Source of the DNA: Desulfomonilia bacterium
GTDB lineage: Bacteria; Desulfobacterota; Desulfomonilia; UBA1062
Direction of reading: 5' to 3'
Assembly: GCA_050014195.1 (NCBI GenBank)
Contig: JBEKDT010000002.1
Span: 128,001 to 192,000 of the forward strand
DNA length: 64,000 bases
Below, one piece after another: positions 1 through 64,000 of this stretch; position 1 is the first letter of the stretch; the number at the start of each line of letters is the position of its first letter. A program made the position numbers and the translations under genes. Under the pieces are notes generated by a model that worked only from the letters and a program-made list of their open reading frames with translations, ran no database searches and was not told the origin of the DNA.

Positions 1-194
1 GGATTTTCCCTGACCCGTCACCTAACTGATAAAAAACTATACCTAAGTTCTAGACTGCTTCATATGATTATTGTAATAGAGAATCCAAAAGTGTGCCGCT
101 CCATGTTGTCTTGAATGCCAAATCCGGTTTTATAAATGCGGCAGGCTTTTCTAGAGATGTCGTACAGAACATAGGACAGTTGGAGGTCAGATAC

Positions 195-2264
195 ATGTCA
201 ATAAATTCGGAACTTGATGAGCGCTGCATCAATACCATCCGCTTTCTCGCAGCAGATGCCATCCAGAAAGCAAACTCAGGCCACCCGGGCCTTCCGCTGG
301 GCGCAGCCCCCATGGCTTATGTGCTGTGGACCAAACACTTGAAACACAACCCTGCCAATCCCCGATGGGTGGACAGAGACCGCTTTATCCTGTCCGCAGG
401 CCATGGATCAGCTCTCTTATATGCCCTGCTCCACCTTACAGGTTACGATCTGCCCTTAAGTGAGCTCAAGAAGTTCCGGCAATGGGGCAGCAAGACCCCC
501 GGACATCCTGAAAACCGTATTACTCCAGGTGTTGAAATTACCACCGGCCCTCTTGGCCAGGGAATATCGAGCGCCGTTGGAATGGCTATGGCCGAGGCGC
601 ATCTGGCCTCGGTGTACAACCGCCCGAACCATACAATCATGGACCACTACACCTACGTGCTCGCCGGCGACGGCGATCTCATGGAGGGTGTGGCCTATGA
701 GGCGTGCTCACTTGCAGGCCACTTGGGACTTGGAAAACTCATCGTACTCTATGACAGCAACCGCATCTCGCTGGCCGGTTCGACCGAGTTGTGTTTTACT
801 GAAAACACGGAGATGAGGTTTGAGGCCTGCGGTTGGCATACCCAGCGTGTCTATAACGGCAACGATCCGACTGACATAGACATGGCGCTCCTATCGGCCA
901 AGGAAGAAAAGAGCAAACCATCACTCATCATCGTAGATACGATGATCGGTTTTGGAGCTCCGAACAAGCAAGGTTCCTACAAGGTCCACGGCTCCCCGCT
1001 GGGTGAGGAGGAGCTCCGTCTTGCAAAGAAGTCTTCGGGCTGGGACGAATCCAGGCAGTTCTTTGTCCCGGATGATGCAAACTGGCACTTCCTCAAGGCC
1101 AAAGAGCGAGGTAAAGCCCATGAATCCGACTGGCAACAGGCATTTTTCCGCTACAGCAGGTCTAACCCCGAGCTGGCAGAAGAGTTCAGGCTGAGAATAG
1201 GCGGTGAACTCCCCAAGGGGTGGGATGCCGGACTCTCCGGGCTTTTCAATGACAAAAAGCCCATCTCGACAAGAAAGGCCGGTGAGGTTGTGCTCCAGCA
1301 GCTTGCCCGGAATATACCCGCACTGGCGGGAGGCTCTGCAGACCTGAACCCCTCGACACTCACCTGGATAAAGGAGTGTGGAGACTTCCAAAGTCCCGAG
1401 CTCTGCTGCGATGACGTCCAGGGTATGGTAGGCAAGTGCTGGAATTATGAGGGAAGGAATATCCACTTCGGTGTTCGCGAGCATGCCATGGCCGCCATTA
1501 TAACCGGCATGTCGCTGCATGGCGGTATGATCCCCTATGCATCAACCTTCCTTACCTTCTCCGATTACATGCGGCCGGCCATACGTATTGCGTGCCTGTC
1601 CGGAGTCCGTGCCATCTATATCTTCACTCACGACAGCATCGGCGTGGGTGAGGACGGCCCCACCCATCAACCCATCGAGCACATCATGAACCTTCGGGGA
1701 GTGCCGAACCTTGCAGTCATACGTCCTGCAGATGCTTTCGAGACCTTGCATGCGCTCAAGATTGCGATTAACAGAACCGAGGGTCCCACGGCCCTTATCC
1801 TCACCCGTCAAGACGTTCCTGCCATTGACAGGAATAGATGTGCTCAGGCAAAAGGACTCGAGCGCGGCGGGTATATCCTGTGGGAGTCGGCCAAGACACT
1901 GCCCGGTGTCATCATTCTTTCAACCGGCTCTGAGCTGAGCCTTGCCCTTGAAGCCGCATATGAACTATCGAATGAGAAGATAAAGGTGCGCGTAGTCTCA
2001 ATGCCGAGCTGGGAGCTTTTTGAGAAACAATGCCTTGAGTACCGGGTGAGCGTCCTCCCACCGGAGGTCAGGGCGCGCGTGGCAATCGAGGCGGGACTGA
2101 GGCTTGGATGGGAGCACTATGTGGGGCTGGACGGGGTCATCATCGGCATGGACGGCTTCGGCGCCAGTGCACCTGCAGGCGTGCTCTACGAAAAATTCGG
2201 CATCACTACCCCGGCCATTATTGAAGCGGCAAAAGCACTGGTGAAGAAAAAAGGAAAGAAGTAA
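195..2264 (+). CDS. tkt: Transketolase
   Basis: [16 protein letters not shown] motif, FGVREHAM and [16 protein letters not shown] are present. Start moved to ATG 195 after GGAGG at 182-186. Confidence 0.97.
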
Positions 2265-2275
2265 GGAGTACATTC

Positions 2276-3364
2276 ATGGGAAAACTTCATGATCTTGCCG
2301 CTCTCGGGCAGGCTGTCTGGTTCGATTTCATTCAGAGATCATTGATCAGCTCGGGTGATCTTCAGGATCTCATCGATCAGGGCGTCCGGGGCGTGACCAG
2401 CAATCCCACTATCTTCGAGAAGGCCATCGCAGGCAGCCATGATTATGATGATGCCTTAAAGAGGCTCGCCAAGGCCGGAAAATCCGTGGATGAGATCTAC
2501 GAGGAGCTCGTACTGCGTGATATCATGCTTACGGCAGATCTTTTCCTGAGCGTATATGTGAGAACCCGCGGGCTCGACGGGTATGTAAGCCTTGAGGTTA
2601 ACCCTGCACTTGCCTATGATACCGACAAGACTGTTCAGGAGGCAAAAAGGCTCTTCAAAACCTTGGGCAAGCCCAACGTCATGATCAAGGTCCCTGCAAC
2701 GGATGCCGGCATTCAGGCCGTTGAAGCACTCATCGCAGACGGGGTGAACGTGAATGTGACCCTGCTCTTCTCCGTGAACCAGTATGTAAAGGCTGCTGAG
2801 GCCTACCTCTCCGGGTTGGAAAAGTATCTGGCAACAGGTGGTGACATTGCTAAAGTCGCTTCCGTTGCCTCATTCTTTGTGAGCCGGGTGGACACTTCGG
2901 TAGATGCAGAACTCGAAAGGCTTGGTAACAGAAATCTGTTAGGAAAGGCCGCCATTGCCAACGCAAAGATTGCCTATGCGCGTTTCAAGGAGATCTTTTC
3001 GGGACAGCGCTGGGAGCGGCTGGCAGGGAAAGGTGCACATGTTCAGCGGGTCTTGTGGGCAAGCACCGGCACGAAGAACCCCGGATACCCCGATACCCTT
3101 TATGTCGATAAGCTTATCGGTCCCCATACGGTGAACACCTTGCCGCCCATTACCCTAGGCGCCTTCCTCGACCATGGTCATATCGCATCCTCTCTCGATT
3201 CCCGCCTTGAACAGGCTGAGGAGGAGATTAACGAACTCATGAAACTTGGGGTTGATCTGGATGTAATCACCGGAAAGCTTGAAGAGGATGGCGTCAGGCT
3301 TTTCTCCAGGTCATTTGAATCACTTTTGAACAGTATAAAAAATAAGAAGAATGAGGTTTCATAG
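2276..3364 (+). CDS. tal: Transaldolase (long, actinobacterial/cyanobacterial type)
   Basis: GVTSNPTIFEKA, MIKVPAT (Schiff-base Lys), ASFFVSRVD and LWASTGTK are present; AAGGAG RBS. Confidence 0.96.
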   Translation: MGKLHDLAALGQAVWFDFIQRSLISSGDLQDLIDQGVRGVTSNPTIFEKAIAGSHDYDDALKRLAKAGKSVDEIYEELVLRDIMLTADLFLSVYVRTRGLDGYVSLEVNPALAYDTDKTVQEAKRLFKTLGKPNVMIKVPATDAGIQAVEALIADGVNVNVTLLFSVNQYVKAAEAYLSGLEKYLATGGDIAKVASVASFFVSRVDTSVDAELERLGNRNLLGKAAIANAKIAYARFKEIFSGQRWERLAGKGAHVQRVLWASTGTKNPGYPDTLYVDKLIGPHTVNTLPPITLGAFLDHGHIASSLDSRLEQAEEEINELMKLGVDLDVITGKLEEDGVRLFSRSFESLLNSIKNKKNEVS

Positions 3365-3366
3365 CC

Positions 3367-5067
3367 ATGGCAAAATGTGAGATAAGCCTCGGTCCTTACC
3401 GATCAGCTGTGGACGAAGCCCTCAAAAAGATAGGAAGCAACAGAATTATAGAGCGCATATGGGACATGGACCACACGGTCTGGAAGAAAGAACCCGAAGA
3501 GATCACCAACAGACTCGGATGGCTCAGGAGCCCCATGTCCATGAGGCAGCGCACCTCGGAGCTGAGGGCATTCACCGATGAAGTGCGCTCGGCGGGCTGC
3601 ACACAAGCCCTTCTGCTCGGCATGGGCGGGTCTTCGCTCGCATCAGATACGGTGCGCCAAACTTTCGGAGTCAAGGAAGGATATCTCGACCTGGCTGTTC
3701 TCGACAGCACAGACCCTGCTGCGGTTGCCTATCAAGCCGGGAGGATTGACCCTGCAAAATGCCTTACAATCGTATCTTCGAAATCCGGCACCACAACCGA
3801 GGTGTTATCGTTTTTTAAATACTTTTATAACCGGACGGCTCAAGCCATCGGCAAAGACAGGTCAGGCGATCATTTCATCGCCATTACGGATCCGGGCAAC
3901 TCACTGAACGATCTGGCTCAGAAATGCCGTTTCCGGAAGGTGTTTGCAGGTGATGTAACGATCGGCGGCCGTTTCTCTATTTTGTCCATCTTCGGGCTCC
4001 TGCCTGCCGCCCTCATGGGTTTGGATATCGCACTCCTGCTCGACAGGGCAGTAGCCATGGTTGAGGCATGCGAGAATACGGATGTATCCTTATCCGGGGT
4101 TAATGAAGGCCTGAAACTGGGTGCGGCACTCGGTGCACTTGCACTAAACGGCAGGGATAAGCTCACCTTCTTCATCTCTGAAAAGGCCGCAGGCTTCGGC
4201 GACTGGGTGGAGCAGCTCATCGCCGAGAGCACGGGCAAGGAGGGTAAAGGCATCCTCCCGGTAATCGGAGAGACACCCGACAGCCCTGAACTGTACGGCA
4301 AGGACAGGGTCTTCGTCTCCATGAAGCTCCCGGGAGATGTTGCAGACGAGCCGTCTTTAGGGAAACTCGCGGATATGGGCCATCCAGTGATACGAATCTT
4401 CCTGGATGACATCTATGATCTTGGCGCCCAGTTTTTCCTCTGGGAGTTTGCCATATCCGTGGCTGGAAGCGTCTTGAACATTAATCCCTTTGACCAGCCC
4501 GATGTCGAATCAGCCAAGGTGCTGTCCCGTAAGGCCATGGATGATTACCGGAAGCAGGGCCGCCTGAGCACAGAGGCACCGGCCTTGATCGATAAAAATA
4601 TTTATGTGTTTGCCGATTTACCATCAAGCACCCTGAGGCAGGCCGTGCACAGTTTTCTTTCCGATGCTCCGGATGGCGCATATATCTCCATACAGGCCTA
4701 TTTAAACCCCGACCGGGAGGTTAACAAGGCTTTAAAGTCATTGAGGCTCTGCCTGTTGGATACATACCGCATCCCCACGACGCTCGGTTATGGACCGCGC
4801 TTCCTCCATTCAACCGGCCAGCTCCATAAAGGTGATGCCGGGAAAGGTCTCTTCATCCAGATCACCTGTAACGACGTCCAAGACCTGCCGATTCCTGATG
4901 AAGCCGGCTCCGACAGCTCGTCCATGACCTTCGGCATCCTCAAGGCGGCTCAGGCCATCGGAGATGCGGCAGCACTCAAGGCTGCAGGCAGGAAGCTCAT
5001 CAGACTTCACATCGCCGGTTCCGACATCCCATCGGCGATTGAAGTTATTACTGAGGCTTTGCGTTAG
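3367..5067 (+). CDS. pgi: Glucose-6-phosphate isomerase (type usually fused or linked to Tal)
   Basis: LLGMGGSSL, SKSGTTTE, IGGRFS, QLIAESTGKEGKG, NPFDQPDVE and GPRFLHSTGQLHKG are present. Confidence 0.92.
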   Translation: MAKCEISLGPYRSAVDEALKKIGSNRIIERIWDMDHTVWKKEPEEITNRLGWLRSPMSMRQRTSELRAFTDEVRSAGCTQALLLGMGGSSLASDTVRQTFGVKEGYLDLAVLDSTDPAAVAYQAGRIDPAKCLTIVSSKSGTTTEVLSFFKYFYNRTAQAIGKDRSGDHFIAITDPGNSLNDLAQKCRFRKVFAGDVTIGGRFSILSIFGLLPAALMGLDIALLLDRAVAMVEACENTDVSLSGVNEGLKLGAALGALALNGRDKLTFFISEKAAGFGDWVEQLIAESTGKEGKGILPVIGETPDSPELYGKDRVFVSMKLPGDVADEPSLGKLADMGHPVIRIFLDDIYDLGAQFFLWEFAISVAGSVLNINPFDQPDVESAKVLSRKAMDDYRKQGRLSTEAPALIDKNIYVFADLPSSTLRQAVHSFLSDAPDGAYISIQAYLNPDREVNKALKSLRLCLLDTYRIPTTLGYGPRFLHSTGQLHKGDAGKGLFIQITCNDVQDLPIPDEAGSDSSSMTFGILKAAQAIGDAAALKAAGRKLIRLHIAGSDIPSAIEVITEALR

Positions 5068-5113
5068 AGACATGCCGACCTCGCTTTACCCTCTTCGTTA
5101 GGAGAAGAGTCAC

Positions 5114-6592
5114 ATGGCACATTTTGACTATGACCTCGGGATCATCGGCGGGGGAGCTGCAGGCCTTACGGCGGCAGCGGGTGCTGCACAATTCGGTGCA
5201 AAGACCATCATCATCGAAAAGTCAGGCTTGCTCGGCGGTGACTGCCTGCACTTCGGATGTGTACCGTCCAAGACCCTCCTCCGAACCGCCTCTGTCTGGC
5301 AACTGGCCCGAAGATCCGGGGAGTTCGGCCTGCCGGGGTTAACCCTTCCGCAGGTAAACCTCGGTTCCGTCATGGACCGGGTGGCTGAAGTGATCGATAC
5401 AATCCAACACCACGACTCACAGGAAAGATTCTGTTCTCTCGGAGCGCTCGTCCGTTTCGGAAATCCGGTCTTTGCTGATGACCATGTTGTGGAACTTGAT
5501 GGAGAGCGAATATCGGCCAGGAGCTGGATTATAGCTACGGGGTCTTCTCCTGCCCTGCCCCCGGTCGGAGGGCTGAGCAATACCCCATTCTGGACGAATG
5601 AAACCGTGTTCTCCCAGAGAAAGCTCCCTGAGAGCCTTATCGTGCTCGGCGGAGGGCCCATCGGATGTGAAATGGCCCAGGCATTTAAGCGCCTCGGATC
5701 AAAAGTAACCATAATCGAATTTCTCGATCAGATCCTCGGACCGGAAGATCCTGATGTGGCGGATATCCTCAGAGAACGCCTCATAGGAGAAGGTGTAGAG
5801 ATTCATACCAATACAAAAGCCATTACAGTTGAATCAAGGGACGCCCTCATCCTTCTCACCATAGGCCCGACTCAAGGAGAGGGCACTACACAGATAATTA
5901 AGGGAGATGCCCTGCTCGTCGCTGCAGGCAGGAAACCGAATGTGGATGGACTTGCCCTGGAATCGGCCGGTGTCTTGTATACTGGTAAAGGAATACCGGT
6001 AAATGATCGCATGAAGACGAACATCCCCCACATCTATGCCTGCGGGGATGTGAACGGCGTCATGCCCTTCACCCACGTGGCCGGCTATGAAGGCGGTATT
6101 GCCCTGGCCAATGCGGTCCTGCGCATTCCGCGCAAGGCCGACTATACCAAGGTCGGGTGGTGCACCTACACCGACCCCGAGATTGCGAGTATCGGGCTCA
6201 ATGAGAAGCGTGCACAAAAAGAGGGCACCGCATATAGTGTCATTGAAGAGCGTTTCGATCAAAACGATCGGGCCGTTGCCGCAAGAGAACCGGGGGGCAA
6301 GATCAAGTTGCTGCTGAACACCAAGGGCTCTCCGATCGGTTGCCAGATCATCGGGGCGCATGCAGGCGAACTCATCCATGAATGGATCATTGCCATGAAC
6401 GGAAAAGTGAAACTATCCACCATGGCAGGCACCGTCCACCTTTACCCGACCCTCTCAGAGGTCTCCAAACGATCAGCCGGAGATTTTTTTGCTTCAAGAC
6501 TCTTCTCTGATAAGACCAGATCCATACTCCGCCTGCTCTTCAATCTTAAGGGAAGGGCGTGCAGTGTGAATGAAGAAAGATTGAGTAAATGA
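5114..6592 (+). CDS. FAD-dependent pyridine nucleotide-disulfide oxidoreductase (LpdA/MerA-like family)
   Basis: GGGAAG FAD motif, GGDCLHFGCVPSK redox disulfide, GGGPIG NAD motif and C-terminal HLYPTLSE. No MerA C-terminal Cys pair. Confidence 0.88.
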   Translation: MAHFDYDLGIIGGGAAGLTAAAGAAQFGAKTIIIEKSGLLGGDCLHFGCVPSKTLLRTASVWQLARRSGEFGLPGLTLPQVNLGSVMDRVAEVIDTIQHHDSQERFCSLGALVRFGNPVFADDHVVELDGERISARSWIIATGSSPALPPVGGLSNTPFWTNETVFSQRKLPESLIVLGGGPIGCEMAQAFKRLGSKVTIIEFLDQILGPEDPDVADILRERLIGEGVEIHTNTKAITVESRDALILLTIGPTQGEGTTQIIKGDALLVAAGRKPNVDGLALESAGVLYTGKGIPVNDRMKTNIPHIYACGDVNGVMPFTHVAGYEGGIALANAVLRIPRKADYTKVGWCTYTDPEIASIGLNEKRAQKEGTAYSVIEERFDQNDRAVAAREPGGKIKLLLNTKGSPIGCQIIGAHAGELIHEWIIAMNGKVKLSTMAGTVHLYPTLSEVSKRSAGDFFASRLFSDKTRSILRLLFNLKGRACSVNEERLSK

Positions 6593-6616
6593 GATAGGAC
6601 AATCGAGGAGAGCATA

Positions 6617-7756
6617 ATGTCATTATTCCTGCTCACCATATTCAGCATTTATAGTGCCGTGCACGTCTATGCCTTCTTCAAGGTGAAGGCCGCCTTCCCT
6701 TTTGGGGCCGGTATAGGCATCCTGCTGGGAATCTTTTTGGCAGTCATGACCTTTGCCCCCATTTTTGTCCGGATACTGGAAAGGCATGGATATGAATTTT
6801 CAGCCCGGTTGATGGCTTACATCGGTTACAGCTGGATGGGCATCATCTTCCTGTTTTTCACCCTTTCTCTCTTGACCGATCTCTATCACCTCTTCGTGAA
6901 CGGTGCCGGGCTGATCTTTCGCAAGGACATGGGCCTGCTCACGCCCTCGGCAAGAATCGCCTTTCTCGTCCCCCTCTTCCTTGCCCTTGGCCTGGCCCTG
7001 TATGGATACTTCGCCGCACTGAACATCCGCCCGGAAATGGTCACCCTCAGATCATCCAAGATCCCTGAGGCAATCGGCCGCCTGCGCATTGCACAGGTCT
7101 CAGATGTCCATCTCGGCATCATCGTGCGTGAAGCGAGATTAAGGAAGATCCTCCGGGTGATTAGGGATGCAAACCCGGATATCCTCGTCTCAACGGGGGA
7201 TCTGGTGGACGGCCAGATCGACAGCCTTGCAGGGTTGGCTGAGGCACTTCAGGAGATACATCCCCGATACGGTAAATATGGTATTACCGGGAACCACGAA
7301 TTCTATGCAGGGCTCCCGCAAGCCCTGGAGATTACCAGGAGGGCCGGTTTTACCGTCTTGAGAAACGAGGCCGTGACGGTCGAGGGCATCATCAACATTG
7401 CAGGCGTCGACGACCCTACCGGGAAATCTTTCGGCCTGTCCGGAGGTATGCCGGAAGAAGAACTGCTCTCTTTATTGCCGAGGGATAAGTTCACGCTTCT
7501 CCTCAAGCATCAACCCTCTGTCCGTATAAAGTCTCTGGGCCTTTTTGATCTCCAACTGTCGGGACATACGCACAACGGACAGATCTTCCCCTTCAGATAT
7601 CTGGTACAGCTCTTCTTCTCACACATTGCAGGATGGTATGACCTCCCCAAAGGGTCCCACCTCTACGTGAGCCGGGGAACCGGGACCTGGGGCCCGCCCA
7701 TACGTTTCCTCTCTCCTCCGGAGGTCACGGTGATCGATCTTATCCACGGCCGGTGA
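6617..7756 (+). CDS. Membrane-anchored metallophosphoesterase (YkuE-like)
   Basis: N-terminal TM helices followed by SDVH, TGDLVD, GNHE, HQP, SGHTHNGQ and GTWGPP. Confidence 0.9.
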   Translation: MSLFLLTIFSIYSAVHVYAFFKVKAAFPFGAGIGILLGIFLAVMTFAPIFVRILERHGYEFSARLMAYIGYSWMGIIFLFFTLSLLTDLYHLFVNGAGLIFRKDMGLLTPSARIAFLVPLFLALGLALYGYFAALNIRPEMVTLRSSKIPEAIGRLRIAQVSDVHLGIIVREARLRKILRVIRDANPDILVSTGDLVDGQIDSLAGLAEALQEIHPRYGKYGITGNHEFYAGLPQALEITRRAGFTVLRNEAVTVEGIINIAGVDDPTGKSFGLSGGMPEEELLSLLPRDKFTLLLKHQPSVRIKSLGLFDLQLSGHTHNGQIFPFRYLVQLFFSHIAGWYDLPKGSHLYVSRGTGTWGPPIRFLSPPEVTVIDLIHGR

Positions 7757-7883
7757 ATGGTGACTATAAGGAGGTGTTCACCTTTTTTGTTTTTTTAATT
7801 TTTTTATATCAACTGAACACATAAGTCTTGTCTGTATGACATTAAAACTTAATTATTACTATAAATCGAAAGGGAGGTAAATA

Positions 7884-8426
7884 ATGGCACGTGATCCCAG
7901 GGATACGAAAAAGAAAAAGGTGATCGAGGTGCTCAACAAGGCCCGGTCTATGGAGCTGCAGGCTATCTATCAATACATGAACCAGCACTATAACCTGGAC
8001 AACATGGATTACGGGGATCTGGCACTGAAGGTCAAGCTGATCGCCATCGATGAGATGCGCCATGCCGAGATGTTTGCCGAGAGGATCAAGGAGCTTGACG
8101 GTGAACCCACCGCAGATGCTGCCGCAAAGGTCGAAAAGGGGCAGAAGATCGAGGCGGTCTTTCCCTTTGATGCCAAGCTCGAGGATGACACCATCGATAT
8201 TTACAACCAGTTTCTGCTGATATGCCGGGAGAACGGCGACAGTACGAGCATGAAACTCTTCGAGACCATCATTGATGAAGAGCAGATCCATTTCAATTAC
8301 TTTGACAATGTCGCGGATCACATTGACAAGCTCGGTGCAGCCTTTCTCTCTCAGATTGCAGGGACTCCGGCCGATACCGCGACACCGGCCCAGGGCTTTA
8401 TTGCAACCCAGGGCGGCGGTGCATAA
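7884..8426 (+). CDS. bfr: Bacterioferritin
   Basis: Ferroxidase ligands ELQAIYQY, DEMRHAE (includes the heme-ligand Met), LEDD and DEEQIH; GGAGG RBS. Confidence 0.88.
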   Translation: MARDPRDTKKKKVIEVLNKARSMELQAIYQYMNQHYNLDNMDYGDLALKVKLIAIDEMRHAEMFAERIKELDGEPTADAAAKVEKGQKIEAVFPFDAKLEDDTIDIYNQFLLICRENGDSTSMKLFETIIDEEQIHFNYFDNVADHIDKLGAAFLSQIAGTPADTATPAQGFIATQGGGA

Positions 8427-8506
8427 CTCAACATGCCCTGCTGAATCGTTTCTCTAAACGGTTAATCAGAAAGGCTCTGAGCATGAAATAAATTGAAAGG
8501 ACTAAA

Positions 8507-9007
8507 ATGAGTCATTCGACGGGGCATTCTATGCATGAAAAGGCGTTTCAGGAGTACTATCCGGACCGCCTGAGCCATTGCTATGGATGCGGCCGCCTCA
8601 ATGAGCACGGCCTCCATATCAAGAGCTACTGGGATGGAGATGAAAGTGTGGCGCTGTTTACCCCGCAGCCTTATCACATTGCAATCCCCGGTTATGTGTA
8701 CGGCGGGTTGATTGCATCCCTCATAGACTGCCACTCAACCGGCACCGCATCTGCTGCGGCATACCGGGAAGAAGGCCGCGAAATGGGGACTGAACCAGCC
8801 ATAAGATTCGTAACCGCGTCATTGCACGTGGATTATCTGCATCCTACTCCGTTGGGAGTGGAGCTTACACTCAGGGGAAAGATAAAGGAAATCAAAGGGC
8901 GCAAGGTCATAGTGACCGTCACGGTCTCTGCCCGGGGAATTGTGTGCGTGCGGGGTGAAGTGGTAGCCGTAAAGATGCCCGAGCATATGAATCCTTTAAT
9001 GGAATAA
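8507..9007 (+). CDS. PaaI-family thioesterase (hot-dog fold)
   Basis: CYGCG motif, YGGLIASLIDCH and VTASLHVDYL. Alternative start at 8531. Confidence 0.85.
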   Translation: MSHSTGHSMHEKAFQEYYPDRLSHCYGCGRLNEHGLHIKSYWDGDESVALFTPQPYHIAIPGYVYGGLIASLIDCHSTGTASAAAYREEGREMGTEPAIRFVTASLHVDYLHPTPLGVELTLRGKIKEIKGRKVIVTVTVSARGIVCVRGEVVAVKMPEHMNPLME

Positions 9008-9039
9008 AGGTATTCTCAACAAATAGGGAAAAGGAATCT

Positions 9040-9255
9040 ATGGGGCTGTTTAAAATTGATTTTCAGCTTGTCGTCATTACCGCAATTGTGTCTCTCGTTG
9101 CAACAGTTGCAATCGTCTTTATGATAAACATCATGCAACCGGGATTAATTGTTCTAAAAGGAGGAACCGCCCTTTTCATATATATAGGAGTTTTTACCGC
9201 GAACCTCATCATAGAAGCTGCCCGTCAACGCTCCGAGAGAAATAGAAAGATGTAG
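9040..9255 (+). CDS. Small two-TM membrane protein, hypothetical
   Basis: 71 aa with two hydrophobic helices and a basic C-terminal tail; AAGGA RBS. Confidence 0.6.
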   Translation: MGLFKIDFQLVVITAIVSLVATVAIVFMINIMQPGLIVLKGGTALFIYIGVFTANLIIEAARQRSERNRKM

Positions 9256-9341
9256 TATGCATATCTGAGTTATTCATCCATTGAATAAAAAGGCCTTGGC
9301 TCCTTCATATGATCACTATGCACGCATTTCACAGTCACTAT

Positions 9342-10331
9342 TCACTTTTTCTGATCACTCATTACTGCCTCCACCTGCCTGTGGATATACTCCTTGAAGT
9401 CCAACTTTTTTTTAATGATCCTTCTTATGTCCGATCGTTTGAGCCATCTGGTGTATAGCCAGATCCATTGCTCCGGGTGTTTCCTGACTATCGAAGCCAC
9501 CCAAGACTGCATGAAGTCGCTCAAAGCCTGGATGGCATCATACCCCTCTCCGAAGTACCCGGGATCCATGGCCTTTTCGAAACAGATCCGATGAGTTCCG
9601 TTCAGCTTCACGGTGTACAGCGGCAGCACCAGGGCATTGCCCTTGAGGGCGATGAATGCAGGCCCTGGGTTGGTGATGGCAGGCAGACCGAAGAAGTTAC
9701 ACAAAAGTGCCCTTTTGCCCTTGGTCCGCAGGTCCACCATCATGCTGATGATCCTCCCTTTCTTCAGTTCCCTGATGAGCATGAGGGCCTTGCCTTTGGG
9801 CGGCAGGAAGGTGATCCCCGAACGGGAGCGTATCTCGTGTATGATGGATTCAAGCTGCGGATCCTTGCGTAGTTCTGCCATGTGGCAGAGCTGAATGCCG
9901 AAAAGCCTCGGGACATTCGAGAGAATCTCCCAGTTCCCGATGTGGCCCATGAATATCATGATGCCCCGTTTGCTTGCCAGGGCCTCGTCCAGGTGCTCTT
10001 TGCCCTCCACCTCGACGCGAGCATTGATCTCAGCATCGCTCATGTAGGCATATCTTATTGCATCCACCAGGATCTCTCCCTGGTTTATGAATACCTTCAG
10101 CACTATGTACCAGACATGCTTAAGCCCGAGCGCTGCTTGCATTTGGATGCTGGCAATCTTTCGGTGGAACGGATCTACAAGCCAGGCGATTACGCCGAGA
10201 GACCGGAAAAAATTGAGAACAAAGGAGTAGGGCAGGTATCGGATAAGCCAGATCAAGACAAGGAGCATATGATATTTTATTTGTTGCACAATGGCGGAGA
10301 ATAATTTCATGCCATTAAAGGTTTGTTTCAC
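9342..10331 (-). CDS. Lipid A lauroyl/myristoyl-type acyltransferase (LpxL family)
   Basis: GHIGNWE catalytic motif, FFG motif and PEQWIWLYTRW at the C-terminus. Start uncertain. Confidence 0.85.
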   Translation of the reverse strand: MKQTFNGMKLFSAIVQQIKYHMLLVLIWLIRYLPYSFVLNFFRSLGVIAWLVDPFHRKIASIQMQAALGLKHVWYIVLKVFINQGEILVDAIRYAYMSDAEINARVEVEGKEHLDEALASKRGIMIFMGHIGNWEILSNVPRLFGIQLCHMAELRKDPQLESIIHEIRSRSGITFLPPKGKALMLIRELKKGRIISMMVDLRTKGKRALLCNFFGLPAITNPGPAFIALKGNALVLPLYTVKLNGTHRICFEKAMDPGYFGEGYDAIQALSDFMQSWVASIVRKHPEQWIWLYTRWLKRSDIRRIIKKKLDFKEYIHRQVEAVMSDQKK

Positions 10332-10617
10332 GTCTAATGCCCTTTCCTCTCTGCTTTAGGACACGCCTTTGAGGTCTTTCGCCTGAGTGAGTATAAATGT
10401 CCTTTTGCGAACCGTGTCTTGTTCAGCCACTTTTCAGCGCAAAAACGCCAATCAGTGGGAATCTATATCTTTTTCTTACCATCGCATTTTTCAAGTCTTG
10501 CCCTCTTCCTAGTTTATAGACCCTTGTGCAATTAACTCATTTAGATATCTGACCCCAATTTACCCAATCTCTCTGGCTCCGGAAGCTGTATTTCCTCTAC
10601 AAATCCGGTTTATTGAA

Positions 10618-12720
10618 TCAATGTGGAGTCTCCTGCTTTTCGAGTTCCTCTTTGGACTTCTGCTGCTTTTGGAGTTCCTCCTTGGACTTCTCCCGTTTAA
10701 CCGGCTTTGCAGGATTCTCTTTCTTCGGGGCTACGCCCGGAGCCGGTTTTGCCGGTTTGACGCGTTCAGGTCCCGGCTGCTCGGGCCGTACCGGCTGCTT
10801 CTGTGGCCTGCCGATTTGACCGGGCTTTTCAGGTTGGCCGGGTATTTGTGGAGCGACCCGTTCCGGTATCCTGGTTTTGCCGGGTTTTTCCTGCAGAGCA
10901 GGCCGTGCCGGTTTGACGCGTTCTGATCCCACCTGTTCGGGCCGTACCGGCTGCTTCTGTGGCCTGCCGACTTGACCGGGCTTTTCAGATTGGCCGGGTA
11001 TTTGCGGAGCGACTCGTTCCGGTACCCTGGCTTTGCCGGGTTTTTCCTGCAGAGCAGGCCGTGCCGGTTTGACGCGTTCTGATCCCACCTGCTCGGGCCG
11101 TACCGGCGGCTTCTGTGGCTTGCCAAGTTGAACTGGACGTGTTTCTGTTGCTGCCTCTCCGCGCTTTTTGATTTCTTTTTGCTGAAACGGCACTTGAGAT
11201 TCCGGCCGATTTACCTCTTTAGCTGGTACTATACGGTTCGTGATCTTGGGCGACGCAACCCGGGATTCCCGGTTAACCCTGCCTTCCGGGGTGCGCTTTA
11301 CTTGCTGCTGAAGCACGGCGGCGTTTTCTTTACCCTTGTGGATGGTCGTTTCATTTTGCTGGATACGTTTGATTACGCTATTGTGCGGCTTCTGGTTTAC
11401 CGGTTTGTTCGTGTAGTTGTAACGCTGCTTGTTCGTCCCGTAGTTGTTAACCACCGTATTATTGACTACCGGCGCGGCACGGTAGTTGTTGATGATGGTG
11501 GTGTTGTTTATGTTGGTCACCCGGACATTTCTGTAATTGTTCACTTTATAAAAATTGTTCTGGTTGACCACGATGGCACGATCTGCGTAGGCATAATTCC
11601 GGACGTTGATGTTGATCCGGGTGATGTTGACATTATTCACAACCACCGTATGAGGGCCTCCCCAGTGGCGGTGACTGTAATAGGTCTCGCGCGGTGCCAG
11701 AGGCACCCACCCCACATAGGCCCCGCTGTGAATCCATGAAACCCTGCCGGGGTTCCAGAAAAAACCCACGTTGAGCATGGGAAGACCTATCTGCACCATT
11801 GCTACAGGCGGAGCCCAGTACCAGTTATCGCTTACATAAACCCAGTTGCCGTAATGGTGGGTGATGTAACCGAAAGGCTCTGCCGGGATCCATGCTTGAT
11901 CCCCGTACCAATCGGTCCAGCGGCCCATGGTAAAAGGTGACCAGCCTACGGCTACGGTGGTAGGCCGCCAGAACCAGCGCCCGCTTCCCTCATAGGGAAC
12001 CCTCTCCCACCTCCCATTCTCCTCAAGGATATATGCCTCGTCCCGGAGGCTAGGCGGGAGATAATCGGCAGAATGCCCCCGATGCCTTATCCTGTCCGCC
12101 CAAATATTTTCACGAGTGGAGTTCCACCGGTCCCAGTCCGGATCGACGGTTCCTTCACCTGATGACACCTGGTTCTGGTCGGCAAGTATCGATGGAGAAC
12201 CGACCGCCACGTCGTATCTGGCCTCAGTTGCCGAGTGGACGAAACTCACTTTCCCCCTTACCGCAACCACTTCGACGGAGTTGTCGCCCACGTAGAAGTC
12301 AAAGACCGTGCCCGGATAGGCCAAGACGTACCCGAACGGACTTGTGACTTTTATGGCGGTATTGGAGCTTTTATTGTAGAATCGAGCCACGCCCGAAGCT
12401 ACGTCCATTTCAGACAGGTCTGTGTCAAGGGCGATAAACTCGATCTGTGTGCTGTTCCCGGTCCTGATCCAGGTCCCGTTGGGAACAATCAACTCTGCCC
12501 TCCCCGTGCTTCCTGAATAGAGGGTGTCCCCTGCACCGAATGGCGCGTCCTTGACTACAGCCACCCAGTCCTTTTCATCGAGAACATAACCGAGCAGATC
12601 CCCTTCGATATGGTAGACGCGGCCAACCACCACGGCCGGCTCTTCAGCCGCCAGGGAGGGAAGAACCATAATATTCATTGAGACAAACAGAAGGACCAGT
12701 GATTTAAACCATTTCTTCAT
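10618..12720 (-). CDS. Secreted FecR/DUF6600-type protein with Asn-rich and Pro/Lys-rich repeat tail
   Basis: Signal peptide, FecR-like N-domain, Trp/Gly-rich GWSPFTMGRW..PFGYITHHYGNW..GWVPLAPRE block and low-complexity tail; GGAGG RBS. Confidence 0.8.
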   Translation of the reverse strand: MKKWFKSLVLLFVSMNIMVLPSLAAEEPAVVVGRVYHIEGDLLGYVLDEKDWVAVVKDAPFGAGDTLYSGSTGRAELIVPNGTWIRTGNSTQIEFIALDTDLSEMDVASGVARFYNKSSNTAIKVTSPFGYVLAYPGTVFDFYVGDNSVEVVAVRGKVSFVHSATEARYDVAVGSPSILADQNQVSSGEGTVDPDWDRWNSTRENIWADRIRHRGHSADYLPPSLRDEAYILEENGRWERVPYEGSGRWFWRPTTVAVGWSPFTMGRWTDWYGDQAWIPAEPFGYITHHYGNWVYVSDNWYWAPPVAMVQIGLPMLNVGFFWNPGRVSWIHSGAYVGWVPLAPRETYYSHRHWGGPHTVVVNNVNITRININVRNYAYADRAIVVNQNNFYKVNNYRNVRVTNINNTTIINNYRAAPVVNNTVVNNYGTNKQRYNYTNKPVNQKPHNSVIKRIQQNETTIHKGKENAAVLQQQVKRTPEGRVNRESRVASPKITNRIVPAKEVNRPESQVPFQQKEIKKRGEAATETRPVQLGKPQKPPVRPEQVGSERVKPARPALQEKPGKARVPERVAPQIPGQSEKPGQVGRPQKQPVRPEQVGSERVKPARPALQEKPGKTRIPERVAPQIPGQPEKPGQIGRPQKQPVRPEQPGPERVKPAKPAPGVAPKKENPAKPVKREKSKEELQKQQKSKEELEKQETPH
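10751..11130 (-). repeat. Intragenic tandem repeat, ~2.5 x 156 nt (52 aa)
   Basis: GCCGGTTTGACGCGTTC recurs at 10751, 10907 and 11063 (period 156 nt). Confidence 0.92.
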
Positions 12721-13394
12721 TCTTCTCTCCTCCCTGCAGGTTCATCTTTGACCTTTCCTTCAAAGCACATAAATAATTATAAGAACTATTGTTCCAGAGA
12801 ACAACTAGGGTACTGTGTGAAGACATATGTTAATCTTATAGAGTCAATCAACATGTTTGTTCTCATAGACCCGTTTTCCCTGAGTCTGATTTTTTATCAG
12901 CATTCCCACTGTTAGGCTATACGTCCCTGAATGAACCCGGAAATCAAAACAATAGGGAGTCCTTTTATTGGAACCTTACATATATAATCATCAAATTGTT
13001 CCATACAAGGGCGCATGATGAGACCCTGCTTTTAATAAACAACCTGATACATCTTCTCTAAGGTTAGATTGTAGATAACTTCGATAAATTAACGCTTTCA
13101 AAACAGCCCTAAAAGTTGAGGTTTTCGGATGTAATCTATACTCGAAAGCAACTCCTAATAAAGTCAATATAGTATCACGATCGTTATACAAGTTTATTCT
13201 CTCAGAAAGTACACATAGCATGAGGTAATCTTTACTCTGTCACTATTGAAGATATCATTTGGAGATCTCTACATGTTAAGCAGAGAGGCACAATATATAG
13301 ATCTATAAGAGATGCAAGATCCTTGATCATCACAAATCGCACTTTACTGTACGATAGCATCATAACTACTGCAGCTTCATCGAATGATCAGATC

Positions 13395-14534
13395 TCAACT
13401 ATTACATTTTAAACCCAAGATTTTTTCATAAAAATGTATGAGGGTTGATGCCTGTTTTTTATAGCTCCATCTGGTTTGTGCAGTCTCTTTTGCCTTTATC
13501 CCGAAGCCCTGCCTTTTCTCTTTGTTTGAAAGGAGTTCGATTATCTTTTCCGTAAGGACATCTTCTTCCGGCTTCACCACAAAACCATTGACCCCGTCAT
13601 CCACGAACTCAGGTAGCATGCCAAGATCGGAAACTATAGGCGGTATCCCCATGGACATCACCTCTCTTAATGCCCTGGCCGTTCCATCCGTCCCGGCCCT
13701 CATCATGACAAAGATATCGAATGCCGAGATCATGGAAAAATAATCGTCTGAACGGTACCCTGCTAGTATCATGTCGTTTTCTATCCCGAGTTCTTTAATC
13801 AAACCGTTCATGACGATATTGTCCCGGGACCCTCCCCTTCCCAGAACAAGCAGTTTTACTTTATCCATGCGGCCTTTGACCATCTTGAATGCCTTCAGGA
13901 TTATGTCATAGCCGCGGTCTTTTTTCAGTCTCCCCACAACCCCGATAATCCTTTCATCTTCATCGATATGAAAAACATGGCGTGCATCTTCTATTTCACC
14001 TTTATACGATTTCACCCCGGGAGGAATCACACAGGTCTTTTCCACAGGATATTCGAATGTCTTCGTATCGTGATCGATGTTCTTCTTGCTGTAGGCAACG
14101 AGTCCATCGGTTCCGGATAACGCCCATTTCATGAAAGGTCTGGCCGGTATTCCATCCCTTTTATGGTCAGTCCTCACGATCAGGGGTCTTCGTTTATAAA
14201 ATCTTAAAGAAAGGAGAGCAAGAAAATGGTCATGGTCAAGATTGGTATGGACAATATCTATCCCTTCTTGTTCGACATATCTCTTTATGTATTTTATGTC
14301 ATAAAGCCAGTCCTTCAAAGAAAAGTACCGGTTAAGCCTGAACCCCTCAAAAGAGCGTAACCCCCTTTGTTTAACCTCTTTCTCAACGGTATTTTCAGGA
14401 AAGTTTTGGTTGGGTGTCTTTCTGTATGCAATCCTGACATCGACCCCTTCTTTCATGAGGGCCTCGCAGAGGGAAACCACCGGTTCAGAAGACCCTGTCC
14501 ATTTCCAGTCGCTTAATAGATGGAGAACTTTCAT
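13395..14534 (-). CDS. Glycosyltransferase family 4
   Basis: GT-B fold motifs MKVLHL, VGRLKKDRG, REVMSMGIPPIVSDLG and EFVDDGVNGFVV. Confidence 0.9.
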   Translation of the reverse strand: MKVLHLLSDWKWTGSSEPVVSLCEALMKEGVDVRIAYRKTPNQNFPENTVEKEVKQRGLRSFEGFRLNRYFSLKDWLYDIKYIKRYVEQEGIDIVHTNLDHDHFLALLSLRFYKRRPLIVRTDHKRDGIPARPFMKWALSGTDGLVAYSKKNIDHDTKTFEYPVEKTCVIPPGVKSYKGEIEDARHVFHIDEDERIIGVVGRLKKDRGYDIILKAFKMVKGRMDKVKLLVLGRGGSRDNIVMNGLIKELGIENDMILAGYRSDDYFSMISAFDIFVMMRAGTDGTARALREVMSMGIPPIVSDLGMLPEFVDDGVNGFVVKPEEDVLTEKIIELLSNKEKRQGFGIKAKETAQTRWSYKKQASTLIHFYEKILGLKCNS

Positions 14535-14615
14535 TGTTCTTGATCCTCAAGGAGACGCTAACATTGCTGCTACTCGCTGATCAAGTCCTATATGAAATCA
14601 TCTCCGATACATACG

Positions 14616-15038
14616 CTATCTCTGATTCAAGAAAACCTCTTCGAGATGAATGCAAGCACAGGAACTTGATTTCAGCTCTTCAAGGGAACTGAAATCCCGG
14701 GCCTTTGTCCTTGTCTTATCATCCCATGCTACAAATATGATCACATCTTTGCCGTATATTCTGTCAAGGGCCGTCCAGAACCTGTAGAAAGTTGTTTCAC
14801 CGTCTTTGAAAGGATTATTCTGATCCTGATGCCACCCTTCACGAAAATCCGATAGAGTAAGACTCTGGGCTCGCAATTCACAAAGCTTTGTATTCCCAAG
14901 GACTGTGGCCCGGGTGAGGCGTTCGCCATAGGCCTTTGCATGGATGCACGCAAGGTTCATCTTGGTAAAGGCAAGAATGCAGATCATGAGTATGCACAGC
15001 GAGATCAACACTTCAATGAGGGTGAACCCTTTCTTCAT
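14616..15038 (-). CDS. Type IV minor pilin, PilV-like
   Basis: Class III signal MKKG|FTLIEVLISL. Start moved to ATG 15038, which overlaps the upstream stop. Confidence 0.82.
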   Translation of the reverse strand: MKKGFTLIEVLISLCILMICILAFTKMNLACIHAKAYGERLTRATVLGNTKLCELRAQSLTLSDFREGWHQDQNNPFKDGETTFYRFWTALDRIYGKDVIIFVAWDDKTRTKARDFSSLEELKSSSCACIHLEEVFLNQR

Positions 15039-15628
15039 TCGAGCTGCCTCCAAGAACTTATGTATTGATATACCAACACGGTGCCGGATGCCGGAAGTAT
15101 TCTCAGTGCGACCGACCGGTCGCTGGAGAATAGATAGACGGTCCCGGCATTGCAAGCGCCCATGGGAGAAAAGCATACACGATCATCAACAAAGCTGATG
15201 CCATCAGTCGGGATTAACGTATTATTCGGCCCGACCCGGGCGCGGGATCCGAATTTAATACCTTGCCCCAGTGTGTATGGCCCAAGTCGCTGTTCGCCCG
15301 GGTCATACCGGGCGTTCCCATTGATATCACCGAAGGCGCTCCATTGCCCCACTTCAGGTATAAATACAATTCGCCAATGAACCCCTTCCTGGATAGAACG
15401 CTCACGCACATGATGAAAGAACGCGCCCATCTGATCTGCCTGGTTTATAATTGCCTTTCTTGAAGAAAATGCACCGAGACCCGGAATGGCAATAGCAGCT
15501 ATAATACAGATAATGGCAAGGGTCACCACAAGCTCTGCAAGGGTAACCCCTCCACAGAGTCCCAGGGATCCTAGATGGTAACGAGGTCTGACCTTCCCAT
15601 TTCCTTTAAAATAGCATTTGCAATGCAT
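15035..15628 (-). CDS. GspH/FimT-family minor pilin
   Basis: G|VTLAELVVTLAIICII prepilin motif and FSPMG..NAGTVYL..ILPASG FimT-like C-terminus. Start uncertain. Confidence 0.8.
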   Translation of the reverse strand: MHCKCYFKGNGKVRPRYHLGSLGLCGGVTLAELVVTLAIICIIAAIAIPGLGAFSSRKAIINQADQMGAFFHHVRERSIQEGVHWRIVFIPEVGQWSAFGDINGNARYDPGEQRLGPYTLGQGIKFGSRARVGPNNTLIPTDGISFVDDRVCFSPMGACNAGTVYLFSSDRSVALRILPASGTVLVYQYISSWRQLE

Positions 15629-16293
15629 ACACCCCGGAAAAAATCGCCTTCATTGCCGAGACAAGCATATTTGTCCCGGTCACAGGCGTATATCCTCTCA
15701 ATAGGAGTAATATAACGTCGCCAATGAAAAAGTGAAGGGGGGTTAACATCTTCGGAAAAACGGAACCAGGGGCGTATCATATCGTTGCCCATGGGATTGA
15801 CCACTTCAAAGGACTGAAGCGGTACGGACAGAAAGGGCATAAGCCGAGACAGTCTCTTGGTTATCATCCCATGACTCATGTGTGACGGCCCTGCTCCGTA
15901 GATGCCTCAAGTAGCGCTGTGGCTTTGTAGATGATTTTTTGATCAGTGAAAGATATGTCTCATTGCTCTTTTTGACTCTGGTTCGGGTACTATCTGTTAT
16001 TCCGGGTTCCCTGGTGATGGCCTCGAAGGAGTCCATCAATTGCAAAACAAGCCCGTGCTCAGGCTCAATAGATTTCATCAGACGTTTATCGATTTTACTC
16101 AGAATCGGTTCGAGGAGGCCCCTTGAAAACGTCTCGGTAATCAACAGAGGGGTATCTGCCAAGAGCTCGTCGTTGGGGATGTTCGGGGAATTGTCAACCC
16201 ACAAACATGTCAATCGTTTACTTGTGAGATGCGCACATGCAAAAAGCCCTGATATGCCCTCTCCTGATGCGATACGTCATAGGTCCTTTTCAC
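15571..16293 (-). pseudogene. Degraded FAD-dependent oxidoreductase (phytoene-dehydrogenase-like superfamily)
   Basis: GTG at 16293 overlaps the DUF523 stop and reads MKRTYDV. A frameshift leads to GEGISGLFACAHL..WVD (Rossmann GxGxxG). A third frame holds the C-terminal TPIERIYAC..LGNEGDFFRG..ANAILKE. Confidence 0.6.
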
Positions 16294-16763
16294 AACATTA
16301 GCCCATCTTCATTCATCAGGCTAAGCCCCAGGTCTATAAGCATCGCTGAAGTTACGCCATAACCGCGCTGTAAATTCCCTTCTATCCAGACTGTATGGGT
16401 CCCGCACGAAGGGCTCTTCTCTTTTAGTATAGCATACCTCGCCCTGAGAATACGAGCAACTTTACATACCTGTCTGGCACCAAAGAGAAAGGCATGTGTT
16501 ACATCCTGGTCATGTATATCTCTGAGAAAAGCCCTGCCCCTGACAACCGCCGCCCCGTCTCCACCAACAAAATATGCATTCGGGCGTGGTGTGGGTAAAC
16601 CTCCAAGCTGTTCGGGACAGACAGGAATCATGATAATGTCTTGTATTTCCAGAATGGACCTGCGGGTCTTTGATGATCCGTCATATCTGCACCGGATGCC
16701 CAAGAGACAGGCGCTCACGAGAACCGGGCTTTCTAGCCGGCCAAAGGGGGATTGGCGATGCAT
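16290..16763 (-). CDS. DUF523 / 2-thiouracil desulfidase-like protein
   Basis: VSACLLG.CRYDG, PVCPEQLGGLPTPR and LKEKSPSCG are present. Confidence 0.9.
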   Translation of the reverse strand: MHRQSPFGRLESPVLVSACLLGIRCRYDGSSKTRRSILEIQDIIMIPVCPEQLGGLPTPRPNAYFVGGDGAAVVRGRAFLRDIHDQDVTHAFLFGARQVCKVARILRARYAILKEKSPSCGTHTVWIEGNLQRGYGVTSAMLIDLGLSLMNEDGLML

Positions 16764-17386
16764 GCCCCTTCATCCTTATCAAGGCCTTTGATGAATACCT
16801 TTCTCCCGACAATGGTGAGCCTGTCTTGTGCAAAAAGCTCTATTGCCTTTGGGTAAATCTTGTGTTCGAGCCGCAAAATGCGCTCTTTCAGGATGTCTTC
16901 AGTGTCATCCGGGTACACCGGGACCACGGCCTGGATAATTATGGGCCCGGTATCAACACCCTTATCCACAAAATGGACCGTGCATCCGGAAAACCTCACT
17001 CCATAGTCTATGGCCTTCTGGCGGACTCCCAACCCGGGAAAAGACGGCAGCAATGCAGGATGGATGTTCATGACCCTGCCGGGAAACTGCCTGAGGAATC
17101 CTGGTGTAAGCACACGCATGAATCCCGCCAGTGCCACCAGGTCAATCTCGAAGCTCTTAAGGATCTTAATGAGCTCCTCATCAAAGCTCTCTCTATCAGG
17201 ATATTGGGTGTGAGAAACTACCCGGGTCGGAATGCCTCTCTTCTGTGCACGATCCAGCGCGAATACACCGGGAAGATTACTGATGACGATTGATACTTGG
17301 CCATCTATTTCCGAGCGATCACAGGAGTCCATGATGGATTGAAGATTGCTTCCGCTACCCGAAACCAGAACGCCAATGTGAACCAC
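16733..17386 (-). CDS. purN: Phosphoribosylglycinamide formyltransferase
   Basis: SGSGSNLQ, LAGFMR, NIHPALLPSFPG and GCTVHFVD.GVDTGPII are present. Likely GTG start at 17386. Confidence 0.96.
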   Translation of the reverse strand: MVHIGVLVSGSGSNLQSIMDSCDRSEIDGQVSIVISNLPGVFALDRAQKRGIPTRVVSHTQYPDRESFDEELIKILKSFEIDLVALAGFMRVLTPGFLRQFPGRVMNIHPALLPSFPGLGVRQKAIDYGVRFSGCTVHFVDKGVDTGPIIIQAVVPVYPDDTEDILKERILRLEHKIYPKAIELFAQDRLTIVGRKVFIKGLDKDEGACIANPPLAG

Positions 17387-17396
17387 TTGTGTACCC

Positions 17397-18434
17397 CTAC
17401 GAGAGGATAACCGCCTCACCACCCTTAGGCCGGGACTCGATATAGCCGATGACATCAGCTGATTCTTTGAGCCCTTTCAACCTGAGCATCACATCATCCG
17501 CATCTTTGGGGGATACGACCAGCGCCATGCCGATGCCCATGTTGAAGGTCCGATACATCTCTGCACCTTCGATCTTGCCGACGTCCTGAATGAAGCGGAA
17601 TATGGGAGGGACACCCCAGGAGCCCTTCTCTATCACTGCGGACGAACGGGCAGGAAGCACTCTGGGGATGTTGTCAATAAACCCGCCTCCTGTGATATGC
17701 ACGATGCCCTTGATCTCAAATCCCCTCAGAACATTGAGCACACTCTTCACATAGATTCGTGTCGGGGTCAGGAGTTCTTCGGCTAATGTCTTTCCAACAT
17801 CTTCCAGATAATCATCAATGCGCATCTTGGCGCGCTCGAAAAGGACCTTTCTTACGAGAGAAAACCCGTTGCTGTGCAGGCCCGAGGAGTGTATCCCGAT
17901 GAGGACGTCCTTTGCAGAGATGCGAGATCCATCGATGATCTTGTCACTATCTACAACTCCAACACCGAAGCCTGCAACGTCATACTCATCCTCGCGGTAA
18001 AAACCAGGCATCTCGGCTGTCTCGCCGCCGATCAATGCACAGCCGGCTTCCTGGCATCCTCTGGTGATGCTCGATATAATGACCTTGGCACGATCCAGAT
18101 TGAGCTTGCCGGTGGCAAAATAATCGAGAAAAAACAGGGGTTGTGCCCCCACGACGATGAGGTCATTGACCACCATGGCCACAAGATCAATGCCGATACC
18201 CTCATGGTTGTCGGCCATGAATGCTATTTTCAGCTTGGTCCCCACACCATCCGTTGAGGAGACAAGGACCGGTTCGCGATAATTCCCGATATCCAATTTA
18301 AAGAGGCCGGCAAATCCGCCTATACCGCCTATGACCTCAGGCCCATGGGTGGACTTCACGCTTGACTTGATAGCCCTGACAAGAGTGTTCTGTTTATCAA
18401 TATCAACACCTGCATCACGATACGTCAAAGACAT
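17397..18434 (-). CDS. purM: Phosphoribosylformylglycinamidine cyclo-ligase
   Basis: TYRDAGVD, STDGVGTK, GGETAEMPG, SSGLHSNGFSL and HITGGG are present. Confidence 0.97.
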   Translation of the reverse strand: MSLTYRDAGVDIDKQNTLVRAIKSSVKSTHGPEVIGGIGGFAGLFKLDIGNYREPVLVSSTDGVGTKLKIAFMADNHEGIGIDLVAMVVNDLIVVGAQPLFFLDYFATGKLNLDRAKVIISSITRGCQEAGCALIGGETAEMPGFYREDEYDVAGFGVGVVDSDKIIDGSRISAKDVLIGIHSSGLHSNGFSLVRKVLFERAKMRIDDYLEDVGKTLAEELLTPTRIYVKSVLNVLRGFEIKGIVHITGGGFIDNIPRVLPARSSAVIEKGSWGVPPIFRFIQDVGKIEGAEMYRTFNMGIGMALVVSPKDADDVMLRLKGLKESADVIGYIESRPKGGEAVILS

Positions 18435-18516
18435 GGATACCCCCAACTTCCTACCTACTATATGAGAATATTGAGCTAGTCAATCCGCCAATGAAGGTGA
18501 TGTTTATCACTTTAAG

Positions 18517-18555
18517 AAAAAACAGGATGGCGGTTTGGGCATTGCCCGCCATCCC
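18517..18555 (-). terminator. Rho-independent terminator of the candidate sRNA
   Basis: On the minus strand: GGATGGCGG, 12-nt loop, CCGCCATCC, then TGTTTTTT. Confidence 0.85.
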
Positions 18556-18663
18556 TAGAGGAGGTAGTTAGGAGTTATGTGGCTTTGAAGAGGGGTTCCA
18601 ACTCTCTTCGGTTTCTAGTTTCCTTTAGTTGTTGTTATCGTAATCCCCTTATTCACCAGATGA
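18517..18663 (-). ncRNA. Candidate sigma54-dependent small regulatory RNA (~147 nt)
   Basis: Bounded by a perfect sigma54 promoter and an intrinsic terminator, with no credible ORF. Contains AACAACAAC, a hairpin at 18587-18609 and two anti-SD motifs (ACUCCU, ACCUCCU). Confidence 0.7.
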
Positions 18664-18673
18664 CTACCTAATC

Positions 18674-18689
18674 AGCAATGGTCGTGCCA
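18674..18689 (-). promoter_or_regulatory. sigma54 (-24/-12) promoter
   Basis: Minus strand reads TGGCACGACCATTGCT, an exact TGGCAC-N5-TTGCW consensus. Confidence 0.88.
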
Positions 18690-18787
18690 ACATATCTCAT
18701 GACCATCTATCAATCTGTATTTCCAGGTTGATTTTGATAATTAGCCAAATTCTAACCCACTCAAGTGCTCACCATGAAACCTCAAGG

Positions 18788-18836
18788 TGTATATTTTATA
18801 TACAATGGAGGTATACAGTTGTATAAAAGATATACA
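18788..18836. promoter_or_regulatory. Paired enhancer (UAS) sites for a sigma54 activator
   Basis: TGTATA-N5-TATACA palindromes at 18788-18804 and 18820-18836, 32 bp apart and 100-150 bp upstream of the sigma54 promoter. Confidence 0.78.
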
Positions 18837-18926
18837 CTACCCCTTCATGGCACCATCTCTCAAACAGGGAGATTGCTTGCCGGGAGCGATGGCATGAGAG
18901 TTGAAAAGCATAATCCAGGTAATTTT

Positions 18927-20684
18927 ATGGATAATAGCGTTGGTATGTATTCCAGGAAGGCCTGGATCAAGATATCACCCTGGGTGATCATGGGCTCCCT
19001 CATCGTAATGGTACCTATCTTCATCTTTACAACTATGGAGAGTATCAGGACCCAGAGGAAGAACATGTATCACATGCTCAGTGAGAAGGGCGATGCCCTC
19101 ATGCGCTCATTTGAGGCAGGCACCAGGACGGGTATGATGGGCATAGGTTGGAGCGGGGCCCAGGTCCAGCGCCTCATCATGGAGACTTCGCAGGAGCCGG
19201 ATATCCTCTATATCCTTATAACGGATAAGGATGGGAAGATCGTTGCCCACAACAAGGTTCAGAATATCGGGAAGATGTATGGACTCGATATCGACCAGGC
19301 GCGGTTAGGTCCCATTATCAGGTGGAGGGTGCTCACCGATGATAAAGGCAGGCATGTATTCGAGGTATATCGGAGATTCCATCCTTCCCGAAGCGGGATG
19401 ATAATCCTCAGGCGCAAAACACCCCTCCATGACTGGTTCTACCCCCATATGATCCCGAAGATTGAAAGGCCCCCCATACAGACCATCTATGTGGGGCTTA
19501 ATATGGAACCCGTTGAGCAGATCATTAATGAAAACATAAAACAAAAGATCTTCCTGGCTGTGATCCTGTCGATGTATGGCCTGCTCGGGATCGTCTCCAT
19601 CGTCATTGCACAGAACTACCGGTCCACCAAGGCATCGCTGTCGCGGATCAAGGCCTTTTCAGATACGTTGGTGGACAATATGCCCATAGGGCTCATCTTC
19701 ATCGGCGAGAAAGGCCGCATAGTGACGCTCAATGATGTTTCAGAGAGACTCCTCATGATCGCGGCTTCCGAGGTAAGGGGCAAGAAGGCAAAAGACGTGC
19801 TGCCCGAACAGATCGTAAGCCTCATCGAAGATATTCATGACCCACGTGATATAGCCGTGCGAAACCTCCGTGTTCCCCTGCAGGAAAAGATCATGGTCTA
19901 TGAGGCGAGCGCGAGTTTTTTAACCGATGAAGACAATAATTTCCTTGGCCATATAGTACTCCTGCGGGATATCACCGAGATAGAGCACCTGAAGAGGGAG
20001 ATGGAGCGTAAAGAGAGGCTTGCGGCCATAGGGAGCCTTGCTGCCGGTGTGGCCCATGAAATCAGGAACCCTTTAAGCTCCATCAAGGGTTTTGCCACCT
20101 ACTTCCAGGAGCGCTACCGTGATATCCCTGAAGACCAGAGGATTGCCGGGATCATGGTAGGAGAAGTCGAACGCCTCAACCGGGCGATCAGCCAGCTCCT
20201 GGATCTCTCCCGGCCCATGGATCTGAGAATAAAGACAACCTCGCTGGTTGAGCTTCTTAATCGCTCTGTGGAAATGGTTGAAAAGCAGGCCTTAGAAAAA
20301 GGCATCACTATCGACCGTACGGGGCTTCCTCAGGATCCTTGCAATGCGGAAATAGACCCTGATAAGGTGGGCCAGGTACTGCTTAATCTTTTTCTGAATG
20401 CCTTTGAAGCCATGGAACAAGGCGGTACCCTTACGGTTTCTATCAGGTGTGATGACAAGCCAAACAGATTTATCATCCGTATCTCAGACACCGGCAATGG
20501 AATCGCACATGAAGACCTGCCTCATATATTCGACCCGTACTTCACTACCAAGCAATCCGGGACCGGCCTAGGACTTGCCATTGTCCACAAGATTATGGAG
20601 GCTCATGACGGCGACATCAAGGTGGAAAGTATACCGGGTACAGGGACGACGGTTTCCCTGAACATGCCTGCCGGAGGAGTTTGA
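18927..20684 (+). CDS. Membrane PAS sensor histidine kinase (ZraS/HydH-like)
   Basis: Two TM helices, PAS domain, AHEIRNPL H-box, NLFLNA, DTGNGI and GTGLGL. Start uncertain (18894, 18927 or 18945). Confidence 0.9.
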   Translation: MDNSVGMYSRKAWIKISPWVIMGSLIVMVPIFIFTTMESIRTQRKNMYHMLSEKGDALMRSFEAGTRTGMMGIGWSGAQVQRLIMETSQEPDILYILITDKDGKIVAHNKVQNIGKMYGLDIDQARLGPIIRWRVLTDDKGRHVFEVYRRFHPSRSGMIILRRKTPLHDWFYPHMIPKIERPPIQTIYVGLNMEPVEQIINENIKQKIFLAVILSMYGLLGIVSIVIAQNYRSTKASLSRIKAFSDTLVDNMPIGLIFIGEKGRIVTLNDVSERLLMIAASEVRGKKAKDVLPEQIVSLIEDIHDPRDIAVRNLRVPLQEKIMVYEASASFLTDEDNNFLGHIVLLRDITEIEHLKREMERKERLAAIGSLAAGVAHEIRNPLSSIKGFATYFQERYRDIPEDQRIAGIMVGEVERLNRAISQLLDLSRPMDLRIKTTSLVELLNRSVEMVEKQALEKGITIDRTGLPQDPCNAEIDPDKVGQVLLNLFLNAFEAMEQGGTLTVSIRCDDKPNRFIIRISDTGNGIAHEDLPHIFDPYFTTKQSGTGLGLAIVHKIMEAHDGDIKVESIPGTGTTVSLNMPAGGV

Positions 20685-22048
20685 TGATGGCAATCACGAG
20701 TAACAGAAACATATTGGTAGTGGATGATGACTTCAGCCATCGCACTATGCTCAAGACCTTGCTATCGGGATGGGGCTATGAGGTGAGTGAGGCCGACGAC
20801 GGCCAGGCAGCCGTCAATATGGTCCAGGAAAGACCTTATGACCTTATCCTTATGGACATAAGAATGGTCAAGGTGTCAGGTCTTAAGGCACTTGCAGTCG
20901 TCAAGGAGACCAACCCTGCTATCCCGGTGATCATTATGACTGCTTATTCATCGGTCGATACAGCCATCGATGCCATGAAAAAAGGGGCCTATGAATATCT
21001 GACAAAACCTCTTGACTTTGAAGAGCTGCGTTTGAAGATGGAACAGGCCATGGAACACAGCATGCTCAAAGAGGAGAACCGCCTCCTGCGCGAGCTTGTG
21101 GGTGACCGCTTCGACACCGGGAGCATTATCGGCAGAAGCCCGGCCATGATCCGGCTTCTGGAAACCACTGCCAGGGCCGCTTCCTCGGATGCAACAGTTC
21201 TCATCACCGGTGAGTCGGGGACCGGCAAGGAGATGATTGCCGGCGCCATCCACTTCAATTCTCCCCGGAAAGATCACCCTTTCATAAAGATGAACTGTGC
21301 CGCCATATCCGAAGGCCTGCTCGAATCCGAGCTGTTCGGCCATGAAAAGGGATCATTCACCGGAGCATTGCGCCGTAGAGAGGGCCGCTTCAAACAGGCC
21401 CACGGCGGCAGTCTCTTTTTGGATGAGGTCAGCGAGATGCCGCTGGCCATGCAGGTCAAACTCCTGCGTGTGCTTCAGGAAAGAGAGATCACCCGTGTCG
21501 GCGGCGAAGAGGTGATACCGGTGGACGTTAGGATCATTGCGGCGACCAACAAAGACCTCCCAACCCTTATAAAGATTGCCAGATTCAGGGAAGACCTTTA
21601 CTATCGGCTCAATGTCATCAACCTTTCCGTACCCCCGTTACGTGAGCGCGCCGAGGATATCCCCGTGCTGGCTGAACATTTTTTAAAGATGTTTGCCATC
21701 AAGAACAACAAACCCTTGAAAGGCTTCACACCACAAGCCATGGACCGGCTCATTAAACACCCGTGGCCGGGTAATGTACGCGAAATGATGAATACTGTTG
21801 AGAGCGCTGTAGTCCTATCCAGTTCAACCTTTCTTACGGACGGAGACATCCCCATCTTCAGGGATGAGTCGTACAATGCTCCCCAAGAAATAGGGGCTGC
21901 AAATGCCATCAGTCTTGATGAAATGGAGCGTCTCACCATCTTGAAAACCCTGGAGTCAGTCCAGGGCAACAAGAGCGAGGCTGCAAGAAAGCTAGGGATT
22001 ACACGGGCCACGCTTCATAAGAAGCTGAAAAAGTACTCAGTACCCTGA
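20684..22048 (+). CDS. sigma54-dependent response regulator (ZraR/AtoC/NtrC family)
   Basis: REC domain, GESGTGKE Walker A, ESELFGHEKGSFTGA, WPGNVRE and Fis-type HTH; coupled to the kinase stop. Confidence 0.95.
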   Translation: MMAITSNRNILVVDDDFSHRTMLKTLLSGWGYEVSEADDGQAAVNMVQERPYDLILMDIRMVKVSGLKALAVVKETNPAIPVIIMTAYSSVDTAIDAMKKGAYEYLTKPLDFEELRLKMEQAMEHSMLKEENRLLRELVGDRFDTGSIIGRSPAMIRLLETTARAASSDATVLITGESGTGKEMIAGAIHFNSPRKDHPFIKMNCAAISEGLLESELFGHEKGSFTGALRRREGRFKQAHGGSLFLDEVSEMPLAMQVKLLRVLQEREITRVGGEEVIPVDVRIIAATNKDLPTLIKIARFREDLYYRLNVINLSVPPLRERAEDIPVLAEHFLKMFAIKNNKPLKGFTPQAMDRLIKHPWPGNVREMMNTVESAVVLSSSTFLTDGDIPIFRDESYNAPQEIGAANAISLDEMERLTILKTLESVQGNKSEAARKLGITRATLHKKLKKYSVP

Positions 22049-22057
22049 TCACTGAAG

Positions 22058-22088
22058 GGGGCGGGTTTGAAGACCCGCCCCTGCTTTT
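22058..22088. terminator. GC hairpin between convergent genes; GTAG-family REP-like and probable terminator
   Basis: GGGGCGGGT-N6-ACCCGCCCC followed by TGCTTTT. The reverse strand reads GCAGGGGCGGGT..ACCCGCCC. Confidence 0.7.
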
Positions 22089-22109
22089 ATATCCGTAAAC
22101 GGCTCACCA

Positions 22110-23177
22110 TCATTCAACTGCGTACCCGGCAACCTTGTCTCCAACCTGCGTAGTAGTGAGGCCCATCTTTCCTGCAGACAGAGACTTGATGTCGTGCTGA
22201 AGGGTTTGGACGATACCCCGCTCGATACGTGCTGCTGCTGCATCCTCCCCGAGGGTCTCCAACATCATTTGGGCGGATGCGATGGCTGCCAGCGGATTAA
22301 TGATGTTCATACCCGTGTATTTAGGTGCAGATCCGCCGATGGGTTCGAACATCGACACGCCCTGGGGATTGATATTCCCGCCTGCAGCTATGCCCATACC
22401 GCCCTGGGTGATGGCACCCAGGTCGGTGATGATGTCGCCGAACATGTTCTCGGTCACCAGGACATCGAACCATTCAGGGTTTTTGACCATCCACATGCAC
22501 GTAGCATCCACATGGTAATATTCACGTTTGATATCCGGATAATCTTTTTCACCAATCTCGTGGAAAGCCCGCTCCCATAGGTCAAACACATAGGTCAGTA
22601 CATTGGTCTTGCCGACCAGGGCCAGGATCTTTCTCTTGTTCCTTTTTCTTGTGAATTCAAAGGCATAACGCAGGCACCGCTCCACCTGGAAACGCGTGTA
22701 TATCATCTCTTGGACAGCCACTTCATGGGACGTGCCCTTCATAGTAATGCCGCCCGAGCCCGTGTAAACACCCCCCGAGTTCTCTCTGATCACTACATAG
22801 TCGATATGTTCAGTGCCCTTATCCTTAAGTGGTGTTTCCACATTGGGATAAAGCTTAACCGGCCTGAGATTGATATACTGGTCCAGCTCGAACCTGAGGC
22901 GCAGGAGGATGCCCTTCTCCAGGACGCCCGGCTTTACATCCGGATGTCCGATGGCCCCCAGGTACATGGCATGGTGTTTTTTCATCTCATCCGTGGCCGT
23001 ATCGGGCAGGATCTCGCCGGTACGCAGGTATCTATCACCACCAAAGTCATAGGTAGTAAAATCAATCTTAATGCCTTCAACAGCAGCAACTGCCTTGAGA
23101 ACCTTGATACCTTCGGCAACCACCTCGGGACCTGTCCCGTCGCCGGGAAGAACCGCGATGCTGTATGAATGTGCCAT
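22110..23177 (-). CDS. leuB: 3-isopropylmalate dehydrogenase
   Basis: PGDGTGPEV, NLRPVKL, RENSGG.Y, NMFGDIITD and FEPIGGSAP are present; ATG at 23177. Confidence 0.9.
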   Translation of the reverse strand: MAHSYSIAVLPGDGTGPEVVAEGIKVLKAVAAVEGIKIDFTTYDFGGDRYLRTGEILPDTATDEMKKHHAMYLGAIGHPDVKPGVLEKGILLRLRFELDQYINLRPVKLYPNVETPLKDKGTEHIDYVVIRENSGGVYTGSGGITMKGTSHEVAVQEMIYTRFQVERCLRYAFEFTRKRNKRKILALVGKTNVLTYVFDLWERAFHEIGEKDYPDIKREYYHVDATCMWMVKNPEWFDVLVTENMFGDIITDLGAITQGGMGIAAGGNINPQGVSMFEPIGGSAPKYTGMNIINPLAAIASAQMMLETLGEDAAAARIERGIVQTLQHDIKSLSAGKMGLTTTQVGDKVAGYAVE

Positions 23178-23299
23178 ATTGATACCCCTGTTCACTGATA
23201 TACTTTTCAGAGTGCCCGTATATTTGCGCAATTCCTGGCTCGATATACTAAATCGGATGATGAAGTCAAGGGCAATGGAGAATCCCTTTTTCAGCTTTT

Positions 23300-23995
23300 T
23301 TAGAGATAATCTGATGAGTGCTGGTCAAGGTAGCCTCTGATGTAGCTCTCTACGCGTGCTTTTGGCTTGTATATCCCGAAGTGACCCTCGCAGAGGATGT
23401 CGGCGCCTAGATCCAGGAGCTTGTGCATGGATGACCGCCATTGGCTGATGTCGGACTTGAACTCTTTTGTGAAGGGTCCGTGTATGTCCTGGCCGAAGAG
23501 GATGCGCACCCCCTGACAGTCCATATAGATGGAGATGGAACCTGGGGTATGGCCGGGTGTATGGATGCAATGGAGTTCGTCAGCGCCGCAGGTGATGATC
23601 TCATGTTCCTGCTTCAACCGTCTGTCTACCGCTGTCGTGGGGAGCTTGGTGTTGTACCAGCGCGCAGCCGTGAGACCGGGGTCTCCGGATTCGATGGCAT
23701 CCGCATCAAGATCATGGGCAACAACACTTAACCGGAATGTTTCTCTGAAGAATGTTGTTGATCCGATATGGTCTACATGACAGTGGGTCAACACCAGTGT
23801 AGTGATCCTGGCCGGATCAAGTCCCGTCTCCTTGATATTATCGATTATTGCCTTGGGTTCCCTGCCTGCGCCGCAATCTATCATAACAAGGTCCGCCCCG
23901 CATGTTATGATATATACTGCAGCATCATACGGATCTGAAAGATCCGAACCTCCGACCTGGTATATCCCCTCTGCTACGGTCACATATTCACCCAT
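23300..23995 (-). CDS. MBL-fold metallo-hydrolase
   Basis: THCHVDH, TPGHTPG and CEGH motifs; GGAGG RBS. Confidence 0.9.
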   Translation of the reverse strand: MGEYVTVAEGIYQVGGSDLSDPYDAAVYIITCGADLVMIDCGAGREPKAIIDNIKETGLDPARITTLVLTHCHVDHIGSTTFFRETFRLSVVAHDLDADAIESGDPGLTAARWYNTKLPTTAVDRRLKQEHEIITCGADELHCIHTPGHTPGSISIYMDCQGVRILFGQDIHGPFTKEFKSDISQWRSSMHKLLDLGADILCEGHFGIYKPKARVESYIRGYLDQHSSDYL

Positions 23996-24176
23996 AATAC
24001 CCTCCCAAAAAGACAGGCGATACCGCTATATTGTATGTGCTTATTACCCTGTGTGGATAACAAATACTTGTCTCAACCATCCAAGGGTCTTTGAACCGGG
24101 AGCATACCCGAAAGTCAGCTGCAAGGGCAATGTGGTAAATGATATGTCTATCTCTTATTTTAAATGCACGCAGAAA

Positions 24177-25559
24177 TCAGTTTCTCGGCTTCAGTCTGCG
24201 GTCAAGGAGGACCTTCAGGGTAAAGATGGCGCCCGGGTCGGCCTGGCGTACCACATCGATATCTCCATGTATCTTTACCATGGCTATGCGTGCCTCAGTC
24301 AGGCCAAGGCCCGTTTTCATCGGGTCAGTGGAATAAAACGGCGCGTAGATGGTCTGTGCCTTGTCACGAACCCCCGGCCCGAAATCTCGAACAGATATCA
24401 TTGCAAAGCTTTTATCACAGGATATATCGATGATAACTTCATGAGTGCCTGTTTCTATCGCATTTTGAAGTATCCTGCTGAACGCGATGCGTACGTGTTC
24501 GGTGTCACAGAAGGCATGGATGTCTTTCGGTGCGTTTATCCTGACAGGGATCGGCGGAGCAAAAGCCGATACGGCCTGGCAAATGAGCTTGCATACATCC
24601 ACCTGGCTGCAGGAGGGCTCCATCCGCACCAGCATTTCATACTGCTCAATGCGGGTAATCATGTCTTCTATTCGCCGGATTGAGGAATAGATACCGGAAA
24701 GGGCCTGCTCCCATTTTCTGGTCTTTTCACCCTTTTCACGCTCCAGTCGTTTGATATATGCCCCGATGATGGTTAATGGGTTGCGTAATTCATGGGATAA
24801 TCCATTGATCATCTGGCTCAAATCATTTGCCTGAATGGTGAGTCTGCGTTGCATGGCCCGAATATCGGTGATATCCCTGCCAATGACCGATAGTGCATAG
24901 ATTTGCCCTTCTTCCTCCAATGGCGTGCTCAGGAGTGAAAAGATTCCGGTCCTCCCGCTTAAAAGGAGCATCCTCACTTCCGATCGAACAGGGACATTGT
25001 TGATATAACCTTTCTCAAGCATGGTTTTAAGGTATTGGCGATCCTCCTCCACAACAAAGTCGGCAAACGATCTGCCCATGATTGATGCACCTGTTCCTTG
25101 GAGATACTTCTTAAATGTATCATTGCAGAACATTATCTTCCCAGCGGGCCCCAGGATAAATATGAGGTCGTTGGCGTTTTTAATGATGGCATTGTGCCGT
25201 TTGCTGTCGCGAAGGATCAATCTCTGCTTTTCCTTGATGGTAAGATCTTTCTCATTCAGCGACTCGATGAGCATATCGCCTACCTCAAAAGATTCCCTCA
25301 TTTCATTATGCAGTGTTGCCATAGCCCGTATAACTGAAGCGTCCTTCGGGATTACCCCCATGATCGCTAAAGGCATCCTATTCGGACTTTTGCCATTATG
25401 TACCAGATAGATGCGGCGGGAGCCGGTATTCTTTCCCTTCACCGCCTTGGGGTCATCGATAAAAAGCAGGCAGCCGTCCTTTGTGTCTTCAAGTGCATGA
25501 ACATGATGAACATCAGAACCTTCAGGAGGGGACGAGTTTCCAAGCCAATAGGCATCCAT
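24177..25559 (-). CDS. Cytoplasmic PAS-domain histidine kinase
   Basis: PAS/PAC (GRDITD), SHELRNPL, DFGPG and TGLGL. ATG 25559 preferred over GTG 25565. Confidence 0.88.
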   Translation of the reverse strand: MDAYWLGNSSPPEGSDVHHVHALEDTKDGCLLFIDDPKAVKGKNTGSRRIYLVHNGKSPNRMPLAIMGVIPKDASVIRAMATLHNEMRESFEVGDMLIESLNEKDLTIKEKQRLILRDSKRHNAIIKNANDLIFILGPAGKIMFCNDTFKKYLQGTGASIMGRSFADFVVEEDRQYLKTMLEKGYINNVPVRSEVRMLLLSGRTGIFSLLSTPLEEEGQIYALSVIGRDITDIRAMQRRLTIQANDLSQMINGLSHELRNPLTIIGAYIKRLEREKGEKTRKWEQALSGIYSSIRRIEDMITRIEQYEMLVRMEPSCSQVDVCKLICQAVSAFAPPIPVRINAPKDIHAFCDTEHVRIAFSRILQNAIETGTHEVIIDISCDKSFAMISVRDFGPGVRDKAQTIYAPFYSTDPMKTGLGLTEARIAMVKIHGDIDVVRQADPGAIFTLKVLLDRRLKPRN

Positions 25560-25566
25560 AGGCACT

Positions 25567-25594
25567 CATTCGGAAAAACGGATCATTTTCTTTA
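25567..25594 (-). promoter_or_regulatory. sigma28 (FliA/WhiG)-like promoter of the PAS kinase
   Basis: TAAAG-N15-TCCGAATG, ending 7 nt before the ATG. Confidence 0.5.
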
Positions 25595-25646
25595 CGGGTC
25601 ATACAGAGACGTTGCTTACGCATGCCCTTTCGGGTACAAAAAGATC

Positions 25647-26750
25647 ATGGCTTCAAAAAACCCACACATAGGTTTAGCGCTCGATAGTGGCGGGGCTATG
25701 GGTGGTGCCCATGTCGGTGTGCTGGAGGTACTTGATGAGAATTCCATTCCTCTCGACATCATCGTGGGCTCCAGCGCCGGCGCTGCAGTAGGTGCCTTCT
25801 ACGCTGCAGGAAAGCTTCAAGATTTTAAAAGACTCATCACCGATCTCTCATTTATCCACTCACTGAGTTACTATGTGGATCCTGTATTTCCAATCTCGGG
25901 TCTGCTGGCCGGCAGCCGGGCATACAAGTTCATACAATCTCTCGTGGGCGACGTACTTATCGAAGATCTGCCGATTACCTTTATTGCCATAGCTACCGAT
26001 CTGCTTACGGGAGAGACCGTTGCCATTGACAAGGGTCCTCTGGCGGATGGCGTAATGGCAAGCATAGCCATACCCGGCGTATTCAGGCCTGTAGTCCATA
26101 TGGGACGCCTGCTCACTGATGGAGGGGTGTCAGACCCCTTGCCGCTCGATATCCTCAAGGCTCACTCGCCTGATATTTCTATTGCCTGCAATCTCCACCC
26201 GCATATGCCTTCTCGATACTCATCGAAGAAGAGACGGGACATCATCAAGGCTGAGCAGATGGCTTCTGCAGGCGAAGAAGACCTCGCATCAGGCATGATA
26301 GAACGAGTCGCAGGACTTCTCCGTACTCAGACCATACACACAGGCCTCAAACCTCTGGCCGAAAATATCCTCAAACTCGTCAATATACCGCGCACGAAAA
26401 AGGCTTCAGAGATAGATCTTGCCAAGAGCCTAAAAGACCATCTCATTATAAGCAAGCAAAAACTCAACGAGATCATCTCGAAGCCCTTCTTAACCATGGG
26501 TTCGGAGCAGAGACTCAACATCATAGAGATCCTCCTGAGCACCACTAATATCCAGCAGTACCAGAAAAACCGGCTCATGCTCAGGTATGAGCCCCCGGAC
26601 ATCCTGGTCGAACCGGATGTAGTAGACATCGGGGCTTTGGAGTTCACCAAAGGGGCCTCTGCCATAGGGGAAGGGAGAAATAAGGCACAAGATGCTATTC
26701 CTGAGATCCTCAGGATGATGAAAGAAAAAAGACTCTCTACTTTACGATAA
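25647..26750 (+). CDS. Patatin-like phospholipase (RssA/NTE family)
   Basis: LALDSGGAMG, GSSAG nucleophile and DGG motif; ATG at 25647. Confidence 0.9.
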   Translation: MASKNPHIGLALDSGGAMGGAHVGVLEVLDENSIPLDIIVGSSAGAAVGAFYAAGKLQDFKRLITDLSFIHSLSYYVDPVFPISGLLAGSRAYKFIQSLVGDVLIEDLPITFIAIATDLLTGETVAIDKGPLADGVMASIAIPGVFRPVVHMGRLLTDGGVSDPLPLDILKAHSPDISIACNLHPHMPSRYSSKKRRDIIKAEQMASAGEEDLASGMIERVAGLLRTQTIHTGLKPLAENILKLVNIPRTKKASEIDLAKSLKDHLIISKQKLNEIISKPFLTMGSEQRLNIIEILLSTTNIQQYQKNRLMLRYEPPDILVEPDVVDIGALEFTKGASAIGEGRNKAQDAIPEILRMMKEKRLSTLR

Positions 26751-27468
26751 GCAGGTTTGCCTGTTTGAGTCTTTGGGCAAGTGTTGTTATAATCTTGTTG
26801 GCGATCTCGGGGTTATCATTGAGGATACGTTCCAGACCGCCTTCCTGGACAGGGAGGACCTCAACGATACTCTTACCCATGGAACGGATGGTGGCACTTC
26901 TCGGTTCGTTCAGGATGAAGCTCATCTCGCCGAAATACTCGCCGGGTTTGGTGATGACACCGATACGGACACCCTTCTTGAGGACCTCGAGCCCGCCTTC
27001 GGTCTGGAATAACTTATAGATCTCGATCCCACTGGTGCCTTCTTCGATGATTATCTGGCCGTCATCATATTCCTTCAGGTCGAGATTGATAGTCTCGCTG
27101 TAGGGGATATTGGCTTCGGCAATAGATGTGGTCTGTTCGAGCTGAAGGAAGGCCGATCGCATAACCATAGCGGCTAGTGCCGGCTTGGCGTAGGCAATCT
27201 CGTCGATGAGTTCAGCTTCATAGGCGGCTACGCGTGATGTTTTGGTGGCCTTGGCTGTAGTGGTGTATGGGATGCCCCGGTAATAATTTTCCAGACCGAA
27301 GACATCCCTGTCCGACAGGATGCGGATAGGCTTGTCGAGCTGATAGATCTGCACTTCGCCCTGGAGTATCGCATAAAAGTACCGGCTCGGCTCGCCTTCA
27401 CGTACGATAACCTCGCCCGTCCTGTATTCACGGACCTCCACGGACTCAATAGGTTTTTCATCGAGCAT
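26737..27468 (-). CDS. Tandem cyclic-nucleotide-binding domain protein
   Basis: Two cNMP domains (VFGLE..YTTTA, degenerate; YFGEMS..PRSAT, canonical) and no HTH. Confidence 0.85.
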   Translation of the reverse strand: MLDEKPIESVEVREYRTGEVIVREGEPSRYFYAILQGEVQIYQLDKPIRILSDRDVFGLENYYRGIPYTTTAKATKTSRVAAYEAELIDEIAYAKPALAAMVMRSAFLQLEQTTSIAEANIPYSETINLDLKEYDDGQIIIEEGTSGIEIYKLFQTEGGLEVLKKGVRIGVITKPGEYFGEMSFILNEPRSATIRSMGKSIVEVLPVQEGGLERILNDNPEIANKIITTLAQRLKQANLLIVK

Positions 27469-27475
27469 ATCAGCC

Positions 27476-27503
27476 CTTTCGGCATCAGGGAGGGCAAACT
27501 TAA
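27476..27503 (-). promoter_or_regulatory. sigma28-like promoter of the cNMP gene
   Basis: TTAAG-N15-GCCGAAAG, ending 7 nt before the ATG; no SD. Confidence 0.5.
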
Positions 27504-27516
27504 AGAATTACCTGAG

Positions 27517-28524
27517 CTATAATGACCAGTATTGTGAATGGGCCTTCATGATATCATCAAGTTCAGGAAAAGACTTTTCCTCGATCTTCGGTGCAGACCC
27601 CCCCTTCATGACATCGATCACGGCCTTAACGGAATCCCGCAATGCATCAAAATTATACCCCCCCTCAAGCGCATAGATAATAGGGGAATTCACGTCTTGA
27701 GCAGCATCCCGGATCAACCCGGCCAAAGCGCCGAAACCCTTGGAGCTGATCTCCATGCCTCCTATGGGGTCCATGGCATGAGCGTCGAACCCTGCAGAAA
27801 CGAGGATCAATCCTGGTTTGAAAGCCTTGATAATGGGAACCATTACACTTCGGTAAAGAGCGACCATCTCCCCGTCCCTCTTGCCGCCTCTTAAGGGACA
27901 GTTTACCGTATACCCTTGTGCACTTTTAGATCCTGTTTCGTTGAGTCTTCCTGTGCCGGGATAGAATGGATGCTGGTGAGATGAAAAATACAGGACATCT
28001 TTATTGCTATAAAAGCTTTCTTGGGTACCATTGCCGTGGTGTACATCAAAATCGATGATGATAACCCTGTCTACTCCGAATGCTCTAATGGCCTTATTGG
28101 CGGCAATGGCTACATTATTGAAAATGCAGAAACCCATAGCCTCATCAGGGGTGGCATGATGGCCGGGGGGGCGAATGCTTGCAAACCCGGAATCGATATC
28201 ACCCGACAATGCCATACGGACCAGCTCGATCACCGAGCCTGCAGCATAAAGCGCTGTTTCATAGGAATCCTGTGAACACACCGTGTCAGGGTCAAGATCA
28301 ACGTATCTATTGGACGAACATGAGCGCTTGACACTATCTATGTAAGATCGCTCATGGTTAAGCACAATGTCCTCAATGCTTGCCTGGACTGGGTCGATGA
28401 TTGCAATATCTGGGTCTTTGCCGGCGAAAAGTGTATGGATATAATGTATCCTCATGGGGGCCTCTGGATGGTACCCCCCTGTGTCATGACTCATGAAAAG
28501 TGGGTCCGAGACAACTCCTATCAT
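27517..28524 (-). CDS. Zn-dependent histone-deacetylase-family protein
   Basis: HPE, RPPGHHA, GFCIFNN, DFDVHHGNGTQ, SAGFDAH and LEGGY are present. Confidence 0.95.
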   Translation of the reverse strand: MIGVVSDPLFMSHDTGGYHPEAPMRIHYIHTLFAGKDPDIAIIDPVQASIEDIVLNHERSYIDSVKRSCSSNRYVDLDPDTVCSQDSYETALYAAGSVIELVRMALSGDIDSGFASIRPPGHHATPDEAMGFCIFNNVAIAANKAIRAFGVDRVIIIDFDVHHGNGTQESFYSNKDVLYFSSHQHPFYPGTGRLNETGSKSAQGYTVNCPLRGGKRDGEMVALYRSVMVPIIKAFKPGLILVSAGFDAHAMDPIGGMEISSKGFGALAGLIRDAAQDVNSPIIYALEGGYNFDALRDSVKAVIDVMKGGSAPKIEEKSFPELDDIMKAHSQYWSL

Positions 28525-28531
28525 GGTATCC

Positions 28532-28894
28532 CTAGACGATGATATCGAGTGAATAAGATGATGATTCGAGAACGGCTGGGTATGATACGGCTTGTTTGAA
28601 GTCCCGAGCCGTCTCTATACGGCCATAGGTCAGCTCATGAATTACCGATGCATAGGAGATCATAGGATCCATACCCAGTGTGGTGACCTCGGCCTTTTTC
28701 GATATGATCACCCGGGAAAGTGCTGCGGGAGGATTTGCTTTGCTAGGAATTGTTACGTCGATGCTCTTTGCGGATTTGGACTTTTCCGATTCCCCCCAGT
28801 CGACCTTTACATACTTGAACTTAACGAAGGGAAGCTCAATTGCAATCCCTTTCATAGTGGGATAGCGGAAAAATTGATCCTCGTAGGGCATCAT
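28532..28894 (-). CDS. Hypothetical protein
   Basis: 120-aa ORF fills the gap, with its stop 7 nt before the deacetylase start and a sigma70-like promoter in front. Confidence 0.6.
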   Translation of the reverse strand: MMPYEDQFFRYPTMKGIAIELPFVKFKYVKVDWGESEKSKSAKSIDVTIPSKANPPAALSRVIISKKAEVTTLGMDPMISYASVIHELTYGRIETARDFKQAVSYPAVLESSSYSLDIIV

Positions 28895-28899
28895 CCTTT

Positions 28900-28928
28900 A
28901 GTATAAGCATCATGAAGCCTATTTGCAA
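28900..28928 (-). promoter_or_regulatory. sigma70-like promoter
   Basis: TTGCAA-N17-TATACT on the minus strand, 5 nt from ATG 28894. Confidence 0.55.
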
Positions 28929-29011
28929 GTGTTAATTCAATATAATCATATTGAACATAAAACGTTATGATGTTACCGTTATGTGTATCTCATCCTGAAG
29001 GAGGAACTGAT

Positions 29012-29746
29012 ATGAGGAGAGTTCTTAACTTGGCACTATGTCTTTGTGTATTTTCCCTATTACCACTGGCCCTGCTCGCTGAAGACTTCATGGCCGAGGG
29101 TAATGCACTCTTAGATAAGGGTAAGACGAGCTATGAGAGCTACAAACAGGCAGGTGACATGTTTGTAAAGGCCCTTGAGGCAGCCCCCAATAACTATGAG
29201 GCAGCCTGGAAGGCGTCTCGCTCATACAGGGAGTTTGCCAACGAATCCGAGAAACATAACACCCCAAACTGGAAGGCCACCTGTAAAGAATATGGCAAGA
29301 TGGGCATGAAATATGGTGAGAAGGCCATAGCACTCAATCCAAACGGTGTTGAGGGTAATTTCTGGTATGGGTGTTCAGTAGGTAATTATTCTGATAGCGT
29401 GAGCGTTCTTACAGCCTTAAAAGAAGGCCTGAAAAACAAGACCCAGAACAGCTTCGAAAAATCCTACCAGATTAATAAGATGTACACGGATGGCGGCCCC
29501 ATGAAGGCCTTGGGCCGCTTCTGGTTCGTCCTGCCCTGGCCCATGCAAGACAAAAAACTCTCGGTGAAGTATCTCAGGGAATTCCAGAAATCCTTCCCTA
29601 ACGACCCTGAGGGACAGGTGTTCTTGGCCGAGACCCTCATGAAAACCGGCGATAAAGACGAGGCTAAATCACTGCTTCAGAAGGCATCAATTTCCAACGA
29701 CAAGTACTTTGCCGATTGGGCGAAACGGCTTCTTGCAGAAATGTAA
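29012..29746 (+). CDS. Exported TPR-like helical repeat protein
   Basis: Signal peptide and repeats such as KALEAAPNNYEAAW and KAIALNPNGVEG; AGGAGG RBS. Confidence 0.8.
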   Translation: MRRVLNLALCLCVFSLLPLALLAEDFMAEGNALLDKGKTSYESYKQAGDMFVKALEAAPNNYEAAWKASRSYREFANESEKHNTPNWKATCKEYGKMGMKYGEKAIALNPNGVEGNFWYGCSVGNYSDSVSVLTALKEGLKNKTQNSFEKSYQINKMYTDGGPMKALGRFWFVLPWPMQDKKLSVKYLREFQKSFPNDPEGQVFLAETLMKTGDKDEAKSLLQKASISNDKYFADWAKRLLAEM

Positions 29747-29769
29747 CAGTGCCTTTGAAAATATAAGAT

Positions 29770-29807
29770 AAGGGCGCCCCTCTTACATGAGGGAGCGCCC
29801 TTTTTTT
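29770..29807 (+). terminator. Rho-independent terminator
   Basis: AGGGCGC-CCCTC..GAGGG-AGCGCCCT followed by a T run. Confidence 0.85.
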
Positions 29808-29824
29808 CATATGGCCGGTATCAG

Positions 29825-30190
29825 TTATAGGTCAGTATCAAAAGCCGATCTGCTCAGGGCAAGAAGTGATGCCTGGTCGAGCTTCCTCATAGTGCTGATG
29901 AGCTTTTTAATCTCTCGGTTGTCCTGATCCACGAACTCGATGCCCATCCCCTTCTCGGGCTCACAGCGGACTACCTTACCTTCCACATCAATGACCCTTC
30001 CCACGTCAACCGCATCCAGGGTCATGCGTATGATATCGCCGCGTTCCAGGGTATGAGGAGTTTCAACGTATACACCTCCGATGCTGATGTTTCTCACCGT
30101 GCCCTTCAGAACTTTTCTGTTAGAGTCCTGGTACCTGGCCTCGATCTTCAAAGGTTTCCTGGTATACTGCCTTTTGTCTTTTACTTTCAT
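29825..30190 (-). CDS. PilZ-domain (c-di-GMP receptor) protein
   Basis: RQYTR (RxxxR), NISIGG (D/NxSxxG) and GMGIEF. Confidence 0.9.
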   Translation of the reverse strand: MKVKDKRQYTRKPLKIEARYQDSNRKVLKGTVRNISIGGVYVETPHTLERGDIIRMTLDAVDVGRVIDVEGKVVRCEPEKGMGIEFVDQDNREIKKLISTMRKLDQASLLALSRSAFDTDL

Positions 30191-30227
30191 GCGTACACCT
30201 TTACCTGAATTCTATCATCACTTATGC

Positions 30228-30255
30228 TATTCGTCAGAACCCTTCCCATTCTTTA
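30228..30255 (-). promoter_or_regulatory. sigma28-like promoter of the PilZ gene
   Basis: TAAAG-N15-GACGAATA. Confidence 0.5.
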
Positions 30256-30409
30256 ACAACATTTATTTATAAAAGAGTGACTAATGCAGTTTTTTCTCAT
30301 TTCTAAAATCTGCTGGATTCGGATCTCTCATGATCCTACAGCCCTTGACTCTGTTGGAATTGGACATACCATCTAGATTAGTACCAGATCACCCACGGGG
30401 GACAATGCC

Positions 30410-30865
30410 ATGAAAGTCAAAGATATCATGACAAGCAAGGTAATAGCACTGACAAAAGATATGGGTATTGTAGATGCTGCCAAGATCCTCATGGACAACC
30501 ACATCAACGGCGCCCCGGTACTGGATAAAAAGGGGAAGCTTGTGGGTATCCTCTGCAGGGATGATCTTATATCTCAGCAGAAAAAGCTGCCCCTGCCTTC
30601 TTTCTTTATCATACTTGACGGCATTATCCCCCTCATCTCTTCCAAGCACGTAGAAAGAGAGATGGCTAAGATTGCGGCTACAAATGTGGAACATGCAATG
30701 TCTATCAAGCCCGTCACCGTAACCCCCGATACCGACATAGAGGTAGTTGCAAGTCTCATGGTGGATAAAAAGATCCATACCATCCCGGTCATTGATTCAA
30801 ACGGCATCCTAGCGGGCGTTGTTGGGAAGGAAGATGTATTGAAAACCCTGATCCCCAAAAAATAG
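30410..30865 (+). CDS. CBS-pair domain protein
   Basis: VKDIMT, PVLD..GKLVGI and IPVID..GVVGKEDV. Confidence 0.92.
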   Translation: MKVKDIMTSKVIALTKDMGIVDAAKILMDNHINGAPVLDKKGKLVGILCRDDLISQQKKLPLPSFFIILDGIIPLISSKHVEREMAKIAATNVEHAMSIKPVTVTPDTDIEVVASLMVDKKIHTIPVIDSNGILAGVVGKEDVLKTLIPKK

Positions 30866-30898
30866 ACGCCAGGCATCAATCGCCGGGTGTCTTAAGAA

Positions 30899-32344
30899 TC
30901 ATGCCCCTTCAACATAATCCCCATAGGCACTGTCGCTCCGCCTGAGACGTTTCTCAAAGTCCGTTCTTTGTTGTGCCGCCTCCTTCATGAGATGATATCC
31001 ATATTGTCTGTGAGAGACTTCAAGGGCTCTTACCGCTTCTTCAGGAGATACGAATAACGGTATTTTGTACTTGTTCCGGTAGAGAATAGTCTTTTCTGCT
31101 GCATTGGGAGTGTAGATGGCTGCAGGCTTGCCGTATTCATGGCACTTCTTCACAAGCTCCATGATGGCCTCGATGACCATTGGGTGCCACAGGCTGGGCA
31201 CAGGAAGGAGCCCGTCAACCTCTTCAGACGACAGGAGGATATCGAAGATCTCCAGAAAGGTTTGCATGGACAGCGCAGGTCCGAGATCTATCGGATTCGA
31301 AACATTAAAAATCCGGCCGGTCCTTGAAAGACGCTCCTGGGTTTCAGGAGACAGCTTGGCCATCTCAAGGCCTGCCTGGACGAGCAGGTCTGCCGTAATC
31401 CCGCCGAAGGCCCCGGAGTTTGTAAACATGGCAATCCTCTTGCCCTTCAAGGGCGGCATGTGGGTAAATATTTTGGGCAGTGAATGCAGCTCGGAAATGG
31501 AATCGACCCGGATGACACCTGATTGTTTGCAGGCATTCTCGAAGATAAGATCATTGTTCGCCATACCTGCGGTGTGCGACTGGGCAGCACGGACACCCTC
31601 GGTGGTCCTGCCCACCTTGAAGGCGAGTATGGGTTTGTGGACTTTTTTCGCAATCTCCATGAATTTACGGCCATCCTTGATATTCTCCAGGTACATGCAG
31701 ATGACTTTGGTCTTTTCATCGGTGTTGAGGTATTCGATCATGTCCGCCTCATCGATATCGCTCTTGTTGCCGATACTCACGACCTTTGCAGCCTTGACCA
31801 CCTCACTCATAAAGGACTCCAGCACGATCACCACAATCCCGCCGCTCTGGATAATATACGATATCTCACCGCTTTCCTGGATAAAGGTATCGAAGTTGTC
31901 CTTCTGTACACCGTAGAAGCAGCAGAACTTATTTTCGGTATTGAGCACACCCAGACAGTTGGGTCCCATAATGCGCATGCCGTAAGCACGCCTGATCTTA
32001 TCGATCTCTTGTTGGAGGGTCTTGCCCATTTCTCCGCCCTCGGAGAACCCGGAGCTCTCGATGACGATCCGCTTGATCCCTCTCTCACCGCACTGCTTAA
32101 CGAAACCCGGTACCACCTTGGCCGGGGCAATTACAATGGCAAGGTCCACATCGCCTGGGATATCCGTAACATCGGTGTACCCGGGGCATCCATACACTTC
32201 TTCTCCCTTGCGGTTTACTGCATAGACAGCACCTTGAAACGGTGAGAAATCATGGAGAGATCTGCAGATTGTTGCCCCGAGATTGAATGGTGAATTGGAT
32301 GCCCCGATCACTACAACAGACGAGGGATTAAAAAACCTATTCAT
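30899..32344 (-). CDS. ADP-forming acyl-CoA synthetase alpha-type subunit (CoA-binding)
   Basis: FFNPSSVVVIGAS, GPNCLG, QSGG, SHTA phospho-His and NPIDL; no ATP-grasp domain. Confidence 0.88.
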   Translation of the reverse strand: MNRFFNPSSVVVIGASNSPFNLGATICRSLHDFSPFQGAVYAVNRKGEEVYGCPGYTDVTDIPGDVDLAIVIAPAKVVPGFVKQCGERGIKRIVIESSGFSEGGEMGKTLQQEIDKIRRAYGMRIMGPNCLGVLNTENKFCCFYGVQKDNFDTFIQESGEISYIIQSGGIVVIVLESFMSEVVKAAKVVSIGNKSDIDEADMIEYLNTDEKTKVICMYLENIKDGRKFMEIAKKVHKPILAFKVGRTTEGVRAAQSHTAGMANNDLIFENACKQSGVIRVDSISELHSLPKIFTHMPPLKGKRIAMFTNSGAFGGITADLLVQAGLEMAKLSPETQERLSRTGRIFNVSNPIDLGPALSMQTFLEIFDILLSSEEVDGLLPVPSLWHPMVIEAIMELVKKCHEYGKPAAIYTPNAAEKTILYRNKYKIPLFVSPEEAVRALEVSHRQYGYHLMKEAAQQRTDFEKRLRRSDSAYGDYVEGA

Positions 32345-32414
32345 GGATGCGCCTCCTGTGGTTGTTTATGAGTTATGACCTTATACAGATTATTTGATCA
32401 GATAATTTAAGCTG

Positions 32415-32933
32415 TTATGGTTCTCCTTTTCTCCTTTTTAGTTCAATTGTATACCTTTCTTTAAGCATCTGAATCATATCCACGATAGTGGAATAGATGA
32501 ACCTCCCGTCATCATCACTTAGATCCTCAACCTCGGGGCGTATCTGTTCGAGGTCCTCAAGCTGCTCATCTAACGAGCTGATCTCCCGCTCGAACTGCTT
32601 GAACATCTCATCCCGCTGCAAGAAGCGAAAGAAAAAGGCCCTGGTGAGGAAATCCAGCTGATAGTCGATAGGTACCGGTGGATCAGAAAGAGATTGATAA
32701 AATTTTTTCCTGCCCCTTTCGGTTAAGGAATAGACATGCATGTTGGGCTTACCCGTTTGAATAACCACATCCTTTTGTACAAGCCCCCCTGCCTCGAGCT
32801 TTCGCAGCGCCGGATAAATCTGGTTAAGACTTAAGTTGTAGGCCATCATGAGCTTGCCCGTGATGTTCTTGATCTTATATCCGCTCTTTGGGCCGGACAT
32901 GAGCAAGCCAAGGATTACTTGATCGGTATCCAT
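32415..32933 (-). CDS. PadR-family transcriptional regulator
   Basis: ILGLL..SGY.IK, QIYPALRKLE, YSLTERGR and a PadR C-terminal helix. Confidence 0.9.
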   Translation of the reverse strand: MDTDQVILGLLMSGPKSGYKIKNITGKLMMAYNLSLNQIYPALRKLEAGGLVQKDVVIQTGKPNMHVYSLTERGRKKFYQSLSDPPVPIDYQLDFLTRAFFFRFLQRDEMFKQFEREISSLDEQLEDLEQIRPEVEDLSDDDGRFIYSTIVDMIQMLKERYTIELKRRKGEP

Positions 32934-33152
32934 GCATGGCACCTGATGCTATTTTCTCTGAAGATAATTTCTGCCACCATATTGTATAATAAAACATCAT
33001 AGTCTTAATCAGTTGTCAACACATTCTCTGTCAGTATGAGATCGGATTGTAAGACTATCTCAATTATCAGAAAGGTATTATGCTTTCCCCGAACATGACG
33101 AAAAGAATATTATCAACGAAGACTCCGCATCTGTGAGACTTCTCCATAGAAG

Positions 33153-33187
33153 ACCGGGCAGCAAAGTGCTGCCCGGTTTCGTTTTTA
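33153..33187. terminator. Intrinsic terminator hairpin, possibly bidirectional
   Basis: ACCGGGCAGCA-AAG-TGCTGCCCGGT, an 11-bp perfect stem, with T-rich flanks. Confidence 0.75.
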
Positions 33188-33238
33188 TGTCAATCTTTTC
33201 GAGGTATAAAATTTAATCTTGTCCAAGGGAATAGTCCC

Positions 33239-34285
33239 TTATGAGATTCGCTGCGCCAGAGTTGTTATATCCCTGATGAATTCGTGAATATCCTCATCTG
33301 TGGTGTCCCACGAGCACATGAGCCTCACCCCACCCTCGCCGATAAAGGTGTAGAAGCGCCACCCCATCTCATGGAGACCGTCTATAACAGATGAACGCAT
33401 CTTCACAAAGACCGAGTTGGCTTCAACCGGGAACATAATCTCTATTCCTCGGATTTGTTTAAGCTCTTCGTGAAGGAGTCGGGCACAGCGGTTTGCATGC
33501 TCGGCATTTTTTAGCCAGATCTCATCACGTAAGAGCCCAATCCACGGGGCTGAGAGAAACCGCATTTTACTGGCAAGCTGGCCTGCCTGTTTGCACCGGT
33601 AATCGAATTCCCGGGCAAGCTCCTTTTCAAAAAAAATGACGGCCTCCCCTGCGGCAATCCCATTCTTTACCCCTCCGAAGCAGAGCACATCCACACCTGC
33701 TTTCCAGGTGATCTCCTTCGGTGCAACCTTCAAGGTAGCCAGGGCATTGGCAAGCCGCGCGCCGTCCATGTGGAGACGCAATCCCAGGCTTGATGCAAGC
33801 CCACCCAGGGCTTTAAGCTGATCCGCCGTATACACGGTGCCCACCTCGGTGGCCTGGGTGATGCTGATGACCTTCGGTTTGGGATAATGGATGTCGGTTC
33901 TCTTCAGGGCGACCTCTTCCACTTCTTTGGGTGATAACTTGCCATTATCTCCTCCTGCCAGGAGGATCTTGGTGCCGTTTGAAAAGAATTCAGGCGCCCC
34001 GCACTCATCGGTCTCGATATGTGCATGCCTTTGACAGATGATACTATGGTACGACTGGCAGAGCGATGCAAGGGCAAGCGAGTTGGCTGCGGTTCCGTTG
34101 AAAACGAAGAACACATCGCAATCTGTCTCAAAAAAATCTCTAATCAAGTTGCAGGCCTGTGCAGTATATTCATCCTCACCATAGGGAATACAGTGACCTG
34201 TATTCGCTCGCGCAAGGGTTTCAAAGGCCTCAGGACAGATACCCGAGTAATTGTCACTCGCAAACTGCCGTCTCATTTTCCTCAT
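33239..34285 (-). CDS. ltaE: Low-specificity L-threonine aldolase
   Basis: FASDN, NGTAAN, HIETDECGAPE, HMDGAR and FGGVKNG (PLP Lys). Confidence 0.92.
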   Translation of the reverse strand: MRKMRRQFASDNYSGICPEAFETLARANTGHCIPYGEDEYTAQACNLIRDFFETDCDVFFVFNGTAANSLALASLCQSYHSIICQRHAHIETDECGAPEFFSNGTKILLAGGDNGKLSPKEVEEVALKRTDIHYPKPKVISITQATEVGTVYTADQLKALGGLASSLGLRLHMDGARLANALATLKVAPKEITWKAGVDVLCFGGVKNGIAAGEAVIFFEKELAREFDYRCKQAGQLASKMRFLSAPWIGLLRDEIWLKNAEHANRCARLLHEELKQIRGIEIMFPVEANSVFVKMRSSVIDGLHEMGWRFYTFIGEGGVRLMCSWDTTDEDIHEFIRDITTLAQRIS

Positions 34286-34306
34286 GGATCTTCCCCTTAC
34301 CTTCTT

Positions 34307-35797
34307 TCAGTTTGCGGCCAGGGAGCTCCTGTACTCAGAATATTTTGAAACATGGCTCAGGGCCCTGAAGGCATACCCGAGATCGCTGAACACCGGGATG
34401 CCTTTCTCGAGAAAGACCTGCCTGGCTTCCCTGATGAGATCCGTTATATCGAGTGAATCCAGGCCCTGCTTGAACTCAGGCATCACAAGAATCACGGGTT
34501 TGCCGGTGGAGTCCGCAGCATCTCTCATGGCATTGCTGAGCTCCTGATACGGGGTAATCTGCTTCATCGAGTCTATTCCCAATCCCATGGCAACGGCCTT
34601 GTAGTGGTGCACAAGCTGGATGAGTACCTGGACATCCACCCGAGGGTCGCTGCCGGACTGGAGGAACACATGCCGGTATGCATCCGGGCCCACCAAGGGG
34701 TTTGCGGCGTCAATCGGGTTTCTTGCACTGGATCCGGGCCTGGGAAGCACTTCCAGGATCTTCTCGCTCAAGGAATCATCGAATGTGGGCAGATTGACCC
34801 CGAACCGTTCGGCCATATCACCGGCGCTTACACCTAAGGCTCCGCCGCCTCCGGCGACACTGATGCCCTGGTATTTCATTATGGGAAGCATGGAAAATGC
34901 AAGACACGTCTGGGCAAGCTCCCACAGATCCACCACTTGAATGGCCCCGGCCTGGCGCAGTGCAGATTCCCAGATTACCTTACTGCCCCCCATGGATGCC
35001 GTATGGCTGGCAACAGCCCTGCCTCCTGCTTCTGACAGGCCGCCTTTATTGATGATTACGGGCTTCGTGGCTGCCACCTGTTTGAGGACCCTGAGGAACT
35101 CCCTGCCGTCCTTTACACCCTCCATGTACATGGCAATGACTCTTGTCTCGGGGTCCTTACCGAAGTACTCCAGGAGCTCTGTCTCTCTCAAGTCTGCCCC
35201 GTTGCCGAAGCTGACGACTTTTGAAAATCTCACCCCCATCCACTTGCCGATATGGGCAAAATCTATGGACATGCCTCCGCTCTGGGATATAAAGGCGACA
35301 TGCCCGCTTTCACGGGAGAGGTCCGGGCCTGGCAGCAGAGTCAGGCCGCTTGCCGGGCAATAGATGCCGAAACAGTTAGGCCCGATCACCCTGATCCCTT
35401 TGGAAGCAATCTCCTTAATCTCTTGTTCCAGGCCGGCACCCTCCGGAGTGCCGGCCTCAGAAAAGCCTGCAGAAAGGATCTCGGCGCCTGCAATACCCAT
35501 GATCCTGCAATTTTCCAAGGTCAGCGGAACATGCCCCGCTGGCACGGCGATAATTGCGAAGTCGACCTGTCCCGGTATCTCATCGAGACTCCGGTAGATC
35601 TTGGAGCCATTGATCTGGCCGCCATTCGGATTAACCGGATAGAGCTCGCCTGCAAAACCTATGGCGTTAAGGGCGCTCAGGATGCCGCTGCCAAAACCTG
35701 TGCCCTTGGGAGATACCCCGATGATGGCCACGCCTCTGGGATGGAAGATGCGATCAAACGCTTCATTGTTGTCTGCTTGTTCAATAGTACTTTTCAT
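34307..35797 (-). CDS. ADP-forming acyl-CoA synthetase alpha-type subunit (CoA-binding)
   Basis: IFHPRGVAIIGVS, GPNCFG, SQSGG, SHTA and NPID; no ATP-grasp domain. Confidence 0.88.
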   Translation of the reverse strand: MKSTIEQADNNEAFDRIFHPRGVAIIGVSPKGTGFGSGILSALNAIGFAGELYPVNPNGGQINGSKIYRSLDEIPGQVDFAIIAVPAGHVPLTLENCRIMGIAGAEILSAGFSEAGTPEGAGLEQEIKEIASKGIRVIGPNCFGIYCPASGLTLLPGPDLSRESGHVAFISQSGGMSIDFAHIGKWMGVRFSKVVSFGNGADLRETELLEYFGKDPETRVIAMYMEGVKDGREFLRVLKQVAATKPVIINKGGLSEAGGRAVASHTASMGGSKVIWESALRQAGAIQVVDLWELAQTCLAFSMLPIMKYQGISVAGGGGALGVSAGDMAERFGVNLPTFDDSLSEKILEVLPRPGSSARNPIDAANPLVGPDAYRHVFLQSGSDPRVDVQVLIQLVHHYKAVAMGLGIDSMKQITPYQELSNAMRDAADSTGKPVILVMPEFKQGLDSLDITDLIREARQVFLEKGIPVFSDLGYAFRALSHVSKYSEYRSSLAAN

Positions 35798-35963
35798 GGT
35801 GACCCCTCGCTTAGACATGATGACTCATGGACCTCTCAATATCATTCTTTCTGTTTCCCGGGAATTTGTCAATCCTGACAGGATGGAACAAGGATATCTT
35901 TACAGGTCAGTCCGGCAACATTATACTAGTCACGGTACACTCATGAAAGAGCGGTAGGGGGCT

Positions 35964-36899
35964 ATGCCCAAAGAAAACACCCATCTTCATTTTGCATATG
36001 GTCTGCTTGAAGAGTTCCGGGGGCAGGACATCCTGAAGGATGTCTCTGAACATATCCGGCAGTATCTTTTGGGCTCCATCATCCCGGATACATGCTATTA
36101 TGGCGTCAGCGCTTCTCTTAGGCGCATCTCCGAGACATTTCACGGCAAGGACGGAAACCCTACCAACACCACCATCGTGCAGGTGCTCGACCATACACAG
36201 GACCTGAAGGATCTAGCTTTCATATGTGGGTATATCTCACATTGTGCCCTGGACATCACCTTTCACCCGGTCATCTACTATCTCTCGGGTAATTACTATG
36301 ATAAATCCCCTGAAAAGAGGACCCATGCCGTCTACCTTCACCGACACCTTGAAACCTGCCTCGATATCGACATTCAGAACACCATGCAGCTTCACAGGCT
36401 CATCAGGACAGTATATCTGAAAGGACTCATCTTTGAAGATATCATCTCACATGAATTCCAGGTATCAATAAAGGGCATAAGAAATTCTCTGAGAAGACAG
36501 ATCGTCTATAACATGCTGTTCACGAGCATGGCGGCTTATCGCCTTGCCAAGGTATGCTCACGTGTCGGTCTGTTCAAAGATTCCTCACAACTCGGACTCT
36601 TCTATGGGGATGCAGAACAGGGTGAGCGTTTGCCATCCGTGATCGAAGTAGCCGATCTCGTGGACGGCCATGAACGGTCCACGACGCTTAGCAATCTTTT
36701 TCAAGATGCCCGTACATTAGCCAAGGCCATGATAGAAGCTGCGTTCGGCTATTGGAATAAAAGATTAAGCCTTGCCGAAATGCTCCAGGTCATACCAGGC
36801 TTGAGTCTTGACACGGGCAAGCTCGGAATAAGCGCTTCAAGTGTTCACTACACCAGGGAAGGTGTTATGAATGTAATGGGGCAATCTTCGATATTATGA
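35964..36899 (+). CDS. Zinc-dependent phospholipase C family protein
   Basis: N-terminal MP..TH, LGS..PD, GYISHCALD..HP and HRHLE. Confidence 0.75.
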   Translation: MPKENTHLHFAYGLLEEFRGQDILKDVSEHIRQYLLGSIIPDTCYYGVSASLRRISETFHGKDGNPTNTTIVQVLDHTQDLKDLAFICGYISHCALDITFHPVIYYLSGNYYDKSPEKRTHAVYLHRHLETCLDIDIQNTMQLHRLIRTVYLKGLIFEDIISHEFQVSIKGIRNSLRRQIVYNMLFTSMAAYRLAKVCSRVGLFKDSSQLGLFYGDAEQGERLPSVIEVADLVDGHERSTTLSNLFQDARTLAKAMIEAAFGYWNKRLSLAEMLQVIPGLSLDTGKLGISASSVHYTREGVMNVMGQSSIL

Positions 36900-36927
36900 A
36901 ATTCGCTGATTCTCCGAAAGGTTTTCC

Positions 36928-37134
36928 ATGGCGTTTGTGCGGATGAAAGGTGTTGAAGGTCTGGTATATGTCCCAGAGGATAATGGGGGCTCGAAGAAAC
37001 ATTCATGTGATGACTGTTATTACTGCCAATGGTGCAGCGATAACAGATGTGAGCTGTGCCTCGAAACGAAACCCTGCAACAAGACCAAATGCCCTACAGG
37101 GATTATTTCACTTAAGGATGTCAAACGGGGTTAA
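36928..37134 (+). CDS. Small Cys-rich protein
   Basis: 68 aa with HSCDDCYYCQWCSDNRCELC; AAAGG RBS. Confidence 0.6.
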   Translation: MAFVRMKGVEGLVYVPEDNGGSKKHSCDDCYYCQWCSDNRCELCLETKPCNKTKCPTGIISLKDVKRG

Positions 37135-37174
37135 ATCATCTAAAATCAGTTATCTTATCCCGCTATTTCCAACA

Positions 37175-37711
37175 TTAGATATTCGCCGCCATTGTCGCGG
37201 TTGATGGAACATCACTCAAGTGCTCTCCATAATGGGTAAACTTGATAGTTTTATCCGGGGCAACAATAAAAACAGCGGGAAGCTGTGTCTCTTTACCTTC
37301 GAATTTCCCGTGCTTGTACCCCTGAAGGGTTGCCTTGATAGCCATAATCAGACCTGCCGGATGCATATATCTGAGGATACTGCCAGGCTCCACATGATAC
37401 AGCTTAAAAAGATCACCCTTTGGATCGCAAATGATGGTAAACGGCCAGTCTTCTTTCTTGGTGGCTGATGCGACCGTTTCGGGAGAGCTTTGAATGATGA
37501 CAAAAAGCACTGCCTTTTTTTGTTCAATGAGATTGATCTCGCGCTTCAGATTTGCCATATCGATCTGGCAGATAGGACAACCAAGGTAACGGAGAAAGAC
37601 CAGAACCGCCGGGTTACCGTTCATTGCTTCATAAAAACCTCTCTCACCTTCCCATGGTGTTTTGAATAGAAAGTCAGGGGCCTTGTCGCCGACTTTAAGT
37701 TTTGCATTCAT
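37175..37711 (-). CDS. Peroxiredoxin-like AhpC/TSA family protein
   Basis: GDKAPDF, FLRYLGCPIC, CDP and QLPAVF; AGGAGG RBS. Confidence 0.88.
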   Translation of the reverse strand: MNAKLKVGDKAPDFLFKTPWEGERGFYEAMNGNPAVLVFLRYLGCPICQIDMANLKREINLIEQKKAVLFVIIQSSPETVASATKKEDWPFTIICDPKGDLFKLYHVEPGSILRYMHPAGLIMAIKATLQGYKHGKFEGKETQLPAVFIVAPDKTIKFTHYGEHLSDVPSTATMAANI

Positions 37712-37771
37712 CTTAATATCCTCCTGGTATCTTCTCTCCGTATCAGCCCTTATGGTACCTGCAGGTAACTC

Positions 37772-38809
37772 TCAAACGAAGACCCCTACCATCCTTTTCT
37801 CGATGGTCTCGGCCTCCCTCACGATCCGATCGAACAGTTCCTTGACCGAAGGTTCATCGTGAATCAGGCCGGTACACTGGCCCACCGGCAGCACGCCCTT
37901 CTGAAGATTGCCTTCTTCGGTTGCCAGCTGGAAGGCCTTGGAGGCATTAGCCAGGTAGGCAAGCTGCTTTGCGTTCTTCCATCCGGACAGCAATACGCCG
38001 ATGAACAGCTTGATGAATGGAAGGCGGAGCGTCTTCGCAATATCCTGCGCATTGATGAATGCCGCGGGCAGGTTCAATCCGCGCCGTTTGACACGCTCGG
38101 CCGTATCGGTCTTGAGGACGCGGCACCACAGCCCATCGATACGCTTCGAGTAGAGGGTGTCCGTGACATCCATCTTAATGGATAGGTCTTTGTAATTCTG
38201 GTGAAGGGGACTTTCCTTGGTCGTCATCAGCCTGGTTCCCATTGCGATTCCTTCTGCGCCCAGGGCAATCGCTGCTGCGAGACCCCTCCCGTCAGCAATC
38301 CCTCCGGCCGCCACCACGGGGATAGTAAGGGCATCGACAAGGCTTGGTATGAGGCAGAACGTGGTGACGAATTCACCATGGGCCGCAGCCTCATTGCCCG
38401 TGGCGATCACTGCATCGCACCCGTATTCCTGGGCACGCTTGGCATGGCGGGCACTTACCACGGTGGCCATAACCTTGCCCCCGTATTTATGGGCCTCCTG
38501 CACGATCCAGTCTCCTTTGCCAAGGGCAAAGTTGATCACCGGGACCTGCTCTTCCAAAAGGACCTTTGCAGATTCCTTGGCGCCAGGAAACAGCAGTGAT
38601 GCATTGGCCCCGAAAGGCCTGTCTGTGAGCTTGCGGATTTGCCTTATTGATTCTCTGGTCGTATCCTTGTCAAGGGGGCCTGTGGCGAGAATCCCCAGAC
38701 CGCCTGCATTTGAAACCGCAGCCACCATCTTGGGCACGCTGATCCAGCTCATCCCGGACAGCAAAATGGGGTACTGAGTCCCCAACATCTCGGTAATCCT
38801 GGTTTTCAT
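37772..38809 (-). CDS. Nitronate monooxygenase / FabK-like flavin oxidoreductase
   Basis: MKTRITEMLG, VSNAGGLG, AAGGIADGRG and MGTR. Confidence 0.9.
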   Translation of the reverse strand: MKTRITEMLGTQYPILLSGMSWISVPKMVAAVSNAGGLGILATGPLDKDTTRESIRQIRKLTDRPFGANASLLFPGAKESAKVLLEEQVPVINFALGKGDWIVQEAHKYGGKVMATVVSARHAKRAQEYGCDAVIATGNEAAAHGEFVTTFCLIPSLVDALTIPVVAAGGIADGRGLAAAIALGAEGIAMGTRLMTTKESPLHQNYKDLSIKMDVTDTLYSKRIDGLWCRVLKTDTAERVKRRGLNLPAAFINAQDIAKTLRLPFIKLFIGVLLSGWKNAKQLAYLANASKAFQLATEEGNLQKGVLPVGQCTGLIHDEPSVKELFDRIVREAETIEKRMVGVFV

Positions 38810-38858
38810 ACTACTCCTCCTGGAAGCTCGGTTCGGTTATTGACAAACCAAGTGAACA

Positions 38859-39995
38859 TTAAAATCCTTCCATGCGCGCGATGATCTCGCACATGACTTC
38901 ATCCGCACCTGCGCCGATGGACATGATGCGGGAATCCCTGAAATAGCGTGAGATCAGCGTCTCATTCATGAATCCCATGCCCCCGAACATCTGCAGGCAT
39001 CCGCTTGCCACCTCGGAGATCAGCTGCCCGGCATAGAGCTTTCCCATGGATATCTCTCGGGTGACATCAAGCCCTTTCATCTTCATGCGGACGATATGGT
39101 AGGATAATTGTTTCAGGCATTCATTCTTCATGAGCCACCCGGCCAGCCGGTGCCGCAGCACCTGTTTTGTAATGAGGGGTTTGCCGAAGACAATCCGCTG
39201 CCTCAAATACTGAACCGTCATATCGATCATGTCGCGAACGCACACATAGGTCCCCGGCAAGACTGCAAACCGCTCATGCTGGAACTGCTGCATCTGATAA
39301 ATAAACCCCTCCCCTTCAAAGCCTATCAGGTTCTCGGCAGGCACCGTGACGTTGTCGAAAAAGAGCTCAGCCGTATCGCTGCTCCTCAGGCCCACCTTGT
39401 CGAGTTTCTTGCTCACGGAAAAGCCTGGGAGATTTGTCGGCACTACAAAAAGACTGAACGAATGATACCCCTGATCATCCCCTGAACGCGCGAGCAAGGT
39501 CAGGAAGTCTGCCTGGGTGCCGTTGGTTATAAATGTTTTAGAGCCATTGATTATATAGCTGTCACCATGCTTTACGGCCCGTGTCCTGATGGCAAAGACA
39601 TCGGAGCCGGCATCGGGCTCTGTGACTGCAATAGCCGATACCATGTCGCCCGCGATAGCCGCTTTCAAATATGTCTCTTTCAGGTACTCGCTCCCATGAG
39701 CAGCAATGACAGGTGTAGCCATATTCGTCTGGACGGCAATGGCCGTGGATACACCCATTCCGTGGATATGCCCGATCTCCTCGAGCAGGACGGTCTCATA
39801 CCAGTAGTCAAGACCCAAGCCCCCGTACCGTGTATCATAACGGATACCTAAAAATCCGAGGTCCCCCATCTTTTTGAACAGGTCATGGAGCGGAGCAGTC
39901 TTTTCCTCCCATTCATCCATGGAGGGATTAATTTCCTTGTCCACGAATTTCTTTATAGAAGCCCGAAAAGCCTCGTGTGTCTCGTCAAAATACAT
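38859..39995 (-). CDS. Acyl-CoA dehydrogenase (AtuD/LCAD-like)
   Basis: AVTEPDAGSD, GSKTFITNG, helix-G Glu (FQHER) and IGAGADE; adjacent to atuA. Confidence 0.9.
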   Translation of the reverse strand: MYFDETHEAFRASIKKFVDKEINPSMDEWEEKTAPLHDLFKKMGDLGFLGIRYDTRYGGLGLDYWYETVLLEEIGHIHGMGVSTAIAVQTNMATPVIAAHGSEYLKETYLKAAIAGDMVSAIAVTEPDAGSDVFAIRTRAVKHGDSYIINGSKTFITNGTQADFLTLLARSGDDQGYHSFSLFVVPTNLPGFSVSKKLDKVGLRSSDTAELFFDNVTVPAENLIGFEGEGFIYQMQQFQHERFAVLPGTYVCVRDMIDMTVQYLRQRIVFGKPLITKQVLRHRLAGWLMKNECLKQLSYHIVRMKMKGLDVTREISMGKLYAGQLISEVASGCLQMFGGMGFMNETLISRYFRDSRIMSIGAGADEVMCEIIARMEGF

Positions 39996-40120
39996 CCCGA
40001 CCTCCCCTTTTTCTTAAGCGCCGTATCCGGAGTGAACCCCTTCATCCAGCCACATGGGTAGAGTTGCGAGTATAGCGTGCAATCTCTTAAGCATTAATCC
40101 CTTACCGGTTGCTGCACCTG

Positions 40121-41905
40121 TCAGACAGGTACTATGGATTCCGGCATCTCCACAAGGCGTGCCCGCAGATATTCGCCCAGGGTCTTTGCCTGGGGGTCCA
40201 TACGGAAAGAAGCCGCTGCGCCCTCCCCCAGGATACCCTTGATATAGAAGTTCACGGCCAGCAGATTGGGCAGCTCATAACGGTCGATCTCATAGTCCTT
40301 CAAGTCCAGGAGCATACTTTTAAGCCTTTCTGTGGTCAGAAATTTCTGAAGGAAGGCATATGCATGGAGCGTCTTTGCCCATACACCGAGATTTGCATTG
40401 CCCCCCTTATCGCCCGAGCGGGTTGCAAACACCCGTCCGAACGGTACACGGGTAGTCTTGCCGCCGGGTGCAGCAGGCACATCTATCGTAAGGGGCTTTG
40501 GTGCGACAAACCCTTTCACAGACTTCACGCACTCCACAATGAATTCCTTGTCCTGAACCACTACCTTCTGGTGAATCCGGCTGCTGGAAACAAGTGCCGG
40601 CCAGTACACGATTGCGGGCGTCCCCTTGGCAGGGGGGGCTGTACCGGTAAAGCCGGGGATATTGGCAAGGGCAAGCTCCACGATCTTGGACGAGATCTTG
40701 TCCACCTTTTTCTGGTCCGGGTCGATAACGGTGATGCGCAGATATGCGAAGGCCTCCTCATTTGTATCAGGGTCATCCTTGTTGGACCGGATAAGCTGGA
40801 TCTCGGCCTTCTGGAACTGCCCTTTCCCTCCGAGGGCATCGAAGAGCGCCTCTTCAAGGATGCGGGCCTTCTTATCGATGTCCAGTCCGGTAAGGATCAC
40901 GGTCATGGAGTTTCGATAGCCGCCCAAGGTGTTGATGCAGACCTTTGCCGTGGCGGTTGGTGGTTCCCCCTTGACACCCTCCACTTTTACGCGGTCAGAA
41001 CCTTGCTGGGAGACCCTTATGGTGTCGAAGCGGGCAACCATGTCCGGGGTCAGATAGCGTGGATCGCTGATCTCATAGAGGAGCTGCGCCTTGACCGTAT
41101 CCACCGAGACAAGTCCCCCGGTTCCCGGATGCTTGGTGATGACAAAGGAGCCGTCACAAAAGATTTCCGCAATGGGGAAACCCACCTTTTTGAAGTCCGG
41201 GACCTCATCGATGAATGAATAGTTGCCGCCGGTGGCCTGGGCCCCGCACTCGATGATATGCCCGGCCGTAGTCGCCCCTGCCAGCCTGTCCCACTCATCC
41301 TGCTTCCATCCGTGCCACCAGGCAGCAGGGCCGACTACGAGAGAGGCGTCCGCTATTCGGCCGCCCACCACAATATCAGCCCCCTCTTCCAGGGCCTTCA
41401 CGATTCCCCAGCACCCCAGATAGGCATTTGCGGATATGACAATGGCCTTGGAATCTTTCAGGGCGATCCCCTTGTCCAGGTGGGTTAAATCCTCACCGGA
41501 TGCCTGGAGCTCTGCAAGGCGAGGCATGAGGTCATCCCCCTCGATATAGGCGATTTTCGGGTGCAGGCCCAGCCCGCCGGCGATGCGCGTCAGCTCTGCG
41601 GCAAGCCCCTTGGGATTCAGTCCGCCTGCGTTCGATACCACACGGATCTTTTTATCGAGGCATTCACCCATGATCTGTTCCATCTGCCTCAAAAAGGTCG
41701 AGGCGTAGCCGCCATTTACGTCCTTCATCTTAGTCCTGAAGAGGATAGCCATGGTCAGCTCTGCAAGATAATCACCCGTGAGAAAATCAATAGGCCCACC
41801 CTGCACCATCTCTTTTGCAGCGCTCAGGCGGTCGCCGAAGAATCCGCTGCAGTTGGCGATGGTGACCTTGTCCCTGTTTTTGCGATCATTGACACCCATG
41901 CGCAT
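40121..41905 (-). CDS. Acyclic terpene utilization AtuA family protein (DUF1446)
   Basis: IANCSGFFGD, GDYLAELT, GHIIECG.QATGG, QLLYEI and C-terminal RSGDKGG. Confidence 0.9.
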   Translation of the reverse strand: MRMGVNDRKNRDKVTIANCSGFFGDRLSAAKEMVQGGPIDFLTGDYLAELTMAILFRTKMKDVNGGYASTFLRQMEQIMGECLDKKIRVVSNAGGLNPKGLAAELTRIAGGLGLHPKIAYIEGDDLMPRLAELQASGEDLTHLDKGIALKDSKAIVISANAYLGCWGIVKALEEGADIVVGGRIADASLVVGPAAWWHGWKQDEWDRLAGATTAGHIIECGAQATGGNYSFIDEVPDFKKVGFPIAEIFCDGSFVITKHPGTGGLVSVDTVKAQLLYEISDPRYLTPDMVARFDTIRVSQQGSDRVKVEGVKGEPPTATAKVCINTLGGYRNSMTVILTGLDIDKKARILEEALFDALGGKGQFQKAEIQLIRSNKDDPDTNEEAFAYLRITVIDPDQKKVDKISSKIVELALANIPGFTGTAPPAKGTPAIVYWPALVSSSRIHQKVVVQDKEFIVECVKSVKGFVAPKPLTIDVPAAPGGKTTRVPFGRVFATRSGDKGGNANLGVWAKTLHAYAFLQKFLTTERLKSMLLDLKDYEIDRYELPNLLAVNFYIKGILGEGAAASFRMDPQAKTLGEYLRARLVEMPESIVPV

Positions 41906-41967
41906 CCTCCTTTGTCCTCTAACATCCGTTCAATGTGCTGTGCATTTCTTTTGATGAATCTACTACT

Positions 41968-42067
41968 CCCTCTCCCTTGACGGGAGAGGGTTGGGGTGAG
42001 GGTGATAAAGGCTGAAACAACATGTTCAACCCCCCTCCCCTTAATCCCCTCCCACCAGGGGAGGGGA
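41968..42067. repeat. Inverted doublet of CCCTCTCCC..GGGAGAGGG REP-like palindromes
   Basis: Copies at 41968-42004 and 42030-42067 in inverted orientation; same family as 46585-46695. Confidence 0.8.
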
Positions 42068-42095
42068 TATCAGTCTTTTTTCGAATACATAAATT

Positions 42096-42866
42096 TTATC
42101 TCCCTTTAAAGACTGGCTGCCGCTTCTCGATGAACGCCGTAATGCCTTCCAGGGCGTCCTCGGTGGAGGCCACCTCGGCGATCTTTCCGGACAGGTAGTC
42201 CAGGGCCTCTTCCAGCTTCATGCCTTCAGCTGCATGGAAGGCCTCCTTGCCGATCTTCATGCCGATGGGGCTCTTGGCTGTGAGGCTTTTCAAGACTGCG
42301 TCAATTGCACTGTCCAGCTCTCCTGCAGGCACTACCCTGGTGATCAGACCCAGGGCAAGTGCATCGGATGCCTTGATCCTCTCTGCCAGCAGGATCATCT
42401 CCATGGCCTTCTTCCTCGGTACGTTCCGGAATATAAGGGCACCTATCATCATGGGCCACAGGCCCACATTGACCTCGGGCGTGCCGAACTGCGAGTCGTC
42501 GCCGGCAATGACGATGTCGCAGGCGAGCATGAAACCCATCCCTCCTGCCAGGCAGTATCCCTTCACCCGGGCAACAGTGGGCTTCGGGAATGATGCGAGT
42601 CGCTTCAGGAGCTGTGCATACTTTGCAAACACCTTCTTGCCTTCTGTGGACAGGCTGTCACCCAGCTGTGCACCCGTGCAGAAGGCCTTGTCCCCTGCCC
42701 CGGTGACCAGCACGGCTTTGACATCCGCATCTTTTTCAGCGCTGTCCAGATATTCCAGAAACAGATGTATGGCCTCGGGAGTAATGGCGTTTCTCTGCTG
42801 CTCCCGGTTAATCGTGATATGGGCTACATTGTTTTCCACACGGTAGAGAAGGTGTTCATCCGGCAT
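42096..42866 (-). CDS. Enoyl-CoA hydratase/isomerase (methylglutaconyl/isohexenylglutaconyl-CoA hydratase-like)
   Basis: AFCTGAQL, AGG, FGTPEVNVGL and EGITAFIEKRQP; ATG at 42866. Confidence 0.9.
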   Translation of the reverse strand: MPDEHLLYRVENNVAHITINREQQRNAITPEAIHLFLEYLDSAEKDADVKAVLVTGAGDKAFCTGAQLGDSLSTEGKKVFAKYAQLLKRLASFPKPTVARVKGYCLAGGMGFMLACDIVIAGDDSQFGTPEVNVGLWPMMIGALIFRNVPRKKAMEMILLAERIKASDALALGLITRVVPAGELDSAIDAVLKSLTAKSPIGMKIGKEAFHAAEGMKLEEALDYLSGKIAEVASTEDALEGITAFIEKRQPVFKGR

Positions 42867-43380
42867 CTTTTTTCTCCTCTTCCTTCTCGATATCCACCAG
42901 GATCTGTCCGGGCATGACCTTTTCTCCCTCTGCAACATTGATCTTGAGCACACGACCCTTGAACGGTGCCTGGAGGGTTGTCTCCATCTTCATGGCAGAG
43001 ACCACCACAACACCCTGGCCTTTCTCCACCTCATTGCCCTCAGCCACCATGATGCGCACCACAACAGAGGGCATGGGCGGGGTGACCTCCTGGGGCAGCT
43101 CCTTGAGGCCCCTTCTGCGTGGGCCCGCCTGGGCAAGGGCATCGGCATCCTGGACCAGATAAGTGATGCCCCCCACATTGATGAGCTTTCCTTCTTGATT
43201 ATCTGTCAGGTAGGCGTTTACACCGGCACCGTCCACATCGAGGTGTATCTGGTTTGCCGAGATAACACGGTAATGGGCAATCAGGCTGCGGCCGCTGATA
43301 GTGGCAGTTATTGTCCCTTCATCAGTGAAATCGGCTTGAACAGGTATGTCCTGCCCGGCTATTCGTAAGGTATAGTTCAT
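42856..43380 (-). CDS. Biotin carboxyl carrier protein with N-terminal BT-like region
   Basis: SAMKME biotinylation motif. Confidence 0.9.
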   Translation of the reverse strand: MNYTLRIAGQDIPVQADFTDEGTITATISGRSLIAHYRVISANQIHLDVDGAGVNAYLTDNQEGKLINVGGITYLVQDADALAQAGPRRRGLKELPQEVTPPMPSVVVRIMVAEGNEVEKGQGVVVVSAMKMETTLQAPFKGRVLKINVAEGEKVMPGQILVDIEKEEEKKDAG

Positions 43381-43411
43381 CTCATGTCTCCGTTCTTACC
43401 CGCGTATACAC

Positions 43412-44905
43412 TTATGGCCTGAAATTACCCAGGGTCAGCCATGGAGAAAAGGCCTCGGCATCAGACTGGGCAACAGCAGTGGGTCTCCTGCGGTTCGCTA
43501 CGGCATCCACCACATATGCCAGGGCCACAAGATCAATGCCTTGTATTAAGGGCTGCCATTGAGCAAAATGCGCTTCAATGAAGTCGGTGTATGTTTCACC
43601 CTTGATGAAGGCCTCGTTCGAGAGGATGTCCACAAGGAACGGAATCGGAGTCAGGACACCGAGAATCACATAGTCCTTCAGCGCCCTGATCATCCGCCTT
43701 ATGCAATCCTGTCTATTTTGGGCATGGACAATGAGCTTTGAAAGGATGGGGTCATACTCCACCGGCACGGTGAATCCTGAATAGATGCCGCTGTCGTTCC
43801 TGATGCCCGGTCCCCGCGGCTCCTTGACGAAATGGATCTTTCCCGATGAAGGCAGGAAAGCGCTCAAGGGGTCTTCGGCATAGATGCGGCACTCGATGGC
43901 GTGTCCTCGACCCACGATATCAGCCTGTGAAAGCATCAGTTGGTTGCCCGCTGCGATCTCGATCTGCTGCCTCACCAGGTCGATGCCCGTGATCATCTCG
44001 GTGATTGGGTGTTCCACCTGGAGGCGGGTGTTCACCTCGAGGAAATAGAAGCTGCCGTCCTGGTCGAGCAGGAACTCCACGGTTCCTGCATTCACGTATC
44101 CGGCGGCCTTGGCTGCAGCGACTGCAGCCTTGCCCATTTTATCCCTGAGCGTAGGTGTTAGGGCAGGTGACGGTGTCTCCTCGATGATCTTCTGGTGCCT
44201 CCTCTGGATGGAGCATTCCCGCTCCAGCAGGTGAATCACGTTGCCGTGGCTGTCCGCCAGGACCTGGAACTCAACATGGCGGGGCTTGTCGATATACTTC
44301 TCCAGATAGATGTCTCCGTTGCCGAAGGCGCTCTTTGCCTCCCTGGCCGCAGAGACGCATGCATCGGAAAAATCGCCCGGTTGCCGGACGACGCGCATGC
44401 CCTTTCCCCCTCCTCCTGCAGCTGCCTTGATGAGTACCGGGTAGCCGATCTGGCCAGCTTCACGGGCCAGAACATGAGGATCCGTCTCGGGCTGCATCAT
44501 GCCCGGGATGACGGGCACACCGCTCTTGATCATGGTACGCCTGGCATGGGTCTTGTCCCCGAGATCACGGATAGCCTGGGCAGGGGGCCCGATAAAAACC
44601 ACACCTTCCTGCTCGCACCTCTGAGCGAACAGAGGGTTTTCCGCTAAGAACCCGTAGCCCGGATGGATGGCATGGGCCCCGGTCTGTTTGGCCGCTGCAA
44701 TGATCTTGTCCATGTTGAGGTAGCTCTCCACAGGTTCCGAAGGTCCAAGACATACGGCCTGGTCGGCCTCCAGGACATGCAGGGCATCCCGGTCGGCCTC
44801 AGAATAGACGGCCACCGTCTTGATGCCCATTTCGCGGCATGTTGCAATGATCCGCACAGCGATCTCGCCCCGGTTGGCTATGAGTATCTTGTCGAACATT
44901 GTCAT
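43412..44905 (-). CDS. Biotin carboxylase subunit
   Basis: ANRGEIA, HPGYGFLAEN, GGGGKGM, ERECSIQRRHQK and EVNTRLQVEH. Confidence 0.95.
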   Translation of the reverse strand: MTMFDKILIANRGEIAVRIIATCREMGIKTVAVYSEADRDALHVLEADQAVCLGPSEPVESYLNMDKIIAAAKQTGAHAIHPGYGFLAENPLFAQRCEQEGVVFIGPPAQAIRDLGDKTHARRTMIKSGVPVIPGMMQPETDPHVLAREAGQIGYPVLIKAAAGGGGKGMRVVRQPGDFSDACVSAAREAKSAFGNGDIYLEKYIDKPRHVEFQVLADSHGNVIHLLERECSIQRRHQKIIEETPSPALTPTLRDKMGKAAVAAAKAAGYVNAGTVEFLLDQDGSFYFLEVNTRLQVEHPITEMITGIDLVRQQIEIAAGNQLMLSQADIVGRGHAIECRIYAEDPLSAFLPSSGKIHFVKEPRGPGIRNDSGIYSGFTVPVEYDPILSKLIVHAQNRQDCIRRMIRALKDYVILGVLTPIPFLVDILSNEAFIKGETYTDFIEAHFAQWQPLIQGIDLVALAYVVDAVANRRRPTAVAQSDAEAFSPWLTLGNFRP

Positions 44906-44918
44906 CTTATGTATCTCC

Positions 44919-46535
44919 CTACATCCTGAATATCCCAAACCCCATTACATCGTCCCTGATGGGGGCGTTCAATGCGGCGGATATGGCAAGCCCCAGGACA
45001 TTGCGGGTGTCCGCCGGGTCGAGGACACCGTCATCCCACAGGTTCGATGTGCTGTAGTAGGCATCACCCTGCATCTTGGCGGCATCCACAATGGGCTTCC
45101 GGATAGCCTCTTCTTCCTCGGCAGTCATTGGCGGCAGGCCTGCCTTGGCGTTCTGATCGTTCTTCAGGGTGATGAGCACACCGGCTGCCTGCTCGCCGCC
45201 CATAACCCCGATCTGGGCATTGGGCCACATCCACAGGAACCGGGGCGAATAGGCCCTGCCGCACATCCCGTAGTTGCCCGCCCCGAAGGACGCCCCCACA
45301 ATGACCGTAAATTTAGGTACAGTGCAGGTGGAGACGGCATTGACCATCTTGTGCCCGTCCTTGGTGATGCCGAGCCGCTCATACTGCCTACCGATGATGT
45401 AACCGTTGATGTTCTGCAGGAAGAGCAGAGGAATACCTCGCCTGTCGCAGAGCTGGATGAACTGGGTGGCCTTGAGCGAGCTGTCGGAAAACAGGATGCC
45501 GTTGTTCCCCAGGATCCCCACGGGGTATCCATGTATGTATGCAAAGCCACATACGAGTGTGGGCCCATAGAGCTCCTTGAACTCAAGGAACTCGCTTCCG
45601 TCCACCATGCGTGCAATGATCTCGCGGCAGTCGTAGGGCACCTTCAGGTCCCTGCTCACGATCCCGTAGATCTCTTTAGCGTCGTAGATCGGAGGTTTGG
45701 GCTCGCGCATGGTAAGCCGTGCCTTCTCGCCCTTGGGCAAGGCACTGACGATCTTCCTGACGATGGAGATGGCATGGGCATCATCCTCGGCAAGATAATC
45801 CGAGACTCCTGACTCGATGCAGTGCACCTCTGCACCGCCGAGCTGATCGGCGGTCACCTCCTCGCCGGTGGCGGCCTTGACCAGCGGCGGCCCGCCCAGA
45901 AATATGGCGCCTGTGCCCTTGACATGGACTACCTCGTCGGACATGGCAGGGACATAAGCACCGCCTGCCGTACAGAGGCCCATGACCGCCGTTATCTGCG
46001 GGATGCCCATCTTGGAGATGACAGCCTGGTTGTAGAATATCCTGCCGCCGTCATCGACGTCCGGGAAGATCTCGGACTGGAGCGGCAGATATGCACCGGC
46101 CGAGTCCAGCAGGCTGACCATGGGAAGTCGGTTTTCCATGCAGATGGTCTGGCAGCGAAGGTTCTTCTTGACCCCCATCGGGTAGACGGCCCCGCCCTTG
46201 ATCATGGCATCGCTGGCAACCACAAATACTTCATGGCCTTCGACTATGCCGATACCTGACACAAGACCTGCGGCATGGACCCTGCCGTCATACATGCCCC
46301 TGGCTGCTAAAGGCGCGATCTCCAAGAACGGTGTATTCTTGTCAAGGAGCAAGTCGAGCTTGGTGCGTACAGGCAGTTTTCCCTGGGCCTTCAAACGGTC
46401 GATGTCCTTCTGGGGCCGCTCCTCCCTGGCCTTTTTCAGTTCAGCCTTGAGGTCAGCCACAAGGGCTTCCATGGCCTCAAAGTTGTTCCTGTACCCATCG
46501 GACTTTGTATCGATCCTGGTTTCTATGACATCCAT
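44919..46535 (-). CDS. Carboxyltransferase subunit of methylcrotonyl/geranyl-CoA carboxylase (MccB/LiuB/AtuC family)
   Basis: DSAGAYLPLQ, CTAGGAYVPAMSD, LGGPPLVKAATGE and GAGNYGMCGRAY. Confidence 0.93.
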   Translation of the reverse strand: MDVIETRIDTKSDGYRNNFEAMEALVADLKAELKKAREERPQKDIDRLKAQGKLPVRTKLDLLLDKNTPFLEIAPLAARGMYDGRVHAAGLVSGIGIVEGHEVFVVASDAMIKGGAVYPMGVKKNLRCQTICMENRLPMVSLLDSAGAYLPLQSEIFPDVDDGGRIFYNQAVISKMGIPQITAVMGLCTAGGAYVPAMSDEVVHVKGTGAIFLGGPPLVKAATGEEVTADQLGGAEVHCIESGVSDYLAEDDAHAISIVRKIVSALPKGEKARLTMREPKPPIYDAKEIYGIVSRDLKVPYDCREIIARMVDGSEFLEFKELYGPTLVCGFAYIHGYPVGILGNNGILFSDSSLKATQFIQLCDRRGIPLLFLQNINGYIIGRQYERLGITKDGHKMVNAVSTCTVPKFTVIVGASFGAGNYGMCGRAYSPRFLWMWPNAQIGVMGGEQAAGVLITLKNDQNAKAGLPPMTAEEEEAIRKPIVDAAKMQGDAYYSTSNLWDDGVLDPADTRNVLGLAISAALNAPIRDDVMGFGIFRM

Positions 46536-46584
46536 CGTTTTCTCACCTCATCTTGCTTACTCGATTTATCCCAAAATACTTTCG

Positions 46585-46695
46585 CCCCCCTCACCCTATC
46601 CCTCTCCCGCCAGGGGAGAGGGAACTTAACACCCTCATGTCTGGTTAAATATCCCCTCTCCACCTTTTTAGGGGGAGAGGGCCAGGGTGAGGAGG
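46585..46695. repeat. Inverted doublet of REP-like palindromes
   Basis: CCCTCACCC..CCCTCTCCC..GGGGAGAGGG at 46585-46623 and an inverted copy at 46652-46695. Confidence 0.8.
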
Positions 46696-46773
46696 TACAT
46701 TCTTATTCCCAGCAAAATTGTTACACATTCCTTGCATGTAAACCATCCGGCCTAGTAAATGGGTTAATCCAAA

Positions 46774-47934
46774 TTATGCCTGCACGTACCTGTCCAGCTC
46801 TGTTCGGGAGATCAATGCCCGCTGCATCTCGGATGTTCCTTCACAGATCTCACCGAACTTGGCGTCGCGGTAGAGTCTTTCCATATCGCTGCCTGCAAGA
46901 TATCCATGGCCTGCCAAGATCTGCATCCCCCAGTTAGCGATTTTCGTTACAGCCTCACTGGAAAAGAGCTTGGCACAGGCAGCCAGTTCCTCTGCCCCGT
47001 GTTCGGAGGTATTGAGCGACCAGGCAGCACGCAGGCCGAGCATCCTCCCCAGGTCATTGTTGGTGAACATGTCAGCCAGTTTGAATCCTACATCCTGGTA
47101 CATGCCTATGCGTCTGCCAAAGGCGATCCTGGTCTTGGCATGGTTTGTAGATACTTCCATGCAGGCCATTCCGATACCGACACACAGGGCAGCAATCCCA
47201 ACAGCACCCATAGTCAATATCTTATTTATCTGTCCATAGCCCTTCCCAGGAACACCTCCCAGTATCCCTGCTGCAGCACAGTTCTCCATGGAGACCGAAG
47301 CAATAGGGGCACCCCGCAGACCTAGAGTCTCGATGGGGGCGGCTACTTTTAATCCTTCAGCACCTTTCTCCATGATGAAAATGCTCATACCCTGCTCGGC
47401 TCCGGCATCTTTGTCATTGTATGCAAGAACCAGCAGCACGTCCGCTATGGGGGCATTCACCACGAAATTTTTCATCCCGCTGATAACCCACGTATCACCA
47501 TTTCTTCGCGCCACGGCAGCGATTGCCGCCATGTCGGATCCCGCCTGCTCCTCGGAGTATGCAAAAGCCCCCACCTTCTCTGCCTTGAGGATGGCTGGGA
47601 CATATCGCTGTTTCTGCTCAGGGGTGCCAAGCAGCTTCAATGTAGCGGCGCACAGAAATGCGCTTGCGCGTGCGCTGAGAAACGTTGCCGGACATGCCTT
47701 TGCAATCTCCTCACCGGCAATATAGTGCGCGATAAGGTCCAGGCTGTCGTCTGCATAGCCTGCCTCCAGCCAGCCGGCATTTGCGAGGAGCTTCAGGTTT
47801 TCCTTCATGTATGTGCATGCTTCATTACGCGAGCTTTGGTCGAGCATCTTGGCCCTGGGCGCGATCTGTGCCCGGCAGAAGGCAGCCAGGTCCTGCTGCA
47901 ACTTTATTTCCTGCAAAGAAAGCTGGTAATCCAT
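46774..47934 (-). CDS. Acyl-CoA dehydrogenase (divergent paralog)
   Basis: YSEEQAGSD, GMKNFVVN, RIAFG and RLYRDAK..ICEGTSEMQR. Confidence 0.88.
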   Translation of the reverse strand: MDYQLSLQEIKLQQDLAAFCRAQIAPRAKMLDQSSRNEACTYMKENLKLLANAGWLEAGYADDSLDLIAHYIAGEEIAKACPATFLSARASAFLCAATLKLLGTPEQKQRYVPAILKAEKVGAFAYSEEQAGSDMAAIAAVARRNGDTWVISGMKNFVVNAPIADVLLVLAYNDKDAGAEQGMSIFIMEKGAEGLKVAAPIETLGLRGAPIASVSMENCAAAGILGGVPGKGYGQINKILTMGAVGIAALCVGIGMACMEVSTNHAKTRIAFGRRIGMYQDVGFKLADMFTNNDLGRMLGLRAAWSLNTSEHGAEELAACAKLFSSEAVTKIANWGMQILAGHGYLAGSDMERLYRDAKFGEICEGTSEMQRALISRTELDRYVQA

Positions 47935-47954
47935 TGTCCACCCCCTTTAAGGAA

Positions 47955-49103
47955 TTACATCATCATGATCCGAGACACGATCATGCGCATGATATCCGAA
48001 GTGCCGCCGCCTATGGCTGCAAGCTTGGAATCACGAAAATTTCTTTCTACCGGATATTCATGCATGAAGCCATACCCACCGAAAATCTGCACAGCATCCG
48101 ATGCCATCTCGAAGCCCCTGTCGCCGGCATAGACCTTGCTGACTGCCGCCTGAAGCGGGTTGAGCATCTGGCCCCTGTCCTTGGCAGAGGCGACCCGGTA
48201 AATAGCGAGCCTGGATGCCTCCACAAAGACTTTCATGTCCGCGACCCGGTGCTGAATGGCCTGGAAGCTCCTGATGGGCCGGTTAAATTGCTGCCGCTCA
48301 TTGGCATACCGGGCACACAGATCCAGGTTATAGAGCGCCGCACCCAGCATGGGCGAGAGCAGCGTGCAGCGGTCCCACTCCACCCCGGATAGGGCAATGA
48401 TCCAGCCCTTCCCTTCGCCGGCCAGCACATTCTCGGCCGGGACTTCACAGTCTTCAAAGAAAACCTCGGAAGTCGCTGAGCATTTGCACCCCATCTTATG
48501 AAAAGGCTTGCTTGTGGACAGCCCCGGAGTCCCTTTTTCTATGATGAAGGCCGTAATGCCTTCATGTTTTTTTGCCCGATCCACATTGGCAAACACTACA
48601 AAGACATCAGAGACGGGTGCGTTGGTAATGAAGGTCTTTGACCCGTTGAGGATATAGCGGTCTCCCTTTTTGGTCGCTGTGGTCCGGATGGATGCGGCAT
48701 CCGATCCTGCACCCGGCTCGGTCAGGCCCATACATCCGATCCACTCACCTTGTGCAAGTTTGGGGACGTACTTTTTTTTCTGCTCTTCGGTACCGAAATG
48801 AAAGATGTTATGCGCACACAGATAGGTATGGGCCCCCCAGGCAAGCAGGCTTCCGCCGTCAACACCCGCATGCCCCAATGCCTCTCCGGCCAGGCAGCAG
48901 GTGACGATGTCGGCCCCTGACCCTCCAAGCTCCTCGGGAAAAGGCAGCCCCAGTATCCCGAATTCCGCAAGCTTGCTCCAGATCTCGAAACTGAACTCTC
49001 CCTTGAGATCCGCCTCTTCGCAGAGAGGTGCTATCTCGTCCTTGGCATAGCGGAAGACGGAATCCCTGAACATCTTCTGTTCTTGAGTAAGATTAAATTC
49101 CAT
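47955..49103 (-). CDS. Acyl-CoA dehydrogenase
   Basis: LTEPGAGSD, GSKTFITN, RQQFNRPI and QIFGGYGF..IGGGTSD; ATG at 49103. Confidence 0.92.
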   Translation of the reverse strand: MEFNLTQEQKMFRDSVFRYAKDEIAPLCEEADLKGEFSFEIWSKLAEFGILGLPFPEELGGSGADIVTCCLAGEALGHAGVDGGSLLAWGAHTYLCAHNIFHFGTEEQKKKYVPKLAQGEWIGCMGLTEPGAGSDAASIRTTATKKGDRYILNGSKTFITNAPVSDVFVVFANVDRAKKHEGITAFIIEKGTPGLSTSKPFHKMGCKCSATSEVFFEDCEVPAENVLAGEGKGWIIALSGVEWDRCTLLSPMLGAALYNLDLCARYANERQQFNRPIRSFQAIQHRVADMKVFVEASRLAIYRVASAKDRGQMLNPLQAAVSKVYAGDRGFEMASDAVQIFGGYGFMHEYPVERNFRDSKLAAIGGGTSDIMRMIVSRIMMM

Positions 49104-49144
49104 AGGAGAACCCCTTTGATATTTATACTTAAAGTTAAAATTAC

Positions 49145-49310
49145 TACTATCAGTAATATTTAAACCACCGGTTAACTGCAATGTCAAGGCTATAACATAC
49201 CTGCACAGGCTATTTTGTCTGTTTTGTATAGGATCGGCCTGCAATTTTCTTGACATTCTCCATTGCCGATGTTTTATCTTTAACTGTTAGTAGTTTTTTT
49301 ACCTTTGGTT
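49145..49310. promoter_or_regulatory. Two pairs of putative TetR operators in the divergent promoter region
   Basis: WACY-N3-RGTW at 49145, 49163, 49282 and 49300, with 18-bp spacing within each pair. TTGACA boxes at 49187(-) and 49250(+). Confidence 0.6.
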
Positions 49311-49344
49311 TTATCAGCATGATTATAAAGGAAAGAGGTAGCGG

Positions 49345-50010
49345 ATGCACAGACATCGAGAGGTGATACAGAAAAGGAAAAAGAGAGAAAAGGACCAGCG
49401 CATCCAGGGGATTCTCTCTGCAGCTAAACAGGTCTTCTTCTCAAAAGGCTACCAGAGAACCACCATGGATGAAGTCGCCTTTGAGGCTGAGGTCAGCAAA
49501 CCCACAATATATCAGTACTTCAGGACAAAAGACGAGCTCTATTCGGCACTCATGCTTCCCTTTCTTGAAGAATTCGGCTCCCACTTTGAGCGCATTGGCA
49601 AGAAGCTCGATGCAAATCGCTATACTACAGGCAAAACCCTTGTGAAAGATTTTTTCAGGGCCTTCCTCAAGAGCTATGAGGCCGCCCCTGATTCCCTCAG
49701 GGTGGCCAATACATTTTTTCAGCATGCAGATCTCATCAATGCACTCAATCAGGACACACGTGACGCCATCAGCAATAAAGGTCGGTATGATTTCGAGCTG
49801 GCCAGGGGGATATTGGAAACGGCCATCGACAAAGGTCTTATCAAAAAAATCAACCCCTATGCCCTTTCCGACATTATCTGGGGTCTGCTGCTTGGGATTA
49901 CTCAGGTCATGGACATGAAGGCAACGAAACATGCAGATGCAAGTAAATACCTTAAGACAACACTTGCAGAGGCAGAGAAGCTCATCTCAGATGCTATTGT
50001 CCTCAAATAG
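49345..50010 (+). CDS. TetR/AcrR-family regulator (AtuR-like position)
   Basis: ILSAAKQVF..GY..TTMDEVA..VSKPTIYQYF.TKDEL HTH; divergent from the catabolic cluster. Confidence 0.93.
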   Translation: MHRHREVIQKRKKREKDQRIQGILSAAKQVFFSKGYQRTTMDEVAFEAEVSKPTIYQYFRTKDELYSALMLPFLEEFGSHFERIGKKLDANRYTTGKTLVKDFFRAFLKSYEAAPDSLRVANTFFQHADLINALNQDTRDAISNKGRYDFELARGILETAIDKGLIKKINPYALSDIIWGLLLGITQVMDMKATKHADASKYLKTTLAEAEKLISDAIVLK

Positions 50011-50130
50011 GTGATGGTGGGTTATGCTTCATGCCCCATCCTTGACGGGGTCTACGGAAATATTGTTTAGGGTTTGAACACTCACCCCAACTCGATTTGC
50101 ATCCTTCAATCACTATTCACCAATCACCGG

Positions 50131-51576
50131 CTACGGTTCAAACTTGGCATCAGGGCATTCGGTGCAGATTGGAGGTATCGGGCTCATGGCAACATGCTCC
50201 TCAATGACCCGCATGGTTTTCCATTTACCCTGGAGGAAACGGCCGAAAAAGGCAAACCCCAGTACGATTACATAGATCGTGACGATGGTCCACCCTGCCA
50301 TCAACCCATACCCCAGGGCCACTATGGACACGTAGGTGGGGATGACGAGCACAAAGGCCGAGACCAGCACGATCATGTACATTACGAAGCGCGTGTCGCC
50401 CGCGCCCTTGATGGCTGAGGCGAAGATGACATTCATCGTGTCGAACACGGAATAGAAGGCCACGAATCTGAGCAGTATGATGGTGAGGCGCTCGATATCG
50501 GCATATTCCCCTGCATGGGTCTGGGCTGCAAAGGGTGCCACAAAGACATGCGGCACCGTTACGAACAGTACAGCAATAGTGCACATATAGATAAAGGTCA
50601 TGCCGAATCCGGAATAAACACTCCTGGCAGCGAGGTCGGGCCTGTTTTTACCAAGGTACTGCCCCACGAGCACTGAGACTGCGATGCCGAAACCGATCAT
50701 GGGCATGAATGCCAGCGTGTTGATGTTGAAGGCGATATTTGTTGCCGCAAGGCTCACCGTCCCGAGGCGTCCTAATATAAGAACGAAAGCCGTAAACCCG
50801 GCCATATCGAGGAAAAACTGTACCCCGGCCGGGACCCCGAACTTCAGCAGGCGCACGAAGAGTTCTCTGTCGGGTCTCCAGCCTGACAGGGTATGATATA
50901 TGCTGTCATACGAGGGGCGTAAAATGAGCGCAACATATGCAAAGAAGGAAAAGAACGCTGAGATGACCGTGGCAATGGCCGCACCCTTCATCCCCATCTC
51001 GGCAAATCCCCATTTCCCGAAGATGAGCACATAATCAAGCACAATAGTGACAAGGGTGGAAAGCACATCCACCAACATGATCGGCCAGGTCTTTCCTCTG
51101 CCCGAAAAGAACCCGGCCAGGGAAGCCGATGCGATCACCGGGCCCCCCCCGATGCAGAGATACTGAAAATAGACTACCTCATTTTCACGAACCGCAGGAT
51201 CATGCCCCACAAAGGTGAAGATGGGTCCGGCAAGGGGGATCAAGCCCAGGATGAAGACTCCGCCGGCCAGCGACATGTATATACCTTGCCACAGTGCCGG
51301 GCCGATCCTGTGTGGCATACCGGCACCATGATACTGAGCCACGAATGTACTCACATAACTGGCAGTTCCAATGAAGAAACTCATGACCGTATAGTTCAAA
51401 ATACCTGCAGGCATGGCGGCTGCAATGGCCTCGGGCGAGTACCAGGCGAGGAACATCCGGTCCACGAAGTGCTGGATGGACCATGACCCGGTGCTGAGCA
51501 CGAGCGGGAAGGCCAAGACAAGCACCTCGCGTATTCCCGCTTGGCCGGACCATCTTTCTTTGAAAAATCCCCCCAT
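50131..51576 (-). CDS. MATE-family efflux transporter
   Basis: 12 TM helices, LAFPL, FVDRMF, LVGQYLG and GAGDT; ATG at 51576. Confidence 0.92.
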   Translation of the reverse strand: MGGFFKERWSGQAGIREVLVLAFPLVLSTGSWSIQHFVDRMFLAWYSPEAIAAAMPAGILNYTVMSFFIGTASYVSTFVAQYHGAGMPHRIGPALWQGIYMSLAGGVFILGLIPLAGPIFTFVGHDPAVRENEVVYFQYLCIGGGPVIASASLAGFFSGRGKTWPIMLVDVLSTLVTIVLDYVLIFGKWGFAEMGMKGAAIATVISAFFSFFAYVALILRPSYDSIYHTLSGWRPDRELFVRLLKFGVPAGVQFFLDMAGFTAFVLILGRLGTVSLAATNIAFNINTLAFMPMIGFGIAVSVLVGQYLGKNRPDLAARSVYSGFGMTFIYMCTIAVLFVTVPHVFVAPFAAQTHAGEYADIERLTIILLRFVAFYSVFDTMNVIFASAIKGAGDTRFVMYMIVLVSAFVLVIPTYVSIVALGYGLMAGWTIVTIYVIVLGFAFFGRFLQGKWKTMRVIEEHVAMSPIPPICTECPDAKFEP

Positions 51577-51770
51577 ATGAGCCCCTGTCTTAAAAATGTC
51601 GGCTTGAAGTCCAACGTCATAGCACGATGATCGTCTCAATGAAAACAGCCTTGCATCGATTGGGTCTTGATTCGTGCCATTCAATCAACTACAAAAGAAA
51701 CGTTTTTCCATGCATGCCCATCAATACTATCGGGCTGTCATGAAAAATGAACCCCTTTAGGAGGTTGATC

Positions 51771-52004
51771 ATGTCCGTGAGTTTTGAACAGGTGGAAAAG
51801 GCGCTCGAAAAGACCCGCACCGTTTTGAAGGGTGACGGTGGTGATGTAGAGCTTGTGGATGTCACTACAGACGGTATTGTCCAGGTGCGGCTTAAGGGCG
51901 CATGTAACGGATGCCCCATGGCAACCATGACGCTGAAATCCCTCATCGAGCGTGTACTCAAAAAAGAGGTGCCCGAGGTCAAGGAAGTGAAGGCTGTTGC
52001 TTAG
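51771..52004 (+). CDS. NifU C-terminal (Nfu) domain protein
   Basis: DGGDVELV..LKGACNGCP; AGGAGG RBS. Confidence 0.92.
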   Translation: MSVSFEQVEKALEKTRTVLKGDGGDVELVDVTTDGIVQVRLKGACNGCPMATMTLKSLIERVLKKEVPEVKEVKAVA

Positions 52005-52050
52005 TTACAAGTGATCAGTGACTTGCAAGTGACTAGTGAATAAGGAACTG

Positions 52051-53052
52051 ATGAATTACAACAGCTTCCCCAGAACCGGATCCATCCGGGCCCTTACGGT
52101 TCCCCTTCCCGGCTTCCCCGATCTTATCTGTTCCAACATGTTTGTGCTGGGGAATGGGCCTGTAACCCTTATCGACACTGCCCCGAAATTTCCGGGTTCG
52201 CTTTATACCCTGGAGAAGCAGTTGAATGAAACAGGCCTCACCTGGAAAGACGTGGAGCGTATCATCATCACCCACGGCCATATCGACCACTTCGGCCTTG
52301 TGGGCCAGGTCCGCAGCGCATCCGGTCATGACATCCCCTGTTACATCCATGAAGACGACCTATGGAGGCTCGCAGGCGATTATATCAGAAACGGCATGTG
52401 GAGTGAGGAAGCCGAAGGTTTCTATGCAAAGGTAGGCATGCCTGCACAGACAGTAGAGCGGATGAAGCGACGCTCTCTCTTTTTTAAAAACCTCTGCGAT
52501 CCTGTGGATGATGCAATCCCCATGAAGGATGGTGATATCTTCAGCGGAGACGGTTTCGAGCTTTCGGTCATCCACACCCCCGGTCATTCACCGGGATGCT
52601 GCTGCCTGCACGAAAGGCACAGCCGCATCCTGTTCAGCGGTGATCACCTCCTCAAACATATCACCCCCAACCCTTTCCACGAGGTGAGCCGTTCCCGCCT
52701 GAAAGACCCCTCTTACAAGAGCCTCCAGGCATATATGGAATCGCTTAAGAGGCTTGAAAATCTCGATGTAAGCTATGTCTTCCCTGCACATGGAGAGTAT
52801 ATCAACCACATGGGGACACTCATCGAGGGATATCGGAAGCATCACGAGCAGCGAACTGAAGAAATATGGCACGTCTTGAATAAGCAAGTAAGTTCAATCT
52901 ATGGAATCATGCCCGATGTATTTCCGGGCGTCGAGGAATCCGAGGCATTCCTTGCCGTCTCCGAGATCCTTGTCCACCTGGAAATGCTCATTGATGAAGG
53001 CAGGGCTGAGCTTGTTGATGAGGGACAACCTGCACTCTTCCGCGCCATCTGA
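52051..53052 (+). CDS. MBL-fold metallo-hydrolase
   Basis: THGHIDH, TPGHSPG, SGDH..ITPN and PAHG. Confidence 0.9.
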   Translation: MNYNSFPRTGSIRALTVPLPGFPDLICSNMFVLGNGPVTLIDTAPKFPGSLYTLEKQLNETGLTWKDVERIIITHGHIDHFGLVGQVRSASGHDIPCYIHEDDLWRLAGDYIRNGMWSEEAEGFYAKVGMPAQTVERMKRRSLFFKNLCDPVDDAIPMKDGDIFSGDGFELSVIHTPGHSPGCCCLHERHSRILFSGDHLLKHITPNPFHEVSRSRLKDPSYKSLQAYMESLKRLENLDVSYVFPAHGEYINHMGTLIEGYRKHHEQRTEEIWHVLNKQVSSIYGIMPDVFPGVEESEAFLAVSEILVHLEMLIDEGRAELVDEGQPALFRAI

Positions 53053-53159
53053 ACCTTTCAAAAAGATTTCAATTATAGTAAAGATCCATTCCAAGCCTTG
53101 ATGTAACTGGGAAAATGATCAATATATGTTTCTAAAGGAGGGCGCTGGAAGTATTTGCT

Positions 53160-53771
53160 ATGCTTACAATTCCCGAACAAACTCATAATATCATAGAAGG
53201 CTGGATTCAACCCCGCAGCCGGGTGTTGGACCTGGGCTGTGGAGACGGCACGCTGCTGAACGACCTCATTGAGAAGAAGCAGGTGGACGGCATCGGCGTA
53301 GAGATTTCACAGGATATGATCGTGAAGTGCCTGGGTAAAGGCATCAGCGTCTACCAGGCGGACATCGACCGAGGGCTTTCCCAATGGGACGAACTCAGCT
53401 TTGACTACGTTGTCCTGAACGCCACCCTGCAGGTGATCCACCGGCCCGTGAGCGTGATCAACGAAATGCTCAGGGTGGGCAGGTGCGCCGTTATCTCGGT
53501 GTCCAACTTCGGCTATTGGGAGAACAGGGTAAGGATTCTCCTTAAGGGCTGCATCACCAACGAGATGAGGCTCACCGGCAGTTGGCATGATACACCGGTG
53601 ATTCGGTTCGTCTGTCTTTCCGAGTTCAGAAGTTTCCTTTATGACATGGGTGTTGAAGTGCTTGATGCCAGGTTCTTCCTGCCCTTTGACATCGCGGTAA
53701 TGAAAACCAGGACACCCCTGGATAACCTCCTTGTAAAAGAGGCTATCTTCATGCTGGGACGTGGTAAATAA
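53160..53771 (+). CDS. metW: Methionine biosynthesis protein MetW
   Basis: VLDLGCGDG, FDYVVL.ATLQ, EMLRVG, NFGYW and WHDTP; adjacent to metX. Confidence 0.88.
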   Translation: MLTIPEQTHNIIEGWIQPRSRVLDLGCGDGTLLNDLIEKKQVDGIGVEISQDMIVKCLGKGISVYQADIDRGLSQWDELSFDYVVLNATLQVIHRPVSVINEMLRVGRCAVISVSNFGYWENRVRILLKGCITNEMRLTGSWHDTPVIRFVCLSEFRSFLYDMGVEVLDARFFLPFDIAVMKTRTPLDNLLVKEAIFMLGRGK

Positions 53772-53773
53772 GC

Positions 53774-54907
53774 GTGGAGAACATTGTAGAGACCAGCATT
53801 CTGCACATCGACAGGCCCTTCAGGTTGGAGTCCGGCGAAATGCTTCCAGGCCTGGATATCGCATACGAGGCCTATGGAAAGCTTAATGAGGCAAGAGATA
53901 ATGCCATCCTCATCGAGCATGCCCTTTCAGGAAACTCCCATGCTGCATTCTATCACAAGGGAGAGACAAAACCGGGGTGGTGGGATGTCATGATCGGTCC
54001 GGGCAAGGCCTTTGATACGGACAAATACTTCGTGATCTGCTCCAATGTCATCAGCGGCTGCAATGGCACCACCGGCCCTTCCTCAGTCAACCCGGCTACG
54101 GGCATGCCCTATGCGCTGACATTCCCGCCGGTCACCATGCGTGATATGGTGGAGGTGCAGCGGCTTCTTCTCGGACATCTCGGCATTGAACGTCTCAAGA
54201 GTATCGTGGGAGGCTCCATGGGCGGAATGCAGACCATGCAGTTCTTTTGCGACTACCCCTCTATCTTTGACTCATTTATCTGCATAGCATCAACCATGCG
54301 GCATTCCGCACAACAGATCGCCTTTAATGAAGTGGGCAGAAGGGCTATCATGGCGGACCCGAGGTGGAACGGGGGGAACTATTATAATGAGGTCCCGCCG
54401 GAGGGCGGGCTTTCAGTGGCACGGATGATCGGCCACATTACCTATATTTCGGAGAAGATGATGCAGGAAAAGTTCGGCAGACTCCGTAAGGGTAAAGATT
54501 CTAAAGCTGTTTTCAGACCTTCTTTCGAGGTGGAGCACTACCTGGACTATCAGGGCATTTCCTTTGTCCGTAGGTTCGATGCAAACAGCTACCTTTACAT
54601 TACCTCAGCCATCGACAACTTTGATCTTGTCTCCTCCATCAGCGGCACCACACGGTTCAGGGGGGATAATCGTGCCCGGGGAAAGGGTCTGGACACATTG
54701 AGGAAAAAGAAAGGCCTCGTTATCTCATTTACCTCGGACTGGCTCTATCCATCTCAGCAGGCTCAAGACATTGTTCGATTCTTCTCCGGGTTGAACGTGC
54801 GGGTTTCATATACCGAGATTGAAACCGACCACGGCCATGACGCTTTTCTTACAGACTACGTGCAAGTTTCCGTAATGGTTAAAAGTTTTCTAGACTCACT
54901 GAGCTAA
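53774..54907 (+). CDS. metX: Homoserine O-acetyltransferase
   Basis: HALSG, GWWD..IGPG, GGSMGG, RFDANSY and HGHDAFL. Confidence 0.93.
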   Translation: MENIVETSILHIDRPFRLESGEMLPGLDIAYEAYGKLNEARDNAILIEHALSGNSHAAFYHKGETKPGWWDVMIGPGKAFDTDKYFVICSNVISGCNGTTGPSSVNPATGMPYALTFPPVTMRDMVEVQRLLLGHLGIERLKSIVGGSMGGMQTMQFFCDYPSIFDSFICIASTMRHSAQQIAFNEVGRRAIMADPRWNGGNYYNEVPPEGGLSVARMIGHITYISEKMMQEKFGRLRKGKDSKAVFRPSFEVEHYLDYQGISFVRRFDANSYLYITSAIDNFDLVSSISGTTRFRGDNRARGKGLDTLRKKKGLVISFTSDWLYPSQQAQDIVRFFSGLNVRVSYTEIETDHGHDAFLTDYVQVSVMVKSFLDSLS

Positions 54908-55053
54908 TCCCATAAGATCTTTAATATCATCTCAAGTTACCCCCCTAAAAATAACGATAATTCCGTTAAGAGACCATTTCGGGGGATCACTGTACACTCG
55001 ATGAAGGATAGAGCGATGTTGCCGACCAAAGAAAAAATGAGAGAACTATAGGG

Positions 55054-58000
55054 ATGATCTATTCCTTCCTCACACATCAAATAGACTACCTTGCCTTCAT
55101 AACTGCCTTTTCACTGATGACCACCGGGATTGTGTTTCTCTTCCTTTCCATTGAGCACAAAGGCAGGCTGCCTTGGATATGGCCGGCTATGTTCGGACTG
55201 CTCCAGAGCATATACTGTCTCCTGACCATGCTTTCACTGAGCCTTCCCGACACGATTGTGTTACAGGCGGCTCAACCGGTAATTTATATACTCTCTTTCC
55301 TTGCCCTGGCCGAGTTCTCCCGCCGCTCCATGAGAATCCAGGCAGGCCATAATCCTGGAATATTGATATATATAGCACTACTCATTCCGGTCATGGTATC
55401 CGGAATATTCTCTTTGAGCTGTTTTGAGGCAGCCTGTTACCTCGCTTTTGCACTGCCCTCAGGCTTCCTGGCGGCCCTCATTCTCTGGAAGGAAAGGAGT
55501 ACAGGGCTGGAAACCCCGGCCGGGAAACGGCTTGGTCTGGCGAGCATATGCCTGCTCACCTATACCCTTATTATAATCATCATCGGGTCGGATACAGGCT
55601 TCTCCTTTGTCACTTTATTCATACCGGATGCCTATAATGGCATCTTAACATTTATTCTCCACCTTGGTCTTGCCATATCCTCGTTTGTCATGTTCATAGC
55701 ATTCACCCTATTCTTCTCATCGCTGAGCGAGAATTCTGAACAAACAGAAAAACATCTGCCGGTCACGAAATGGTTTGTATGGGCAATTGGATTTGTTTTG
55801 GTTGCAGGTTGGTTATTCACTGAGTGGACAGGCACACTTGAAGATAATACCCAGCGCAAAATTATCCTTACCCAGGCACGCATAGCTTCAAAGGCCATTG
55901 ACATACCCGCTCTGTTAACGCTTACCGGCAGTTCCGAGGACCTCGCCATACCTGGATACATACATATAAAATCACATCTCATGGGTATTCACAGCGCCAA
56001 TCCTTTGTATCGTTTTGTCTATCTCATGGGGAGGAAAGGCAAGAAAGTCTTTTTCTACGCAGACTCAGAGCTTCCTGATTCGAAAGACTATTCCCCTCCG
56101 GGCCAGCCCTATGAAGAATCCAAGGATGAATTCTTGCAGACATTCGATCCGGGTAATGAGATCACGGAAGGTCCCTTGAGTGATGAATGGGGAACCTGGA
56201 TAAGCACCTCCATACCGGTCAAAGATCCACAATCGGGCAAAGTCCTCGCCGTTCTTGGGATTGATGTCAACGCATCGACCTGGATGAGAAAAATCTATGC
56301 AGCCAGGAGGCAGCCCATCCTTGCGACAATGATCATAACACTGCTTGTGTTGGCCTTTGCCATAGATCGCAGGAGATCAAGGCTCTACCATCTCAAGGTC
56401 GTTCAGTCCGAGCAAAGGTTGCGCTATGCCATGGACGCAATGAGCGAAGGTGTATGGGACTGGGACATAAGGACAGGCAAGATCGATTACAACAAGCATT
56501 GGGTGGCAACGCTGGGTTATTCCTTTGAAGAGATCCCCTTGCTCGGTGATATCCGGAAAAGCATCATCCATCCCGATGACCTTCCCGTTGTAACGGAGTC
56601 CCTTGAAGCATACCTTCTGGGGAGAACACCCATTTACGAATGTGAGGCCCGCCTGAAAACAGCGACGGGTGAATACCGGTACATCCTGGACCGGGGCAAG
56701 GTAGTGGAAAAGGATGCTGAAGGGGCGCCTATCCGGATGGTCGGGACCTTTACGGACATCACGTTGCGCAAAAAGATTGAACAGGACCGCAGGAGGAGCG
56801 AGGAGCAGTATCGGCAGCTGGTGGAAAACGCCAGTGATGTAATTGTTGAGACCGATGCTTCGGGATATATCCAATTCATCAATCCTGCCTGCGAGAGACT
56901 CATAGGTTACACAACCGATGAATGTGTGGGAAAACACTACCTGGATTTTATCCGGTCCGATTTCCATAAAGAATTTGCCAGGGCAACAGGCCGTCAGTTC
57001 GTGAAAAAAACCCCAAGTATTTATTTCGAGGCTGCCCTTATAAGAAAAGACGGGGGCGAGGTCTGGATCGGGCAGAATATAAAGCTTCTCCGCGATGGCG
57101 ATACCCCCTTGGGGTTCCATGCAGTAGCCCGCGATATCACGGAAATAAGACGGGCAGAGGATGCCTTAAGAAAAAGCGAGGAACAGTATCGCCAGCTCGT
57201 GGAAAATGCCAGCGACATAATCTATGAGACCGATGCCTCGGGGTACTTCCGGTACCTCAATCCTGCGGCTGAGAAGAACTGCGGATACTCCATCAACGAG
57301 TTCATCGGCAAACACTATATGGATTTTATCCCGAAGCGATATCACAATGAACTTGCAAGGCTGGTGGGCCGGCAGTTTGTAAAAAAGATCCCGACCATAT
57401 CCCATGAAATCCCCATGATCACCAAGGACGGCCGCGAGGTCTGGCTCTGGCAGAGTGTGAGTCTTATCTTTGATAATGATACAGATACCGTCACAGGTTT
57501 CCGTGTTGTTGCCCGTGACATCACCGAGAAGAAACAGGCCGAGGATGCCCTCAAGGAGAGTGAAGAACGCCTCCATGCGGTGTTCGACCACGTCCAGGCC
57601 GGAATCATCCTGATAGATCCAGCAACACATACCATAATAAGCACGAACAAGATGGCAGCGGATCTGTGCGGCACAACCCCTGAACAGATGACAGGACGTA
57701 TATGCCATGATCAAATCTGCCCTGCCGTTAAAGGAGAATGCCCCATTACCGACCTCGAGCAGACTGTTGATAATGATGAACGTACATTGCTGACCCTTGA
57801 TGGAAGGAGGATCCCCATCCTCAAGACCGTGATAAATGTCTCCATCGGAGGGAAGGCATATCTGCTGGAGAGCTTCATCGATATCACGGCCAGGAAACGG
57901 GCAGAAGAGGCCTTGCTCCAATCCAAGGAGGAACTGGAAAAAACCAACAAGCTTCTGGAACAGGCCAATCTTCTCGGTATCGAGATGACTATCAAGGCCG

Positions 58001-60033
58001 AGACGGCAAACAAAGCCAAAAGCGAGTTTCTGGCCAACATGAGCCATGAGATCCGCACCCCGATGAACGGCATCCTCGGTATGAGTGAACTCCTGCTGGG
58101 AACCGACCTTAATGCCAAGCAGGTCCAGTATGCCGATATCATCAGGAAAAGCGGTGATGCACTCATTAACCTCATCAACGATATCCTGGACTTCTCAAAA
58201 ATTGAGGCTGACAAGCTCGACCTTGAAGTCATTGACTTTGACCTGCGTGTGACAATTGAGGACCTGGCCGATTTGCTGTCAGTCCGCGCTGCTGAGAAAG
58301 ACATAGAGCTCTCCTGTCTCATCGAGCCCGAAGTGCCGACCCGCCTGCGCGGTGACCCCGGCAGGCTTCGCCAGATCATCATGAACCTCTCGGGGAATGC
58401 ATTGAAGTTTACCGACCAGGGTGAAGTGGCAATAATGGTTGGCCTGATCGAAGAAAGAGATGAATCCGTATCACTCAAATTTTCCATTTCCGATACCGGT
58501 ATCGGCATCCCTTCCGACAAGATCCCCATTCTATTCAGCGCCTTTACCCAGGTGGATACGTCGACCACGCGCAAGTACGGCGGGACAGGCCTCGGTCTTG
58601 CCATTTCCAAACGGCTCGTTGAGATGATGGGCGGCACAATTTCAGTTGAGAGCACTGCGGGGCTGGGCGCTACCTTCACCTTCACGGCAATGTTCATGAA
58701 GCAGCCGTGGGTAGCCCCGGCGTGGCCGAAAATGCTTGAGGGGATATCAGGCCAGCATGTACTCATTGTTGACGACAATGCCACCAACAGGGCTGTCCTG
58801 TCACTCCTCTGCGACACCTGGGGTGTGCGTTATGAAGAGGCATCGGGTGGAGAGGAAGCCCTTATACTGCTCAAAGGGGCCCATCAAAAGGGCGATCCAT
58901 TCCGTGTGGCTATCTTAGATGCCATCCTGAAGGGCATGAGCGGGGAAGAACTCGGCCGCAACATAAGGAAAGACCCGCTCATCAAGGACACGTCTCTCGT
59001 AATGCTCTCTTCTCTTGCCCAAAGAGGCGAGGCATCAAGATTGAAAGAAGCCGGATTCGATGCCTATCTCACCAAGCCGGTTAAACAATCACAACTATTT
59101 GACTGCCTAACAACGGTCCTGGGCATACAGAATGAAAGCGTGCAACAAGGCAGCCCCTGGCCGCTCGTAACACGCCATAGTATAAGCGAGGAAAAACGCC
59201 GGAGGGTGCGCATACTCCTGGTGGAGGATAACCATACGAACCAGCTGGTGGCCATGGGCATCCTGGAGAACCTGGGATATCAAACGTCTGTCGCTCACAA
59301 TGGGATTGAGGCCATAAAGGCCCTGGAAACCTCGCACTATGACCTTGTTTTCATGGACTGCCAGATGCCCGGCATGGATGGCTTCGAGACGACCTCCATC
59401 ATCCGCGATTCTCATTCCGGTGTTATGAACCACTCTGTCCCCATTATTGCCATGACTGCGCATGCCATGAAAGGCGATCGCGAAAAGTGCCTGGCAGCCG
59501 GTATGGATGATTACCTCTCAAAACCCATCCGTTCCTCAGACATCGCCGATATGCTCAAGAAATGGCTGGGCAGTCTTGACGCAAAATCATCAGACAGGGA
59601 GCAGAAAAATCTTGTTCTTCCTGTTCCAGGCAGGCCTTCGCCTGTGATAGAACTTGAGTCTGCCCTCAATGCAGAGCCTGTCTTTGATACTGCAGATCTC
59701 CTAGACAGGTTTGATGGTGATGAAGAACTGGTGCGAACAGTACTCAGCGCCTTCTTCCAAGACATTCCGAACACTGTCTCTCAATTAAGAGTTGCGCTTG
59801 AGAAGGCGGATACTCCTGGAATAGGGCTGCATGCGCATACCATCAAGGGAGCATCGGGTAATGCAGGGGGGGTGGCAATGCAAGAAATTGCATTCAAGAT
59901 CGAGACGGCAGGCAAGGCTGGTGACATGGGGGCTGCCGCCATTTTGATGCCGGAGCTTCTTCGTCAATTTGATCTTTTCAAGATTGCTGCCGAAAAGAGC
60001 GGATGGATTGGAAAGGAAGAACAACGCCAATGA
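55054..60033 (+). CDS. Hybrid sensor kinase (multi-TM, Cache-like, 4 PAS, HisKA, HATPase, 2 REC, HPt)
   Basis: FLANMSHEIRTPMNG, GGTGLGL, two REC domains and AHTIKGASGN HPt. Confidence 0.95.
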   Translation: MIYSFLTHQIDYLAFITAFSLMTTGIVFLFLSIEHKGRLPWIWPAMFGLLQSIYCLLTMLSLSLPDTIVLQAAQPVIYILSFLALAEFSRRSMRIQAGHNPGILIYIALLIPVMVSGIFSLSCFEAACYLAFALPSGFLAALILWKERSTGLETPAGKRLGLASICLLTYTLIIIIIGSDTGFSFVTLFIPDAYNGILTFILHLGLAISSFVMFIAFTLFFSSLSENSEQTEKHLPVTKWFVWAIGFVLVAGWLFTEWTGTLEDNTQRKIILTQARIASKAIDIPALLTLTGSSEDLAIPGYIHIKSHLMGIHSANPLYRFVYLMGRKGKKVFFYADSELPDSKDYSPPGQPYEESKDEFLQTFDPGNEITEGPLSDEWGTWISTSIPVKDPQSGKVLAVLGIDVNASTWMRKIYAARRQPILATMIITLLVLAFAIDRRRSRLYHLKVVQSEQRLRYAMDAMSEGVWDWDIRTGKIDYNKHWVATLGYSFEEIPLLGDIRKSIIHPDDLPVVTESLEAYLLGRTPIYECEARLKTATGEYRYILDRGKVVEKDAEGAPIRMVGTFTDITLRKKIEQDRRRSEEQYRQLVENASDVIVETDASGYIQFINPACERLIGYTTDECVGKHYLDFIRSDFHKEFARATGRQFVKKTPSIYFEAALIRKDGGEVWIGQNIKLLRDGDTPLGFHAVARDITEIRRAEDALRKSEEQYRQLVENASDIIYETDASGYFRYLNPAAEKNCGYSINEFIGKHYMDFIPKRYHNELARLVGRQFVKKIPTISHEIPMITKDGREVWLWQSVSLIFDNDTDTVTGFRVVARDITEKKQAEDALKESEERLHAVFDHVQAGIILIDPATHTIISTNKMAADLCGTTPEQMTGRICHDQICPAVKGECPITDLEQTVDNDERTLLTLDGRRIPILKTVINVSIGGKAYLLESFIDITARKRAEEALLQSKEELEKTNKLLEQANLLGIEMTIKAETANKAKSEFLANMSHEIRTPMNGILGMSELLLGTDLNAKQVQYADIIRKSGDALINLINDILDFSKIEADKLDLEVIDFDLRVTIEDLADLLSVRAAEKDIELSCLIEPEVPTRLRGDPGRLRQIIMNLSGNALKFTDQGEVAIMVGLIEERDESVSLKFSISDTGIGIPSDKIPILFSAFTQVDTSTTRKYGGTGLGLAISKRLVEMMGGTISVESTAGLGATFTFTAMFMKQPWVAPAWPKMLEGISGQHVLIVDDNATNRAVLSLLCDTWGVRYEEASGGEEALILLKGAHQKGDPFRVAILDAILKGMSGEELGRNIRKDPLIKDTSLVMLSSLAQRGEASRLKEAGFDAYLTKPVKQSQLFDCLTTVLGIQNESVQQGSPWPLVTRHSISEEKRRRVRILLVEDNHTNQLVAMGILENLGYQTSVAHNGIEAIKALETSHYDLVFMDCQMPGMDGFETTSIIRDSHSGVMNHSVPIIAMTAHAMKGDREKCLAAGMDDYLSKPIRSSDIADMLKKWLGSLDAKSSDREQKNLVLPVPGRPSPVIELESALNAEPVFDTADLLDRFDGDEELVRTVLSAFFQDIPNTVSQLRVALEKADTPGIGLHAHTIKGASGNAGGVAMQEIAFKIETAGKAGDMGAAAILMPELLRQFDLFKIAAEKSGWIGKEEQRQ

Positions 60034-60437
60034 AAGCACTCATTGTTGAAGATGAATTGACGAGCAGGATCATCCTGCAAAAGATCTTATCGCCCTATGG
60101 AGAAGTGCACCTGTGCCTGGATGGTAACGAGGCGATCGATGCCTTCAGCTCCGCCATCGATCAGGGCGCGCCATTCGACCTGATCTGCATGGACTTCATA
60201 ATGCCTAAATTAGATGGACACACCGCGTTAACCCGTATAAGGGAAATCGAGAAAGAAAAAGGCGGCTATCTTGGGAAAAGGGTGATGGTCATCATGACCA
60301 CGGGGTTAAGCAATATTGAAACAGAGTATGCCGACATTACGGCAATGTGTGAAGCTATCCTCCATAAACCGATCCGAAAGTACTTACTTATCGAGACCAT
60401 TGAGAAGCTCGGTTTTTCACAAAACAGCAACAGTTGA
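60030..60437 (+). CDS. Single-domain response regulator (CheY-like)
   Basis: LIVED, DLICMD..MP.LDG and KP; ATGA overlap with the kinase stop. Confidence 0.9.
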   Translation: MKALIVEDELTSRIILQKILSPYGEVHLCLDGNEAIDAFSSAIDQGAPFDLICMDFIMPKLDGHTALTRIREIEKEKGGYLGKRVMVIMTTGLSNIETEYADITAMCEAILHKPIRKYLLIETIEKLGFSQNSNS

Positions 60438-60471
60438 ACCCGATTGATTGCACGTGTACAATCATGAGGTC

Positions 60472-61461
60472 ATGAATCATATCCTCATCCCTGTCGGGCA
60501 TCATCCGGGTAGACATTGCGCCAGCACTGCGATCTGCAACATGGTCAATTTTCACGGCATCGGCTTCAGCGAGGCCATGTGCTTCGGAATAGGCGCGGGG
60601 CTTGGGATCTGGTACCTGAGCTACCCGGGTATACAGCCCAGCAGGATGATCCACGTACGCTCGGCAGACATCGAGGCCCAGTTCTTCAACCGGATGGGCA
60701 TCCCCTTTTCCTGGCAGCAATACAAAGACCCCCTTCAGGCTGAAAAGGCACTGTGCAGGAGCCTGGATAACGGCCTGCCATCCATCGTTCAGACCGACAT
60801 CTACCATCTCCCCTACTATAACTCCAGCACACACTTTCCGGGCCATGACATCACGATATGGGGATATGACTCATCCGGAGGTGAATTCCTCATCACGGAT
60901 ACTGAACGTGAGGTGCTCCTGTCAGTCCCATTTGAAAACATGCGCAAGGCGCTTTATGCAAAGGGCGGATTTTTCACCATGGAGGGTAATCAGTTTGCCC
61001 CGGAAAGACTGATCATGCCTTCAGACATGCCGGATGTGATCCGCAGGGCCGTTGCCCATAACAGCCGCGTGATCCTCTCGGATGGCTATGACTTCCAAGG
61101 CATTATAGGCCTTGGAAAATGGATGAGAGAACTTGTTGACTGGCCGCAGTATCCCGACCGGCAGTGGACGGCCCGCTTTGCCTACCAAGTCATTGAGCGG
61201 CGCGGCACCGGCGGTGGGGGCTTTCGCCTCATGTATGCGGACTTTCTCCAGGAAGCCCACGCCTATGTTCCTGAGATCTCATCCCGGGGCCTTTCCATGA
61301 ACATGCGCGAGATAGGCCATGCCTGGACCGAGCTGGCTCTCAGTCTCAAGCATGTATCCGAACAGACCATGCCCGATTTCAGCGCCGTTCTCGAACAGCT
61401 GAAGAAGGTCCGTAAGCTGGAAGCTGCGTATCACCGTGAGGCAATTGAGCTGAGTGAATAG
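60472..61461 (+). CDS. BtrH N-terminal / DUF4872 protein (papain-like fold)
   Basis: GRHC, SEAMCFGIGAGL, DIYHLPY, HFPGH and GTGGGGFRLMYADFL. Confidence 0.8.
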   Translation: MNHILIPVGHHPGRHCASTAICNMVNFHGIGFSEAMCFGIGAGLGIWYLSYPGIQPSRMIHVRSADIEAQFFNRMGIPFSWQQYKDPLQAEKALCRSLDNGLPSIVQTDIYHLPYYNSSTHFPGHDITIWGYDSSGGEFLITDTEREVLLSVPFENMRKALYAKGGFFTMEGNQFAPERLIMPSDMPDVIRRAVAHNSRVILSDGYDFQGIIGLGKWMRELVDWPQYPDRQWTARFAYQVIERRGTGGGGFRLMYADFLQEAHAYVPEISSRGLSMNMREIGHAWTELALSLKHVSEQTMPDFSAVLEQLKKVRKLEAAYHREAIELSE

Positions 61462-61569
61462 TGACTAGTGAATAGGTAGGGAAGATTCATTGGTGCCGCT
61501 AGAGCGCGACAATGGATATTTTATGGAAAAAGGTTTTAATTCGTGTATACCGACTCCTGAATCCTGCTT

Positions 61570-61634
61570 AAAAAAAAGGGACGTTTCCCTTCTCTGAGCG
61601 GATCGTATCCTGCTCAGCGAAGATGAAACGCCCT
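61570..61634 (-). terminator. Long hairpin terminator after the HU gene
   Basis: Nested stems GGG-CGTTTC/GAAACG-CCC, CTTC/GAAG, CTGAGC/GCTCAG and GGAT/ATCC, then T8 on the minus strand. Confidence 0.75.
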
Positions 61635-61654
61635 CTTCTTACTGGCTTATTGAG

Positions 61655-61936
61655 TTACCTGCCCTTGTTGACTGTTTCCTTCAGGGCCTTGCCTGCCTTG
61701 AAACGAGGAACCTTACTTGCCTTGATCTTGATCTTCTTCTGTGTGCGCGGGTTGATCCCTTCGCGTGCCGCCCTCTTGGCAACCTCGAATGTACCGAATC
61801 CCACCAAGGTAACCTTCTCGCCCTTCTTCAGAGCGGCCTTGATAGCGTCGAGAATGGCATCCACCACTGTTGCCGATGCTACCTTTGACTTGCCTGTCTT
61901 CTTTGCAATTGCATCAACCAATTCCGACTTCGTCAT
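61655..61936 (-). CDS. hup: DNA-binding protein HU
   Basis: MTKSELV, GFGTF, REGINPRT and PRFKAGKALK. Confidence 0.96.
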   Translation of the reverse strand: MTKSELVDAIAKKTGKSKVASATVVDAILDAIKAALKKGEKVTLVGFGTFEVAKRAAREGINPRTQKKIKIKASKVPRFKAGKALKETVNKGR

Positions 61937-62013
61937 ACTTCATCCCCCTCTAAAATAAGTATTTTCCTGCTTCCATGACCGGGTACCGGCCTGAAAGCAA
62001 GTGTTTATCCCTT

Positions 62014-62041
62014 TCTTCGGCAACAAGGTTCTGAAACATTA
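62014..62041 (-). promoter_or_regulatory. sigma28-like promoter upstream of hup
   Basis: TAATG-N15-GCCGAAGA. Confidence 0.4.
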
Positions 62042-62086
62042 ATTTCTTTCATAAGTTATCATCATGACCTTTGCCCAATAGCCTAA

Positions 62087-62161
62087 GTCATTGCAAGGAT
62101 GCATCGAGGAAGAATGCCTGCGAAGCAATCAGAGGGATTGCTTCCCTACGCTCGCAATGAC
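62087..62161. repeat. GTCATTGC..GAAGCAATC..GATTGCTTC..GCAATGAC palindromic element (RPE/REP-like)
   Basis: Terminal inverted repeat GTCATTGC/GCAATGAC and inner GAAGCAATC/GATTGCTTC. Confidence 0.75.
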
Positions 62162-62184
62162 ATGCACTTACAAATCTTAAGTTA

Positions 62185-63030
62185 CTACCGTTTCAGCTCC
62201 ATATTATCGATGAGTCTAGTGTTCCCTACCCTCACGGCAAGTGCCATAACAGCTTTCGTGTCGATATGGCTCATGCATTCCAGGGTGTCCGGGTGTACGA
62301 TCTCCACATAGTCAATGGCCGCATCGGGAGTAGATGAAATCATGTCCAGGGCCATCTGCCTGATCTTTGAAGCATCGCTCTCGCCCTTCTTCACAAGATC
62401 CTTAGCCATGATCAGCGCCTTGCTGAGCACAAGGGCGTTTAAGCGCTGTTCAGGGCTTAAGTACTTGTTCCGCGAGCTCATGGCCAGGCCGTCTTCTTCC
62501 CGGACTGTGGGATGGGCAATGACCTTCACGCTCATATTGAGGTCATCCACCATGCGCCTGATTACGGTTAGCTGCTGGTAGTCTTTCTCACCAAAGACAG
62601 CGACATTGGGTTCGATGATGTTGAAAAGCTTTGCCACCACGGTGGTCACACCCCTGAAATGGGTAGGCCGGGCGGCCCCACAGAGCCCATTGGTGATACC
62701 CTCTACGTTTACATAGGTGGCATAGCCTTTGGGGTACATCAGGGCTGCATCGGGGAAAAAGATGCATTCAACTCCGACTCCTTCTGAAAGCTGCCTGTCA
62801 CGCTCGAAATCGCGGGGATACTTGGCAAGGTCTTCCGTGGGCCCGAACTGGGTGGGATTTACAAAGATGCTGATGACAAGATGGTCGGCCAGGGTCTTGC
62901 CCACACGCATGAGGTCAAGGTGGCCCTTGTGCAGGTAGCCCATGGTGGGCACGAGGCAGATGGTCTCTCCACGCTGCTTGACGGCCTTCACATAGGCCTT
63001 CATGTCGTGGATCGTGGTGATGACTTCCAT
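62185..63030 (-). CDS. panC: Pantoate--beta-alanine ligase
   Basis: PTMGYLHKGH, FVNPTQF, FGEKDYQQ, GLAMSSRN and RLIDN; ATG at 63030. Confidence 0.97.
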   Translation of the reverse strand: MEVITTIHDMKAYVKAVKQRGETICLVPTMGYLHKGHLDLMRVGKTLADHLVISIFVNPTQFGPTEDLAKYPRDFERDRQLSEGVGVECIFFPDAALMYPKGYATYVNVEGITNGLCGAARPTHFRGVTTVVAKLFNIIEPNVAVFGEKDYQQLTVIRRMVDDLNMSVKVIAHPTVREEDGLAMSSRNKYLSPEQRLNALVLSKALIMAKDLVKKGESDASKIRQMALDMISSTPDAAIDYVEIVHPDTLECMSHIDTKAVMALAVRVGNTRLIDNMELKR

Positions 63031-63043
63031 CACTCCTAATCTC

Positions 63044-63847
63044 CTAGCTCTTGAAACAGTGCTCTTCATCCGGGTAAGCCCTACTCCTCACCTCTTTGGC
63101 ATAGGTGTTCACAGCGTCCTTGATGGTATCAAACAGAAAAGCGTAACGCTTGACGAACTTGGGTTTGAACTCTTTATTCATGCCCAGCAGGTCCTGGATC
63201 ACCAGTACCTGGCCATCGCAATCGGGACCCGCGCCGATGCCGATGGTGGGTATGGAAAGCGCCTCGCTCACCTCCTTGGCCACGGCAGCGGGAACACATT
63301 CGAGTACGAGAGAAAACACCCCTGCATCCTGAAGCAGGAGCGCGTTTTCCTTCAAGAGCTTGGCCGCTTCCTCCCCCCTGCCTTGTACTTTATAGCCGCC
63401 GAAGGCATGGATGGACTGGGGAGTGAGCCCCAGATGGCCCATCACAGGGATATCGGCACGTACAATAGCCTTTACCTGTTCGATGACCCGCTGGGCGCCT
63501 TCGAGCTTCACGGCCTGGGCGCCGGCCTCCTGGAGAAACCGGCCTGCATTGCGCACGGCATCCGGGACACTGGTCTGGTAGGAGAGGAAAGGCATATCTG
63601 CAATCACGAGGGCCTTGGGCTTTACACGGGTTACGCTTACGACGTATTGAAGCATCATTTCCATGGTGACACCGAGCGTGTTGTCAAGGCCTGCCATAAC
63701 ATTGCCTGCAGAATCGCCCACCAGGATGATGTCGATATCGGCTTCGTCAACGATGCGGGTCATTGTCGCATCGTAGGAGGTGACCATGACGATGGGCTGC
63801 TTGCCTTTTTTGTTGAGGATATCCAGAACCGAGACAGACTTCTTCAT
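63044..63847 (-). CDS. panB: 3-methyl-2-oxobutanoate hydroxymethyltransferase
   Basis: LVGDS, ADMPFLSY, AVKLEG, GHLGLTPQ and IGIGAG. Confidence 0.97.
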   Translation of the reverse strand: MKKSVSVLDILNKKGKQPIVMVTSYDATMTRIVDEADIDIILVGDSAGNVMAGLDNTLGVTMEMMLQYVVSVTRVKPKALVIADMPFLSYQTSVPDAVRNAGRFLQEAGAQAVKLEGAQRVIEQVKAIVRADIPVMGHLGLTPQSIHAFGGYKVQGRGEEAAKLLKENALLLQDAGVFSLVLECVPAAVAKEVSEALSIPTIGIGAGPDCDGQVLVIQDLLGMNKEFKPKFVKRYAFLFDTIKDAVNTYAKEVRSRAYPDEEHCFKS

Positions 63848-64000
63848 TCCTCACCTCCCTCGAAACCATTGGTACACTTGATTCTGTAAACGATCAAGGG
63901 AATTTTCAAGAATATGCCATGAAAATGAAACAGAGGCATTTTCTTGAAAGGGCCTGCGAATTGGGCTAAAACACAAATGCTCGCAGGGATAAATATTGAT

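Follow-up and report, generated by a model that had tools for sequence, protein, structure and literature searches.

A candidate sigma-54-controlled anti-Shine-Dalgarno small RNA that appears to derive from the mRNA of a ZraP-like gene in a Desulfomonilia bacterium

Introduction

What does a sensor kinase and sigma-54 activator pair control when the protein gene expected beside it is missing? This question is raised by a locus in a 64-kb stretch of DNA from a Desulfomonilia bacterium (the window), where a two-component system (TCS) resembling ZraSR is divergent from an intergenic region upstream of purM. A divergent sigma-54-driven zraP gene is absent from the window, and the original prediction was that the output of the pair is instead a non-coding RNA. 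The answer that we favor, with a probability of roughly 0.65, is that the locus specifies a sigma-54/TCS-controlled, trans-acting anti-Shine-Dalgarno (anti-SD) sRNA of CpxQ-like origin.

Results

The divergent two-component system and the promoter

The divergent sensor histidine kinase (18894..20684, plus strand; start chosen from the conservation of MRVEKH.. in relatives) contains TM/Cache-like, PAS, HisKA and HATPase regions, and its best NCBIfam match is ZraS (395 bits with a cut-off of 479). The neighboring gene (20681..22048, plus strand) encodes an NtrC-family sigma-54 activator with REC, an AAA+ sigma-54 interaction domain (PF00158, E = 7e-73) and HTH_8. AtoC and ZraR are its best NCBIfam matches, tied at 528 bits with cut-offs of 714 and 760 (760 for ZraR), and it is also below the NCBIfam cut-offs for LuxO and GlrR. 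The pair had been described as ZraSR-like; this holds for the best matches but, because both proteins fall under the equivalog cut-offs, we use the name as a best-match label only.

A motif scan located the exact sigma-54 promoter that had been proposed, TGGCACGACCATTGCT (18674..18689, minus strand), with its -24 GG and -12 GC at canonical spacing. This is the single TGGCAY-N5-TTGCW site in the whole window. Shuffled windows are expected to hold 0.27 such sites and 22 of 100 held at least one, so the motif by itself is not significant and its conservation carries the weight: it is kept in 14/14 orthologous loci (L001-L014) and also in L151. The -12 C at 18675 sets the predicted +1 at ~18663-18665, in agreement with the earlier placement near 18663.

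Two 17-bp enhancer-like palindromes of the form TGTATA-N5-TATACA, absent from the original prediction, lie farther upstream. The proximal one (18788..18804) precedes the -24 element by ~108 bp and the distal one (18820..18836), a putative sigma-54 activator site, is 140 bp upstream of the promoter; these spacings fit the range of ~100-150 bp for upstream activators. Comparable GTATA..TATAC pairs are seen upstream of the promoter in orthologous loci. The palindromes are probably binding sites of the adjacent sigma-54 activator. The tandem pair occurs nowhere else in the 4.2-Mb genome, which leaves the promoter of this RNA as the one evident target of the regulator. The genome also carries rpoN (PF04552, G000:C1).

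Anatomy of the predicted transcript

From promoter to terminator the predicted minus-strand transcript is ~146 nt long and consists of a leader, a CU-rich core and an intrinsic terminator. The leader (18600..18664, minus strand) is not conserved, and the leaders of different sub-lineages that lack a coding sequence (CDS) cannot be aligned to one another. It holds an A-rich tract together with the 5' arm of a lineage-specific hairpin. Both the tract and the small hairpin (18609-18587) are present as originally described, but they are lineage-specific, unconserved remnants with no support in the consensus structure.

By contrast, the CU-rich core (18557..18599, minus strand) is conserved in alignments A1, A2 and A4 and carries two anti-SD motifs, CUCCU (18574-18570, minus strand) and ACCUCCUCU (18565-18557, minus strand). 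An unpaired segment with two anti-SD motifs just before the terminator had been proposed, and the CU-rich tract is indeed predicted to be open, with unpaired probabilities of 0.7-0.96 over 18574-18557; it is also single-stranded in the consensus. The RNA would thus have an accessible, conserved seed beside an intrinsic terminator, which is a generic feature of trans-acting sRNAs.

The intrinsic terminator (18517..18556, minus strand) has a 9-bp stem plus one G-U pair and a 12-nt loop. The stem arms are GGATGGCGG (18554-18546) and CCGCCATCC (18533-18525), and the U tract, TGTTTTTT (18524-18517), follows directly, all on the minus strand. A generic terminator scan missed the hairpin because its loop exceeds the 8-nt limit of the scan. 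The 9-bp GC hairpin and U tract are present where they were first proposed, at 18555-18517. Pairing of the helix reaches 94.9% across 47 distinct homologues, with compensatory change in four of nine pairs compared with 1.1 in shuffles. Sequence does not vary in the outer five base pairs of the stem, nor across much of the module. In alignment A2 the loop GCCC is identical in 31/31 sequences, even though it lay outside the search pattern; the invariance in A2 is partly a product of the search, as a pattern that includes the module motifs was used to retrieve 17 of the 31 rows. An invariant stem and module would be expected of a seed followed by a terminator, but equally of a site bound by protein.

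We found no minus-strand ORF of at least 30 aa within the transcript and no conserved ORF; the original prediction had described the region as free of SD-led ORFs. Folded as a whole, the transcript has no stability beyond that of shuffled sequences (z = -0.36).

Loss of the coding gene in related genomes

In eight of the 15 genomes of the genus (L008-L014 and L151), the same promoter drives an ORF of 156-198 aa with an SD, and the layout is kinase, palindromes, sigma-54 promoter, SD and ORF, a gap of 45-95 nt, and then the core and hairpin. This is a PF13801 (ZraP/CpxP family) gene, with the cut-off passed by all five ORFs scanned in Pfam of the eight; the best NCBIfam match of the sister-species ORF is ZraP, at 51 bits with a cut-off of 200. 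The core and hairpin in these species lie in the 3'UTR and end in the terminator of the mRNA. In the other seven genomes, including that of the window, the CDS is gone and 78-122 nt separate the promoter from the core. No close ZraP orthologue was found elsewhere in the genome of the window. The presence in sister species of a PF13801 gene between the same promoter and terminator supports the prediction that the output of the pair here is a non-coding RNA.

When the leader was aligned with the 5'UTRs of sister species, the SD AAGGAG was matched by AAGGGG and the ATG by ATA. On this alignment, the leader is the decayed 5'UTR and start region of a lost ZraP-like gene. In a purM tree the seven CDS-less rows form one clade (support 87/93) that is sister to a CDS-bearing species. 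In another genus (g5) the whole locus was duplicated and one copy lost the CDS (kinase tree; sister clades 97/92). The clade in the purM tree and the separate loss in g5 give at least two independent CDS losses, each of which kept the promoter, palindromes and module.

The core has a mean identity of 84-86%; the ZraP-like CDS reaches 59% and purM third positions 57%. The core outscores the CDS in 21/21 pairs (84% versus 59% nt), although genomes within a single genus do not count as independent samples. Pairs of CDS-less lineages with purM third-position identities of 55% and 60% show identities of 94% and 88% in the core. Judged from these alignments, the core is under purifying selection after CDS loss. 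In the clade of the window, what was kept after this loss is the promoter, the enhancer-like sites and the CU-rich 3' module, and the conservation in relatives on which the original prediction turned was found for promoter, anti-SD segment and terminator alike, with the stem covariation given above.

Distribution of the 3' module and candidate targets

In a model search, 43 of the 52 genomes examined in the family contained ACCUCCUCU plus hairpin, the 3' module, at 1-4 copies each, compared with 0 of 70 genomes in the sister family. The same module ends an unlinked stand-alone RNA gene in the genome of the window (G000:C12, 83 bits), upstream of which no sigma-54 motif was found. Of 20 weaker matches retrieved, 12 lie behind a PF13801 gene and 7 behind a sigma-54-type promoter that has no CDS; the last comes after a 41-codon ORF. 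A scan of the window (18300-19000) against Rfam up to E = 10 returned only two chance-level matches, a snoRNA and a miRNA, and eight homologous loci gave no match up to E = 1, so the statement that the RNA matches no known family stands. Nearly all of the full-text literature searches found no published description of this sRNA family, and these gave no sRNA biology for this delta-proteobacterial lineage. Together, these data describe what looks like an sRNA family without an Rfam match that is present in most genomes of one uncultured delta-proteobacterial family.

The genome has genes for hfq, CsrA and RNase E/G (489 aa). An RNAduplex comparison with ~5000 crude translation-initiation regions gave energies no better than those of shuffled RNA (1% quantile of -28.3 versus -27.3 to -29.2). 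Since most SDs would be complementary to a CCUCC seed, target specificity lacks an explanation.

Discussion

Proposed origin and function

We propose that the adjacent ZraS/ZraR-like TCS turns on a stand-alone sRNA gene through the sigma-54 promoter and the two palindromes. The origin of this sRNA would lie in an mRNA. The promoter in sister species is predicted to transcribe a ZraP/CpxP-family periplasmic chaperone gene, and the 3'UTR of that gene closes with ~40 nt of CU-rich, single-stranded sequence and then the terminator hairpin. In the clade of the window, the CDS and ribosome-binding site appear to have been deleted or to have decayed in place, so that the promoter now runs into the 3' module. 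The exposed CUCCU and ACCUCCUCU would most likely base-pair with the SD regions of target mRNAs and so prevent translation from starting, whereas the hairpin of the terminator, with its U tail, would be the stabilizing and chaperone-binding end of the sRNA, presumably through Hfq. A single ancestral transcript may have encoded the chaperone and also supplied a translational repressor, in the manner of cpxP/CpxQ, with only the RNA arm kept in the window.

Alternative explanations

The module could instead act only in cis, giving 3'-end stability and termination to the ZraP-like mRNA, insulating purM and still being needed to stop sigma-54 transcription, with no function in trans. A strong terminator right upstream of the promoter of purM, an invariant stem and a target scan that found none would all suit such a role. 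However, it predicts decay of the promoter and palindromes once the CDS is lost, and instead these are retained in 7/7 CDS-less loci of the genus and 5/5 in g5. It also gives no reason for the 40 nt before the hairpin, dispensable for termination, to be more conserved than the CDS in every pair compared, for the module to terminate an unlinked RNA gene, or for it to accompany the ZraP-like gene in L014, where it has no purM beside it. We consider a role in cis only to be unlikely. Also improbable, in our judgment, is an RNA that binds protein or mimics the 16S 3' tail, titrating a protein or competing globally for SDs rather than acting on specific mRNAs. Invariance of stem and loop sequence beyond what structure requires, predicted pairing without target specificity and the presence of Hfq and CsrA genes are consistent with this, as is the resemblance of ACCUCCUCU plus hairpin to the 16S 3' end of the same genome (..ACCUCCUUUCUAUGG), but such a likeness comes with any anti-SD motif. 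Known titration motifs, repeated GGA among them, are missing from the conserved part, GGA motifs being confined to the non-conserved leader and the stem, and a single 9-nt tract would be a weak sponge.

The plainly decayed leader, and the identity of 94-100% throughout among the three closest genomes, might suggest a neutral scar, in which the ZraP-like gene was recently deleted and a non-functional unit of promoter and terminator stayed behind. This is very unlikely given that the loss is older than divergences at 55-60% purM third-position identity, across which the core remains 88-94% identical and the promoter intact, and that the same outcome arose separately in another genus. The position of purM (17397..18434, minus strand) on the same strand immediately downstream also invites a reading as a purM leader or attenuator with conditional read-through, or as an RNA that targets the purM initiation region. 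For the latter, predicted pairing of the core falls within the best 5% of background in six of ten species, but it is at background in the other four (fractions 0.30-0.82). As for a leader, purM lies outside the unit and has its own conserved sigma-70-like -35/-10 at 18483-18457, past the terminator; there is no conserved alternative anti-terminator structure in the consensus; and the module stays with the ZraP-like gene rather than purM, which is absent downstream in L014 and ~600 nt away in L008. A link of either kind to purM thus has very little probability. The terminator would be useful as a purM insulator in any case.

A small protein was also considered as the product, from a plus-strand GTG ORF of 30 codons (18579-18671) behind GGAGG/AGGAG or from a minus-strand micro-ORF, and was disfavored. 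A plus-strand start codon lies 4 nt past AGGAG in four of five CDS-less loci examined, the exception being L004 with a frame of only 2 codons. However, neither frame nor peptides are conserved: the peptides, of 24-40 aa, are unrelated beyond residue 4 and have no Pfam match, no plus-strand promoter or terminator is evident, and the minus strand lacks a sizeable ORF as noted above. We regard this as extremely improbable.

Implications

If the trans-acting sRNA that we favor is correct, closely related genomes display a transition from mRNA to sRNA, with the same promoter and module occurring with or without the parental CDS after at least two losses. The 3'UTRs of mRNAs have been proposed as a "playground" for sRNA evolution (PMC9438474), and because CDS-bearing and CDS-less forms coexist here this idea becomes examinable in natural variants. 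A more far-reaching and rather doubtful possibility is a network built on one anti-SD module, which would serve as a separate RNA, as the 3'UTR arm of sigma-54-driven ZraP-like mRNAs and, after repeated CDS loss, as the sole output of the TCS. Envelope or metal stress would then lead to purely translational repression by a soluble mimic of the 16S rRNA 3' tail that competes with ribosomes for strong SD sites. Were this three-way network true, it would be a documented, recurrent path from an mRNA to an sRNA gene.

Comparison with known systems

The closest likeness is to CpxQ. In CpxQ and, by prediction, in the sister-species form of our locus, the parent gene is of the same broad CpxP/Spy/ZraP periplasmic chaperone kind under an envelope-stress TCS, and the RNA is a 3'UTR that ends in the terminator of the parent gene. 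In both cases conservation is higher in the 3'UTR than in the CDS, which PMC9438474 gives as a hallmark of CpxQ. This suggests that the pairing of a periplasmic chaperone with a 3'UTR repressor is not limited to enterobacteria. By contrast, the two RNAs have no sequence relationship (no Rfam match in the region), the promoter here is a sigma-54 promoter with an NtrC-type activator rather than CpxR, and the putative seed is an anti-SD CU tract. Because the parental CDS is gone, the RNA of the window would be a primary transcript, unlike RNAs of the CpxQ type, which RNase E cleaves out of the mRNA and which depend on Hfq for stability and action.

To our knowledge no 3'UTR RNA has been described for enterobacterial zraP, and a literature search found none. 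The ZraPSR system of E. coli and Salmonella, which responds to zinc and envelope stress (PMC4987338), resembles the locus in that a kinase and sigma-54 activator are divergent from a sigma-54 promoter, one that drives a ZraP-like gene in sister species. It differs in that the kinase, the regulator and the sister-species ZraP-like protein are all below NCBIfam equivalog cut-offs and the window has no zraP-like CDS. Several sRNAs lie next to or under NtrC-family regulators, such as Qrr, controlled by LuxO, and CrcZ, controlled by CbrB. GlmY under GlrR is listed in PMC4987338. Qrr, GlmY/GlmZ and CrcZ share with our locus the NtrC-family regulator, a -24/-12 promoter and upstream activator sites; the RNA of the window has no homology to them, and birth through loss of the coding part of an mRNA is not a known feature of theirs.

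Other likenesses are by description. RsaE/RoxS of Firmicutes have exposed C/U-rich motifs that are thought to pair with the SDs of several mRNAs, but they differ in phylum, sequence, structure and regulation, and no Rfam match was found here. In the sulfate reducer Desulfovibrio vulgaris, the mapped target of response regulator DVU0679 is the adjacent sRNA Dv_sRNA2, of unknown function (PMC3333781); it belongs to another lineage, lies downstream of the regulator gene and is likened to our RNA by description, not by sequence. Sigma-54/TCS-driven sRNAs and 3'UTR-derived sRNAs are thus each already known kinds, and this locus combines both.

A putative sigma-54-dependent transcription unit beside a kinase–activator pair

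On the minus strand of the window, a sigma-54 promoter (TGGCACGACCATTGCT, 18689–18674) stands ahead of a predicted transcription start near 18663–18665, a leader of about 65 nt and a CU-rich tract (the core, 18599–18557) that holds CUCCU (18574–18570) and ACCUCCUCU (18565–18557). The core is followed by a terminator hairpin with arms at 18554–18546 and 18533–18525 and a 12-nt loop, and directly after this by TGTTTTTT (18524–18517). All of these features are readings of the sequence; we refer to core plus hairpin as the module. Next on the same strand is purM (start at 18434), which has its own sigma-70-like promoter ahead of it, and the other flank is occupied on the plus strand by a histidine kinase (18894–20684) adjoined by an NtrC-type sigma-54 activator (20681–22048). 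The 64-kb window holds a single copy of the promoter motif, which alone proves little because 22 of 100 shuffles hold at least one. Upstream of the promoter, at distances of 108 and 140 bp, are two 17-bp palindromes, TGTATA-N5-TATACA (18788–18804 and 18820–18836), and this tandem pair occurs only once in the 4.2-Mb genome. Between these enhancer-like sites and the promoter there is an A/T-rich overlapping palindrome (ATTTTGATAATTA / TAATTAGCCAAAT, 18731–18750), in the place expected for a DNA-bending protein site; no consensus clearly matches it.

The original prediction described an RNA without an SD-led ORF and with an apparently unpaired anti-SD segment. Both points held, since the minus strand has no ORF of 30 aa or more inside the transcript and the CU-rich tract is predicted to be unpaired. 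The stability of the whole-transcript fold was no better than that of shuffles (z = –0.36). A plus-strand ORF of 30 codons was rejected: it has two codons in the orthologous locus L004 and is elsewhere unrelated past four residues.

Orthologous loci and loss of a ZraP-like gene

When 41 related genomes were searched by BLAST with the intergenic region, 17 gave a match, including each of the other 14 members of the genus, and conservation throughout the matches was limited to 18516–18599. Conservation of promoter, anti-SD segment and terminator in relatives had been proposed as a check; across the orthologous loci of the genus (L001–L014) the sigma-54 promoter was present in 14/14, and core and hairpin were common to all. 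These loci share the order divergent kinase, two GTATA..TATAC palindromes, sigma-54 promoter, and CU-rich core with hairpin. In seven of them (L008–L014) an SD-led ORF of 156–176 aa lies between promoter and core, and locus L151 of a fifteenth genome is laid out in the same way. Of the eight ORFs, five (four plus that of L151) were scanned against Pfam and all passed the cut-off of PF13801 (Metal_resist), a family of the ZraP/CpxP/Spy kind. For the two ORFs scanned against NCBIfam, ZraP was the best match, far under the equivalog cut-off. This CDS is absent from the remaining seven loci, that of the window among them, which have 78–122 nt between promoter and core. No close orthologue of the ZraP-like gene was found elsewhere in the window genome, just two distant PF13801 paralogues. 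In L013 the promoter-to-core distance came out at 839 nt, a value enlarged by a duplicated copy next to a run of N; we treated this as an assembly gap. The two core and terminator copies there (L013/L018, G014:C61:10692–10998) are identical and 227 nt apart, and are probably a scaffolding artefact, not a tandem duplication.

The window leader can be aligned with the 5'UTRs of CDS-bearing sister species, with AAGGAG changed to AAGGGG and ATG to ATA. Judged from such sequence comparison, the ZraP-like CDS is lost in place in the window's lineage. On a purM tree of 13 rows (without L014, where purM is not the neighbour), the seven CDS-less rows formed one clade (87/93) with the CDS-bearing L009 as sister, which fits one loss within the genus. 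A tree of 27 kinase N-terminal fragments (L008 and L013 were dropped as too short, and locus L152 because it has no kinase) also covered a second genus with the same locus, g5. There, kinases next to ZraP-like genes and kinases next to CDS-less units fell into separate sister clades (97/92). Therefore, the whole locus was duplicated in g5 and the CDS was lost from one copy, independently of the window's genus. Some g5 leaders keep a remnant of the ORF start (7 or 26 codons). The sigma-54 promoters of both g5 locus types have TTGA or TTGT at –12 in place of TTGC, genus-wide (L160, L163, L165, L167, L168, L155–L158, L161, L170). At a different locus in a genome of the CDS-less clade (L152, G013:C288:1643–1707), a module copy is preceded, at about 75 nt, by an additional sigma-54 promoter; no kinase was found in the 2.8 kb examined there, and the window genome has no counterpart.

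Sequence and structure of the module are conserved

Between CDS-less lineages, core identity over 70 alignment columns was 94% (L001/L004) and 88% (L001/L005), and identity at purM third positions for the same pairs was 55% and 60%. Averaged over the 45 pairs with purM data, identity was 86% in the core, and in purM it was 82% overall and 57% at third positions. In the CDS-bearing species, mean core identity was 84%; the ZraP-like CDS averaged 59% (nt) and 46% (aa), and the core was higher in 21/21 pairs. Promoter and palindromes were kept in all seven CDS-less loci of the genus; because the genomes are related, these pair and locus counts are not independent trials.

Over 47 distinct sequences the module hairpin was 94.9% paired. 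Stem covariation, proposed as a check on the RNA, was seen as compensatory change in four of nine pairs (7 cells) versus 1.1 pairs in shuffles and 0–1 with partners slid, in an alignment fitted to the model and thus favouring the structure. The five outer pairs never varied. With RNAalifold on 11 family members, the hairpin was the sole predicted structure, the CU-rich tract and everything upstream were unpaired, and no conserved 5' hairpin was supported. The small hairpin originally placed at 18609–18587 does occur in L001–L004, but is limited to these and lacks RNAalifold support. Several other species have a possible GAAGR/YCUUC pairing at variable distance. That the RNA matches no known family was borne out for Rfam, where the window region gave nothing credible up to E = 10 and eight homologous loci gave no credible match.

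A wider family of modules

The last 50 nt gave a second BLAST match per genome. The one in the window genome (C12:29684–29748) is an RNA-like unit with a conserved 5' block, and no sigma-54 motif was found upstream of it. This unlinked unit (L144, G000:C12:29684–29790, minus strand, outside the window) is about 90–105 nt long, ends in ACCUCCUCU and the hairpin (83 bits), and conserves ..GCATCCTTTT.. / ..GCATCAAAA.. in its 5' block. Of all forms in the family, units of this type are spread most widely, and some genomes have two copies about 4 kb apart (L054/L102, L072/L073).

Thirty-one sequences of the shared 3' module were used to build a covariance model. Since a pattern search had supplied 17 of them, the invariance of ACCUCCUCU and the stem is partly by construction; the loop GCCC was invariant in 31/31 though outside the search pattern. 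Of the 52 order/family genomes, 43 (in nine of 14 genera) yielded 1–4 module copies each with this model, while at E ≤ 1e-4 the sister family yielded none in 70 genomes. The 17-base pattern, scanned over the whole collection, gave at least 120 loci, mostly chance matches in unrelated phyla; among the pattern matches listed, 24 passed a full-hairpin filter, and these are a source of extra homologues, not a census. We inspected 20 of the weaker model matches. Twelve lay directly behind a PF13801 gene, all above the PF13801 cut-off; the upstream region, inspected for 11 of them, held a sigma-54-type promoter and palindromes together with a divergent kinase in every case. Seven lay 60–170 nt behind a sigma-54-type promoter without a CDS, six of them adjoining an orthologous kinase, and the last (L166) lay behind an SD-led ORF of 41 codons.

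The second PF13801 paralogue of the window genome (L149/L172, G000:C22:37184–37790; 168 aa) has a related CU-rich 3'UTR and terminator (weak match, E = 0.08). It is preceded by a direct repeat, TTTAC-N5-TTTAC, similar to the CpxR box, and followed by an OmpR-type response regulator; this may be a cpxP/CpxQ-like unit. Four more sites with a CU-rich tract, GC hairpin and T run, all weak matches (E 0.005–0.2) outside the window, are at C2:58796–58848, C7:177100–177150, C7:121212–121265 and C12:102250–102307. The first of these sits behind an apparent C-terminal remnant that resembles the end of the chaperone paralogue on C22.

Possible mechanism, targets and alternatives

Conserved, accessible CUCCU and ACCUCCUCU beside a terminator would be the expected look of a base-pairing anti-SD sRNA, and hfq, an RNase E/G gene and rpoN are all present in the genome. 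In the ancestral state, one stress-induced mRNA would have encoded a periplasmic chaperone and also supplied a translational repressor from its 3' end. We infer the transcription, trans action, cofactors and targets of the putative RNA. AGAGGAGG precedes 63 ORFs of mixed function. RNAduplex energies over about 5000 crude initiation regions were no better than those of shuffled RNAs, and a scan for 11/12-mer complements gave mainly chance matches plus one repeated element. Predicted duplexes with the kinase and regulator initiation regions (–19.7 and –21.9 kcal/mol) were unremarkable. The purM initiation region was in the top 5% for pairing with the core in six of ten species, but not in the other four. 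The purM promoter and leader (..TTCTCATATAGTAGGTAG..GTTGGGGGTAT..ATG; 18435–18500, same region in L002–L013) are G-rich and very highly conserved in the genus, and may carry their own regulation. The repeated element, on many contigs of the window genome (e.g. C1:46454, C2:108922, C2:261362, C11:146205, C15:51684), has 12 nt exactly complementary to the 5' block of the C12 stand-alone RNA. It probably represents the beginning of a transposase gene of an insertion sequence, and the simplest reading of the complementarity is one chance match multiplied by copy number.

We favor a trans-acting anti-SD sRNA under sigma-54 and two-component control, left after loss of the CDS. A module acting purely as terminator or insulator seems unlikely, as it leaves unexplained both the 40 conserved nt ahead of the hairpin and the promoter and enhancer-like sites kept after CDS loss. 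Marginally less probable still is a protein-binding RNA or a mimic of the 16S tail, the 16S 3' end of this genome being ..ACCUCCUUUCUAUGG. CsrA-type titration was rejected; though csrA is present, GGA motifs are confined to the non-conserved leader and the stem. That the unit is a neutral scar is very improbable, being at odds with the selection data and with independent recurrence. A purM leader does not fit, since in L014 and L008 the module goes with the ZraP-like gene, not with purM.

Comparison with known systems

The module is an undescribed putative sRNA family, and its members document twice the passage from an mRNA 3'UTR to a stand-alone, regulator-controlled putative sRNA gene. Full-text searches, one of them unspecific and all without subscription journals, turned up neither this RNA nor any sRNA described for Syntrophales, Syntrophus or Smithella. 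By gene neighborhood the closest known system is ZraPSR; PMC4987338 describes divergent sigma-54 promoters of zraP and zraSR under ZraR control in Salmonella. By control, the closest are sRNAs driven by sigma-54 and its activators (bEBPs). PMC3333781 reports a Desulfovibrio response regulator that has an adjacent sRNA as its target. By sequence the unit belongs to none of CpxQ, the sigma-54/bEBP-driven sRNAs and ZraPSR; it has no Rfam match, and kinase, regulator and chaperone are under equivalog cut-offs. By function and origin, CpxQ is the closest known system, cpxP/CpxQ being, according to PMC9438474, a stress mRNA that gives a chaperone and a 3'-end repressor.
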